Assembly: GCA_976551045.1 (NCBI GenBank)
Contig: CDPCPM010000231.1
Coordinates: forward strand, 930,001 to 994,000
DNA length: 64,000 nt
Direction: 5' to 3'
Source: Glaucostegus cemiculus
Taxonomy: Eukaryota
Below, in pieces: positions 1 through 64,000 of the stretch. Made by a program: the position numbers and the translations under genes. The notes under the pieces were generated by a model, which was not told the DNA's origin, did no database searches, and worked only from the letters and a program-made list of their open reading frames with translations. Within the stretch, counting starts at the first letter, position 1, and each line of letters starts with the position of its first letter.

Positions 1-429
1 CACTAAGTGGCATTTCTATTAATCTATTAATTATGGGGCCATCAGGGATAGCCAATGAAACTCTTGGTGCATGTTTTTGTTGTATTATTTTGTCCCTGTG
101 TCATAGTTCATAGATGACCATTATCAACTTCAGAACTACAGTGAAGTTGCAGATTTGAGGATCTTCACATATTTTGGTGTAGGAAGCTGTCCAAAATGTT
201 GAGGAACGTCTCCAACATGCTGAAATGCTGTACTACAGGTTTTCTTGATAGTATCACTTTTTAAACTTGATTCTACGAAAGCCGAAATTGTTTTTAAATA
301 ACTTTTATGCTGAAACAGATGGAAGCATCTTTTGAATGTGAATAGGCATTCCCAACATTTGTGTATGAGCTACACCAAGTAATTGATTATTTGCAGACAT
401 CCAGAGAATGTCATATGACCAAAACTAAT

Positions 430-1990
430 ATTTAAAGAATTAAGAAATATGTTGTAAGGCACACAAACTCAATAGGAAATGTGGTCCAACCATGGGCAAC
501 AAAAGTTGGATCAAAGGAAAACATTTATTAAGTTGCAAAAAAAATTGCCTGAGGACTGGAAAAATTTCATAATTCAACAAAGGAGGACCAAGGCTTTGAG
601 GAAAAGGAAAGTAGAATGAGAGTAATCTAATGAGAAACATAAAAACAGACCATGTGAAAGCTCCCATAGATGTGTAACAAGGAAAAGATCAGTATAAACT
701 AATGTGTACCTTTGTGGACTGAGACAACAGAAATTATATTGGGGAAGAAGGAAATGACAAAGAAAATAAAATGTTTTAAACCCCCACAGATGCACACAGA
801 AAATGAAATTAGCATTAATAAGAAAAAAATGTTGAAAAATTGAGGGTCTGAAGGGTGATCCATTCCCAGGATCTGATGATCAGCAGCTCAAAGTTTTGAA
901 AGGTAGTTGTGGAAATCACTGATGCATGTTTTCATCACCCTGCAGTCTGTAGGTTCTACAATTATTACACAGGTTGGAAGATAGCAAGTGTAACCCCATA
1001 TTTAAGAAAGGATGGAACCAGAGGCCAGAAAGCCTGATGTCAGTGATAGATAAAATGCTAGAATCTATTATTAAGCTGGTGCTAATAATACACTTAAAAT
1101 AGTCATAAGATTGGGTTGAGTCAACGTGGATTTATGAAAAGGTTATTGTGTGCTTTTGAGGTTGTAACTACTAGAGTAGAGGGGGTGGGAGGGACAGTGG
1201 ATGTGCTGTATTCAGACTTTTGGAAGGCCTTTGGCAAGGTGACATATGAAAATATTAAACAAAACCACATGGGATTGGGGCTTATGCACTGTGGATTGAG
1301 GATTGATTAAGACACAAAATAGGCCACTTTCAAGTTGGAACGCCGTAACTTGTGCAATGCCATGGGGATTGGTGTTGTGACTCCATCCTTTCAAACTCTT
1401 ATTAATGATTTGGATGAGGGGACTAGTGTATTATTCAATTTTGTTGTTGATGTGATACTTGGTGTCTAGTATTGATCGAGGAACCCCAGAGAGGAGATGG
1501 AATATCATGTGGAAAAATATGGGGTCATCTGCTTTGGTAGAAAGAGAAAAGCAGAATACTTGAATTGGTGGGAGATTGAAAGATGCTGTGGTTCAGAAGC
1601 ACTTGGGTGTCCTTGTGCACTAGTTGTTTCAAGTTAACATGCAGGTAAAGTAGGAAATTAGGAAGGCTATGTTAACCATTTATTGCAATAGATTTGGAGT
1701 AAAGACCTTTTACTGCAATTGTACCTTGGTAGGGCTGCATCCGGAATAAGGTGTACATGTCTGTTCTCCTTGCCCAGGGAAGGGTATACCAATGATAGAG
1801 GAAGTGCAATGAATATTTATCAGATTGATTCTTGGAATGAGGGATTTGTCCTGCGGGGGGAGATGAAGCAGACTGGGCCTAGTTCAGAAGAATGAAAAGC
1901 AATCTATGAAACAAAATTCTTGTGGATCAAAAGATTTTTGGATATTAAAGATTGAGGGATATGGGGCTCATGTAGAAAAGTGATACTGAT
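430..1990 (+). mobile_element. Degraded CR1 LINE ORF2 fragment
   Basis: VDVLYSDFWKAFGKV reverse-transcriptase motif and further frameshifted CR1-like segments. Confidence 0.8.
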
Positions 1991-2129
1991 GCTTGAAATC
2001 TGAGATAAAAACAGAAAATGCAAAGTAAAACCGGGTTAGCAATATTTGCTGTTTTGGCTTGATGACCTGTCATCAAAACTGGAAACAGTGATAGGTTTTT
2101 AAAGTTACAGAGAGAACCATATGTCAGCT

Positions 2130-2460
2130 TGGTGGCACAGCTAGTAGTGCCACTGCCTCATTGCACAAAGACCAGGTTCAATCCTGACCTCAGACTGTCA
2201 GCTTGGAGTTTGCATGTTCTCTCTGTGAACGCCTTGAGTTTCCTTCTGGTGCTCTGGTTTCCTACCACATCTCAAAGGCGAGTGGGTTGGTAGGTTATTT
2301 AACCACTGTAAATTATCCTAGTGTGTAGGTGAGTTGTAGAGTCTAGGAGGAGCTGATGAGACTGTAGGGGAGAATAAAAAAATAGAATTAATGCAAGTGG
2401 GTGGTTGATGGTATGTGTGGATTGTGTATTGAAGGATTTGTTTCTGTCCTCTCAATGACT
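2130..2460 (+). mobile_element. tRNA-derived V-SINE-like element
   Basis: A-box ggtggcacagctagt, B-box ggttcaatcc, and body ggagtttgcatgttctc...tgctctggtttcctaccacat. Confidence 0.8.
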
Positions 2461-3859
2461 TTGTGACTAATAAGGGAGTCCTATGTATGGTGCAGAGACC
2501 AGGTGAAATTGAATGATCCTCGTAGGAGTGCTGGCTGAAAAGTTTTAAAAGATAATGAATGATATGTCTGAGGGAGATATAAATAAGTGATGCATGAAAT
2601 CCAGAAGAAACATCCTCTCTTTTGCCCCATTTCCCACCCCACCCCCCATTCAGTCAGTCTTGCCCTGTCAGTTTTCAAAACTTCAGTTCGATACTTTCAT
2701 TATAGCATGTGCAGTGTTTTCTCTCCAGTCATCCTTTTCTGAATATTATAGCACGTTAAAGGCACGTTAAAGGAAAAGTCAATTTTTTTGCCTGAAAAGA
2801 ATAGGCTACTGGCACCTATACATTTATTCCTATTGATATATTATTCCATAATATTCCTATTGATGCAACTTTTCAAGATCTGAGATCTGATAAAACAGTG
2901 GTTTGAAGTATATTAATGTACCTCCAGTAGTTTGTTGTTAAAAAACCCTACATAATTATATCAACAGTAGTGAGGAACCTAATAATAAAATTGTAGCACA
3001 TAACTATAATCAAAGAATGTTTTAAGGTAGCCTTTTACTGTTGAAATCTTTTACTTTCAAGCAAGCATTGATCTACCCAGATACTATTTGTAATTATCCT
3101 GTGTGCAAATCCCACTGGATTTCCCGCAATGAAAATAAATATGAGGAATGATCATGTTAAAGTAATTGCAGTTCAGTCACCCATGAGCCTGTCCTGTCAC
3201 AGATTATAATGGAAATGTTTTGCCTGAGGTTGAATATTTCTGCAATGCTGCACTATTGTACAAGCTTTTATCAAAATTCAGTTATTCAATTGGTCCTTAA
3301 AATCAAATTTTCCACCTAGCATTGTAATAACAATTTTTAGTTTGCACAATTGGTACCCAGTATATTATTATATCTCTGTAATATGTTTGAGCTAAGTTGA
3401 TTTAATTGCGCTTTCCTAGGAGGATTTTTGTACTTAAAAGGAAGTACAAGATCATGAGAATTACTTTGCAAGATAACTTCCTAGCTTCCATTTTACAGAT
3501 GTTGCCTGCATTTTACTGATTATATTTTCAAAAGCTATTGAACTTCACTCCCCAAGCGACGAGGTTGTCCTGATTTAAAAAAGGCATAAAGGGAAGAATG
3601 CAAAATTGTGTAGGGACTAAAAGTTGAACAATTGTTCATTTAGAATATTTTATAAATGGGGCAGGTCTGACTGATGTTGCTTAAATGTAGATGTAAATCA
3701 GTAGTGTGTAACAGGCCACTTGACTCATCGACTTTCTGTAGTTTTGCACCAAATTTCAGAATGGCTCTTTTCCTCTGCTTTAAATACAATTCCACATCTC
3801 CCAGTGAGAAATTGAATGAATAACTTGTCTCCAGCATTCACTAGCCAAAGCATCCTGAA

Positions 3860-4640
3860 TCCATAATTTCAAAGTTATTGCTCCTTTTGTGACTCTCTGG
3901 TGTGCTCTTCTGCCCTAATCGACCACTCACTGTCATATGACACTTTCCCATGTACCCATAGAATTTACATCAATGCTCCTTTTACCTCTTCCCACCACCC
4001 AGGGATCAGAAGTCTTTCCACGTGAAGTAATGATTCATTCTTCCAGTTGGTGTTCACAACATCAGCTCTTCTACATTGGAGAATCTAAATGCAGATTAGG
4101 TGTACGCTTTGCAGAGCACATTCAGTCTACTGGGGTGACCCTGAGCTTCCAGTTGCCTGTCACTTTAATTCTTCCTACCACTCTGACCTGTCTGTGGCTA
4201 CCTGTACTGTTACAGTGAGGTACAACACCTCATTTGGGCACATTACAGCCTTTCAGACTCTATCAAATTCCCCCACTTTAGGTAACTTGCTCTTTCTTTG
4301 AATATCAGAACTGTCCATTCCTGCAAGTCTTTTCCCTCCATGAGTAGAGCCTGGCCTGCTGGGCACATCCCACAGCCCTGCTATTACCAACACTTAGACA
4401 AAGATGCAGAATGTGCTTGTATACACTAACATTTGAACTCGGTGTATCAGAGTTTTTTGTTCTGCTCATCTCTCCTCCATCTTCTGTGCTACTGAAAACT
4501 AGTTTGTTTTCTCTTCGCTGGTTCTGAGGAAGAGTCTTCAACCTGAAACATTAACTCTGTTTCCACATGCTGCCTGACTTGCTGAGTGTTTCCATTCTGT
4601 TTTCAGTATAGATCATCAGATTCTTGGCATTTATTAGCTT
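3860..4640 (+). mobile_element. Penelope-like element remnant (GIY-YIG endonuclease) with terminal repeat
   Basis: FYIGESKCRLGVRFAEH (YIG motif), followed by the ctgagga..gaaac..gcctgacttgctgag terminal sequence. Confidence 0.75.
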
Positions 4641-4679
4641 TTCAATTCTGCAGCTTCTCTAGTGTTTTTTTTTAATTAG

Positions 4680-5760
4680 TCCCTTCAGGTTCTCAATCTT
4701 GCTGGACCCATAATTCCCTAAAATGTACAGCAGGTTTTCTCTTCTCTGAAAATGGACACAGTAACTGTTTGATTCATCTATCATCTCACTATTTCTTAAA
4801 TTCTCCTATCTCTAGGTGCAAGGAGTCCACATTTGCTCTTGCTTGTTTTTTCCTTCAATATTAAATGCTTTTGCAACCCATTTCTGTTTCTTGCCCATCT
4901 ACTCTCATTCTATTTTGTCTTTCTTTTATCAATTTCTTTGCCTGTCTTCTCATTTCTACAAAGCATCCAATCTCCAGGATGGTGGCTGTTTCTGGCAACT
5001 TTTTAAGCCTCTTCCTTGGATTTAATTTCTCTTGTCAGCCACGGAAAAATCACTTTCCCTTTTATTCTGCCTTGAAGGAAATATATTTCATTTGCAACTT
5101 GTGAATTGTTTGTTGAAATGATAACAATTGCCTGTCCACCGTCTATAACGTTCAATGTGTTCTTCCAATCAACCACAGCCAAATCTCTCCTTGTACCTTG
5201 GTAGTTTCCTTCATTTAAATTTAAGACCCTAGTTTCACATTGAGTTACATCACTCAATGTAAAATTCTCTCGTGGTCACTATTCTCCAAAGGCCCCTTGA
5301 CAAAAAGGTAATCTATTTTTCTCATTGCACAAACCAAGATCGAGAACAGATTTCCCCTAGTTGCTTCCTCAGCATGTTGATCAGGAAAAATATCTGATGT
5401 ACATTCCATGAATTTGTCTTCCAGAAAATTTCATTGGGCCAGTCAATTTATACATAGCTTAAAGACTCTCATGATTCCTGCATTACTTCTGTTAAATGCA
5501 CCTCCAGAATCCTTTATTTATGCCATGCCTATTATTGCAACAGCTCTTTGGCCTATATGTGTTCAAATCTTTGCTATTTTTAAGCTTAACTCTAATTCTA
5601 CAGCATGATATGTTAATCCAAGATTATTTCTCACCAGTACACTGATCTTTACCATTATTAATAGTACCACACCATCCTCTTTTCCTAAACATTGAATATC
5701 CTGGAATATTTAACATCTAACTTTGGTTATTGTGCATCCGTACTTAAGTAACGGCAACTA
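4680..5760 (-). mobile_element. Degraded CR1 LINE fragment
   Basis: RVLNLNEGNYQGTRRDLAVVDW resembles the CR1 ORF2 endonuclease-RT linker. Confidence 0.65.
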
Positions 5761-8260
5761 AAAGAATGAATAAAACACAAAATTTGTTAGTGCTTATTGA
5801 CCCACTTTTGTATTTTCTGATTTTTAAACTTGCCTAAATTATAATTTGATAGAAAGTAGAAAAATGCTGATTAACTTAGCTAAAATGTCATCCACAAATG
5901 GGTGTAACTTGTACCATGCAATATTTTCATATTCATGTCAGTCATATTTGCACTTTAAAAGACTAACAGTTTTAACTGTCATAATCTCCAGTTTATGAAT
6001 CCCTATTCAAGTAAATATCAGACCTAATCTTGCACCAGATGCAGGATTGCAGAAGTAGATTCTGCTGTATGATGCTGAGCAATCCCACACTTTTGGAGTG
6101 ATCTGCGGGACCAGTGGGCAGATGCACTGTCAACCAGCAGTTGGTTTCTACTATTATAATTGGACCTAATTCAATGAAACATTTAAAACCACTGAAAACT
6201 TGATTGTACTTTTTAAGTGTTGAAGTTGTGCTCACTTTGTTCCCAAGTAGGGTTCATTTCTCTACTTGCATTGTTTAAAGGTCTGGCTGTATGTATCCAA
6301 TAATTGCCAAGGCCCACAAACCTGGAAGATTTAAGGGGGAGTCATTCATTCCTAAAATGATCTTAATCTCTGCATGGTTGATAAAGTAAAACTACCATTG
6401 CTATAAATAAGCCAGATAACCATCAGTGAGATTTTCACTTCAGTGAACAGAAGTTTCGGGGTAATTTGGACTCCAGTTTTACTGACATACAAGTTGTGAT
6501 TGTCTTATACTTTGAGTTTAAATAGTTTGGGAAAAGAAATTACACTAAGGTTTGAATTTGCTTTGACTGAATAAGGCATACCAAAATGCTTTTAAGGCTC
6601 CCTTCAACCATGACTTTTTTAAATTGATTAATATATGTTAAAACACGATTTCTGAATTTGCTGGTGATTAACAGATTTGGATGGTGGAGGATGGAGCGTG
6701 GAGCATGGCAGTTGATGCGGGGTTTGCAGCATTTCGTCTTCCATTCATTTTTGGGTCCAGATATTGTTAGTAAGATCAGTATTTATTGTCCTTCAAGGGC
6801 AATTAGGGATGGTGGTAGCGAGCTGCTAACTTGACCTGGTGCAATCCTGCTGAAAGTGCTTCCACTGTGCTTTTGGACAGGAAAGTTTTAAATCTGATGA
6901 AGAGATAGTGATTGTTTCCAAAATAGGGAGGTGCAACCTGCTGAGGAAGCTTTTGTAAATACACACTATAGCCTTGATGTACCATTTGTGGAGGGAATTA
7001 ATGTTTAAGGTGGATAGGGTACCAGCCAAGCAAGTTACTTTGCACTGAAAAGTTCTCACTGCCTCAATTGGGTAAGTAGAGAGTGTTCCATCGTGTTCCT
7101 GTTTTGTACTTGGACAGTTGTGGAAAGCCTTGGTTTGGTGAAAGGTGAGTCATTTGCCAAAGGTATCCTACTTCTGTTGTGCTTTTTTAGCCATGGTATT
7201 TCTGCGGCTGCTTCAGTTGAGTTTATTGATAGTATTGACCCCATAATGTTGGGAAACCCAGCAATAGTAATTCCATTGAATGTCAGGGTAGTTGTTTAAA
7301 TTCCTATAAAAGTTGTACTGATGGCCATGGTTACAGTAGAATATTAATAAAATTGTAGAATATTGCAAATAATTGGCTAATGAAGGTCAACATGGGTCAG
7401 CAAGGCTACAGAAAAAGCAAACCTTGGGTTTATATATAAATTGAGATTTAAAAGAAGGGAAATTGCTAAGCCTGCCTGTATCCACCTTTGCTTGGACTAT
7501 TTGGAGCATACATTTGTTGCCATTTCATATAAATATACAAAGACACCTGGAGAGTATGCAGAAACTATTTACAAGGTTACCATTCACAAATGAGGATATG
7601 CAAAAAAGATGAACGTTTTATTAATGACAGTGATCCATCTGAGGTCTTTAAGATCGGTTCTCAGAGTGGGCACAGAGAATATTTCCGCATGCTGCAGAAG
7701 ACTTAGTACAAGATGATCACCGGAAATCTGATATGGTATTTGGTCACTATTGTCACTAAAGCAGTCAGAATGTTGAGTGATTGAGGTGAGTGGTAGAAAT
7801 ATGTAGAAGTGGAGGCTGGATAAGCATATGTGTGAGAAAGGAACAGGTGTTATGCTAATAGATGTAGATGAGGAAAGACTTGGGTACCTGTTTCTATGCT
7901 TTTTATTCTTAAATTGTACTGTAGGCTCGGATTGGCATTCACCCCTGAGCCCTAAAACAAAGCTACTGTTCTTCAATAAAACTGATATTGTCAGTTTAAC
8001 AATTTTAATAATCCAGCTTGTGCTTCATGTTTTTGTCAACTTGAATTCAAACAGTCAATTGATGCAGCTCTCCCCAGTTTTCTTTCCTGCTTGCACATTG
8101 TTTATATGGGCCTGCAACCTTCATAGAGAATTACATTTCTCTGAATGCAGTATCAACTGATCGGAAGGTCTCATTATCTATGCAAAAATATTCAATCTTT
8201 TCTTTGACAGAATTGCGTAATTTGTACAAAAATTTTAATGCCCTGTTTTGTCATTCTTAG

Positions 8261-9103
8261 GGCACTATTTTCAGTCTTGATTTGGACGAGGAAGAACGGG
8301 GAGAAACAGTGGATGATAGCAATGATATTTATATCTTAACTAGTGACAACTCTGGTCAAGTAAGTCCTCCTGAACCACTCACTGTTACCAGTTCCTGGCA
8401 GGCAGCTAGCTTGCCAGCGTCGCTGTCTACTAGTCAAAGCTGGCATACTGAAGGCCTGCCAGTTTCTCTTGGAACAGAGTCTTGGCAACAGCTATCCATG
8501 GATCCAGAAGACATGAAGAGCTTGGACAGTAATGGTGGCGGTGAAGAGAGAAGTGAAAACAATTCTTCCAATTCTGATATTGTTCACGTAGAAAAGGAAG
8601 AAATTACTGAAGCTGTTGAGAGGCAGGAAATGGAGGTAAAGACTAGAGAGAGTACAGCATCAACTGAGTCAGGACCTCAATCTACACAACAGACAATGTC
8701 AGTGGAGGGTCAGCCTTCTATTGGAATGGAGAAAACTGATCCTTTATCAATTCTGGACCCAAAGGCAGTCCCTGATGTAGAGGAAAAAACTCCAAAAGCT
8801 GCAGAAAAAATTGTACCTCAGTCTGGTGAAATGCAACAGTCAACATCTCTGCAAGAAATAAGAAAGCAATTGGATGAGATTAAAAAGGGGGTCTTGGAAG
8901 ATGCCCCAAAAACCAAACTGGAAGAGGAAGTTTTTGAAAAGGGGGAAAGAGTTGAAATGACTCCACTAACTGAGCCAGAAGTTACCAAAGAGATCATTCC
9001 TGCAAAAACAACCACATCTGTTTTGCTTTATGGTGGAGCTGCTGCTTTTGCAATGCTGGCACTTGCAGTGGGAGTAGCTCTAGCTTTGAGAAGAAGATTT
9101 TAA
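8261..9103 (+). CDS. BCL2L13: BCL2L13 (BCL-RAMBO) last coding exon: BHNo region, LIR motif and C-terminal transmembrane anchor; upstream exons lie outside the window
   Basis: Acceptor ttcttag|GGC at 8260/8261, phase 0. Translation GTIFSLD..DSNDIYILTSDNSGQVSPPE..SWHTEGLPVSLGTESWQQL..SENNSSNSDIVHVEKEE closely matches vertebrate BCL2L13. Hydrophobic tail VLLYGGAAAFAMLALAVGVALAL-RRRF; stop TAA at 9101-9103. Confidence 0.97.
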   Translation, partial: GTIFSLDLDEEERGETVDDSNDIYILTSDNSGQVSPPEPLTVTSSWQAASLPASLSTSQSWHTEGLPVSLGTESWQQLSMDPEDMKSLDSNGGGEERSENNSSNSDIVHVEKEEITEAVERQEMEVKTRESTASTESGPQSTQQTMSVEGQPSIGMEKTDPLSILDPKAVPDVEEKTPKAAEKIVPQSGEMQQSTSLQEIRKQLDEIKKGVLEDAPKTKLEEEVFEKGERVEMTPLTEPEVTKEIIPAKTTTSVLLYGGAAAFAMLALAVGVALALRRRF

Positions 9104-9961
9104 TGTGAGCAGTTCATTACTGATCAGAGTAATTAAAAAGGCTTTCTATTCTACATTTGATTTGTGACTGTAATTGAGTATTTATTCAGTTGTATTGCAA
9201 AAAATATCAATGAGGTAAACGATGATTAAGGGTACAAATACAGGGCAGTGTTAAAACAATCAGAAAATGTTAATGGCTCATGGTGTAAAGAAAATTTGTG
9301 GAGTATAACATGTTCTTGTATGCAATAGAATCTTTGATAATAAAAATACTAGTACATTTCCAAATACCTAAATGTTAAGTCACTGTATAGGAGAGAAGGA
9401 AAAGAATGTTCACTCTTTTCTGGGAACTAAGATGAGTGTATTGGTTAATAGAAACCTTTTATATAATTGGAATTGATTCTTTCTTACTGCCACCTTCATT
9501 CTTAATTGAGCAAAACTAACTTCTAAATTTTTTTAAATGTTAGCATTGGGTATTGTTTCTATCATGAGTCCATTCAATTCTACCATAACCATTTATGTAA
9601 GTTTTACTTCTTGTATATTTTATTTTTCATTGTCCCACTTGCACTTCAGTTTATTTCTTGGAACATTTTTCATTAACAAATAACAGTAAGAACTTCATTG
9701 ATATAACATTTTGCATTAGGTTAAAAGTAACATATAATGTAGTTGTTAATTTCTACTGCTGCTACTGTTGATGCCAAAACATCTAACGGTCCATCATTTT
9801 GGTTTTACTGAGTTGAAAGCACTATAGCTAAACTTTTTTCAAACATGAGTACAGATGGCTCGCATGTTTCCAAGTGAGATGATGAAAAGAAAATGATTTC
9901 AGCAGCAACTGCAGGTGGTTTTATAAGTGCTGGCTTTGCAATTTGTACTGAAACCATAAAC

Positions 9962-9967
9962 AATAAA
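9962..9967 (+). terminator. Candidate BCL2L13 polyadenylation signal (alternatives: AATAAA at 9339, ATTAAA at 10041)
   Basis: AATAAA in the AT-rich 3' UTR downstream of the stop; actual usage unknown. Confidence 0.4.
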
Positions 9968-12149
9968 ACATGGATTAATTTGTGGTGTAAAATTATTTAT
10001 GGTACACTATTGTCATCTAAGTTAAAGTCCCATCTCTTGCATTAAAAGAGCAAAACTGCTCTTAGTTTTTTCCAGCCTCCCCATATAAAGTAGCAACTTA
10101 TACAAAAACTGCATCATCAATTTTTTTTTTCATTTCGTTGTTGGAGGATGCACCTACTTCAGAAATACAGTTAACTTTTATTTGCAGCAGTGTTGCTGTG
10201 GTCTGGATTAAGTTCTGAAACAACAAACCGCAGGGATATTCAGTCCCTCTTGCTCACACTGCCATTTTAGGTCGTGGCACTGAGGTAAAGGATCAGCTGC
10301 TTTCCTGTACCAATATATTCCTCCACATCTTTTTTTTAATGTCAGTCAATGTTTGCCTTAAATATATTCGGTGATTAAGCCCTACAGCCCTCGAGTAGAA
10401 AATTCCAAAGATTCACCTACCTTCACTGAAGAAATTCCTTCTCATCCCTATCCAGAATGACTTTTTTTGATATTGTGGCCCCTCATTCTGGACATCCCAG
10501 TGCCTGGGAAGAATTTTGTTTTGTTGAGATTGCCTCCCATTTATAACTCTACTAAGTATAAGTATACTCGGTCTAATTTTTTGGTTATGATAGCAATTGT
10601 GTGATGCATTCATATAATCCTTTTGCAATTTTAATTACTATTGTCTCAATTCTCTCAAGGTATGAGAGTGAGTATATTTGAGGAGGTGGGGTGAGGAAGA
10701 CGAAATTTTCCAATGCAATTATTAATACTATGGACCAGGCCTTCATGAGTTTCTTACCACTTATATCGAACAAAATACCCAGAAATTATTATGTTTTTAA
10801 AATGCATTTTATTATTGTGATAACCACATTGCATTTATTTGGTAATTTTATCTGGTTTAAAATATTTATCATTATCTGCATCCATTTGAAATCGGTTTCA
10901 AAGCTCTTTATTTACTCAACTCTTCCTTGGAACCATCGATTTTTTAAATTAATTATTGAATATTTGTATTCTGCTTTCAGTGAAAACCTGGACCAACATC
11001 TTATAAGTGATCCACTGTCACATTGTCAGCAAATTGTCATTTACAGTGTGTTGCGGTTTGATTTCTATTTTGGCCAACATGGAAAGGATTTTTCTCCCCT
11101 GAATTCTGTTCTTCCCACTAATGATTCCAAATGAAATCGTATGCCCATCATGGTCTTCAACTACTTGTTCATTCAAGTTTCCTGAGTGTTGAAATTAACT
11201 TAAATTTAAATAGATTCTTGTTAACAGTTGTATCAATTATTAAAACATCTCATTCCAATTTTTTAATGTAGATTAAAAATTTTCTGTCTATATTGCATAG
11301 CATGGAAAGAAATCTGTTGCAAGAAAGATAGTTGGAATACAACACATTTTTGATTTACAACTTTTCCTATTCTAATGAAAGATCGACTGTTTCTCTTTCC
11401 ACAGATGCAGTCTGACCTGACTATTGCAGCAATGTTGGTCAGGATTCCATTCTCTCATTTTCTAAAGTTCCATTGTATTTCTGATTATAACTCCTAACCC
11501 AGTATTTTTGAGATGGTTTTCCTCTTTTGACTATGGTTTCCCCTCCCTTTACTTGACAGCACTCTCAACCACATCTGTTCTGTTTCCTGCACTTCTGTTC
11601 TCACTCCTCCTTGCACCCTCTGCCCTACACTGGCTCAGTCCATCAATTGCCAGTTACTTTAATTACGCATCCCATTCCCCCTCTCGTCTATACCTTCTAG
11701 TCTCTTGCAGTGTTTGAAAACAAACTTTAGGAACAGCATTTTTAATAGCAGTTGATGGGTATAGTGCAGGAAAAATAGAAATTATAAAATTTCTACAGAG
11801 AAAAATCAGCTGATCATCTTGGTTGCTATTAAATGAATCAAAGTTGGACAGGGTTCTGTAGAGAACTATCATTTCTCTCCCATTTCCCACCATTCATCAA
11901 GCCTTGTAACTTTTGTTACATTGCAGCTACTCCATCATAAACTAAATTAATTCATTAATCTTATGTGCAGCATTAAACCTGAAGATGTTCTTGATCCAAT
12001 ATGAACAGCACAGTGAGGAAATTATCAACCTAAAATGTAATCCTGTCTCTCTCCAGCTATTCCTGACCCAGGTACTTCTAGTGCTGTGTTTTTAGATTCC
12101 AGCACATCCGTGTTTATTTTGTTTTTGCTTGTAACTTGAATTAAGGATA

Positions 12150-14150
12150 CAAGGATAGCAGCACGCCTTTCAACCCCTTCCCTGCAATTCAGCAAAATCA
12201 GGGTGGGTTTATTTGACCTTGGTTCCAGTTTGCTGGACTAACACCATATCCCTTGCTTCCATCCCAATTATGGGAATCATCAATCAATACCAGTACACTT
12301 TGATGCTTCATCCTTGGGATTGACAGTAGTGAGGAGAATTTTCCCCTTGGTAAAACATGAAATAGAAATGCAATTAGACTACATCTCTGAGTACATTTGA
12401 GTCTACATCCTGCTGAATAAGAGAATTCTGAAAATCTTTACACTTGTGTGAAGTTTCTCATCTCAAATCTAAATGGTCAATATATTAAATTCTGTTCCCT
12501 AGTTATTAAATTTTTGGCATCCACCCCAGCACTCACTCAAACTTCGTTCTGCTAGTTTTTCATTATTTAAATGGGCCAACTTCTTTATTTCAGGAATCAA
12601 TCCAGTTACTTCACACAAGAGGTAAGTGTATCAATTCTTGAAAATGGAGGTCAAAACTGCAGAGTACTGTGTAGTCATCAGAACACTACAAAGTCAACAA
12701 GCTTAATTAATGTTAATTACATCTCCAAAAAATTAGAAATTATCATACTTGCTTTCATAAAAATAGTTGGCGGAATCAAAATCACTCGTCCTGTTACTGC
12801 ATTCTTAGTTGACGATATTAGACTTAACAGCCCTAATCGTCTATCTTGAACAGTTATTTTCTACCCTTCAAATCTGTTGCAGCTAATCCATGAAGTAAAT
12901 TCTGGAAATTTGTTACAAGTACACCCACCTATTTTGTTACAGTGGGACATGGGGGCTTTAGTGGATTTGATATTTCCCTTAAATGTCTCCAGGTCCATCT
13001 TTTTGCTGCAATTAAGTACTACTAGTTCCTCTGTGCTTGTATCTTATGGTAATGAAAATTTTATAGTATTTGCATAATGCCTCATTTATTTCCCATAATT
13101 TTTCCTGCATTTGTTCTGTTGGACATATTTTTCTACTCTTTCTACAAAGCAGGGCTCTTTATTTCTTGGTAAATTTCTCATTCTTAATTTTTGGTCATTT
13201 TATTTTCCTTCCCAAAAACTCAAACCTTTTGCAGTTGGCAATATTCCAAGTCTCAAACTAATCAATCTCTTGATTAAATGTTTCTTAAGATGTATATTCA
13301 CTGAGAATTTTGAATGGCTTAATATCTGTTATCAGATACAGAAGCAAACATTTATAGTCTGAATATTTTTCCCCAGTAATACTCAGCCAATTCATCCTTG
13401 TCTAATTGGCATTAATGAACTTCATATCCAGTTTTTGACTCTGCAGTTCAAGAGGAACAGAGTTCTTTGAAATTATTAGAAATCTATTCTGCCCAATGAA
13501 GTTCTATCATTTTTCACTAAAGGGTCCCTTGACACACGATTACTCTTGACCATGTCCTTTTATCTAATGTCTGCTACTGGCTGTTTTGTTCTGTTGCTCC
13601 AGGAAACTCAGGTTATAAACTTATCCTCTGAATTTCTTTGGCCATTGATTTTCCCATCCTGTATGAAGAGTTTCCCCATCAGTTTTTTATTAATTTATTC
13701 TATCATTTGGCCATTCTGAACTGAAGAAATTTCTTCAACTAGCTGGTTGGAATTCCCACCTAGATAAATTGTGGAGGCTTTGTCAGTATGTATATTTTTC
13801 GCCATGATGCATGGTTAGAACATGAAAGTGGTGCTCAGTTAATAGATTAGCCATGATCTTGTTGAATACTAGAGCAGACAAGGGGCCAAATAGTCTTTGC
13901 TTGTTTCTAATACTGCCAGTTTTTCATTGCCATCTCTTATTGATTCTAGATGGCTGCCTTTGTTATCCCCAGCAACTTCATTTAAAACATCAGTAGCTAT
14001 TTGTGTTTTTACTAAAAATCCTTCTGTACATCTTCCATATTGCTAAGTAAAATTTAATTGTCAAATATACCTAAGCATCCTTTGTTGTTAACTGCATTTA
14101 TTTCTCCATGTTGCAGCCTGATACACCTGTGCATTCCATCTTTGATTCTA
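12150..14150 (-). mobile_element. Highly degraded CR1 fragments
   Basis: Patches resembling the reverse complement of the CR1 3' end and RT region seen elsewhere in the window. Confidence 0.5.
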
Positions 14151-14305
14151 TTGTTTCCTAATACAGCTACAAGTTTTCTCCAATCCTGCATTTTACCTCC
14201 AAATTTCATATCATTCACCACTTAAAATTTATCCTTGCTCCCAAAAGCCATAGCATGGAGTTAATTTCTGTCCTACATCAAACAACATCTAGTAAGATCA
14301 GATTT

Positions 14306-14556
14306 CTTTTAGTCACATGTACATTGAAACAGTGAAATTCATCTTTCTATAGTGTTCTGGGGGCAGCCTACAAGTATTACCACGCTTCCAGTACCAGCAT
14401 AGTATGCCCACAACTTAACCTGCATGTCTTTGGAATGCGGGAGAAAAAGGGAGCACCCAGAGGAAACCCACACGGTCACGGGGAGAACATACAGCAGCCA
14501 GAATCGAACCTGGGTCACTGGCACTATAACAGCATTATGCCACCCCCTGCACTACT
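14306..14556 (-). mobile_element. SINE (young family, also at 43284, 52387 and 63712)
   Basis: Shared body gtgtgggtttcctc..ggtgctc..ttcctcccacattccaaagac and tail ..catgtgactaataaag. Confidence 0.85.
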
Positions 14557-14744
14557 GTGTTTCACCACCAAAGGTCATCTATATTTTTGTTGTGTGGGAA
14601 TTCAGAAACTTTACCTACATTTAAAACTGCTAATCCTTAAGATACCTCATTGGTTCTTACAGCAAGACAAACACCCAAAAGGTGCTATATAAATGTAAGA
14701 GTTTTTAAATTGAAAACTGCTCTCTACATGTATTTGTTCAAATT

Positions 14745-14750
14745 TTTATT
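14745..14750 (-). terminator. Candidate BID polyadenylation signal
   Basis: TTTATT on + (AATAAA on -), about 1.27 kb past the predicted stop. Confidence 0.45.
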
Positions 14751-16012
14751 TGGCTGAGTAGTGCTCTTAAAATCAACACTGTCAGACAATAACAGCAATA
14801 TCAAAGCCACTGAAAACTTTGTTGGCTTAGAACCAACACCACCCATATGCAAACTATTAAATTCAGAAATTACATCGCAAACTAATTAAACATTTCATTG
14901 TTCAGTTACTTAAGTAAAAATCCATTATGCTGGCATTCTTGGCATGTTGTGCTGGATGAGTAGACTTTCCATATTATATTTTAGTTCTAATATTCCAACA
15001 CTTTAAAATGTTGCACAATCAAATTTTCCAGTGAGCCAAAAAAGATTATAAGGAATCAGCATAGGGCAAGACAGGCACTGAACAATTGGGATTTCTAAAT
15101 AATTAGATGGTGGATTATTGGAGTTTTACTGTGGCATAATACAAGAAATATGAAAACACACAAGTTACTGGACTTTGGAATCACTATTGTAATGGCATGG
15201 ATCTAAAAATTCTGCATTTTATACAGATTTAGAAGTTTAATCATGGGACTTTAAAAAGCTTAGAACTTTAAAACTATTGGTAACTGAAAAAATAAGTAAA
15301 TAATTTTCAGATAGGTTGCAAATAATTACCTTAAATTTCAGTTATTTAATTTTGTGGCATAATTCAAAAGAAATGTCAACAATTATTGTAATGTAAACAA
15401 GTTTTAACATTGAGAAAATATCAAGTAGAACAAGTGCAATCTTGTTACTTGTAGTTTCAATGCAAATGTTCCTGTGAAGAAAAAGGAAAAATTGGGTTTA
15501 CTAATTTTATAACAGTATGAACAGCCATGAAAATTTAATAGTTTACAATCATCACAATCCAAACATTCAGGCATTGCAGTGAAAGACACTGATCAGCCAT
15601 CTTTTTGCATACATTCTTTCCAACAGAAATGGTATAAAACAGGAACAAGGCTCTAATATCCATGTTGGAATGGAAGATCATTCTTATCAGAATAGTTGAA
15701 ATGAAAAATTAGTCCAAAAAGGCTAACTTAGTCAAGTTTGGGCTCAGCTTAGTTCTAGTTCTTCCATAGATCATTTGTTGAAATCAGCAAATGGAGCTAC
15801 TGAAGTTTGAGAATAAGAATCATTATAAACTGCAAAAACAAATGATACAAATCCTTACAAATAATTTAAAGCTTGTAAGTCATTTCAGCTCAGTCAGCCT
15901 TTTGAGATGTGTTCAAGCCAGAGTATAGCATGGTCCAGGCTGTTATTTCAATAGTGAGGGAACAATACTTTCATTTTCCAGATGAAAAATTAAACTGAAT
16001 ATGTCTACTTTC

Positions 16013-16021
16013 TCAGGCTGC
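16013..16021 (-). CDS. BID: BID terminal coding micro-segment (Ala-Ala-stop), followed by the 3' UTR
   Basis: Strong acceptor ttgttttatttgtag|GCA GCC TGA in phase 0. Human BID also ends with a few codons (GMD*) in its last exon. Gives a total of about 192 aa. Confidence 0.7.
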   Translation of the reverse strand, partial: AA

Positions 16022-17359
16022 CTACAAATAAAACAATGAAAACCTGGGGAATTCTGCTATCCTGGTTAACTATTGTTCAGCCACTACCACAAAATATATT
16101 TGGTGATCATTTAACTTGTCTGTACCCCTCTACTTTGTCCAAATTAGCTGCTGAATCTCTTGTTATGCATTATGTAAAGCAGTCTTTTTAGGTCAATGGA
16201 AAAATTAGGACAGTAAATGTGGAAGCATGAATCTACAAGCAAACAGCATACACCCTTTGGTCCACCACCTAAATCTTGGTCGATGTCTCTGCAGGCATTC
16301 GGTAGCTTAATTATTTGTATACTGGACTTGTAGCACTACTGCTTCTGAGGAGGGGCTTGAATCCCATTAAAACAATTGGATAGTTAATTTTTTTTTAAAA
16401 AAAGACATTGCTATCATGGAAGTACTACGTTGTTGTAGAAATTCATTTGATTTATTTGTGTCCTTCAGAGAAGAAAGCTTGGCATCCTAAACCATAGGCC
16501 TTTTAAAAAAAAAACCTCCAATATGACCAACTCTAAATTGTCCTCTAAGTTACTAGTCCACCCCTCATTGATAGAGGGGAATCTGGGATGGACAATAAAT
16601 TGTGGCCAAGGCAGCATCATTCATGTCCCATGAGCAAAATGTAAAAAAAAATCCTCAGGGTAACATCACTACCTCTTCCTTTCAGGCATGCTGCAGATTT
16701 GAGGCCTTGGCTGATCTTTACTCTGCAGCATTGTAGCTGTCTAGCTTAGAAAATGGGATAACAGCCTAAAAGCCTAACTAAATACCAGTTATGTACCCAT
16801 CTGTCATTTGTATTCCTGGATGAAAATACTAGTGTTTTGGTGAACACAGATCATAGAGCTTCACTTGTTTTGCTGCTATCTAGTGGTCCTTCCTTCAAAA
16901 TGCCAAGATGGCAGAACTAATTGATAATAGTAATGGTGCTTAAGTAGATGTGGAAAATAGGAGATATTGGACACAAAAATCACCCATTAACCTAGGTATC
17001 TGTGGAAAAGTACAGTACTCATTTAGCTCAAAAGAATTTACTTTTATATTACTATAGTCTTACATTGCCCTTTAGTCAAAACTGCTCGTCTTGGTAGCTT
17101 TGGTTACGTTTGATTTCTTTGCCAAAGATTGTTATTCTACTTAACTACTTCTTTTCAACTTCTATAGCTGCACTGTATTCAGCGACTTGTATTGGTTTGC
17201 CAATGATCCAAGCAGCCCAATCAATTTTCCCCAGTGTTCTGGGCTTTCAGTCCTCTATTGCCACCAACACAAAATATTTTCTACCATCTATTATCTCCAC
17301 ACTGATCAGTACAATGATGCTAATTTCTTAACGTTGTTTGTTCAAAAGTAAAAACTTAC

Positions 17360-17581
17360 CCATCCTCCTAAATACTGAATGTAACTTTGAAGCCTTGTGG
17401 TTATGTACCGTACAGTGGTTCTAAAGAGGCGTGGGAGCAATCGAGGCTGCTCCATTACAGTCTTTTCTAACAGCAGAAGTGTCAGTAACAGAACACCTTT
17501 CTCCCGTGGCATATCTTGAACAACAGTAGTCCTTTGATTGGTCAAGCCATTAATTATGGCAGACAAAGTTGCAGTTCCATC
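17360..17581 (-). CDS. BID: BID core-helix exon ending in GGW
   Basis: Acceptor taatcag|GAT, 74 codons. DMPREKGVLLLTLLLLEKTVMEQPRLLPRLFRTTVRYI resembles human [38 protein letters not shown]. Donor TGG|gtaagt. Confidence 0.93.
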
Positions 17582-17619
17582 CTGATTAATTAAAAAATAC
17601 ACAATTCAAATGTAATTAG

Positions 17620-18430
17620 TGGTTATTACATTTTTAACCTGGGTTAATAAAGCTAAGAAAGGAAATAGGAGGGCAAAGAAGCCAAAAATATCCTTGCATG
17701 ATGGATTTAATCAGGAAAAAAAGTAACATATGGAAGGTACTGGCAAATGGGATCGAGGGAGTTTATTGAGGAATCTAGCTTAGGAGATAAAGTTAGGAGC
17801 ACAAAAATGGGCAATGAAATATTCCTGGCAAGTAGGATTAAGAAGAATATCAAGACATTCTATAAGTACATCAGGAGCAAGAATGTTGCCAGCAAAAGAG
17901 TGAGTGCCCTTGGGGACCATAGGGGGTAACCTAAGTGTGGAGCCAGGGGTCATGGGAACGTCCAAATTGAATACTTATCTGTACTCAGCAAGGAGAAGGA
18001 TATGGAAGATAGAGAGTTCAGGGTGGGATACATTGATAGGAGCTCATCAGTATTAAGGGGGAGATGTTAGATGTCATGGATTGATAAAATCCCCCAGGGC
18101 TAGGTGAGATCTATCCCAGGATGCTATGGGAACTAAGAGTTGGGGCCTGGCAGAGATTTTTGCATCTTTGTCAGCCACAGGTGACTGCAGGCATAAGTAT
18201 TGCTGTTCCTTTATTTAAGAAGCGATGAGCCGGGTAACTACAAGCCAACAAGCATTTCATCTGTGGGAGGGAAATTACGGATGAAACTTCTAATGAATTA
18301 GATTAAGATACATTTGGAAAGGCAGAGCTGCTCGGGGATAGTCAGAATGGCTTTGCGTGAGGGAAATCCTGCCTCACTGAATTTTTTTTTGAGGAGGTAA
18401 CTAAGAAAACAGTGAAGACAGGGTGATGGC
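17620..18430 (+). mobile_element. CR1 LINE ORF2 fragment in a BID intron
   Basis: LASRIKKNIKTFYKYIRSK..VSALGD, followed by frameshifted KSPGxDxIYPR and GFxxGKSCLT-like RT N-terminal motifs. Confidence 0.8.
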
Positions 18431-19994
18431 TACAGGCTGGAATGAAAGGGAAACTGCACCAATAGTAGAATTCATCCAAAATGTTACGTGTGCTTAAATT
18501 TAAAGTTGCGTCTATGGTAATTTCAAATTATTCTAATGTCAACTTAAACAGCAGTTTGTGGGTTTTCCATCTGATATGTTAATGCAACTGTACAATCATC
18601 TAGAAAACAGAAGTGTGATCCATAGCCCAACCTCTTGGGCAAACAGGTGGGATTCTAACCCACATTTTCCAATAATGCTCATTACTCAAGTCTTCGGTTT
18701 GCAAACAGGAGGGGAGTAGGGATCAGGCAGATTAAGAGAGAAGAAAAAAAAATGAATATTTTAAAAGAAATTTATATTTGTTTCCAACACCAATTAAAAC
18801 TGTCAGAATGAGATTCCCCACAGTCATTGTTTTAAAGTTTTGAGATAGGGACTGATGATATTTATTCTCTATGTTTAATTGGCCTCCAGATGGTGGTGGT
18901 GAATCATTTACTGTATTCCTTCTAATGTCCACAATATTGATAGGAAGAGCACTGCAGGATTTGTTGGTTGATTTTTACCTGCCTCCTTCAATTCAGGGGC
19001 ATTTCAGGACAGACAATAAATGCTGGTCTTACCACAATGTCCACATTCTTTGAAGGGATTTTTAAAATTTAGATCCAATTACAATGATGGAACAGTGATG
19101 AATGCCCAAGTCAGATCAGCATGCAACTAGGAGAGGAACATGTAAATTCCACCCACTGCCCTGTCGTCCTCTCTGGTGGAGGTGGTAGGTTTGAGAACTG
19201 AGGCAGGAGGATGCCCGCAGTGCATTTTTGAGATGATTTTGACGTTACTTTGACATGCTGTATATATGTGGGAGTTAACTGTGTGAAACCACTAATGTCT
19301 TCCAGTGAAATTTCATAAATTACTTGAGAATTAATTAGGATGAAATTTTCAGGAATTAAGTCAGAACATAAAACTTTCATACAAGATTTGTATGGTATTC
19401 TGTAAATACATACTTCCTTAAAGAGAAAGGATACAGCAGATGCTTCATACTACATTTCTCTTTAATGCAAATAGTCTGGGCACTTGGAAGTTGCAAATAA
19501 TAGCCACATCTATAAATTTTACATGCAAAAATTACTTCAGTCACAGCATTAATAAATGGATTCACAACAAACCTTAACACTTACTTCATCCTTTGGACAA
19601 AATGTGAACCCACCAGGTAAATAAGTATTGAATTTGTGGACCCACCACAGATGCAGGACAGGCTTAGTGATGGATGTTGGGGAGTTCTGTCTGAATAGAT
19701 AGTCAGTTGAATGGAGCCTCCCAATTTGGGCATTAAAAAAGATAAGGCAAGTTCAACTTGTTTAAAACTCTGAAATAATTTAAAACATTAAAATAAACTA
19801 GGTGTTTGGGTGCATTTTTAATCATTTTTGAAATGCATCATTACTTAAGATTAAAAATAATTCTTAAATTAAAAAGTGTTGCAAAGCCATGACAACTTTC
19901 ACAAGAATCAACACTTTGCTAACAGCCTTATCTCCTGTCTTGGGTCAGGTTTATTCGACAACTTTCATCTATACAAAAAGATGCTACATAGACT

Positions 19995-20325
19995 ACCATG
20001 CCCTCTTCCCACTGCTACTGTCAGGCAGGAGGTTCTAAGCCTGAAGTCCCAACTACCAGGGTCAAGAACATCTACTTTCCTACAACCATCAGGTTCTTGA
20101 ATCAACCTGCACAATCTTAATTCTACCCCAGCAATGGACACTATGGACCACACCAGGGACTTGTTTCTAATTGTATTTTTGCACTAATGTCTCTCGTTTT
20201 GCACAATTTATGTTCCAGGTATTGTCTGAATCTATATGCTTGTGATGCTGCTGCTGCAAGCAAGTTTTTCGTTATACTTGTACCTCACCATACTTGTGCA
20301 CATGACAGTAAACTCAACTTGATGC
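19995..20325 (+). mobile_element. Rex1/Babar-type LINE 3' end
   Basis: Frameshifted LLxSGRR..SLKS.TTR.KN.YFPTTIRFLN terminus. The same 3' tail (gtgatgctgctgcaag..atgacartaaactcaactt) recurs at about 47740-47830. Confidence 0.65.
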
Positions 20326-20586
20326 CAAAATAAAAAACAACATATGTATGTGCTGGGTATCCTCATTCATAACATTCAAAACAGCTGTAGTGGAGATTGG
20401 GAAAATGGTTTTAATTAGAAAAAGTTTTTAAGATGGAGAGAAAGGGCCTGTTAAGCAGTTGACAACTGTAGAAATATCCAAAGGCAAGCAGTACGAACCC
20501 ACCAGATGTATTCACCATTTGTTCATCAAAATAAAGGCATCAATGTATTCTAAGTTAAAGTGATCAAATAGGTGATGGATGCTTAC

Positions 20587-20720
20587 TTCTTGGGGCCGAA
20601 TTCTTTCATTTGCACGGATAAATCCTTCAACCACATCACGATTAATGCCTCGATCCAACCCATCTCCCATCTGAGCTAAGCGTACACCTATGTCTCTGTA
20701 CAATTCTTCAACAAATGGAG
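20587..20720 (-). CDS. BID: BID BH3-containing exon
   Basis: (A)PFVEELYRDIGVRLAQMGDGLDRGINRDVVEGFIRANERIRPQE. BH3 LAQMGDGLD resembles human LAQVGDSMD. Phase-0 donor GAA|gtaagc. The acceptor is atypical (GAG; see findings). Confidence 0.92.
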
Positions 20721-23189
20721 CTCCAGGAAATAAAATGACAGGTATTTTATTTTTAAACTCAATTACCAACATCAAAACATTAAATATATTGCTCTTTTAG
20801 TCACAGTAGTTGTTGCACATTAGATATTACACGTTTCTGTTTGTTTTACAGCATTTGTTTTCAATGGAACCAGCATCAGTGTACAAAGTGTCACTGTTGA
20901 GATGATAAGATTAATCCAGGACAATGCTGGATCCCACTCATTTCTATACCCATGTGTTATGAATTTTGTCACCATTGTGTGAAAAATTTCATAAAATTTC
21001 TTATTCTTACATTTGCAGTTTTTTTGTATCTAAAAATAAAACAAAGTGTTATAAATGTTTGCAAAGTTGAGCTGCATCTGTGGGGGATAAAAGTTAAATG
21101 ATGATGATTAATTGATGATTCAACATAATCTGGAAAAACTGGTTATCTGGAAGATGTACCAGAAGGATTGCAATAAAAATAGAAAAGGCTGGAAATACCT
21201 AGTGGGTTGAGAGAGGAACAAAGTTGAAGTTCCAAGTTGACGACCTTTCACTGGGGTTATGATGCAAGGCCATGGATCTAAAAAGTTAATATTTCTACCT
21301 CAGTTCCAGCATTGCTTTTGTTCCCTTTCTCCTGTTTTCATTCACCTCATTTCCTTCTGCTTATACCTCCTCCAGACAGATCAGCCTTCACATCCTCTCT
21401 CAACCAACCCTACCATCACATCCGTCTTGGTCTCCAACCCATCACGAGGATAACACGAGCAGATTTCTTTTGCCTTTCCTCCTTTTTTGCTCCAAGTTCA
21501 TAACTCCCTTGTTTCCTGACACTCAGAACTGGTCACTGCATGCAAGGAATGCTCTCCATAGTGTTATCCTGACTTTTCTCAATTTATATTCTGGGGTTTT
21601 AGCTTCAGTATTTATTGGCTGATCATTTTGAGCTCAATAGGAAATGTGTCAGCCATTTTCCTTCCTATATTCAATTCTTTACATTTCTCAGATTATGCAT
21701 ATTTTGTTTAACAATTTGTAATACGAGCTTCCTTCTTTGATACCACTGTCTCTTCTAGGTACGATCTGCTTGGTGACCAAGTTGCACTGAGCTTTTAAGG
21801 TTGCATGTATGGATGCAAATTTGAAAGTACCAACTGTGGCACAATTTACTCAATATTTGTCAAACCCCAATATTAACTCTAATCATTATTTTCTACCCCA
21901 GCAATTTCTCATAATTGCCAAGCCTTACCCTGCACCCCAATCCCTCAAGCCTAAAAAGCTGCAAATCACCCATATGTCTATCACATATCTTTAGGGAGAC
22001 TAAGTATGTAATGCCAAAGGGTTTAATACCCAAATGGGGTATCACTTCCTCAAAGCAGTTAAGATGGTTGATCAAGCAAGCCCTTCTAAAGCTGTGTCAC
22101 TTGCAGTTGACTAGGTTATGGTACAAATCAACCAGGTTTGCCCCAATGCATGGTTTCATTATCTTTAAAAAAACATCAGTCTAAAGAAAGATAAATGCAG
22201 CTGTGGTTGTTGGTGCCTCTGTACACAATCCTTCTGAAAATTAGCACGGCATCAGCTCATCTCCAAACTGATAGCAGCACCCACTGACTTCCTCAGTGAT
22301 TATCAGTGCTTCTCAAAACTCTTCCCTAATACTGACCCAACACTTTGGAATAACTACCACCTAACCTGGAATTCCTCTTTAAAAAAAAAACTGAATTTGC
22401 CAAGGTTGATAGCCAAGTTTCCTGCTCAACGTTATTATCCATTTGTAAATTGTCAGACTCAGTCCGCTCAAATCAAATTTTGAAACAATAATCTGATCTT
22501 ACTTTCTCAATAAAAAGGGTGTTAGGAAAAATTACTATTTGTGTTAAGTCATGAAGAGCTGCTCAAATATCAGCAGTCCAGAGGGTAAAAATCTAATTCC
22601 AAAAAAACTTTGTTTTAAGTGCAGAGAGAGAGAGAGAGAATCTGTAGCCTAGATTTCAGTCTTGACAATTACAGATAAACTTAAATCATTTACTTCCTTC
22701 ATTTAAATACTTTATACTCCAGAATACTGGTACTGGTAGCTCGTGTTCTAGCAATCCAATTTACAATTTTTTTTATTATTAGGAATATGGGAGCATTGGC
22801 CATATTTCCAGAGTGTAACCAGGACTAGGGAACCTGCAGCTTAGCAAAACTTAAATTCCACCAGGCAGCAAGCAAAATTAGCTATTAGAAAAGAATAAGA
22901 AATCACTGTAATTAATTACTGGTGAGAACACTAGTGGGAGAGTCTCAAACAAGGAGACATAGGGGTAGTTATTTAAAATGACCTACATAGAAATTTCTTC
23001 TTGCAGAGGGTGATGAATCTCAGATTTAAAGCAGAGGAATAGAGGGGTATGGAGAAATGGCATAGAAGGAGGAGAGGAGGCCAACATGGATCAGCTATGA
23101 ACATATGCCATGGCAAGGCAGGCTTGAAGCACCCAATGGCCAACTCCTATTGTGTATATTGTTTTAAATGTTTAAATTTTATTTACAGC

Positions 23190-23418
23190 GTGGTAACAGG
23201 CCCTTTCGGCCCTCCAAGTCCATGCCACCCATTTTAAACCCCCAAATTAACCTACCCATACATCTTTCAGAATGTGGGAGGAAACCGGAGCACCCGGAGG
23301 AAACCCACACAGACATGGGAGAATGTACAAACTCCTTACAGACAGCGACGGGAATCGAACCCTGAGCGCTGGTGCTGTAACAGCGTTGTGCTAACCACTA
23401 CGCTATCGTGCCACCCTA
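23190..23418 (-). mobile_element. SINE with CR1-like tail
   Basis: tRNA head gtggcacgatagcgtagtggttagc..ggttcgattccc, V-domain body, and aggccctttcggcc tail. Confidence 0.85.
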
Positions 23419-24143
23419 TTGTGATTATATATAATTCACAGCTCATTATTCAAGAATAGTATTAGGGCAAATGTTCTACATACAATTTTAGATGTAACTG
23501 TCACCGATTAAATGCAAAATATGCAGGATAAAATTACAAGAACAGAATTTGAAATAAAACAATGCTTAAAATACACCAGTCAGGCAGCACCCATGGAGAC
23601 AGAAACAAATGCTATTGACACTTCGAACAGTTACATTTGCAACAGGTTTCAAGCTCAGAGGCTGGCAAACAGTGACATAGAGAGAGCAAGGTTAGTAGCA
23701 GGGTGGAAGTGGAAAGCGGAAGTTCAATGTAGGAAGGGGCAAGTAAACATGATTAACAGAGGGCAGCAGCAGGATCACTTTCAGGGGAAAAGGGCACAAT
23801 GATGGCATCAGCCTGGATGTTCTGTTGAATACAACGTACAACGTATGGTACTACAGGAGGTGAGGATGAGGGGAACCGGAGTGTAGCTCCAGAAGGGTGG
23901 GGGAGTTAGGAGGAAGATGATGGTCAAGAACACGTGCAGTAAGTGGGTTAAAATACAGACAAAGACCCAGGTCATCATGTGCAGCAGTATGCTCAGTGAG
24001 GGTAAATGGAGACAAATTAGCATGGAAAATGGTAATATCAAATATGAGAATGCTTGGGGAAAAATAGAAGAAACCAGGTGGGAGAAAACATACAGTCAAA
24101 ACAGCTGAGGTTCTCAGCAGGTTTCCAGTAATATGTTTAGTAC

Positions 24144-24357
24144 CTTCAAGTTCTACGGCTGAACGAGAAAAAGATAAAGACGAGCAGTGTCCATCTGTCT
24201 GAATATCATCATCAAATGCTAATTCTTCTCTGACTTCTTTTTCAAGTTTACATATTTCTTCCCCAAGGATGCGATTTTCAAACTTCTTTGCTTTAAGAAA
24301 TATCAACAAAATGTACTGCGTCTGTTTTTCGAACAACAGATCAGCCTCCAGGGACAT
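24144..24357 (-). CDS. BID: BID first coding exon (exon starts at acceptor 24377; ATG at 24357): N-terminal helices and caspase-8 loop
   Basis: Acceptor ttgcag|gag. Reads MSLEADLLFEKQTQYILLIFLKAK...DDDIQTDGHCSS...AVELE; IQTD|G corresponds to human LQTD|G. Phase-1 donor AAG|gtacta at 24144. Confidence 0.93.
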
Positions 24358-24490
24358 GTCCAAAGTGTCCCTTCCTCCTGCAATTTAAACAAACAGAAAA
24401 TGGGTAGGTTTTTAGAAGTGAGTGAGAGGCAACTGGAAGCAACACGTCCATGCTTGAGGCAGGGTATTTTGGAGAAAACACTAACGCAAA

Positions 24491-24566
24491 ATGGGAAGAT
24501 TAATCCAAGATGGGAAGATTAATCCAAGATGGGAAGATTAATCCAAGATGGGAAGATTAATCCAAG
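24491..24566. repeat. Perfect 19-bp tandem repeat, 4 copies (ATGGGAAGATTAATCCAAG), in BID intron 1
   Basis: Four exact copies starting at 24491, 24510, 24529 and 24548. Confidence 0.97.
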
Positions 24567-24699
24567 AGTCAGATGACTAAATGGACGGTCTATACAGTTT
24601 GGCTTTCTTTTAAATACAAGGAAGTGCTATAACCGGAAGCTAAAACAGTTTTGCATTTCTTCCAAAAAAAAAGCTCCAAGCATGTAAAATAATTAACAA

Positions 24700-25350
24700 A
24701 GCAATTTGTTTGCGAGTGTTCTGCGCATTAAACTTTGCATAAATAACTTTTTGGTTCGCCGAACCCGCGGCTCCAACGCCGAAGGACGCCACGAGTTGCG
24801 GGTAAACAGCAGCTCCGTTACTCCGACCCACAAACAGAAATCGCCTTGAAAACGCGGCGGATCGGGCAGCGGGTGGGAAGCGAGGGCGCCCGCGCTGACA
24901 TCTGCCACCTCCGGCGCTTTACATTTCGGGCTCCGAACAAACGTGGCAAAGACCGAGCGGCGGGAGACCCCCTTCAACAAACTTACTCAACGCGACACCA
25001 GAAAGTAGGCGAAGGTTAAACCCGGCCGCTGATTGACTTGAAGCTGGTCCAGCAGCCCTGCCTCCTTCTCCCTGGTCAGCCTGCAGTGGGAGCTCGGCTC
25101 GGAGTGGCCGGAGCGGGCGCCGACCGTCAGCCCGCTGCCCGCTGCCCGCTACTGCGGGCGGACCATCCCGCTACACTGGTTGTTACAGGGCGGCTGCTCG
25201 GCGCAGGCGCACGACACCCGCTTCCCCGCTGCAGCCTCGCACGGCGGGTCAAACACTGTCCGCTTCTGAAATTGATAATTCCCTTGGGGGTAAGTTAGTG
25301 GGGATCCTGGAATCGAGCCAGATGGTGGGGGGGGGGGGGGGGGGAAGTGA
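24700..25350 (-). promoter_or_regulatory. BID: BID CpG-island promoter and non-coding exon 1 (donor TGA|gtaagt at 24987)
   Basis: Sharp GC/CpG enrichment against the AT-rich background. Consensus donor on the minus strand, about 600 nt upstream of the exon-2 acceptor. G18 run followed by GGAAGT (ETS-like) at about 25327-25348. Confidence 0.75.
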
Positions 25351-26082
25351 CCCGCCTTTTGTTAAAAGTCCCGAATGAGGCGAGGAAATACTGTAAATCG
25401 AGCTGAAGTGCAGAAAGAGAATTGAGATGTACTTCCTCCCCGTTGAACATTTGGTGTCTGACACTCCCCAACGGGGAATAAAATTAGACAGCTAAAGTGA
25501 AGAAAACAAAATCACCTGCTTTTATAGAAAAGTGGTATTAATATACAGGAATGTAATGGGCTAGTCAAGCAAGAATACACGCATCTGAAATGCAATAATA
25601 TCATCACAGCTCCCCATTAATTCACCTTGTAGACTAGAACCAATTTAGATAGATAAATACGAGTTAATGCTCTCCTGGAGAGGAAACAAACTGAACAGTG
25701 TAAAATTTTCTAAAGTAAACTGTGTGGCCCGGGGAAAGCTGCTTCCTAAATTCCAGCTCGTCTCTCATTCATACTACTCAGTTTGACTTATCAAAATCCC
25801 AGGGTGAATAGATTAATGTGCCCCCAGGAAGAGAATGCTGGGCAGCACGGTTTTCACTGGCCATCTTTCAAGATGTTCAATGTCGTCAAGTGTTTTCATT
25901 GGACTAAAATATTTGGTCAGTCCATGCCTGGGCTGATCCACTGCCTGTGGTCCCTGCTCACCAGCACCCACTTGGTCTGGACGCACAAAGCTCAACTCAT
26001 TGGCCCTGAATCATTCTGCAGAATGCAAGGGGCCTGCTCGCCGGTTGTTCCCAACAAGCTGAGCAGGACAAAGTCTGCCTTT

Positions 26083-26213
26083 TTGGCTTTTATGCTTATG
26101 GGATGTTGGCTTTTATGCTTATGGGATGTTGGCTTTTATGCTTATGGGATGTTGGCTTTTATGCTTATGGGATGTTGGCTTTTATAAATTGCTTATGGGA
26201 TGTTGGCTTTTAT
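26083..26213 (+). repeat. 23-bp tandem repeat (GCTTATGGGATGTTGGCTTTTAT), about 5.5 copies, at a CR1 5' junction
   Basis: Copies at 26094, 26117, 26140, 26163 and 26191, plus a partial copy at 26083. The unit is CR1 coding sequence (AYGMLAF). Confidence 0.95.
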
Positions 26214-26820
26214 AAATAAAGGGATTGAGTTCAAGAGCAGAGAGGTGATGATGCTGCTTTACAAAACTCTAGTTAGGCCGCACTTGGAATATTGTGTTCA
26301 GTTTTGGTCGCCGCATTATAGGAAGGATGTGGAGGCGTTGGAGAGGGTGCAGAGGCGTTTTACCAGGATGATGCCTGGATTGGAGGGTATGGAATATAAA
26401 GAGAGGCTTAAGGTGCTAGGGCTCTACTCATTAGAGAGGAGGAGGATGAGAGGGGACTTGATAGAGGTGTATAAGATATTAAGAGGAATAGATAGAGTTA
26501 ATAGTCTGCGCCTCTTTCCCAGAGCGCAGATGCTCAAGACGAGAGGGCATGCCTTTAAGATAATTGGTGGAAAGTATAGGGGAGATGTCAGAGGGAAGTT
26601 TTTCACCCAGAGAGTGGTTGGTGCATGGAATGCACTGCCTGGGGTGGTAGTGGAGGCAGATACGTTGGACAGGTTTAAGAGATTGTTAGATAAGCACATG
26701 GAAGAATGTGGAATAGTAGGATATGAGGGTGGAAAGAGTTAGTTTGGGAGATGTTTGTAGGATGGCACAGCTTGATGGGCCGAAGGGCCTGTTCTGTGCT
26801 GTATTGTTCTATTTTTTTTT
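26191..26820 (+). mobile_element. Young 5'-truncated CR1 LINE
   Basis: Uninterrupted ORF2 C-terminus LYKTLVRPHLEYCVQFWSPHYRKD...FFTQRVVGAWNALP and 3' tail ggccgaagggcctgttctgtgctgtattgttcta. Confidence 0.95.
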
Positions 26821-28374
26821 TGTTCGTTGTATTTAACCATTTTAAGTGTCTCCACTACCCAAGGACATTTATAAAGTAAAACTGAGGTAAACAATTACCA
26901 TAAAATTAAGTTAATTGAAAAGCTAAAACTATTAAAAGCATTAAACTTAAGCAAAATCAATTTTAGAAGACTTACTGTCCTCTTTGCCTCCCGATCTGCA
27001 GGCCTAGAATCTCTATTGTGTAATGCAGGAAAAATCGCAACAAGTGTGGATTCCTAGGATTTTTTATAGCAATTGCAACATAATATTCTTCTTGCCCTCA
27101 AACCCAAGATCTGATTGAAGGAGCCTATTCACTTCCTCCTCTGTCTAAATAGACTAGTCTCCTTTTCCTATTGTCAATATATTACTGTCACTCCTACAAC
27201 AAACCATATTGGCACCAGCCATTCTTTTAGAATTCCTCAATACAGGCGGCTTGTTTCATTCATGGTAACCATGTCCAGTTTAGGAGGGAAACTCAGCACT
27301 GTTTTCAGAACAGTGAAAGGACCCAGTTCACTCCAGTCCCATGTAAGTCCATTCCCACACCACCTTTCCTGTTATGACTTGGCCTTTACAATTCACATAG
27401 TGGCAGGCTGTCAAATGATATTTATTGACTTTGTCACACCTACCACACTGAACCGTAACACAAATGTCAGCACGAAGCCTATTAAAATGCTTCTTAAATG
27501 CGTTAAAAGCGATGACTACACTTACATTGCAGATACTGCACCTAAGATCGCCGACAGGATAACTGACACTGACAAGTCCAGCAATGGAAAATGGGGATGG
27601 ATTTAACCATCCAATCTGTCAGTAAATCACAGGATATGCATGCAAGTCCAGTTTGAATGCCTGAACACCAACAGGTCCATCTGGAAATGCCAGTCATGCA
27701 CAAAATGATTTGACCCATTGTTTGCTTCCATTGCATTCTGATTATAAAATAAAGCACAAAATCTAAAGTGTATATTCCTGATTAAATAACAAGAAGTCCC
27801 ATATCACAAGCAACATAAAGGAAAAGTGAGTAGAAGGTGAATCAGCCCCTCAAGTCTGTTCTGCCATTCAATAAAATTATGACTGATCCAGTCCTGGTCT
27901 CAAAAACAAAATGAAGCTGTAGGATCCTACTCCTGTACTGCAAAGGGCCATTCCAAAGGGGAGCAAGAAGTAATATATATCTAAGATGCTTGGAGAACAA
28001 TTTACTCACAGAAAATGTGTAGAATCTGAGACATTGGATCTTAGGTACGACATCTGCTGCAGCCACAATTACAACTTCAGAGCAGGGCAAGGTCTGCATT
28101 GCCAGGTACTGTCAAGTTGATTGTGACAATTTTTATGCTTTTAAGTTTTCAGCTGAGAGCCAGGCACATTGCAGTATTGCTGAGATTGCTATTCTATTGC
28201 GATGTATGGGAATCCACTGAGGCTCTCTTCTGAAGGAGGGTTGTCTATATTTAATTCTCCTTTTACAGTGACCAGCAGGTGGAAAAAGCATACTTTCTTT
28301 TTTAAGATTGTGGGTTTCCCCGATGGTGCAATGTGCAATCATATACATTTGTCAGTTCTGTTCTATATTAGAGT

Positions 28375-28590
28375 CATAGAGCACTAAAGCACAGAAACAG
28401 ACTATTTGGCCCATCTAGTCCATGCAAGCCTGGTCTTCTGCCTAGTCCCATCCACCTGCACACAGACCACAGCCCTCCAAACCCCTCCCATCCATTTAAC
28501 CTATCCAAACCTCTCTTAAGTGTTACAACTGAACCCACATCCTCCACAACTCATTCCACACTTGCACCACCCTTTGAGTGAAGTAGTTTG
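28375..28590 (-). mobile_element. CR1 3'-end fragment
   Basis: gagtcatagagcac..acagaaacag..tttggccca tail in reverse orientation. Confidence 0.65.
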
Positions 28591-29207
28591 GAACCAAAAG
28601 TGAGCCATTGGTGTGTACTGATAATTCATGCACATAAGTACCTTCTTATCCTGTCCATCCACTTAGGTCCCAGATCTTTCCATTGTCAGACATAATGCCA
28701 TGATCCTTAGTTAACCCTGGAAAGATCCCAAACAATACACTGGCTGTCCTCGAGCGGTGGGCACGGTCTGTACCTCATGCAGTTGCAGTTTTCAGATACT
28801 GTGGTAAAATCCCATTTCACCATGTTGACCAGCTTGGGTACAGAGACAGTTCAATTTCTTCCAAGTGGCCCATTATTCCACCGCCTCCCTTAGGTAGTTG
28901 CCAAGTTGCCCTAATGTCCATTCTGACTCTACTGACACTGTCTGGAAGCAGCACGTGCCACAGCTCCTTATGAATGGAAGGAGGAAGCTCTTGTCTGACT
29001 TCAGGTGTTTCCCTGCAGTGGTACGACCATCTTGTGTCATTTGTCTGCCGATTCCTTTCTCCTTGGCTAGCTACAGTTCCCCGGACGTCTGTTGGTGGTA
29101 TTCCAACGAAGATCTAGATGATACTAATCCACTGTCTTAAGACAACTAGAATTATTATTTTGAAGCTGTTATTCAGCAGATCCTAGGTCACTTTTTTTGG
29201 AAAGGGC

Positions 29208-31606
29208 ATAGAACCATAGAACAGTACAGCACAATACAGGCCCTTCTGCCCACCATGTTGTGCTAACCTTTAAACCACGCCTAAGACTATCTAACCACTT
29301 CCTCCCACATATCCCTCTATTTTAAATTCCTCCATATGCTTATCTAACAATCTCTTGACCAACATATCAGCCTCCACCACCACCCCAGGCAGCACATTCC
29401 ATGCACCAACCACTCTCTGGGTGAAAAACCTCCCTCTGATATCTCCTTTGAACTTCCCACCCATTACTTTAAAGCCATGCCCTCTTGTATTGAGCACTGG
29501 TGCCCTGGGAAAGAGGCGCTGGCTGTCCACTCTATCTATTCTTCTTAATATTTTGTATACCTCCATCATGTCTCCCCTCATCCTCTCCAAAGAGTAGAGC
29601 CCTAGTTCCTTTAGTCTCTCCTCATAATCCATACTCTCCAAACCAGGCAGCATCCTGGCAAATCTCCTCTGCACCCTTTCCAACACTTCCACATCCTTCC
29701 TATAATGAGGCAACCAGAAATGGACACAATACTGCAAGTATGGTCTAACCAGAGTTTTGTACCGCTGCATCATTACCTCACGGCTCTTAAACTCGATCCC
29801 ATGACTTATGAAAGCTAACATCCCATAAGCTTTCTTAACTACCCTATCCACATGTGAGGCAACTTTCAGGGATCTGTGGATATGAACCCCCAGATCTCTC
29901 TGCTCCTCCACACTACCTAGAATCCTGCTACTAACCTTGTACCCCGCCTTGGAGTTTGTCCTTCCAAAGTGCACCACCTCACACTTTTCCGGATTGAACT
30001 CCATCTGCCACTTCTCAGCCCAGCTCTGCATCCTATCAATATCTCTCTGCAATCTTCCACAGTCCTCCACACTATCCACAACACCACCAACCTTTGTGTC
30101 GTCTGAAAACTTGCCAACCCACCCTTCTAACCCCTCATCTAAGTCATGAATAAATATCATGAAAGTAGAGGTCCCAGAACTGATCTTTGTGGGACACCAC
30201 TAGTCACAGCCTTCTAATCTGAATGCACTCCCTCCACCACAACCCTCGTCTTTCTACAGGCAAGCCAATTCTGAATCCACACGGCCAAGCCTCTCTGGAT
30301 CCCATGCCCTCTGACCTTCTGAAGAAGCCTACCATGTGGACCCTTGCCAAACGCCTTACTAAGATCCATGTGGACCACATCTACTGCACTACCCTCATCA
30401 ATCTTCCTGGTCACCTCCTCAAAGAACCCTATCAGGCTTATGAGACATGATCTGCTCTTCACAAAGCCATGCTGGGTGTCCATAATCAGTCCATGATTCT
30501 CTAAATGCTCATAGATCCCATCTCTTAGAATGCTTTCTAACAGTTTGCCCACGACAGACATAAAGCTCACTAGTCTGTAATTCCCTGGACTATACCTACT
30601 ACCCTTTTTTTGAATAAGGGGATAACAGTTGCCACCCTCCAATCCTCCGGTACCATTCCCGTGGACAATGAGGACTCAAAAGATCCTAGCAAATAGTTCA
30701 GCAATCTCCTCCCTTGCCTCGCGGAACAGCCTGGGGAATATTCGGTCAGGCCCCGGGGCCTTATCTGTCCTAATATTCTCTAACAGCTCCAACACATCCT
30801 CTCTCTTGATATCTACATGCTCCAGAACATTACCCTCACCAACACTGTCCTCAGTGTCATCAAGGCCCCTCTCTTTGGTGAATACTGAAGAGAAGTATTC
30901 TTTGAGAACCTCACCAGCTTCCAGGCACATCCTCCCACCTTTATCCCTAATTGGACCCACCTTTACTCTTGTCATCTGCTCTTCACATACTTGAAAAAAA
31001 GCCTTGGGATTCTCCGTAACCCTACTCGCCAAAGCCTTTTCCTGTCCCCTTCTCGCTCTCCTCAGCTCCTTCTTAAGTTCCCTCCTTGCTACCCTATATT
31101 CCTCACAAGCCCGCTGATCCTTGCTGCTTTTACCTTATGTATGCTGCCTTCTTCTTCCTAACTAGTTGTTCCACCTCTCTTGTCACCCACAGTTCCTTCA
31201 CCCTGTCACTCTTTCTCTGCCTCACTGGGACAAATTTATCCCTAACATCCTGCAAGAGATCCCTGAACAACGACCACATCTCCACAGTACATCTCCCTTC
31301 AAAAATGTCATCACCACTGTCAAGTTCTAGCCTTATAGCCTGATAATTTGCCCTTCCCCAATTAAATATCTTCCCATCCTCTTTGCTCCTATCCCTGTCC
31401 ATCACAATGCTAAAGGTTAGGGAGCAGTGGTCACTGTCCCTCAAATGCCCACCCACCGAGAGATCAGTCGCCTGACCTGGTTCATTACCTAATACTAGAT
31501 CTAATATGGCATTCCCTCTAGTTGGCCGGTCAACATACTGTGCTAGGAGTCAGTCATGGACACACTTAACAAACTCTTCCCTGTCTAAACCTTTGGCACT
31601 AAGCAG
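29208..31606 (-). mobile_element. CR1 LINE, about 2.4 kb of ORF2 (end of endonuclease, RT and C-terminus), frameshifted
   Basis: ORFs 31130-31456 (LRDSDH), 30676-31032 (KAPGPDRIFPR), 30214-30642 (QHGF..SCL..VD..DLSKAF) and 29291-30160 (KFSDDTK); atagaacc tail repeats. Confidence 0.96.
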
Positions 31607-33039
31607 GTATGTACTGAGACAACAATAGGCAATTGAACAGGTTTTAATTACATGCTGATAGTGCATGCAGAAGTAACTGACCAGTAAATTGTTTGGGTTT
31701 GGTGGAAATTGACCAGCAGCCTAATAGTCTATTAAGCTGACCAGTGAGCAGCTAAAGTGTGCTCAATTGATGACAATCCCCTGCTTGCATCACTGTTGCC
31801 ATACCATTGGCATAGATGTGCTACTTGTGTTTGATGGGTCATTCATGAAGATAGATTAAAGAGCCAGGGTACCAATAGACTTGGACCATTATTAGACATC
31901 AATTGCTTATCTATAATTAAAAGTTTTTTTCCCCACCAGCTTCTTGTGTATTCCTGTGCTTAAAAATGTAAGCACAGGAACATGAAAAAAAAATCAAAAG
32001 TTGAAATCTGATCTGCAAAATATTGCTACGCTGTGTTAAATGCAGTAAAAACAAGTTCCTTGCAATTGCTCTACCACTGCTACCATAACTCTTACACAGA
32101 TTTTCCACTACACTATGCTCCAAGCTTTGAGCACCTCTGAAGAGTTTCCAGTCACTAACTCAACACATTTCATTGTTGTAGATCTGTAGCCTTGAAAATA
32201 TACTAACATGTATTTCAAGAAATAAGGAGGTCCTAATTCAGTATGAGCAATACTGTGGGAGTTCCACTAATACAATAAAAAATAAACCAGATCATCTGAA
32301 TTTTTTGTCAAATATATGTTAAAATACATACATGTATGAAAATGCTGTACAGAAGACACATCCATCAATGCTCTTCTACCCTGTATGACAACTCTTGTAA
32401 AAGGAAGCTAAAATTTGTAATGAAAACCTTCCAATAAGGTTGTATATAAAAAAAATCCTAATTTGAACGATTTTTGTATTTTGAAATGAAATTTTATTAA
32501 TAAGTAAAAATCTCTGAATTTGCTCAAACTTTAAAGACAGATTAAAGTTAAAACAAGTGCAGTCAATGCTATTTTCAGAACCTTTCAGAAAAGCACCTCA
32601 AGGAAATGACTCAAATCCCATTTGGTTGGAAAATTTATCTTTTTTTTTCCATTTTGTTGTAACCACATACAAAAACATTAATACCTAATGATAACTGAAA
32701 TTCAATCATTTTCTTAGTGAGAGTTACACCAGAAACATTAATATCATGCTGTTACTGATAGCGAAAAGGACTCTCCATTTTCAGGTGTTTTCCCTTTTCA
32801 ATTTCTATCATATTTTTGCAAATGGAGTTGCATTAAAACATTTCTTCATTAACACTGTGCTTAAATATAGTACAACATTTAAATACAGTAATCTTCAGGT
32901 TGAACTAAAATGTCAACTGATAGACTTATGCTTCTCCACAGTTATTTCCACGTTCTGTTTTGGTCATTTGTTTTCAAGCTGGTTCATGTGGCCTAACAAC
33001 CATAAATCTCCTGCGTTGTATTTCCAGAAATATGAAATT

Positions 33040-33660
33040 CAAATTTGAGCTGTGACCTAAGCTGTAGTACCTGCCACAAATGTGGAAGGAGAGGTTAGCT
33101 ACATTGTTTGTACGGTGGTTACTATACTGTGGGTAATTATCTGAAGTGATCAATCTTTTCACATTACATTCCGTCTGCCCTATCCTCACTCATTCACTTA
33201 GCCTGTCTATATCCTCTCTGGATCTTCTTCACAACATGCCTTGACACTCAGATTTGTATCATTAGTAAACTTGCATATATTACACTTGATTTCCTCCTCC
33301 AAATAATTGGATACAGATTGTTAACAATTAGGGTCTCCCCACCGATTCCTGCAACATCCCACTAAATCATAACCTCTCAACCCAAAAAGGACCCCTTATA
33401 CCTACTGTTTTCTGTCTGCTAACCAATCATCAGTCCATATATGCATGATACCCCAATCCCACGTGCTTTCACTTTGTTTAATATCCCTTTGAGTGGATCC
33501 CTTTAAGTCAAAATCTTAAAGGCCTTCTGGAAATACAAATTTCGCACATCCACTGGTTCTCCCTTATCTATTCTGCTAGTTACAACCCCAAAGAAACTAA
33601 GTGATTTGTCAAACATAAATTCACGTCAACTGTGCCCAATCCTATTATTATTTTCTCCAT
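33040..33660 (-). mobile_element. Degraded CR1 RT fragment
   Basis: Reverse complement of KFADDT/VD..DF.KAF-type segments. Confidence 0.65.
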
Positions 33661-33770
33661 TTTCTTAGGCAGACCCTTGGAATCGAGGATGACGTGCTTC
33701 CACTCCAGTTGTATGGATTCTGATGAGACCAACGTGGGGACTGCAGACTCTTCCACAGGAGGTACCCGAT
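33660..33770 (-). mobile_element. RTE-type LINE 3' end fragment
   Basis: cttaggcag.ccct.gg.atcgaggatgac.tgcttcca resembles the RTE 3' terminus as recalled. Confidence 0.45.
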
Positions 33771-33949
33771 GAGGCAGGCTGGTAGTAGTTTTTGTTCGAG
33801 ATGGTGCACTCCTTCCACAGTGTACAAAAGACTTCTGTGTGCTTCCAGGTTTCCTTAAATTCCCTGCTTTCACTTCTGTTTCATAAGTTCTATCCCAGCT
33901 GGTGTGTGATAGATGACTGTCTTGGAGGATGAAGTTCTGTAAAATCTGC

Positions 33950-34170
33950 TTACAGGACTTCATTCCCAATCTCCACCAATTTAATTGGTACTGATATGGA
34001 CTATTATCTTTGGCTGTTCATCCTCGCCTCCAAAACGGTCCAGAGCCGCTCTCTGGTATCCTTGACCATGCCACTAGGGAGGGAACACACTTCCCTGGAA
34101 TCACATCTGGTCCTGCAGAAATGCCTGGCTGCTCCCCTAGTTACAGAATCCCTTATAATTAGTGCATCTT
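33950..34170 (-). mobile_element. CR1 ORF1 SGNH-esterase remnant
   Basis: Minus strand reads ALIIRDSVTRG..FC....SREVCSLPSGMVKD..ERL..VHISTN, resembling the GDS...CLPGA...VHxGTND blocks. Confidence 0.65.
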
Positions 34171-34879
34171 TGACCTTTCTTCCTATACAGCTTTGCCATC
34201 AGCGACGTTTCTGTTTTGGCTCTGACTGCACTCACAGTGAAACCCTCTGCCCCATTAGTATTCAGAACTCAATATTATTTAGGAGGAAGAAAGCCCCAAA
34301 GTTTCTGTACTCTGATCTCTATGAATACATTTTTCCTTGCCCTAAGCATTCATTTGGATTGACTGCTAAGTATTGAATGTCAGTGTTTTTATGCATGAAC
34401 TGTAGAGTTGCAGCAAGCCTGCAAGATTTAGGCTGTGCAACAGCACCAACACAGCACTTTCATGTACTCTATGCCCTAGTGCATACAAGATTGCTGGTGT
34501 GAGGCGTGCATAGAATGATGTAATTCTTTTTGCAACACCCTTTTAGAGCATTAGCAGGCAAAACCGAGTTACGTTCTCCTATTTTAGAAACAATTGTGGG
34601 TTACTCACAGGCCTCCATTCACTACAGCTGTGCTTTAAGGCCACTTACTTGTGCAGTATATCACTCTCAGTGAGGCTGCCTGGGGTTGCAGGAAGGGACC
34701 AAAACCTGCTTTTGGCAGAAGTGCCAAATATGGCCACCTTGTCGTGGGTGCTCCTGTTGTGAACCCACTATGCATATGCACAAGATAGAGCTACAGAACA
34801 GCAACAGAAGCAGACCTGATGTGCTTAAGGAATATGAAGGAGGAGAGAAAGAAGGGCTCATGTCCTCACAGTGCATCCT

Positions 34880-35300
34880 TCAAGAGCATTCAAGGAACTG
34901 CACTCCTGCCGAGCTTTGTGAAGAGCAACAAATGCAGAGATTAACATTTCCCAAGTTGGCAGCTATGGGGACATGACCAACTGCAGGCAGATCTGCAGCC
35001 ACACATCCAGACTGCTCTGCCATAGAGGTTAAGGTCACCATCAATTTCATGCCTCTGGATCATTCCTGCTGGCAACATCTGACCTATGTGATATTTCTCA
35101 GTTCGCTAGGCATCATAAAATTATGGAAGTCACTGATACTCTCCACTCAAAAGGGAATTTTGCTCCCATTCTCTTGGCTAGAGACTATTAGGCACCGGAC
35201 TCACCTTGAGAATTCAAAACTCTACTCATATAAGCATTTCTGGTGGTCGATGCTTTGTATCTGGGGTGTCTGCATTGCCCAGCAATTCTCAAACAATCTA
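34880..35300 (+). mobile_element. PIF/Harbinger transposase remnant
   Basis: Frameshifted CEEQQMQRLTF..LQADLQP..TAL(P)IEVKVT.INF.ASGSF.LATSDLCDISQ..H..IMEVTDTL resembles the HARBI1-type HTH region. Confidence 0.7.
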
Positions 35301-35924
35301 TATCCAATTGCCACTGCTCCTCAAGGAGGGCTGACCCTTGGGGACAGCCAGCTTTGAAATTCAATGGAGAAGGTCCCATTCCAGCAGCTCACTGGGTGAC
35401 TCAGAATGTGCACTTCACCCACAGACATTTCTGTAAGCCGTGACCGATATCTGGAGTGAAAGCTGCGACTTTTCTACAGTAAGCTGACTACGAACTGCCA
35501 AACATTTTCCAATAAAGAACTAGCCATTCCTAAGCACTTCTAGTTACTTCCAAAGTAACTTCCTTACTTTGGAAACACTGTCTGCTTTGAGCAGCCAAAA
35601 AAAATTCCCTGATGCCTGTGTCTTCCCTAAAAGCAACGCGAACACTCTCATATCAGTAGCAGACAGGCTCATAATTCCTCTGGCTGGACTGAAAACAAAA
35701 TCAAGTACATTCAATTTAGAGGGATTAAATTTGGATTAAATTTTCTACAACTGAAACTGAGCCACCTGTTTGGTTCTCTCTGTGCTGATCACAGCAGGAA
35801 GACTTAGTGGGTGAAACATTTAAACAAGAAAATGCTGAAAATATTGGCAGGTCAGACAAGAGATACAGAGTCCAACCTAGAATGTTAACTGTTTCTCTAT
35901 CCACAGATGCTGCCTTATTTAGAT

Positions 35925-37310
35925 GCATAGAGTTATACAGCATGGAAACAGGTCCTCTGGTACAACTCGTCTATGCTGAGGTAGTCCCATCTGCCCGTGT
36001 TTGGCCCTTAGTCTTCTAAACCTCTTCTATCCACATACTTATGTAGATGGCTCTTAAATGTTGCTAATCTGCTCGCCTCAACCACTATTTCTGGCAGCTC
36101 ATTCCAAATAGGCAATACACTTTGTGTGAAGAAGCTGCCTGCTGTCCCTTTTAAATCTCTCGCCTCTGATCTTAAACCTCTGCCCTCTTGTTTTTCTCCC
36201 TGCCTCAGTTTCACATTGTGCTTTCATCCCGTCTTTGCCCCTCATGATCTTATACACCTCTATCAGGTCACCCCTCAGTCTCCTACATTCCAGGGAATGA
36301 AGTCCCAGTCTACACAACCTCTCCTTGTAACTCAGGCCCCCAAGTCCAGGTAACATCCTGGTACATCTCTTCTGTGCTCTCGCTCTCTCTCTCTAATTTA
36401 ATAACATCTTTCCTAGAACAAGGTGACCAAAATTGTACACAGTACTTCAAGTGCAGCCTCACCGACATCTTATATAACTGCAACATAACTTCCCAACTCC
36501 TATACTCAATACCCTGACTGGTGAAGGCCAGCGTGCCAAATGCCTTCTTCACCACCTTATCTACCAGTGGCACTGCTTTCAGTGAACTATGCACTCGCAC
36601 TCCTAGGTCCCCCTGTTCCGTTAACATTCCCCATTCACTGTACAAGTCCTACCCTAGTTTGATTTCCCAAAATGCAACACCTCACACTTACATGGATTGA
36701 GAGCCATTTGCTAATCCTCAGCCCACATACCTAACTGATCAAGATCCCCCTGTAATTTTTTATAACCCCTACACTATCTACAACACCACCTATTTTAGTA
36801 TCATCTGCAAACTTACTAACCATGCCTTGTAATTTATGTAAATGATTTGGATGTGAATGTACAAACAACGAAGGTCCCGGCACTGACCCCTGTGGCACAC
36901 CACTAGACGCAGGCCTCCAGTCTGAGAAAAAATCCTCGACCATCACCCTCTGCTTCCTACCACTGAACCAATTATGAATCCAATCTGCTATCTCCCCCTG
37001 GATCCCATGCGATCTAACCTTCTGGTCTAGCCTGCCATAAGGGATCTTGCAAAGGCCTTGCTAAGGTCCATACAGACAACATCCATGGCCCTGCCCTTAT
37101 CTACCCTCTTGGTTACCTCCTCCAACAGGTTTATCAGACACGACTTCCCACGCACACATGCTGACTGTCCCGAATCAGACCCTGTCTCTCCAAATGTTGG
37201 TAGATCCTGTCCCTCAGAATCCCCTTCAACAATTTACCCACCACTGACATCAGACTCACCGGCCTGTAGTTTCCTGGCTTGTTTTTGCTACCCTTTTTAA
37301 ACAATGGTAC
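35925..37310 (-). mobile_element. CR1 LINE 3' part (RT and C-terminus)
   Basis: SGVPQGSVPGPSLF, SKFADDTKIGG, LERxRLRGDLIEVYKI, FFTQ..WNELP. Confidence 0.93.
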
Positions 37311-37707
37311 CACTTGCTGAGTATTTCCTGCATTTTCTGTTTTACGTCAGACTTCCAGCACCTGCATTCTTTTTTGATTTTTGTTTGATACTCACAACTC
37401 ATCAGTACAGCATCAGCAGCTGACAGAGCATGAGATTTACTGCATTAGTGACGTGCAATATCTTGTCCTAATGAGTCTCTTCTCATACCGAGCTTCTAAT
37501 TGTGAGAGCAAGCTGATCCTGGGCCCAGTCAATTAAATGTCATGGTGTCACTACTTGGACAAATCAACTGTTCAATACAAACCACCTTAATGGAAGAAAG
37601 TGGCCTCATTTCCCCATTAAATCTGTATATTTGGGTATGGACAAAGTACAACTGCACAAGAAAAGGCAGTATGGACTTCAATGATCCAGAGTTTCCAGAC
37701 AGTAAAC

Positions 37708-38456
37708 TCAGCCTCCAATTGTCCAAAGACAGTCATTCCCAAAAATCCTTGACCACGCCTTGCTGAAACAGCCATGGGAAAAATTCTGTGGTAAAGCAGC
37801 CTGACAAAGCACAACAATCACTAACCTGCCTGAGCTGCTGAGTTCTTCCAGCACTTTGTGTTACAACAATGACTTGGTTGCAGGATCATCATTGCACATC
37901 TTTCTTTTACTTAAGCTGTGCTAATGAAAGGGAATCATTTCTCAGCAAATCATACTGCCCTCTAGGGTCAAACACCTCACACCTATGGCTAATTTCAGGA
38001 GGTGCGCTGACCTTCTGTAGGAGACTCTCTTGGTAATCCATCCCTCAAAAAGCAATGCCCTTGTTGTAAATCTTCAGTCCCTGCAGTTTACCCCTTGCTG
38101 ATGGACAAAGCAAACCAATGGTTGTCACTCTTGATGATTTTGCCATGAGGATATCTTCATCTGTACTCCTGCACAATGTGACTTTCCAAAGAGACTCACT
38201 GACTTTGTCATCAGGAAGATTCTGAAGCACAAAGAAATTAGCCCTTCTTCAAAAAGATTAAGCACAGGAATAACTACCAGATATTAAATGCTACGTCATT
38301 GTGAGCCCCAGGCACTTCTAAAGCACATCTGCCAGAACTGCCACTTGACCCCAGGACCAGACCTGACTCATTGTGGAAAAACTACTTCAAGTGCCTTCCT
38401 GCAATTGCAGACAATGCACCAACTGGTAGTCTCATGGTGTGTCTGGTATTAGGCAC
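37708..38456 (-). pseudogene. Probable decayed, apparently intronless BCL2L14/BCL-G-like paralog
   Basis: Colinear frameshifted motifs on the minus strand: LSAIAGRHL (cf. LMAYAERTL), LISLCFR (cf. LIPRCLR), QESLLQKVSA/LLKLAIG (BH3-like), DSLSLAQLK (cf. DGLSYSVFK), LLCFVR/LPQNFS(P)WLFQQG(G)WSRIFG (cf. VLGFGTKYLKENFSPWIQQHGGWEKILG). Multiple stops and frameshifts. Confidence 0.55.
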
Positions 38457-40394
38457 CTATGTTCATTAAGAGGAGAGAGCTGACCCACATCAAGATTTAA
38501 AGGTCAAGTGAATCCATTTGAGAGGCACCAGAAATGGAGAAAGATCCAGAAAAAAATACTTTTATAAAAACAAACACATCTTGTAAGGCATTTCCTCATA
38601 TTTAAGGTTATATCAGACACTGGGGCATACAATTTATCAACAATAATGTTTACATCATGTACCCACAAAATCATATGTAATGCCTAAACACAACAATGAA
38701 AAACACCTTAGACAGTTTAAAGTCACAATTAGGACAAAACCTGTACCAAAAATGACTAAGTTTTGACTACTGGATATGATTTAGTTTATCTTAATGTTTT
38801 CAATAATTTCTCAGAATAAGAGAGTTTGGTTTGTATTCCTCAGTACATTAATTGCCTTGTTACCAATGTAGTGGTATTTAATGAATGAGCGATGATTACA
38901 GTGTAAGCCTGTTTTCACCCAAGGTGATATAGATATTTAGATAAAAGATCTTCGCGTGATCAGTCTGATGATCTCAACATCAGGTGCTGTTGAGTAACAG
39001 ACATATTTTAGAAGCAACTTCAATGTTAAGATCACAATAAGGTCAGTAAATCAGATCTTAACTGTGTAAACTGAATATAGACGTACCTGGAATCAATAAT
39101 AGCACTCTAAGAAATTATTTACAACACTAAACAATATTTTGTTTAATGGGACCCATGTCCCAAAGGTATCCAAGTGTGTTCTGCAAAATAGATGACTCAC
39201 TTTGTTTTTGATATTTTACATAGGCACGTACAATATTCCCCTCAGTTTACCTGTCATTTATTTTTTTTAAAACTTCCTCCTTCACAAAAAGCAATGCTAT
39301 ACTTCCATAGACGTCATCCCCATGACCAGTGCAAGTCCAGACAATTAACGTCAGAAGCCTGCTGAAATTTGAATCTGAGATTTATGTACCTGCACTTCCC
39401 AGCTCCAACAGGTAGATGGTAATCAAAAGTGGGAATCTTACTACCAGCGCTCCCCAGCCAAGGAAGCTGAAGCCAGTTGTAGGATTATTGTAATTTAAAC
39501 CAACTAATTTGGCAGAGGCCAAGAGCCGAATATATGGACCTTACTATTCTACGCTGACTTTCCTCTTCATTTGCTAGGCCAGTTAACGCATTAAGATGCA
39601 GACCGTTAGATTGCTAACATTCACACACCACCGCCTAACGGCTAGTGGACTGATGAGAAATCAAAGATTTGGACACCTTTAGTATTTGTACGTTTACGTG
39701 CAATTGGATCAGTGTTACTGAAAAAAAAGTGAAAAAGCACAATGGCAGTGGAATCAATCTGCAGTTCACTTTAACCCACCTTGCTACTGGCAATTTTCAC
39801 CAGGATACAATAAATTAACCAGTTACAAATACAGACTAACCCCCGCAACATACATACCCCTGACAGACCCAACACGGTCTTAGCCAACATTCTTCATAGG
39901 CTTAAGTGCAGCTACTTGCTAACGTACTGAAAAAAAGGCTGGGTGTAGCAAAGGGGGGTTCGGGTGGAATCCGTTACCAAGTTCAGAAGTCTTCAGGTTA
40001 TGATGCTGGATAAGTTAGTAACAATCTGAGATTTCATAATTTGCCATGACAAATTATGTAATATTAATTGAATCAAATTGGTAACCCAAGAACTTGCACC
40101 AAGAAAAAAAATGATGAAAATTGCTGAAATTATTATATAAACCAAAATAATCTTCTAATGTCTTTAGGGAAGGCAGTTGATATCTATGCCTGGAGTTATA
40201 GTCATAGAGAGATAGAGCATGTAGATGCAACACCAACATTAAAGTTGACAGTGTGGAAAATTGGCCAAATGTGTGCTATATGTAAAAACAGAACAAATCT
40301 ATTCTGGATTACTACCCTCTACCCTCTTTCTCCTATCGTAAGCAAAGTTATGGTAGGTATAATTAACCACGTCATCTAGTAACAACCCCTTGAA

Positions 40395-40980
40395 TCATAG
40401 ATTCATTCAGTTACAGCCCAGAAACAGGCCTTTCAGCCCAACTCAAACTTACTGACGAAGATGTCTATCTAAACTAATCCCATTTGCCTGCATTTAGCCC
40501 ATATCCCTCGAAGCCCCTCCTATACATGTACCTGTAAAAATGTTTTCTTTAAACGCTGTAATTGTACCTGCCTATACCACCTCCTCTGGCAACTCATTCC
40601 ATGTACCCACCACACTCTGTGAAAAACTTGCCACTTAGAACCCCTTTATATCTTCCCCCCCCTCACCTTAAACCTACAATTTGCCCTCTGCCAGAGGAAG
40701 TGGTTGCGATGGGTACAATTACAACATTTAAAAGACATTTAAACAGGTACATGGATAGTAAAGGTTTAGAGGGACATTGACTAAATACAGGCAAATGGGA
40801 CTAGCTCAGGTAGGCAACTTAGCTGGCATGGACAAAGGACTTGTTTCCATGTTGTGTAGCTCTGTGACTCTATAAGGTTACCCCTCTGTCACCTTTGCTC
40901 CAGGGAAAAACAGCACCAGCCTATCCAAACTCTCCTTATTACTCAATCCCTCCAGTCCCGGTCTCATCCCTGTGACAAGT
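40395..40980 (-). mobile_element. CR1 3' fragment with an opposite-orientation CR1 3' end nested at about 40685-40872
   Basis: Minus-strand tail interrupted by plus-strand LPEEVVAMGTITTFKRHLNRYM. Confidence 0.7.
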
Positions 40981-42599
40981 CCTCCATTCCCAGACAGAAA
41001 ACAAACCAAGCTGAACCAATGTTACAGGTGGATGATGGATACAGACCGAGAAATCAAGTTACTTGAAGTTGCTGAATTCAATATTGAGTCCAGAAGGCTG
41101 CAATGTGCCTAGATGGACAGGTGGTGAGGTGGCATTCCTCAAGTATGTGTTAGTCCTCATCGTGACAGGACAGGAGGCCAGAAATGAAGATAGTCTCATA
41201 TCACGTTGACTCTTTAATATGCTCAGGACAGCAAGGGATGGGTAGTCAGTACTACCTTGTCAAAAGTGCCAATATTCCCAGAACAAGAAAAAAAAAGAGA
41301 CAATATGATTGTTCATTTTTGTTTTAAACCTGACTAAGAAGTTCAACATTCCAGTATCATAATTGTTCTATCTAATAACCTAACCAATCACATGTGAATC
41401 TCAGTGTATTTATATTTTGCGCAACTGACCAGTAAGGTCAGTTTCAAACCAAAGCTCACGTGTGCATGAAGTTTCACTGCATGACAGAACTATGTAAATA
41501 AAGGATGGTGTTATTGATGGTGTTATCGTTTTGCTCCATTTTTATCAATTTTATCTTTTCCTTTAACTTTTGCAATGCTTTACCATACCACAGGAAATTT
41601 CTCATTTTCTCTTTCATATTTAAGAGCAGAATTAAGTGAATAGATTGGAATCCTCTCCACAAACTACCTTTGGTACTATTTGTGGAACACAGGCAGCAGT
41701 TTGTCATCCAGTTTCATTCTTCTCCAGATGTGTGCTCACACCCGGACCCAGTTATTTCACAGAGACACAAAAGATGGCAGCTGCTGTAGTCTGGAGCAAA
41801 AAAAACACAAAATGCTGGTGGGACCTGCTGGTTGTGACCCTGCAAAACGTGCTGTCGTGTCCAGCACCCCCCTGCTTCCATAGATGCCTGACCTGCTGAG
41901 TCCCTCCAAGGGGTTTGGTTTTTGCCCAATTATTTCACTGTTGGTAAAATTAGGGGAAGATTCTGTACACTGTTATTCATTTCTGAAATAAGAAGGAAAA
42001 TAATCCAGCTGTCTCTAAGTTTGCATGACTTGGCAAAAACTGGTATTGTCATTTGAAAATAATAGTTTCTCTTTTATCTTCCACTCCAATTTTCCCTTTA
42101 GTTGCTTTTAATAATAAAGACCTTCTGATTAAGTTTTCCCCACAAGTTCCTGTTTTATATTAGCATGGTTGGATTGAAAGCACGCAGACTTCTAAAACAG
42201 ATTTGTCCAAGATATTAGTCACATGATGTAGGGTTAAGCTTCTCTGCCGTTCTGATGAAAAGTTGTTTTGTTCGAAGAGATCCTTGACTAACGCCCTGTC
42301 TTCCCATGGAAATAAACTAAAAGCACCAATGACACTAATTGAAGAAAAGCCCATCTCTCTCTCAACATTTATTCTTCAGCCAGCATCAAAATCCCCTCTG
42401 CTGGAGCTGGTAGCTTGTCGTGGGTAACACTGGCTGCTGAGGTCTGCACAATATAGTTACTTTAAAGTTAGACAGGAAGGATGATTTATTTTTTTCACAA
42501 ACAGTACTGAAACTTTTTCGTCAGTTGGATGTTATATCTCCCGATCAAAGGCACAGGATTTATTAATATCCCTTTGAGTCGAGATTTTTCCCACATATA

Positions 42600-43040
42600 T
42601 AAAGCCCCCTCCTCGTCCAATATTTAAATAATAGTATACTGGAGTTTCCCATGCGATAAGGCTGTTATGAAATGAACCTGGTTGAATTCACGCCGCTTCA
42701 ACACGCCGGCACCGCTGTGGGGACAGAACCGGCAGCACATTCCCCTACCTTCACCTGGCGCCCTACCAGCAGCTTCAGCCTCGCTGTGCCCGGATTTCTC
42801 GGGGAATCCCTTGCAAAGTTAAGATGTTCAGTAACTTCCTCCCCTGGAGCCCACGCCTCGGCCTGAACACGTACGTACGTGGAAACCCTGAACCTTGCGT
42901 CAGCAATTCCTGCTGGTTGTTGATCCCAGTCTGCTCCTATTCTGGATGAAATCCCCGCCGAGGTCCGCAGCAGCCGCCCGGGCTTTGTTCAGGCATGAAC
43001 CGCACGTAATCGCCATTGGCTCTGGTTGACCCAATTTAGC
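42600..43040. promoter_or_regulatory. Orphan CpG-rich promoter/enhancer with NF-kB, CRE-like, HRE-like and CCAAT motifs
   Basis: CpG enrichment; GGGAAACTCC (minus, 42641-42650); GGGGAATCCC (42801-42810); TGCGTCA at 42896; ATTGG at 43015; CCAAT at 43031; minus-strand donor CAG|gtgaag at 42755. Confidence 0.6.
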
Positions 43041-43229
43041 AAACAACTTGGATTTTTTTAAAAAGAATTTGAATATATTTAAATGTTTTCATAGTGTTAG
43101 GACTTTTAATTTTAAAAAGACTTTATTACTATAACTATCTGAATATTTTCTAAATAGATTTTAAATGTTTCTGAACGCCAGAACCACTCAATTGTTCAGT
43201 TGTTTGATGCTGTAAGTAGGTTAGGTATA

Positions 43230-45520
43230 AAATCAGAAAGTGCTGTCCATACTCAGCAGGTCAGGCCAGATCTGAAGGAAGATATCTTTATTAGTCACAT
43301 GTACATTGAAACACACAGTGAAATGCATCTTTTGTGTAGAGTGTTCTGGGGGCAGCCCACGAGTGTTGCCACACTTCCGGCGCCAACATAGCATGCCCAC
43401 AACTTCCTAACCCGCATGTCTTTGGAACGTGGGAGGAAACCAGAGCACCCAGAGGAAACCCACGCAGACACACGGAGAATATACAAACTCCTTTCAGGCA
43501 GCAGCCAGAATCGAACCCGGCTCACTGGCGTTGTAATAGCATCATGGTAACCGCTACATTTCAGGTCGAAGACCCTCATAAGAACTCGGATGGGGACAGA
43601 AGAAGCTTGTTAAAGCCACAGGGAGGGCGAGGGGGGTGGGCATCTCTGATCGGGTAGAACCAGGGTGACCATGGGGATAATCTATAAACAAGATTATCTG
43701 GTCAAGGAGTGAGTGGCAGCAGTTAGAGGGCAAGAACATGGAGAAAATAATGTGGAAGTTGTGAAATACAGACGTGCCTTGCCAGTCAGGCTAGGCATGG
43801 TTTGGATCCCTGGCTGGTGGGTGGGGAAGAGGTGAAAGGACAAGTGTGGTATTGCCTGTAACTGCAAGGGAAAGTGCTGCAGGGTGGTTGGTGAGAACAG
43901 AAGAGTGGACCGGGGAGTCACAAAGGGAATGGTCCCTGCAGAATGCTGAACGAGGAGCAGAGGGAGAGGTGTGTCTGGTGGTGGAATCACTTTGAAAATG
44001 GCAGAAGGTACGGAGAAAGCGGAGGCTGGTGGAATGGAAGGTGGGGACAGGGGAGCACTGTGTCCTTGTGCTGTCCCGGAGGAGAGGGGGCAAGAGCAGA
44101 GCAAGAAATGGATGAGACACAGTCAAGGGCTTTGTTAGCAATGGTAGAGGGTAAGTCATGGTTCAGGAAGATGGAAGACATTTCAGAGGCACCTGTACAG
44201 AGTCTCATCATTGCAGCAAATACAATGGAGATAGAGGAACTGGGAGAATGGAACGGAATAGAAGGTAGGGTGGGACAAAGGGTAGTCAAGATAGCTGTGG
44301 GAGTTGGTAGACATGTAATGAGTGTTAGTGGCTAACCTGTTGCCTGAGATGGAGACAGCGAGATCCAGAAAAAGAAGGGAAGAGTCAGAGATGGGTCATG
44401 TGAAGGTGAGAGCAGGGTGGAAATTGGCAACAAAAATAATGAAGTAGTCAAGTTCTGCTTGAATACAGGAAGCTGCACCAATAGAGTCGTGGATGAACCA
44501 GAAAAAGAGTTGAGGGAATGGGCCCGGTTAGGACTGAAACAGACTTTACCACAAATCCCACAGAAAGACAGGCATAGCTTGGACCAATGCAAGTGCCCTT
44601 AGTTACACCTTTGATCTGGAAAAAGTGAGTGGAGTTGAAGGATAATTTGTTCAAAGTGAGATCAGGCTCAACCAGGCAAGTGAGTGTGTTGATGGAGGGG
44701 AACCAGTTGGGCCTCTGCTCCAGAAGAAGCAGAGAGTCCTCAGACCATCCCGTTGTGGGATGGAGGGGTAAAGGGATTGTATACCCCTGGTAAAGATAAG
44801 TCAATTTGGGACCAAGGAACTGGAAATGATCAAAGTGGCAGAGGACATCAGCGGTGTCAGGGATATGTGGGAAGGGAATGGTCCAGACAAGAAAGGGTAG
44901 AGTCAAGGTGGGGAAAAATAAGTTTGGTGGAGCAAGAGCAGGCTAAATCAATGGGTCTGCCAGGCAATCCTCCTTGTGGATTTTAGGCAGGAAATAGAAG
45001 AGGGCTGTCCGGGGATAGAACTCTGTAAGTCTGGAAGCTCTGGAGGCATTTCCCAGGGAAATGAGGTCCATGACTGTCTGGGTGGCCATGGCCTAATGTT
45101 CAATGGTGGTGTCATGATCCAAAGAGAGATATGAGGAGATGTTTGAGAGCTGGCTTCTGGCCTCTGCAAGTTAGAGGTCTGTTCACGAGACCACAACAGC
45201 ACCATTCTTGTCAGCGGGTTTGACAACAGTTGGTTCTTAATGAATGGAGTGCTGCAACTTCAGAAGCAGGAAGGCTAGAGTGTGAGAAGGGAGTGGAAAG
45301 ATCAAGACGGTCAATGTCAGTTAGCAATGAATAGACCTAGAGAGGGCGATTGCGTGGAGGGAGGTGTCCAGCTGGATCAAGAGTACTGAAGAGGGATGAA
45401 AGGATCCACTGTTTGGGGCGAAGACCTCTGGCCTTTTGCTTCCACAGTTACAGCCTGACATGCTGAGTATTTCCAGCATTTTCTGTTATTACTTTAGATT
45501 TCCAGCATCTGCAGTTTTTA
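43230..45520 (-). mobile_element. Penelope-like retroelement remnant (RT) with inverted terminal repeats
   Basis: NKLSFNSTHFFQIKGVTKGTCIGPSYACL (PLE RT) and EMSSIFLNHDLP. Ends tgctg..atactcagcaggtcaggc (about 43240) and gcctgacatgctgagtatttccagca (about 45453) are inverted relative to each other. Confidence 0.85.
43284..43556 (-). mobile_element. SINE inserted into the Penelope terminal repeat
   Basis: Near-identical to the SINEs at 52387 and 63712. Confidence 0.9.
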
Positions 45521-47859
45521 AAATATTTTCACTTAATTAAATCAGATGGTGGCGTGGCTTATCGACTTGTCAGAGTTTTATTTTTCAGCAGTTCATGGTG
45601 GGGTTTGTTCTGGCCCCACAGTGACTGCACAGGGCCTTGCCATGACCAGTGGAGCTGATGACAAATTCAGAAGGGGAGAATTAGAGAAGGTACAGCAAGC
45701 TTTCCTTGAAGGTCAGTGATAAGCATAGGCCTCAGATTCCAGGGCTAAAGTGACTCCAGGACAAATGCAGTCGCAAGTTCATGCAAGGCATGACATTGGA
45801 CTGGATCTTCAAAGTCCAAACTTCTCTGAACAAGTGGAGGCAGGTGGACATCCTAATCAAGACTGTTGTTCATGGGATGTTTTGATTTAGGAACATGCAT
45901 AATCAAGTGGAATGAAAATAAAACTAGAACAATTGAATATTCACTTCTTTATTGAAAATATTAAAAGACTTCCCATTTCTCCAGAGGAATGAGCGCCAGT
46001 CTTTGTGTGATACTTCATAATTAGTGGCAACTCATTCAATAATGCTAGTTCTATTATTAGAGAAAGCTGCAACAACTACAAGTAGTGTTATGACTTTTGT
46101 TATGTGGGAGGAAAGAGTTAGCTCGTGTGACATTTGAAAGACAGCACAACTTGGTGGGCCAAAGCGCCTGTTTTGTGCTGTATTGTTCTATGGTTCAATG
46201 GTAAATGTGTGCAGTGAGAGTACGTGGGCCTGGATTTTGTCATCTACAGCAGGATTTATTATCTTTCCTGAACTTGGACGGGAACAGTAAGCCTTTGAAT
46301 CATTGCTCCTGTCTGATGCCAGGACCAAGAAAAACAGGAGCATCAATCCTCCTCTTTGTAATTAAGTATCGTCAGAAATGTTTCAGTTTATTTTTCCCCA
46401 ATGCTTTCCCCACTGCACGCAGCATTCTAGAGTAGTTTATCAGACGCCAGTCATCCCTTTGTACATTACTCAAATGATCTTTGAAATATCACAGCTGATC
46501 TAAATGGCATCCTGCATGGTTTCCCACTCAACAGAAACCACAAAACTATGATTAAGATCAGCAATCCAATATCCTGATTGACTGTTCCACTATATTACCC
46601 AGAGATATTCAAGGCAAATTCCACCAACTATCCTAACTCTCTAGCTGGGATCACATAACTCAATGGAAACTAAAAGCAAATCTGTAAGCTTTCTCATCAG
46701 TGTATTTCAATACCACACCAATTGGTACATTTTTCAATAGTTGGAAGCAGTTCAGAAAAGATTTACTAAATTGATACCTTCAATATATGAATTGTTTTAC
46801 AAGGAAAGATTGAACAGGCTGGGCTTGTCTCTGCTGGAGTTTTGAAAAGGTGACCTGATCAAAACACAAGATCCAGAGAGGTCCTGACAGGGTCTTGTTT
46901 ATTAACTGTCCAGGATTTGATCATTGCTAACAGTGCCAGCATTTATTGCCCATCTCTAATTTCCATTGAGAAGGTGGTGCTGAATTGTCACTTTGAATCA
47001 CTGGAATTCTTCTATTGAAGGTACTTCTGTAGTGGGTATCAGAAAGTGACTCACCATTGATGTCCAGTCTCTGACCTGCTCAGTAGCCATGGTGTTTATG
47101 TGTCTCTGTGGCTAGTCCACATAAATACTGTGAAAGCGAAGAAGATTTCTCTGCTTGTTGGAAAATGTAGAAACACCAATAAGAAAGGGTACAGATTTGA
47201 TCTTAGTTTCTATTGAGTGATCACTGTTTAAAATGGGGGAAGGGTCATAATTTATGGAAAAAGATGAGGCTTTTATGGTGGAAGCAGAGATAGATAGAAA
47301 CTTGAAAAACAATGTTGTGAAATGTTACCAGGACAGACCTGTTCAATTTTTCCTTGTAAGGTGATCACCTATTTAAGGTATCAATTTAGTAAATCTTTTC
47401 TGAACTGCTTTCATCTTTTGAAAAATGTACTACTTGGTGTTGTATTGAAACACACTGATGAGAAAGCTTACAGATTTGATCCTTTGTTTCTGTTGAGTTA
47501 TGTGATCCTAGCTGGAAAGTTAGGATGTTAGCAGAACTTAGGTTACACTCCAACCAGCTATGATCTTATTGAGTGACAGAACAGGTTGAGGGACTAAGTG
47601 GCTTCTTCTTGCTTCTAATTTGTGTGTTCCTCTGTTAAATGGACTTTGTGGGTTTTTTTCATTCTATTTGTGTTCTTTCTTGTAAAATTGGTGGATAGTT
47701 TATGTTCAATTTATGTTTTCTTATGAATGCTACTTATATGAGGTGTGCCTGTGATGCTGCTGCAAGTAAGATTTTCATTGCACCTGTTCATACATGTACT
47801 TGTGTATATGACAATAAACTCAACTTTGACTTCTTTATTTTATTAAATTTGAGATAGAC

Positions 47860-48975
47860 AATAGACACAAGCCAACGTGGAAAGTATTTTCTAGAAAAGC
47901 ACAGGCTGATTAGGGAATGTCAGCACAGCTTTGTGAGGGAGAAGTTATGCCGAACAAGCTGGATTGAGTTTTTTGAGGAGATGACGAAGATGATTGATGA
48001 GCGTGGGGCAGTGGATACTGTATACGTGGACTTTAGTAAAGCTTCCAACAGGATCCCTCATGACAAACTGTTCCAGAAGAATAAGGCACATGGGATCCAT
48101 GGAGGCTTGGTAGATTGGATTCAGAATTGGCTTGGCCATAGAAACCAGAGGCTTGTTTAAAGAGTTGTTATTCCAACTGGAGGGTTGTGAATTTAATCGG
48201 ATAAGTGTGAGGCATTGCACTTTGGGAGGTCAAATGTAAGGGGAAATTATACAGTAAATAGCAGGATTCTTAGGAATATTGAAGTACAGAGGGATCTTGG
48301 GCCCATAGCTCCCTAAAGGTGGAAACACAAGTAGATAGGGTGGTAAAGAAGGCCTAAGGCATATTTGCCTTCATCAGTTGGGGCCTTGAATATAAAAGTT
48401 TGGAAGTCATGTAGCAGCTGAATAGAGCTTTGGTGAGGCCACATTTGGCATATTGTGTGTCTCTTGGTCACCACATTCCATGATGGATGTGGATGCTCTG
48501 GAGAGGGTGCAGATGAGGTTCAGCAAGACGTTGCCTGGATTAGAGAGTATTAGCTATAAGGAGAGGTTGGATAAACTTGGATTGTTTTCTCTGGAGTGTC
48601 GGAGGCTGAGGGACAACCTGATAGAAGTATATAAAATTATGAGAGATATAGATAGGGTAGATAAACAGTGTCTTTTTCCCAGGGTTGAAATGTTGAAAGC
48701 TAGGTTTAAGATTTGAGGGCAAAGTTTAAAAGAGATTTATGAGGCAAGTTTTTTTTACACAGAGAGTGGCAGGTGCCTGAACTGTGCTGCCAGGGAAGTG
48801 GTGGAAGCAGGTAATGATAGCAATGTTTAAGAGGTATTCTGACAGGCACGTGAACAGGCAGTGAGTGGAGTGATACAGACCACGTTTAGGCAGATGGGGT
48901 TAGTTTTGAAAGACATCATGGTCCGCACAGACACCGTGAGCTGAAGGGCCTGTGCTGTACTGTTCTATGTTCACT
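47860..48975 (+). mobile_element. CR1 LINE fragment with an internal deletion
   Basis: AVDTVYVDFSKA..PHDKL..WIQNWL, then ALERVQ..LFSLECRRLRDNLIEVYKI, and a CR1 tail. Confidence 0.9.
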
Positions 48976-50329
48976 CTAGTCTTGCTTTGTTTTATTTTTA
49001 AGCCCTCTAATCTAGGTATTTAATGTTTAAATGAAGTGAGTTTATTCATTAGTTTAACGTGCTTTTTAACAGTTTTATTTAAACCATGACTTTTAGTTCT
49101 CATGAAATGCTATAAAACACTGCTGAAACAGCATAAAACAAAAGTCCAAAATCCAGCATCAGCATCACAATCCTGTTGTAGAGCTTTGGCAAGTCACCTC
49201 TTCTTGTTGCGCTGTCCATCTGTACACATTTCTCAGAGTTGGAACTGTTCCCGGAATAGTGTTAAGAATAAGCCATTGTTTTGGATAGCCCTCCACTTCC
49301 TTCTGCTTCATTTGAGATCTCAAAATAAATCAGAAAATTATCAAAAAAAACCCCATGTGTAAATTCCCTGATTGGATTGCTGTTCAGAGCAGGACCCATT
49401 TAAAAAATCCCCCACCCCACCCCACTCCTCAAGGACAAGTTACAGTTTTGAAACTTTTGAATAAGTAGAAGAATTCTCTTTCATTACATAAACTTAATTC
49501 CAAGTAATTTTCAGTTTATGTATTTAGATTTAATAATTCCTCACCTGCTGTGATTGTAAAAGTGAGTCAAAATGGAGTGAGCTGGATGAGTGAAGCAATG
49601 GGATACCCTTTCACCCCTGAGACCTGTGCATGGATGAAGGACAACATCATCTCCCCCTGCTGGTGGTAATAAGGCTTCCACATGAAGGCTTGGCACAGAC
49701 TGAACTGTCCTATCACTTTGTCACCAGGACCACTATTTCCCCTATTTAGAATGAACACTCCAGTGAAAATACCACTTTTTATGTTTGGATTTGGAAGTTT
49801 ATTTTCAAATCTACAAATGCTTATATATATGCTTATTGCATTTTTATTGCTGTTTATATCTTACTTTTTGCATTGAATTGGAAATGAAAGCCAAATGTTT
49901 ATGATTCTGTACTGGAGACCCAGAGAATTCAGATTTCACCAAAATTTAAACCATGAAATTGAAAAATAACAAATCTGGTAATTTAATCTTTTCATGGCCA
50001 GACTTGCTGGCTCCACGTGCTGTCACTTCCAGCATGTTGTTGCCAATGTCCTGCCAGCATGATCATTGCAGATTGGGACTGCAGTTCAGATTGGGACACC
50101 GTCCAGCAATGTGTTCCCAGGAGTGAATTCCAGCACGGTCTAGCCTCCAGCCCTTCAATATGTCACAGACTCTCTTATTCCTCCCCCCTCCCTGCCCCTG
50201 CTCCGACCTCTTGTCTATCCCTCTCCCCATTGCTGATTACTGGTAGTTACATCTTCAGCTATTTCAGCTCCTGGTCCTATGACTGCCTCTCTAAACCACA
50301 TACCCTCCTTTAAGCCCTTCTTTCAAACC

Positions 50330-50555
50330 CATCTTTCACACAGAGGTATGTGGAATGAGCTGCCAGAGGAAGTGGTATAGGTGGGTACAATTACGACATT
50401 TAAAAGATATTTGGACAGGTACTGGATAGCAAAGGCTTAGAGGGAAATGGGCCAAACTCAGGCAAATGGGACTAGCTCAGTTAGGCAACTTTATCAGCAT
50501 AGACGAGTTGGACCAAAGGGCCTGTTTTCCATGCTGTAAACTTTATAACTCTATC
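50330..50555 (+). mobile_element. CR1 3' end
   Basis: WNELPEEVV.VGTITTFKR.LDRY followed by the tail. Confidence 0.75.
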
Positions 50556-52059
50556 TCATTGAATAAGGTTCTAGTCACCCTTTCTAATATCTCCTGCTTT
50601 GGTCCAGCAACTACTCTTTTTATGAAGTGCCTTGGAATACAACGCATTCCCGCTGTTACTGGTGAAGCAGTTGTAATAAACACTGTAAGCAGCCAACTTT
50701 GGTCCCAGGTAAGAGATCAGACCAAACGTTTATCCTCACCACATCCAGTGGGATTGGTGATGATCAGACAACTCACAGGAGGAGGTGCTCTGAGGATCTT
50801 CTCTGAAGCAATTGGCAGGGCTGAAAATATACACACGGATTAAGAACACATAGTGACAAACCAATAGTCTACTCTTGTGATTCTCACCTGTGTCCAGTTA
50901 ATTCACTTGACTCCACATGATATTCAAAAGTGAATGTGTTAAGAGCTAAGATTACATATTAGTTATTGTAATGAAGATCTGCATGCCAGAACTAGCTAGC
51001 TTCCTATCCCAGCTATTCCAGTGCAGTTGCAACTTTACCATATACCTAACAATGTGGATTGTACTCAGGTGAATTTCTGTAAAACATGCAACAAACCTAA
51101 TCTAATAACAACAATTTACATTTATGCAGCATTTTTCACAGATTAACACATCTGAAACTACTTCATGACAGAATTAACCAAAACATTTGTGCAGGAGCCA
51201 TGGCAGGAATAAGCAGGTTACTTTAGGGATAAGGGGCTGCCAATACAACTTTTTTTTTTGCGAGAAGGATCAAGTTTATAATCCAAACCTTTTCCAAGTG
51301 TCAGTCATGAGAAACATGTTTTATTTTAACCATACTTAATCAGATCTGATAATTTGAGTCATATTTAAAAATCACAGATACCATTGTTCTCACTGCTCCA
51401 CTCCTTGCCTTTTGATGCTTTATCACCACCACTCCCTCTGCTTCTTGTAGTTCCACTTGCTGATCCTACCCTGGTCGGTTTGGCACATCTCCGGGTTACG
51501 TTGTGCTTGTGCCTGGTGATGTCACAGGCAACAGCATGCGAGCTCTGTGTTACTCCCTGCTGCCGGCCACTTTAATTGTACATCCCAGTCCACCGTGGCC
51601 TATGTGCTTCTGGCCTCCAGTACTGCTTTAATGAGGCCCAACATAGGCCTGAGGAATGAAAACCACTGTTATGCTGGTGGAACTCAGCAGGCCAGGCAGC
51701 ATCGGTGGAGAAAAGCAGCTGGTCAACATTTCAGATCAGGACCCTCCTTCAGGATTGAAGATAGGGAAAGGGGAAGCCCAATATATAGGAGGGAAAAGCA
51801 GAGCAATGATAGGTGGACAAAAGAGAGGAGGCGGGGTGGGCACAGGGCGGCGATAGGTAGATGCTGGTGAGAGATAGTGATTGGCAGGTGTGGGGAGGGG
51901 GGGAGAGCAGGTCCCCTGGGGGATGGGTCACAAGTAAGAAGAGAGAAAAGAGAGAGAAAAGGAAGGCTAGGAGTGGGAAGAGAGAGGAAGCATAGTGGTG
52001 GGGGGTGTTTTTGTCTGTGCCTCTGTCTTTTTCTCCACTTACCTCTTTTTTTGTAATTC

Positions 52060-52385
52060 CAAAATAAATTTTATTCATCATAAAAAACAAACTATATACA
52101 ACAATAAAACAGTGCAAACCTTCACATTCATGTACGGATTAATCATTAGTGTTACCTTTTTATATAAAACCACAGCACCAATGCCACTCATGTTGTTCCC
52201 CGGGGTGATACCCCAATCCCGTATTTACAATATTTAAGGGGCTTCCTCGCCTGACCCCACCCCTCCTTCTCCAGTGGCAGAAGAACCTTAAACTGTCGTC
52301 CTTCCCCACCGAGCCCTTGCGTTGGCTGTGCCCAGCTTCAGTGCGTTCCTCAGTACATACTCCTGCAGCCTGGAATGTGCCACAC
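52060..52385 (-). mobile_element. Tx1/L1-clade LINE 3' end
   Basis: Minus strand reads AHSRLQEYVLRNALKLGTANARARWGRTTV*, then a 3' UTR with AATAAA and an A-rich tail. Confidence 0.6.
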
Positions 52386-52386
52386 C

Positions 52387-52678
52387 GGCAGGCATGGTAG
52401 TGTAGCCGTTAGCATAACACTTTACAGCACCAGCGTCCCGGGTTCAATACTGGCTGCTCTCTGAAAGGGGTTTGTGTGTTCTCCGTGTGTCTGTGTGGGT
52501 TTCCTCCGGGTGCTCTGGTTTCCTCCCACATTGCAAAGACGTATGGGTTAGGAAGTTGCGGGCGTGCTATGTTGGCACCGGAAGTGTGGCGACACTTGTG
52601 GGCTGCCCCCAGAACACTCTACGCAAAAAAGATGCATTTCACTGTGTGTTTCAATGTACATGTGACTAATAAAGAAAT
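52387..52678 (+). mobile_element. SINE (full length)
   Basis: ggcaggcatggtagtgtagc (A box), ggttcaat (B box), conserved body and tail. Confidence 0.9.
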
Positions 52679-53079
52679 CATTTTTGTCTTTATCCTATCC
52701 ACCTCCCCCAACTTAAAACGAACTTGTTTTCTCATTTTCCAGGGTCTGATAACTTAAAACATTAACTCTGTTTCTCTTTCCACAGAGCTGTCTGACCGCT
52801 GAATTATCTCCAGTATTTCCCCGGTTTTACCCCTCTGCAATTGGCTGCCTGGAAATCTGATGACCAATCCTGGATAGGGAGGAAAGCAGTGGGCGTTCTC
52901 TGTAAATTACCAGTTTAAAGTTCCAGTTAACCTGGAACACGCAGCAATTTAGGAGCTCAGCTCTCCTTAAGTAGGGATCCTTGAGTGTTCACGTTTCCAG
53001 AAACTGAAGGGTGATTTCCTTGTTGCTGATCAGATGACCTTCAGACTCCCTGTTAAATTCCTAGGTTGTGTCGCCAGAA

Positions 53080-53311
53080 ATTGAAAGACATTACGCGGAA
53101 GTTGCGATATTTGCATTTAACGTAAATACTGCGGGAACTTCGAAAACTTCGAAATCTTCAGTGTAAACGCATTAAGAAACCGTGACGACGCTGTTTGTAT
53201 TCGGACTTGAACTTAGACTAACTTCTGGCCACAATTTCCACTCTGGGCTCGAGCTGTTAAAGACAACTTTTAAAATTCCGAGTGAAGAGTTTCTACACAT
53301 TCACCCACAGG
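53080..53311 (+). promoter_or_regulatory. BCL2L14: Putative BCL2L14 promoter and non-coding exon 1 (donor CAGG|gtgagt at 53311)
   Basis: Local CpG enrichment, CGGAAGT ETS motif at about 53096, TGACG half-CRE at 53183, and a consensus donor 1.8 kb upstream of the ATG exon acceptor. Confidence 0.6.
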
Positions 53312-53722
53312 GTGAGTACGGCTCTGCTTATCGGATACTGGTCAGCCCTTCGCTCACACTTTCTCGAGGAAAAAACTGGTGAGCTTGTACGTGTTAAGGT
53401 ATTTAATGAAAGAGTGATCGTGTAAGTGAATTTGATAAAGGTAGGTGCTAAGTCCAGAAGTCGTTTTGTTTCGAAAATGATTGCCTTTAATAAGTTATTA
53501 GAATACTTGCTTATATAAATTCGCCCGGCGCATAAGCATAAGTGAACAACATGAATTGTTCCGATTTGGGGTTGTGTTTGGCTCTGGTATGGTGACCGCT
53601 TCAACAGGCCAGTGTACTTTTGAGCTGGAGGTCTGGGACCCTGGTCACCCTTAGGAGCTTGAGGAATAGTACCCGAGGAGGGTGGAGGAACAGCTGGGGA
53701 TAATAGTCCAAAGGTGGCGAAT

Positions 53723-53734
53723 GAAAATGAAACT
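53723..53734 (+). promoter_or_regulatory. ISRE / IRF element in BCL2L14 intron 1
   Basis: GAAAATGAAACT matches the consensus GAAANNGAAACT exactly. Confidence 0.55.
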
Positions 53735-54000
53735 AAAAACCGCCAACTAAAATATCTAAGTAAACATGATTCTGCATTTTGATCTGTGCGAAATCTTGCT
53801 AGAAACCTGTTACACAAGTGAACGACTAGAAACCTGTAACACAGGTATGGATGCTGATGATGACTTAATCGTTTAAAATACAGATCATTTTGAATGTCTC
53901 CTGTTTCACAGTTATTTTTGATTCATTTGACATAACTCTAAAATCAAATGTTTCCTTTATGGTGACTGAGGGCTAAACTACTTGCAGGTCAGGCACAGTA

Positions 54001-54593
54001 CCATAGAACCATAGAACAATACAACACAAAACAGGCCCTTCAGCCCACCAAGTTGTGCCGTCCTTCAAACGTCACACATTCTAACTCTTTCCTCCCACAT
54101 ATCCCTCTATTCCACATTCTTCCATGTGCCTGTCTAACAATCTCTTGAACCTGTCCAACATATCTGCCTCCACTACCACCCCAGGCAGCGCATTCCATGC
54201 GCCAACCACTCTCTGGGTGAAAAACTTCCCTCTGACATCTGCCCTGAACTTTCCACCCAATATCTTAAAGACATGTCCTCTCGTCTTGAATATCTGTGCT
54301 CTGGGAAAGAGGCGCTGGCTGTCAACTCTATCTATTCCTCTCAATATCTTGTACACCTCTATTAAGTCCCCTCTTATCCTCCTCCTCTCCAATGAGTAGA
54401 GCCCTAGCACCTTAAGCCTCTCCTCATATTCCATACCCTCTAATCCAGGCATCATTCTGGTAAATCGCCTCTGTACCCTCTCCCACATCTCCACATCCTT
54501 CCTATAATGCAGCGACCAGAACTGAACACAATACTCCAAGTGCGGCCTAACTAGAGTTTTGTAAAGCAGCATCATCACCTCTCGGCTCTTGAA
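54001..54593 (-). mobile_element. Young 5'-truncated CR1 LINE in BCL2L14 intron 1
   Basis: ORF 54081-54578 is nearly identical to the copy at 26200-26742. Confidence 0.95.
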
Positions 54594-55126
54594 CAGTAAA
54601 ACTCTGATAATCCAGCAGGCCCAGAACTTTGGTGCCAGACTGGCAGGATTTTTGGACTAATGGATGTTGTATCTATTAATCTCTCAACATTCTTTTAATT
54701 CACTCTCTTTTTCTGATGTTACACAGTATAATAAATTTTCCAGCGAGACAGGTATTGGAGCCCTGGTGGGTGCAGGGTGAGAACTAGGGCCCTGGTGAGG
54801 GCTGGTGGCGGGGGTGGTGCCGGAACCGGTGAGCCAGATGCCAAACCATTGGGATTTCTGAATGGTTGGGTCAGAGTTTTACTCTGTCTGCATCAGCTGC
54901 AGATCTCGTGTGGATCTGCGGTAGATGTGGGTGATCCAATAACATTAAGTTAAAGCAAGTTGAAGTGTTCATTTTTCCAAATTTCATGCATGTGTTTCTC
55001 TATCTGTGTATGTCCACTGTTTCTCCCTTCCCCCACTCTTGTTATATTAGCAAGGAAGACATCCAGATTGATTGTGTGTAATATAAATATATTTCAATGT
55101 TTTGCATTTTTTTCTAAAGGTAAAAC

Positions 55127-55577
55127 ATGGGTCCATCCGATGCAGTGGAGAGTAATTCCATGTCAGAGAACAACTCTGCAGATGACAACAGCTTTGAGTT
55201 TAGGATATTGATGGCCTATGCCGAAAGGACTTTGTTGATGGATGAAAGGTCAAAAAATAAATTATCCTCATCCAAGATGGGCAAAAGGAAAGCAAACCAG
55301 TCTTCAGGTGCAAGGGGTAATGTGGATCCATCACATGATGGTAGCCTGGATGAACATCCAAAGGTTGAACTAAAGGGATCCACTGTAATCCATTCCGATG
55401 AGAACAAGAAAAATTCTGTTCGCAAAAGCAGAAGGAAACCCAAATGGAAAAGACTGATTCCAAGATGTCTACGAGCAGCAGCATCAAGTCATGAGGCCGA
55501 AGAATATGGAAAGAGTGAAGAGGTTGAGACAGCATTAAAATCTCCGTGTAACATTGGTTTTCCTGAACCAGAACGTG
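55127..55577 (+). CDS. BCL2L14: BCL2L14 (BCL-G)-like first coding exon
   Basis: Acceptor tttctaaag|gtaaaacATGG. DDNSFEFRILMAYAERTL resembles human DDLNTIEFKILAYYTRHH; basic RRKPKWK resembles KKKSSWK. Phase-1 donor G|gtaggt. Confidence 0.88.
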
Positions 55578-56529
55578 GTAGGTATTTTGTAGCATGATAG
55601 TAAGTAGTTTATTAAGAGAGGTGGAGCTATGGTTGAACATAATCCTTGCACCCTAAAGCGAATAAAGGAAAATTTCATTTTTATTCAGAGAACATAATCA
55701 GTAATTTATCTTTATGCCTTTCACTTCAGCCTCAACCACTCCGACTAAAGTCAGGATTGTAATCATCCAGCCAAGATTAGCTGTCTCAATATGGATTATG
55801 GAATGAACATGGAGTTTTAAAATCTGTTTGGCATAGTGATTGAAAGGAAATGCAGCAATTGTCCTGTATGTGTCATGAGTCAATGTTGTAACTACTTGGT
55901 TTCAATTGTATGTCACACCATGATTCAAACCATTTGTATTTTAACCAGAAATTTAGCATCATCATTTGGCAATAGATGGGTCCCAACAGATTTGAGGCAT
56001 AATATGGAGAACTTTTTCTGCAGATTGTGCTTCACATCAGGCAGAAACACTTGGCATGCTGTATATTCACAGAAGGAAAGATAAAATGACACGTTACAAT
56101 GAACCTGGAGAGACATTGAAAAATTTACAAAATTTTGAAAAGCCTAGTCTGTATTAATCAATCACAGCCAGCAATTGTATTTGTCTGAATGCTCCTGAAT
56201 TGGTGATAAAAAAAAACATTGGAAGAGTGCTGGATTTCTGTCGGATGATTCCGTGCTGAACGTGATATTGTGGAGACCGGAATCAGGCTGGGCCTGGATA
56301 TTTCTGAAAGTTGTATAGCCTGCTCACCAGGAACTGTATCCTGGTAAATAGTAAGAAGCGGCAGTGAAAAAGGAGCTTATAAGTTGGGTATCAGATTGCA
56401 AAGCACAAAAAAAAAAAGGAAAATAAGTGATGTGCTGTGGCAGATGACACAAATTGTAATCTGCCAGTATCTTCAGTGGAGAAGGTTTCTTTATTACTTT
56501 CTGTCGGAAGGTGTTTATTTTTGGAAAGA

Positions 56530-57010
56530 ATAGAAAATAGGAGCAGGATTAGGCCATTCAGTCCTTGAGCCTGTTCCACCACTTCAAATCCAAATTCAGT
56601 ATAGCATTCTTGATTTCTCCTTGTATTCCTTGATCCCTCCAACCCCAAGAATAATATCTAACTCCTTCTTGAATACTTTTGGGTTCAACAGCTTTCTGTG
56701 GTAAATATCTCAACAGGCTCATCTCCTCATTCTGGAGAATTCCTCATCTTGGCATTAAGTGGCTTGTCCCTTAACCATAGACGGTTGGGCCTGGTACCAG
56801 ACTTCCCTAACATTAGGAACATCCTTCCTGCATCCCATCTGTTAAGTCCTGTTAGAAATTTTTAGTTTCCTATGAAATCTCCTCTCATTCTTTTAAACTC
56901 TAGTGAATGTAAGTCTAATTAATTCAAACATCTCTACATATGTCAGTTCGTGCCATCTGCCCCAACCTCCATCGCAAGAACATCCTTCCTCAGATAAGGA
57001 GATCAAAATT
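56530..57010 (-). mobile_element. Degraded CR1 3' fragment
   Basis: aggagcaggattaggccattcagtccttgagcctg tail and RMRGD-like segment on the reverse strand. Confidence 0.6.
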
Positions 57011-57479
57011 AAGTCCAGAAAACAATGTAAGTGACCATTTATAGCAAAAGGTCCAACACATCTAGTATTTGTTACAAGATTGATATAATCAGTTCTGTGT
57101 TACGTCTTTGAAGTTCTGTGCCACTAAATGTTGTGATCTAGTTGAGTTGTACATTAGTCTTTAGTGATGGCTATGATGACCCAACCAAGAAGTATTAGTT
57201 TGTCCATAATGTAGGACCTTGAGGACTGCTCAAATTACAAAAGGATAATTTTTAAATTCTGGGTCAGTAGGTAACATTTGGCATCAGGATGGCTGTAATT
57301 TCAAGCTGGTTCCACATAGCACAAAATAGCTGATGGTTTTTATTACCTAACAACAGGAACTGGCCTTCATGCAAAATGTTTTGGGACACTTCTGAGAGAT
57401 GTGAAATAATGCTATAAAAGCAGATACTTTGTAAAGAATTTCTTACAAGCTCATTTGTCTTGTACTTCCATGATTCTAG

Positions 57480-57587
57480 TTTCAGAACTGGACCCTCATG
57501 AGGTTGCTGAAATGCTGCAAAATGTTATGAACTCAGCAGTTTCATTTAAGATGTTGCGTACTCCTAGTTTGGAAGTGGATGCACCAG
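57480..57587 (+). CDS. BCL2L14: BCL2L14-like second coding exon
   Basis: Acceptor ttctag|TT (an in-frame alternative lies 6 nt downstream). (V)SELDPHEVAEMLQNVMNS...SLEVDAP resembles human VDPKVISIANRVAEIV. Phase-1 donor CAG|gtaagt. Confidence 0.85.
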
Positions 57588-57672
57588 GTAAGTAATTGAC
57601 ATTAACAAAACTCTTTAAGCAATGCTGTTATTTTCTACATAAGTTTTTTTTAATAATTTTTTTTTCTTTTAG

Positions 57673-57749
57673 CTACAGATGATGATCAGAAAACCATAGA
57701 CCGAATTGTTGAGTTCTTAACTGCCAGAGGAGATTCTATTGAGGAAAAA
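57673..57749 (+). CDS. BCL2L14: BCL2L14-like BH3 exon
   Basis: Acceptor ttttag|CT. DDDQKTIDRIVEFLTARGDSIEEK resembles human EEEQILAKIVELLKYSGDQLERK. Phase-0 donor AAA|gtaatt. Confidence 0.92.
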
Positions 57750-57849
57750 GTAATTCACTTGTGTTTTCTCGCATTATGTTCTGAATGTCATTAATTTAGA
57801 TGAGCTTGTTTTGTTTTTGTTCTGATTGTTTTTAATTTTCCTTTATTAG

Positions 57850-58131
57850 ATTAAGAAGGACCCACAATTTGCTAAACTGTTTGGTGAAGAGGCATCCTTT
57901 TCATTTTTCAAAAGAGTGATGGATTTTGCCCTTCAAGCAACCTTACCTGTAGAAATGAATTCAGAAGCAGAGTGTGAAGCAGGAGTAAAGTTGAACAAAT
58001 TTGCTTTGGTTGTACATGCAACTACTAAGTTTGCTGTTGCTGGCAACCACCCAATGGCTCGAATCATGGGCTTTGGAACAAAGTACTTACAGGAAAACTT
58101 CACTACCTGGGTCATGGAAAAAGGAGGATGG
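57850..58131 (+). CDS. BCL2L14: BCL2L14-like core/BH2 exon
   Basis: IKKDPQF..SFSFFKRVMD..KFALVVHATTKFAVAGNHPMARIMGFGTKYLQENFTTWVMEKGGW resembles human ...NHPMNRVLGFGTKYLKENFSPWIQQHGGW. Donor TGG|gtaagt. Confidence 0.95.
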
Positions 58132-59329
58132 GTAAGTAGTTGGGATAAATCCATCAAAATCCAATCCCGTTTTCTGCTTGTTGATTACCTGTTTAAACCC
58201 TACTGATAGCCTGAGTTAATTAATGGGCTTGACCACATGCTGTCAAAGAATCACCATTAAATCAGTTACATTAATCTTGAGTCAAATTGTTTATGTTTCT
58301 CATTTTGCTGTGCAAATCTGTCCAGAACCTCATTTGACAGCTTGGGGTGAACATACACGGGCACATCCAAAATTTCACTTTTCATACATGTTTTGATGTT
58401 TGATTATTTTGGATGCCAATGCCTTTTTTCTCCTCTACATTCCTCAGCTTCATAGATTGCTGCCTTTTCAGTTTGATCTCTTGTGCTCTCCTACTCTTGC
58501 TCCACCCCAGCACAGATTTCTCAGTCATTACTGATGGCTCTGCACTCTGGGATTTGCTTCTTAGTATGAGTGTAGGGTTTTTCAATCAAATCTAGCTTTT
58601 TGAACCCTCTTCCATTTTTTTCCCTCTAGATATTATGATCTTGATCTTCATTCAATTGCTCCTTTTTGAAATTTTTGTATTAGACATTTTTTCTGAGTCC
58701 CAATATTATCTTCAGAACCAACTACAATAGCGCTTAAAGAATTTGGCCAAGATAACTATAGTACTGCTATTAATTTAAAAATGCCCTTCTTGATCCCGAC
58801 GTGGTGACACATAACTGCAGTAACACTGGTTTGATCATGACCTTGAATGCTGTGTGTGTGTGGAATTCGTACAGTCTCCATGTGACTGCATGGGTTTTGA
58901 TTGGGGATATGGGAGGAAACCAGAGCACCCAAAGGTGTACTGGCCAGTTAATTGGTCAGTATAAAATACCGCTTAGTGTTGGTACGTGATGAAAGAATCC
59001 AAGAGGAGTTGATGGGATGTGAGGAAAGAAATAAGCGGTAGAGCTATAGGGAAATGGAAGAGGGGATTGGAACCCGTGGGCTTTAATGGATTCCTGTATC
59101 CTTACAGGCAGTGCTCCAATTTGCATGGAATTTGTACATCATATTTAGACTAGTAACTCAGATTATCAACAGGAAGTGAATCTAATGAAAAATGCAAAAT
59201 AATCAAGCCCGAGATAGAAAAGCATATCAGCAATATCAAACATTGCCAGTCTGTCAGCCTAACTGGGAATTGCTTCTGTGGACATTTGGTGAGATCAACA
59301 TTGGTCCTTACTGAATCAGTACTCGTGTA

Positions 59330-59850
59330 CAAATTAGTCACTTGATCCCAGGTATGGATTGTACTTGTCCATTCCATTGTACCTGGAAGATGGGGGGGGG
59401 TGGGGGAAGTGTTGGAGGGTGGGATGGGAATACATGCCCCTCAGATCCACTTTAAAACTTCTTCCTCTCGCTGTAAGCATATGCCCTCTTGTTATGAATA
59501 TCTCTACTATTGGGGGGGGGGGGGGGGGGGAGATATTGATTACCCTATCTCTGCCTCTCATACTCTTCATACACTTCCATCATCTCACCCCTTGGTCTCC
59601 TTCACTCCAAGGAAAATAAGCCCAGCTTATCCAATCTCTCCCTATAAGTAAAGTCCTCCAACCCAGGCAACATCCTGGTGAATCTCCTTCGCACTCTCTC
59701 CAGTACAATCACACTCTTGTCATAGTGTGGTAGCCAGACCTGCAGACAATACTCCAAGTCTGGTCTAACCAGTGTTTTGTGACATTGCAATGTAACATTC
59801 CACTGCTTATATTTTATGTAACATCCTGATCTATGAAGGCAAGCATTGTT
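59330..59850 (-). mobile_element. CR1 ORF2 C-terminal fragment
   Basis: KTLVRPDLEYCLQVW..LERVRRRFTRMLPGLE. Confidence 0.85.
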
Positions 59851-60019
59851 AATAAATATAACAGAAAAATCTCCAAAATCAATGACTTTATACAGGTATA
59901 AAGCTTTAAAAGATGAAAATTCATTCGAGACTTTTTTGTTGAAGAACTTCATTGTCTTGGCTTCTGGTGTACAACTGGACTAGCCTTCCCAACTTTGGGT
60001 ATTTTACTTGTAATAAACT

Positions 60020-60285
60020 TCCTCCCGCTCTGGAAACTGTTTATAACATGTTTCCTATCACTCTGAACTGTTTATTACCAGGCTCTTCTCACTCAGAGAG
60101 CTATTTTAAAACAATCTTCCACCTGTGAACAAATTGCACCTTCCCATTCTGAATTATTTACTTCTGTGAGCTGTTTATAATATGCGTGCCCTTACTCTGC
60201 AAACTATTTATAACAAGCATTCCCTCCCTCTTCAAACTATTTGGTTTCTTTGTCTTTATTCACTCTCTTGAAAACTGTTTGTCTT
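60020..60285. repeat. Degenerate minisatellite of about 35 bp with core CTCTGNAACTRTTTATAAC
   Basis: Recurring aactgtttataac / aactgtttattac / gctgtttataa / aactatttataac units. Confidence 0.6.
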
Positions 60286-60373
60286 TGTTCATATTCTAGT
60301 GAGAATTAATTTATTGGAAGTATACATTATGTCTTTTTTGTGGTTGTTTGTTCAATTGTATTTCTTTGTCCAG

Positions 60374-60406
60374 GAGAAGATAATGGATGAGGAGTACGTT
60401 GACTGA
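60374..60406 (+). CDS. BCL2L14: BCL2L14-like terminal coding exon (EKIMDEEYVD*)
   Basis: Acceptor ttctttgtccag|GAG in phase 0. Matches the human tail EKILGISHEEVD*. Joined CDS is 951 nt (316 aa). Confidence 0.88.
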   Translation, partial: EKIMDEEYVD

Positions 60407-62050
60407 CAGCCAGATGCCCAAACGTGAAAGCTTTCTGAAGGGATGATGCTGCCTTGCACTTTACCAGAATTGTTTCTTGTAATATTGACTTGAGATGAGA
60501 GCCAGATGATCTTGGAATCAAGATATGGAAATTCTTACTGCATTTATTCAGCTTTGGGAGGTGGGACACCTGGAAGGCTCACTGGAATCTGACAAGATCT
60601 TACCTTTTTTGTCCAATGAAAGTTCAGAGGGGTGATGAGAACATGGCTCCATTCCAGTTGCCTTTTGTTATCTGAATTAGAAGAGTACCCCAGGAGTGTA
60701 TCATGCTCTTTCCTAAGACTGATAAATAGGAAGGAGCAGTTATAATGTGTGTATCTATGATGGTGTGAACAAGGAGAATGAGCCAATGATGAAAAATGAA
60801 CTGTTCAATCCAGGGATATTTTACCATATGGAAAATTTCCTGAAAGGATTGTCTTAAGATGGTGCCAATTCTGAAATTGAATTTTGAGTATTTAGTTGTA
60901 TTCTGTTTTGTAGATTAATCCTGATTTAAAATAGAAACTTGCACTTTTAAATATAATTACTTTTTGAAGCTTGGGCCATCGCAAGTTAGAACTGCAGTCC
61001 TTGAGTAATACAAGAACTTGACATTGAGTGAAAGGAAGAGAAACACTATTATAAAGGTTGCAGTTCCAGAGCTAACTGTGAAACTTGAGAGGAAAATCAG
61101 GTCTCAGTATTCAAGGAAAGATATTATTCTGGTGTGATGTGAATGAGAGCAGAAACTGAGGTGAATGATACCTTAAGAGTCACATTAGAGTGGGGGTTGC
61201 CCTGCCAGCATCATCTGATCCCAACAGCTGCAATTTTAAATTGTGGGGGCTGGGAAAATTGAATGAAGCCGGGGGGGTGGGGGGGGGTTAATTTACATGA
61301 ATATGGAGATTAGTTCCAAAGATATCATCGCTACCTGACTGGGAAGTTACTATGATCTTTCTAACCAGGCTGAAACAGTTTAGAGGCTGGAACAAGGCCT
61401 GATCAGTAAGTTATTTCCTTCCTTTGCTTGCCCCAGAGGATTGGGTGTTGTCCCCACCTCTTTCTGCTTGTTTCCTAGGTTTGTTTCCCAACTTTGAAAT
61501 CGACTAGGTATTGGCTATTAATGGGTACGATGGCATTGCAGTTAAGATAGGAGACAGGTAGCCAAAGATCTGGACCAGCTGGGACTTCACTGACACAGCC
61601 TCACCTCTGAATTGATATTTCCCACATCATTCTTTGGAAATCAGAGACAAATCTCTGAGGTGTGAACTTTTAACTAGCAGTTGATGTACAGTGGAAGCTA
61701 CATTATTATTATTACCACCAGAATATTTTGTAGGACAAATACATGCAAAATGCAGTTTTTTAACTGCATTTCACCTCTTCTTTTCAGGTGAACAAACTAA
61801 TTTAAATGTTTCTTTGTGTACGTCCCTATACTGCTGTTTTATGATACCATAATAGGAGTCTGGCAACATTCTGTATCCATCAGAACAATGAATTCTTCTC
61901 TGTAACCTATTTTTATTGCTCATGAAATGTAAATACAGAAAAATAATACAATTGCAGATTTAACTTTAACAAACATGTGAAAGGTCTTTTGTGATTGAGA
62001 TTATGAATCTTGGAACTGTTTACTACTAATGTTCATGCAAAGCAGTGGAA

Positions 62051-62056
62051 AATAAA
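62051..62056 (+). terminator. Candidate BCL2L14 polyadenylation signal
   Basis: AATAAA about 1.65 kb after the stop. Confidence 0.4.
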
Positions 62057-62904
62057 ATCAGTAATATAAACTTTGGATAAAATGTGATTATCTTTCTTAG
62101 TAATCTCCACCTACAACCAGACTACTTTCCTCCATTTCTGGCCCTTTTGCATCATTAACCTCCTCCATCGTGCTGTTGGTGGCTGTGCCTTCACCCACTG
62201 AGGTACCAAATTCTGCGACTCTGCACAAGTAATATTGTTTGTGCACAACAAGTGTTAATTTATGACTCTTATCCCTCTCTAAGGATTGTGTCATGTCACA
62301 AACTGGTCTCCAGGCTGCAAGAGTGTTTATAGAAAGTTCTTGAGATAAGCTTTTGGTTTTGTAGCTTTTCTATTACCTGCTAAATGGGACAATCAATGTA
62401 TTAAAAAACAATTGTATCACTCTGAAATCTATACAAACTCTTTGGTTATGGCTGGTAGCCAAATTAGATTCTCCAGTTAATCCCCATAATGAAACTACAT
62501 TCATTGAAGCCAAACCTCCCTGCCATAGAGATCAAATTTTGTGTCCAAGCCCATGTAGATGCAGCAGTTTGGAGAAAAATGTGGAATTACTATTTGGAAT
62601 AAATATTTAATTTCCAATCCAACTGGCAAGTTTCTTTGTTTTGACCTACCAGATAAAAATGGAAGGCTTGAAATTGGATCAGAATTTGCTGTAACTGCTG
62701 CTATTATTCGAGGTACATGGCGCATTTGGAGTTCTGAAAGATATGACAAAGGCAAACCTGATCAAACTATTGACCATATAACAAAACTCTCCCCTCAGTA
62801 CAAACTTGACAATGACATTGTAGAGATACACCTCCTGTCAAGAGGACAATGCTCGTTAACTAAACCTAAACTGGTCTTAGAGCCCTCGCTCCAAGTTATT
62901 GGTT

Positions 62905-63370
62905 ATAGAAGAGTCATAGAATCATACAGCATGGAAATGGGCCCATTGGTCTATGCTGACCAAGATTCCTATCTAAGCTACTCCCATTTGCCTACATATA
63001 GCCCATATCCTTTTCTATCCATGTACCTGTCCAGGTATCTTTTAAATGTAGTTAAAGTGCCTGCCTCAACTACTTTGGCAGCTCATTCTATATACTGACC
63101 ACCCTCTGGGTGAAAATGTTGCCCCTCAGTTTCTCATTACATCTTTCCCCTCTCACTTTAAACCTGTGCCCTCAAGTTCTTGATTTCCCTAGCCCTGGGA
63201 AAAAGACTGTGAGCCTTAACCCTATCTATGCCCCTCATGCTTTTATACATCTCTATAAGATCACCCCTCATTCTCTTACACTCCATTGAAAACTGTCCCA
63301 AACTATTCCACCTCTCTCCATAACTTAGTCCCTTGAATCCCGGCATCATCCTCATAAATCTTCTCTGCCG
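62905..63370 (-). mobile_element. CR1 3' end
   Basis: RMRGDLIEMYKSMRGIDRV..LFP and gagtcataga tail. Confidence 0.85.
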
Positions 63371-63711
63371 AAGAATAAAATGTTTTGTCTATTTATGAAT
63401 CAATATTTTAAGACCAACAATAGTGACAAATTTTAAGTAAAAGAATGTTCAAGCTTAATTAAATGAATATGTTCCTTCAAACTGTACTGGATGATCTCAC
63501 CAGTACAGGAACTGCTTTCAAAACAATGGCCACAAGATGGCGCCCTGGTCCTTTCATGAAAGCAAAAGTAACAGAGGCCGTATTTGGGCAATATTATGAG
63601 ATTCTTCTCAATATTATAATATTTAACCTCTGAGTTAAATGTGATGATAATTTCCAGATTGTTTTTCATTACTCCGAAGCATTGCAAAATAACACTCAGA
63701 TCTGACCTTAG

Positions 63712-64000
63712 GGCAGGCATGGTAGTGTAGCGGTTAGCGTAATGTCATTATAGCTGCGGTGACCCAGGTTCAATTCTGGATACTGTCTGTAAGGAGTTTG
63801 TACTTGCTCCCAGTGACTGCATAGGTTTCCTCCATGTGCTCCGGTTTCCTCCCACATTCCAAAGACCTACAGGTTAGGAAGTTGTGGGCATGCTATGTTG
63901 GCGCTGGAAGCGTGGCGACACTTGCGGGCTATCCCCAGAACACTCTACGCAAAAGATGCATTTCGCTGTGTGTTTCGATGCACATGAGACTAATAAAGAT
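63712..64000 (+). mobile_element. SINE (same family as 52387)
   Basis: Near-identical head, body and gactaataaagat tail. Confidence 0.9.

Follow-up and report, generated by a model that had tools for sequence, protein, structure and literature searches.

A predicted caspase-8-type site ahead of the BH3 region of ray BCL-G, conserved in many vertebrates and absent from the sampled mammals

Does a five-residue motif, LEVD|A, in a BCL-G-like protein encoded next to BID mark a protease switch of the kind known from BID, and what would such a switch release? The question is raised by a 64,000-nt stretch of the Glaucostegus cemiculus genome, referred to here as the window. An initial annotation of the window had proposed that cleavage after this motif would remove a long basic N-terminus and free a tBID-like fragment. 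In this work, we give about an even chance (a probability of roughly 0.5) to a modified reading, in which a cut after D184 by a caspase-8-type protease would unlatch a BAK-selective BH3, the motif having been lost in mammals.

The motif is encoded on the plus strand; residues 181-184 read LEVD, and the D184 codon (57578-57580) stands two codons and one base ahead of a phase-1 donor, with the BH3 in the following exon. Five coding exons with GT-AG boundaries give a predicted protein of 316 aa, of which 132 aa lie C-terminal of D184; this translation confirmed the annotated site, D184 and a C-terminal piece that holds both BH3 and BH2. Alternative donors and acceptors lead to products of 313-315 aa or to an early stop, and the model chosen agrees with the Pristis pectinata ortholog across the junction. 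Five exons are likewise reported for the porcine BCL-G open reading frame (PMC10244440). The supposedly long basic N-terminus was not borne out: residues 1-184 have a net charge of -1 and are basic only in a patch at about 93-117, and the 185-316 fragment has a net charge of -7. Since the exon carrying the site is 108 nt long and of phase 1-1, it could be skipped in frame; a paddlefish isoform (X2, P0030) seemingly lacks the segment and would be uncleavable.

The gene is the ortholog of BCL2L14 (BCL-G), so that the annotated BCL-G-like identity holds, both by named matches and by tree position. Exon 4 matches proteins named BCL2-like 14 in rays, sharks and a chimaera, with 91% identity to the named Pristis pectinata BCL2L14. 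The protein carries L-x-x-x-G-D at 202-207 and GGW at 304-306 and has no NWGR, which corresponds to BH3 and BH2 without BH1, the combination by which BCL-G is defined (PMC10244440). A quick tree of 164 rows, used only for sorting clades and with 7 short fragments of 171 left out, separated BCL-G (127 rows), BCL2L12 (10) and BNIP5/C6orf222-like proteins (27) into three clades, and placed the Pristis ortholog P0001 inside the first (SH-aLRT 97). PF15661 matched three of the four scanned members of the BNIP5/C6orf222-like clade, two of them above the cut-off. The sole other genomic match is a BCL2L12-like gene on contig C226, where the corresponding exon end lacks E-x-D. The BID family profile PF06393 matched neither the Pristis ortholog nor exon 4 at E up to 0.1, and in a search of the genome it returned the BID exon alone.

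BID itself, recognized by its PF06393 match, lies upstream on the minus strand, head to head with BCL-G and about 30 kb from it; the apparent acceptor of its BH3 exon (20720) has a terminal GAG, seldom used as a 3' splice site. About 48 kb downstream of BCL-G begins an LRP6-like gene, whose best full-length alignment is LRP6; human BCL2L14 has LRP6 and ETV6 as neighbours. SAM_PNT, used as a check for an ETV6 neighbourhood, matched 12 times in the genome and nowhere on C231, the contig on which the window occupies 930001-994000. Across window positions 8261-60406 and C231:1038551-1142435, the order is BCL2L13-like (+), BID (-), BCL-G (+) and LRP6-like (+), where the first gene is taken by us to be BCL2L13-like from its sequence features. 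This order may represent an ancestral cluster; human BID and BCL-G are located on different chromosomes. Elsewhere in the genome, C245:526600-529300 and 553100-556430 hold a tandem pair of small genes with BH3 and BH2, in which the BH3s are canonical, NWGR is absent and the exon layout is BID/BFK-like.

Table 1. Positions in the window of the BID and BCL-G features discussed in the text.
Feature	Position	Strand	Basis
BID open frame to phase-1 donor, IQTD|G from 24204; exon 5' end not fixed	24144..24384	-	
BID BH3 exon, canonical BH3 with Met at the hydrophobic third position	20587..20720	-	
BID BH2-side exon	17369..17575	-	PF06393 above cut-off
BCL-G coding exon 1 (aa 1-150), phase-1 donor; predicted helix 1 and basic patch	55127..55577	+	Pristis ortholog match
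BCL-G conserved N-terminal helix (aa 23-34), predicted helix-1 slot	55193..55228	+	Pristis-ortholog model pLDDT about 90; fold alignments from model residue 20-23; vertebrate conservation
BCL-G coding exon 2, 108 nt, phase 1-1: extra helix (Pristis P0001 aa 157-171), then site loop	57480..57587	+	model
RTPS, R-x-x-S element at P8-P5 of the BCL-G site	57557..57568	+	
LEVD|A, predicted caspase-8-type site of BCL-G	57569..57583	+	translation, conservation
BCL-G coding exon 3, 77 nt, atypical BH3	57673..57749	+	
BCL-G BH3, I198-I209: L202, R205 (third hydrophobic slot), G206, D207	57705..57740	+	
BCL-G coding exon 4, 282 nt: core helices and BH2 (58108-58131), without NWGR-type BH1	57850..58131	+	
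BCL-G last coding exon, ends EEYVD-stop; orthologs' ends similar	60374..60406	+	

A match of five residues may mean little on its own. The pattern [LIV]E.D[GSA] occurs four times in the 127,996 six-frame residues of the window, so that a single 5-mer could be due to chance; moreover, the loop is acidic, and a loose core motif appears in a quarter to a third of its shuffles. On these grounds, the motif might be a chance match kept by descent or as a helix cap. To this stands opposed its conservation, for which we defined a strict motif as [LIVF]-E-x-D-[GSA] within 40 residues before the BH3, with expectations from 300 shuffles per segment. It is present in 17 of 20 chondrichthyan proteins, with 0.30 expected, which disfavours a chance origin; in one group of teleosts (teleost A) it is found in 23 of 31 (0.91 expected; 3 unscored). 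In squamates, 27-40 residues separate the motif from the BH3 Leu, a distance too great for a helix cap. Furthermore, among E-x-D triplets of the same proteins, an aliphatic or Phe P4 together with a small P1', neither of which was selected on, accompanies 57 of 90 in the loop and 0 of 49 elsewhere upstream, a test whose printed p-value overstates the case because the sequences are related and the events not independent. By the shuffle counts and the E-x-D test, the chance reading appears largely refuted, and we consider it extremely unlikely.

Among the other chondrichthyan proteins, the P3 Glu and the P1 Asp, whose conservation the initial annotation had proposed to check, are invariant (19/19), and the Asp is also found in most teleost-A proteins. 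P4 is Leu or Val in these chondrichthyans, and the flanks of the site loop have an average column identity of 52-60%. P1' is Gly, Ala or Ser in 16 of them, Val in two catshark proteins and Arg in Pristis, the closest named relative; these last three count against our preferred reading.

Beyond cartilaginous fishes, the strict motif was recorded in 9 of 11 lungfish and amphibian proteins (0.17 expected; 3 of 14 rows unscored), all four scored proteins of squamates and alligator (0.11 expected; 2 of 6 unscored), one of three birds (0.05 expected) and three of four members of a basal ray-finned group (0.11 expected; 1 unscored). Named carriers include lungfish (LETDG), newt (VEADG) and caecilian (VEPDG); frogs have LETDG, LEHDG, LEVDG, LETDS and VEADG, sauropsids LEEDG (gecko, python, alligator), VEADG (tegu) and LEQDG (brushturkey), and teleosts IEVDG, LETDG, IEADG, LETDS and IETDG. 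P5 is Ser in sharks and tetrapods and mostly Asp or Glu in teleosts. Ray-finned BCL-G forms two clades, with the motif kept in the first (teleost A) and mostly gone from the second (teleost B, 7 of 27; 0.64 expected; 4 unscored), suggesting that the two clades diverged after a duplication. The profile search yielded 215 proteins, of which 150 were listed and 30 named by look-up, and the group labels of rows without names, including all teleost-B rows, rest on the tree.

The mammals are the exception. None of 122 scored mammalian proteins has the strict motif (1.13 expected; 6 unscored, namely five fragments or odd isoforms and one that was motif-free in another count), and none was found further upstream in 21,508 residues of mammalian BCL-G. 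This set consists mostly of the best 120 of 172 matches to a bat query and comprises named placentals, others without names and one echidna, with no marsupial. A mammalian KKD|G was considered as a surviving site and rejected, as reptiles have both the junction Asp and the upstream motif, and the mammalian P4-P2 residues are small or basic. Proteins of a swift, a woodpecker cluster and the echidna (P0036, P0178 and P0043) keep only degraded traces (SEEDD, LQEDK and CAGDS), which suggests that the motif disappeared independently in mammals and in some birds. With its loss from most teleost-B proteins and from two of three birds, the motif seems dispensable in several lineages. The nearest paralogs, BNIP5/C6orf222 and BCL2L12, have a similarly atypical BH3 and carry the motif in 1 of 25 (2 unscored) and 0 of 10 proteins, respectively. 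At a matching spacing, 15-18 residues before the BH3 Leu, IETD|G occurs in a BNIP5-like protein of sturgeon, IEAD|C in a relative and AESD|S in a homolog from hagfish (P0102, P0095 and P0109), a hint that the site may be older than the split of BID, BFK, BCL-G, BNIP5 and BCL2L12.

A conserved motif could serve as a phosphorylation or docking element instead of a protease site. In the ray, an R-x-x-S element directly precedes LEVD, and R-x-x-S-hydrophobic-E is a CaMKII/PKA/14-3-3-like consensus. S179 and S181 (P0001 numbering) are present in 18 of 19 chondrichthyan proteins, with R or H at P8, and R-x-x-S appears again in amphibians and reptiles. However, teleosts without the upstream R-x-x-S still have [LIV]-E-x-D-[GS], so that P4, P3, P1 and P1' hold where the kinase element does not, and a small P1' and an invariant Asp are foreign to those kinase consensus motifs. 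We therefore regard this function as improbable for the motif itself, while phosphorylation could tune cleavage at D184. A tankyrase-binding motif, with the consensus R-x-x-P-D-G, was also rejected: the Arg has the wrong spacing, the Gly is often Ala, and teleosts have no Arg.

Across the strict matches, P2 varies widely and the spacing to the BH3 Leu ranges from 12 to 40 residues, which indicates that retention of the motif does not depend on one fixed structural register. Fixed P4, P3, P1 and P1' positions with free P2 and spacing are the pattern expected of caspase subsite selection. The annotated caspase-8/granzyme-B-type consensus is supported by precedent, as LEVD is the caspase-8 site D376 of c-FLIP (PMC3281420), and LEVD, LETD, VETD and VEVD are all tabulated as known caspase sites (PMC11738786). 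Taking all cleavage readings together, LEVD|A is, as judged from sequence conservation, very probably a genuine cleavage site. Because the motif occurs in the majority of the sharks, fish, amphibians and reptiles sampled and in none of the sampled mammals, BCL-G was likely once protease-switched like BID.

The surroundings of the site were examined in an AlphaFold2 model of the Pristis ortholog P0001 (not of the window protein itself), built with 130 sequences (pLDDT 72.6, pTM 0.64); an earlier 19-sequence model, with a pLDDT of 43, was not used. In this model, helices 24-48 and 157-171 are predicted with confidence, the motif-bearing loop (172-186) has a pLDDT of 52-60, and the BH3 helix begins at 187. 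The best structural matches have the Bcl-2 fold and align with the model from residue 20-23 through to its C-terminus (20-315), with BCL-XL (Z 10.8), BAK (Z 10.5) and BFK (7ccl; Z 9.9, rmsd 4.0, 127 aligned residues) tied; for a protein built entirely of helices, a Z near 10 is moderate, and the helix packing is deduced from the ranges of these fold alignments. BID was not among the 50 VIA-align matches listed for the Pristis model, and Foldseek gave no match for the two BCL-G models at E up to 0.001. As the Bcl-2 fold alignments start at residue 20-23, helix 1 of the fold is likely supplied by the N-terminal helix, and the site likely lies at the far end of the long loop, just ahead of the BH3 helix. 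The cut sites of BFK and BID are also located in the loop before the BH3 helix (PMC8814693).

The comparison with BID has to be qualified. Both proteins have a site with an aliphatic P4, Asp at P1 and a small P1', encoded by the phase-1 exon that precedes the BH3 exon and located, by prediction in BCL-G, in a loop after helix 1, and in this respect the annotated correspondence stands. The spacing does not correspond: IQTD|G of BID is followed by the donor after 16 codons and by the BH3 Leu after 31 residues, in contrast to 18 residues in BCL-G. Unlike BCL-G, BID also has a canonical BH3, a short N-terminus and a PF06393 match. BFK (BCL2L15) shares with BCL-G the BH3+BH2 composition and a caspase site, predicted in the case of BCL-G, in the loop before the BH3 helix; its site is an effector-type DEVD with a demonstrated cut, whereas P4 of BCL-G is aliphatic or Phe (PMC8814693). 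The annotation's description of BCL-G as a possible second protease-activated member has to be dropped, since BFK is already known to be activated by caspase-3/7 at DEVD41 (PMC8814693). The pseudo-BH4 of BID and BFK, ECIxNxLxxxFL (PMC8814693), is not matched by helix 1 of BCL-G, which reads FEFRILMAYAER. Thus, ray BCL-G misses two sequence tests of BID and BFK, the pseudo-BH4 and the consensus BH3, but is likely triggered in the same way.

It is over the activity of the fragment that the annotated inference becomes weaker. The third hydrophobic position of the BH3 is hydrophobic in none of 20 chondrichthyan BCL-G proteins, which have K, E, R, Q or S there, and is non-hydrophobic in all 18 scored lungfish, amphibian and sauropsid proteins. 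The mouse Bcl-G BH3, with Ser at this position, neither bound Bcl-xL nor killed when placed in BimS (PMC3481120), and the BFK BH3 peptide binds Bcl-2 and Bcl-XL with nanomolar affinity (PMC8814693). According to a preprint, the BH3s of BNIP5 and BCL-G are Bak-selective, and both proteins inhibit Bak-dependent death; when placed in tBID, the Bcl-G BH3 binds Bak and opens it, leaves Mcl-1 and Bcl-xL alone, and gives protection to cells deficient in Bax (10.1101/2022.07.24.499430). This chimera is the nearest experimental stand-in, by analogy, for the 185-316 fragment.

Read as a full killer, the annotated tBID-like fragment would activate BAX and BAK and neutralise pro-survival proteins, or would permeabilise mitochondria through its central helix. 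The predicted topology is that of BID and BFK; tBID can kill independently of its BH3 through helix 6 (PMC8762556), and the central helix of shark BCL-G is hydrophobic and flanked by lysines. Such killing is nevertheless doubtful, as the BH3 lacks the third hydrophobic residue in every one of the proteins counted above and the mammalian BCL-G BH3 binds BAK and not MCL-1 or BCL-XL, its chimeras giving no killing (PMC3481120) or even protection (10.1101/2022.07.24.499430). In addition, the negative charge of the 185-316 fragment would be a poor fit to cardiolipin targeting. We regard a tBID-like output as quite improbable.

In the mechanism that we prefer, caspase-8 or -10 would cut after D184, with caspase-6/9, an inflammatory caspase or a granzyme-B-like enzyme as possible alternatives. 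The 1-184 part would detach, as p7 of BID does, releasing the BH3-bearing core from its latch of N-terminal helices. By analogy with the mammalian BCL-G BH3, the 185-316 fragment would expose a BH3 that engages BAK without neutralising MCL-1 or BCL-XL. The trigger would be tBID-like and the output would not: killing would be limited to settings with weak BAK buffering, and elsewhere the fragment would drive BAK into MCL-1 complexes.

The same conservation of the motif could also reflect a cut that switches BCL-G off by splitting regions jointly needed for a non-apoptotic (TRAPP/secretion) or BAK-restraining role. Loop cleavage disables BCL-2, BCL-XL and MCL-1, which counts in favour of this possibility. 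Mouse Bcl-G binds Trappc6b through both aa 103-136 and aa 273-328, on either side of the loop (PMC3481120), and full-length human BCL-G protects from Bak-dependent death (10.1101/2022.07.24.499430). An inactivating cut, however, could be anywhere in the loop, whereas in nearly all lineages the site is held in the last stretch of a loop of about 150 aa near the BH3, and no strict motif was found further upstream in sharks and tetrapods. Inactivation is thus rather unlikely in our view. Release of a BAK-selective BH3 has its own difficulties. Human BCL-G, which has no such site, inhibits Bak when induced by CRISPRa (10.1101/2022.07.24.499430), so exposure of the BH3 may not need cleavage. Even BAK binding may not carry over, since sharks have K, E or R at the third BH3 slot, where mammals have S.

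Apart from the missing motif, mammalian BCL-G resembles the ray protein in its BH3 and BH2 without BH1, five coding exons, non-consensus BH3 and acidic EEVD-like C-terminus, and both belong to a single clade of the tree; an LRP6 neighbour may be a further shared feature. The acidic end is conserved as EEVD in 95 of 120 mammalian proteins, as EEVE-like sequences in reptiles and as EYVD or EHID in sharks; EEVD-like ends resemble the TPR-binding tail of Hsp70/Hsp90. A cut at D184 would give BCL-G another C-terminus ending in EVD.

A search of the open-access literature brought up no description of a caspase site in BCL-G, nor of such a site being lost in mammals. In the available text of a 2023 BCL-G review, the string "cleav" occurs in a single passage, on BFK and BID (PMC10244440), the available portions of PMC3481120 and 10.1101/2022.07.24.499430 hold no passage on cleavage, and BCL-G is not mentioned in PMC8998228. 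The same review describes cross-species conservation of the role of BCL-G as open and names BFK/BID-style cleavage as a direction (PMC10244440). A comparable pattern is known for gasdermin A, which has a caspase-1 site in non-mammals and is an orphan death protein in mammals; it belongs to an unrelated family, and its cleavage was demonstrated experimentally (PMC10948149).

The kind of switch is already known from BFK and BID, and BCL-G is a candidate further member of it, with an output that is uncertain and probably not that of tBID. These results suggest that BID and BCL-G, neighbours in the genome, share an ancestral mode of activation. A wider proposal, which we put forward tentatively and with the odds somewhat against it, is that BCL-G was an ancestral caspase-8 substrate and a third cleavage-switched BID-like protein, relaying death-receptor or cytotoxic signals to BAK since the origin of jawed vertebrates, and that its loss of the site in mammals left it an orphan through two decades of work on mouse and human. 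BCL-G has long been an orphan of the BCL-2 family; if the proposed switch is real, a site missing from mammals would explain why mammalian studies found no trigger, and a caspase-to-BAK link would be added in fish and amphibians.
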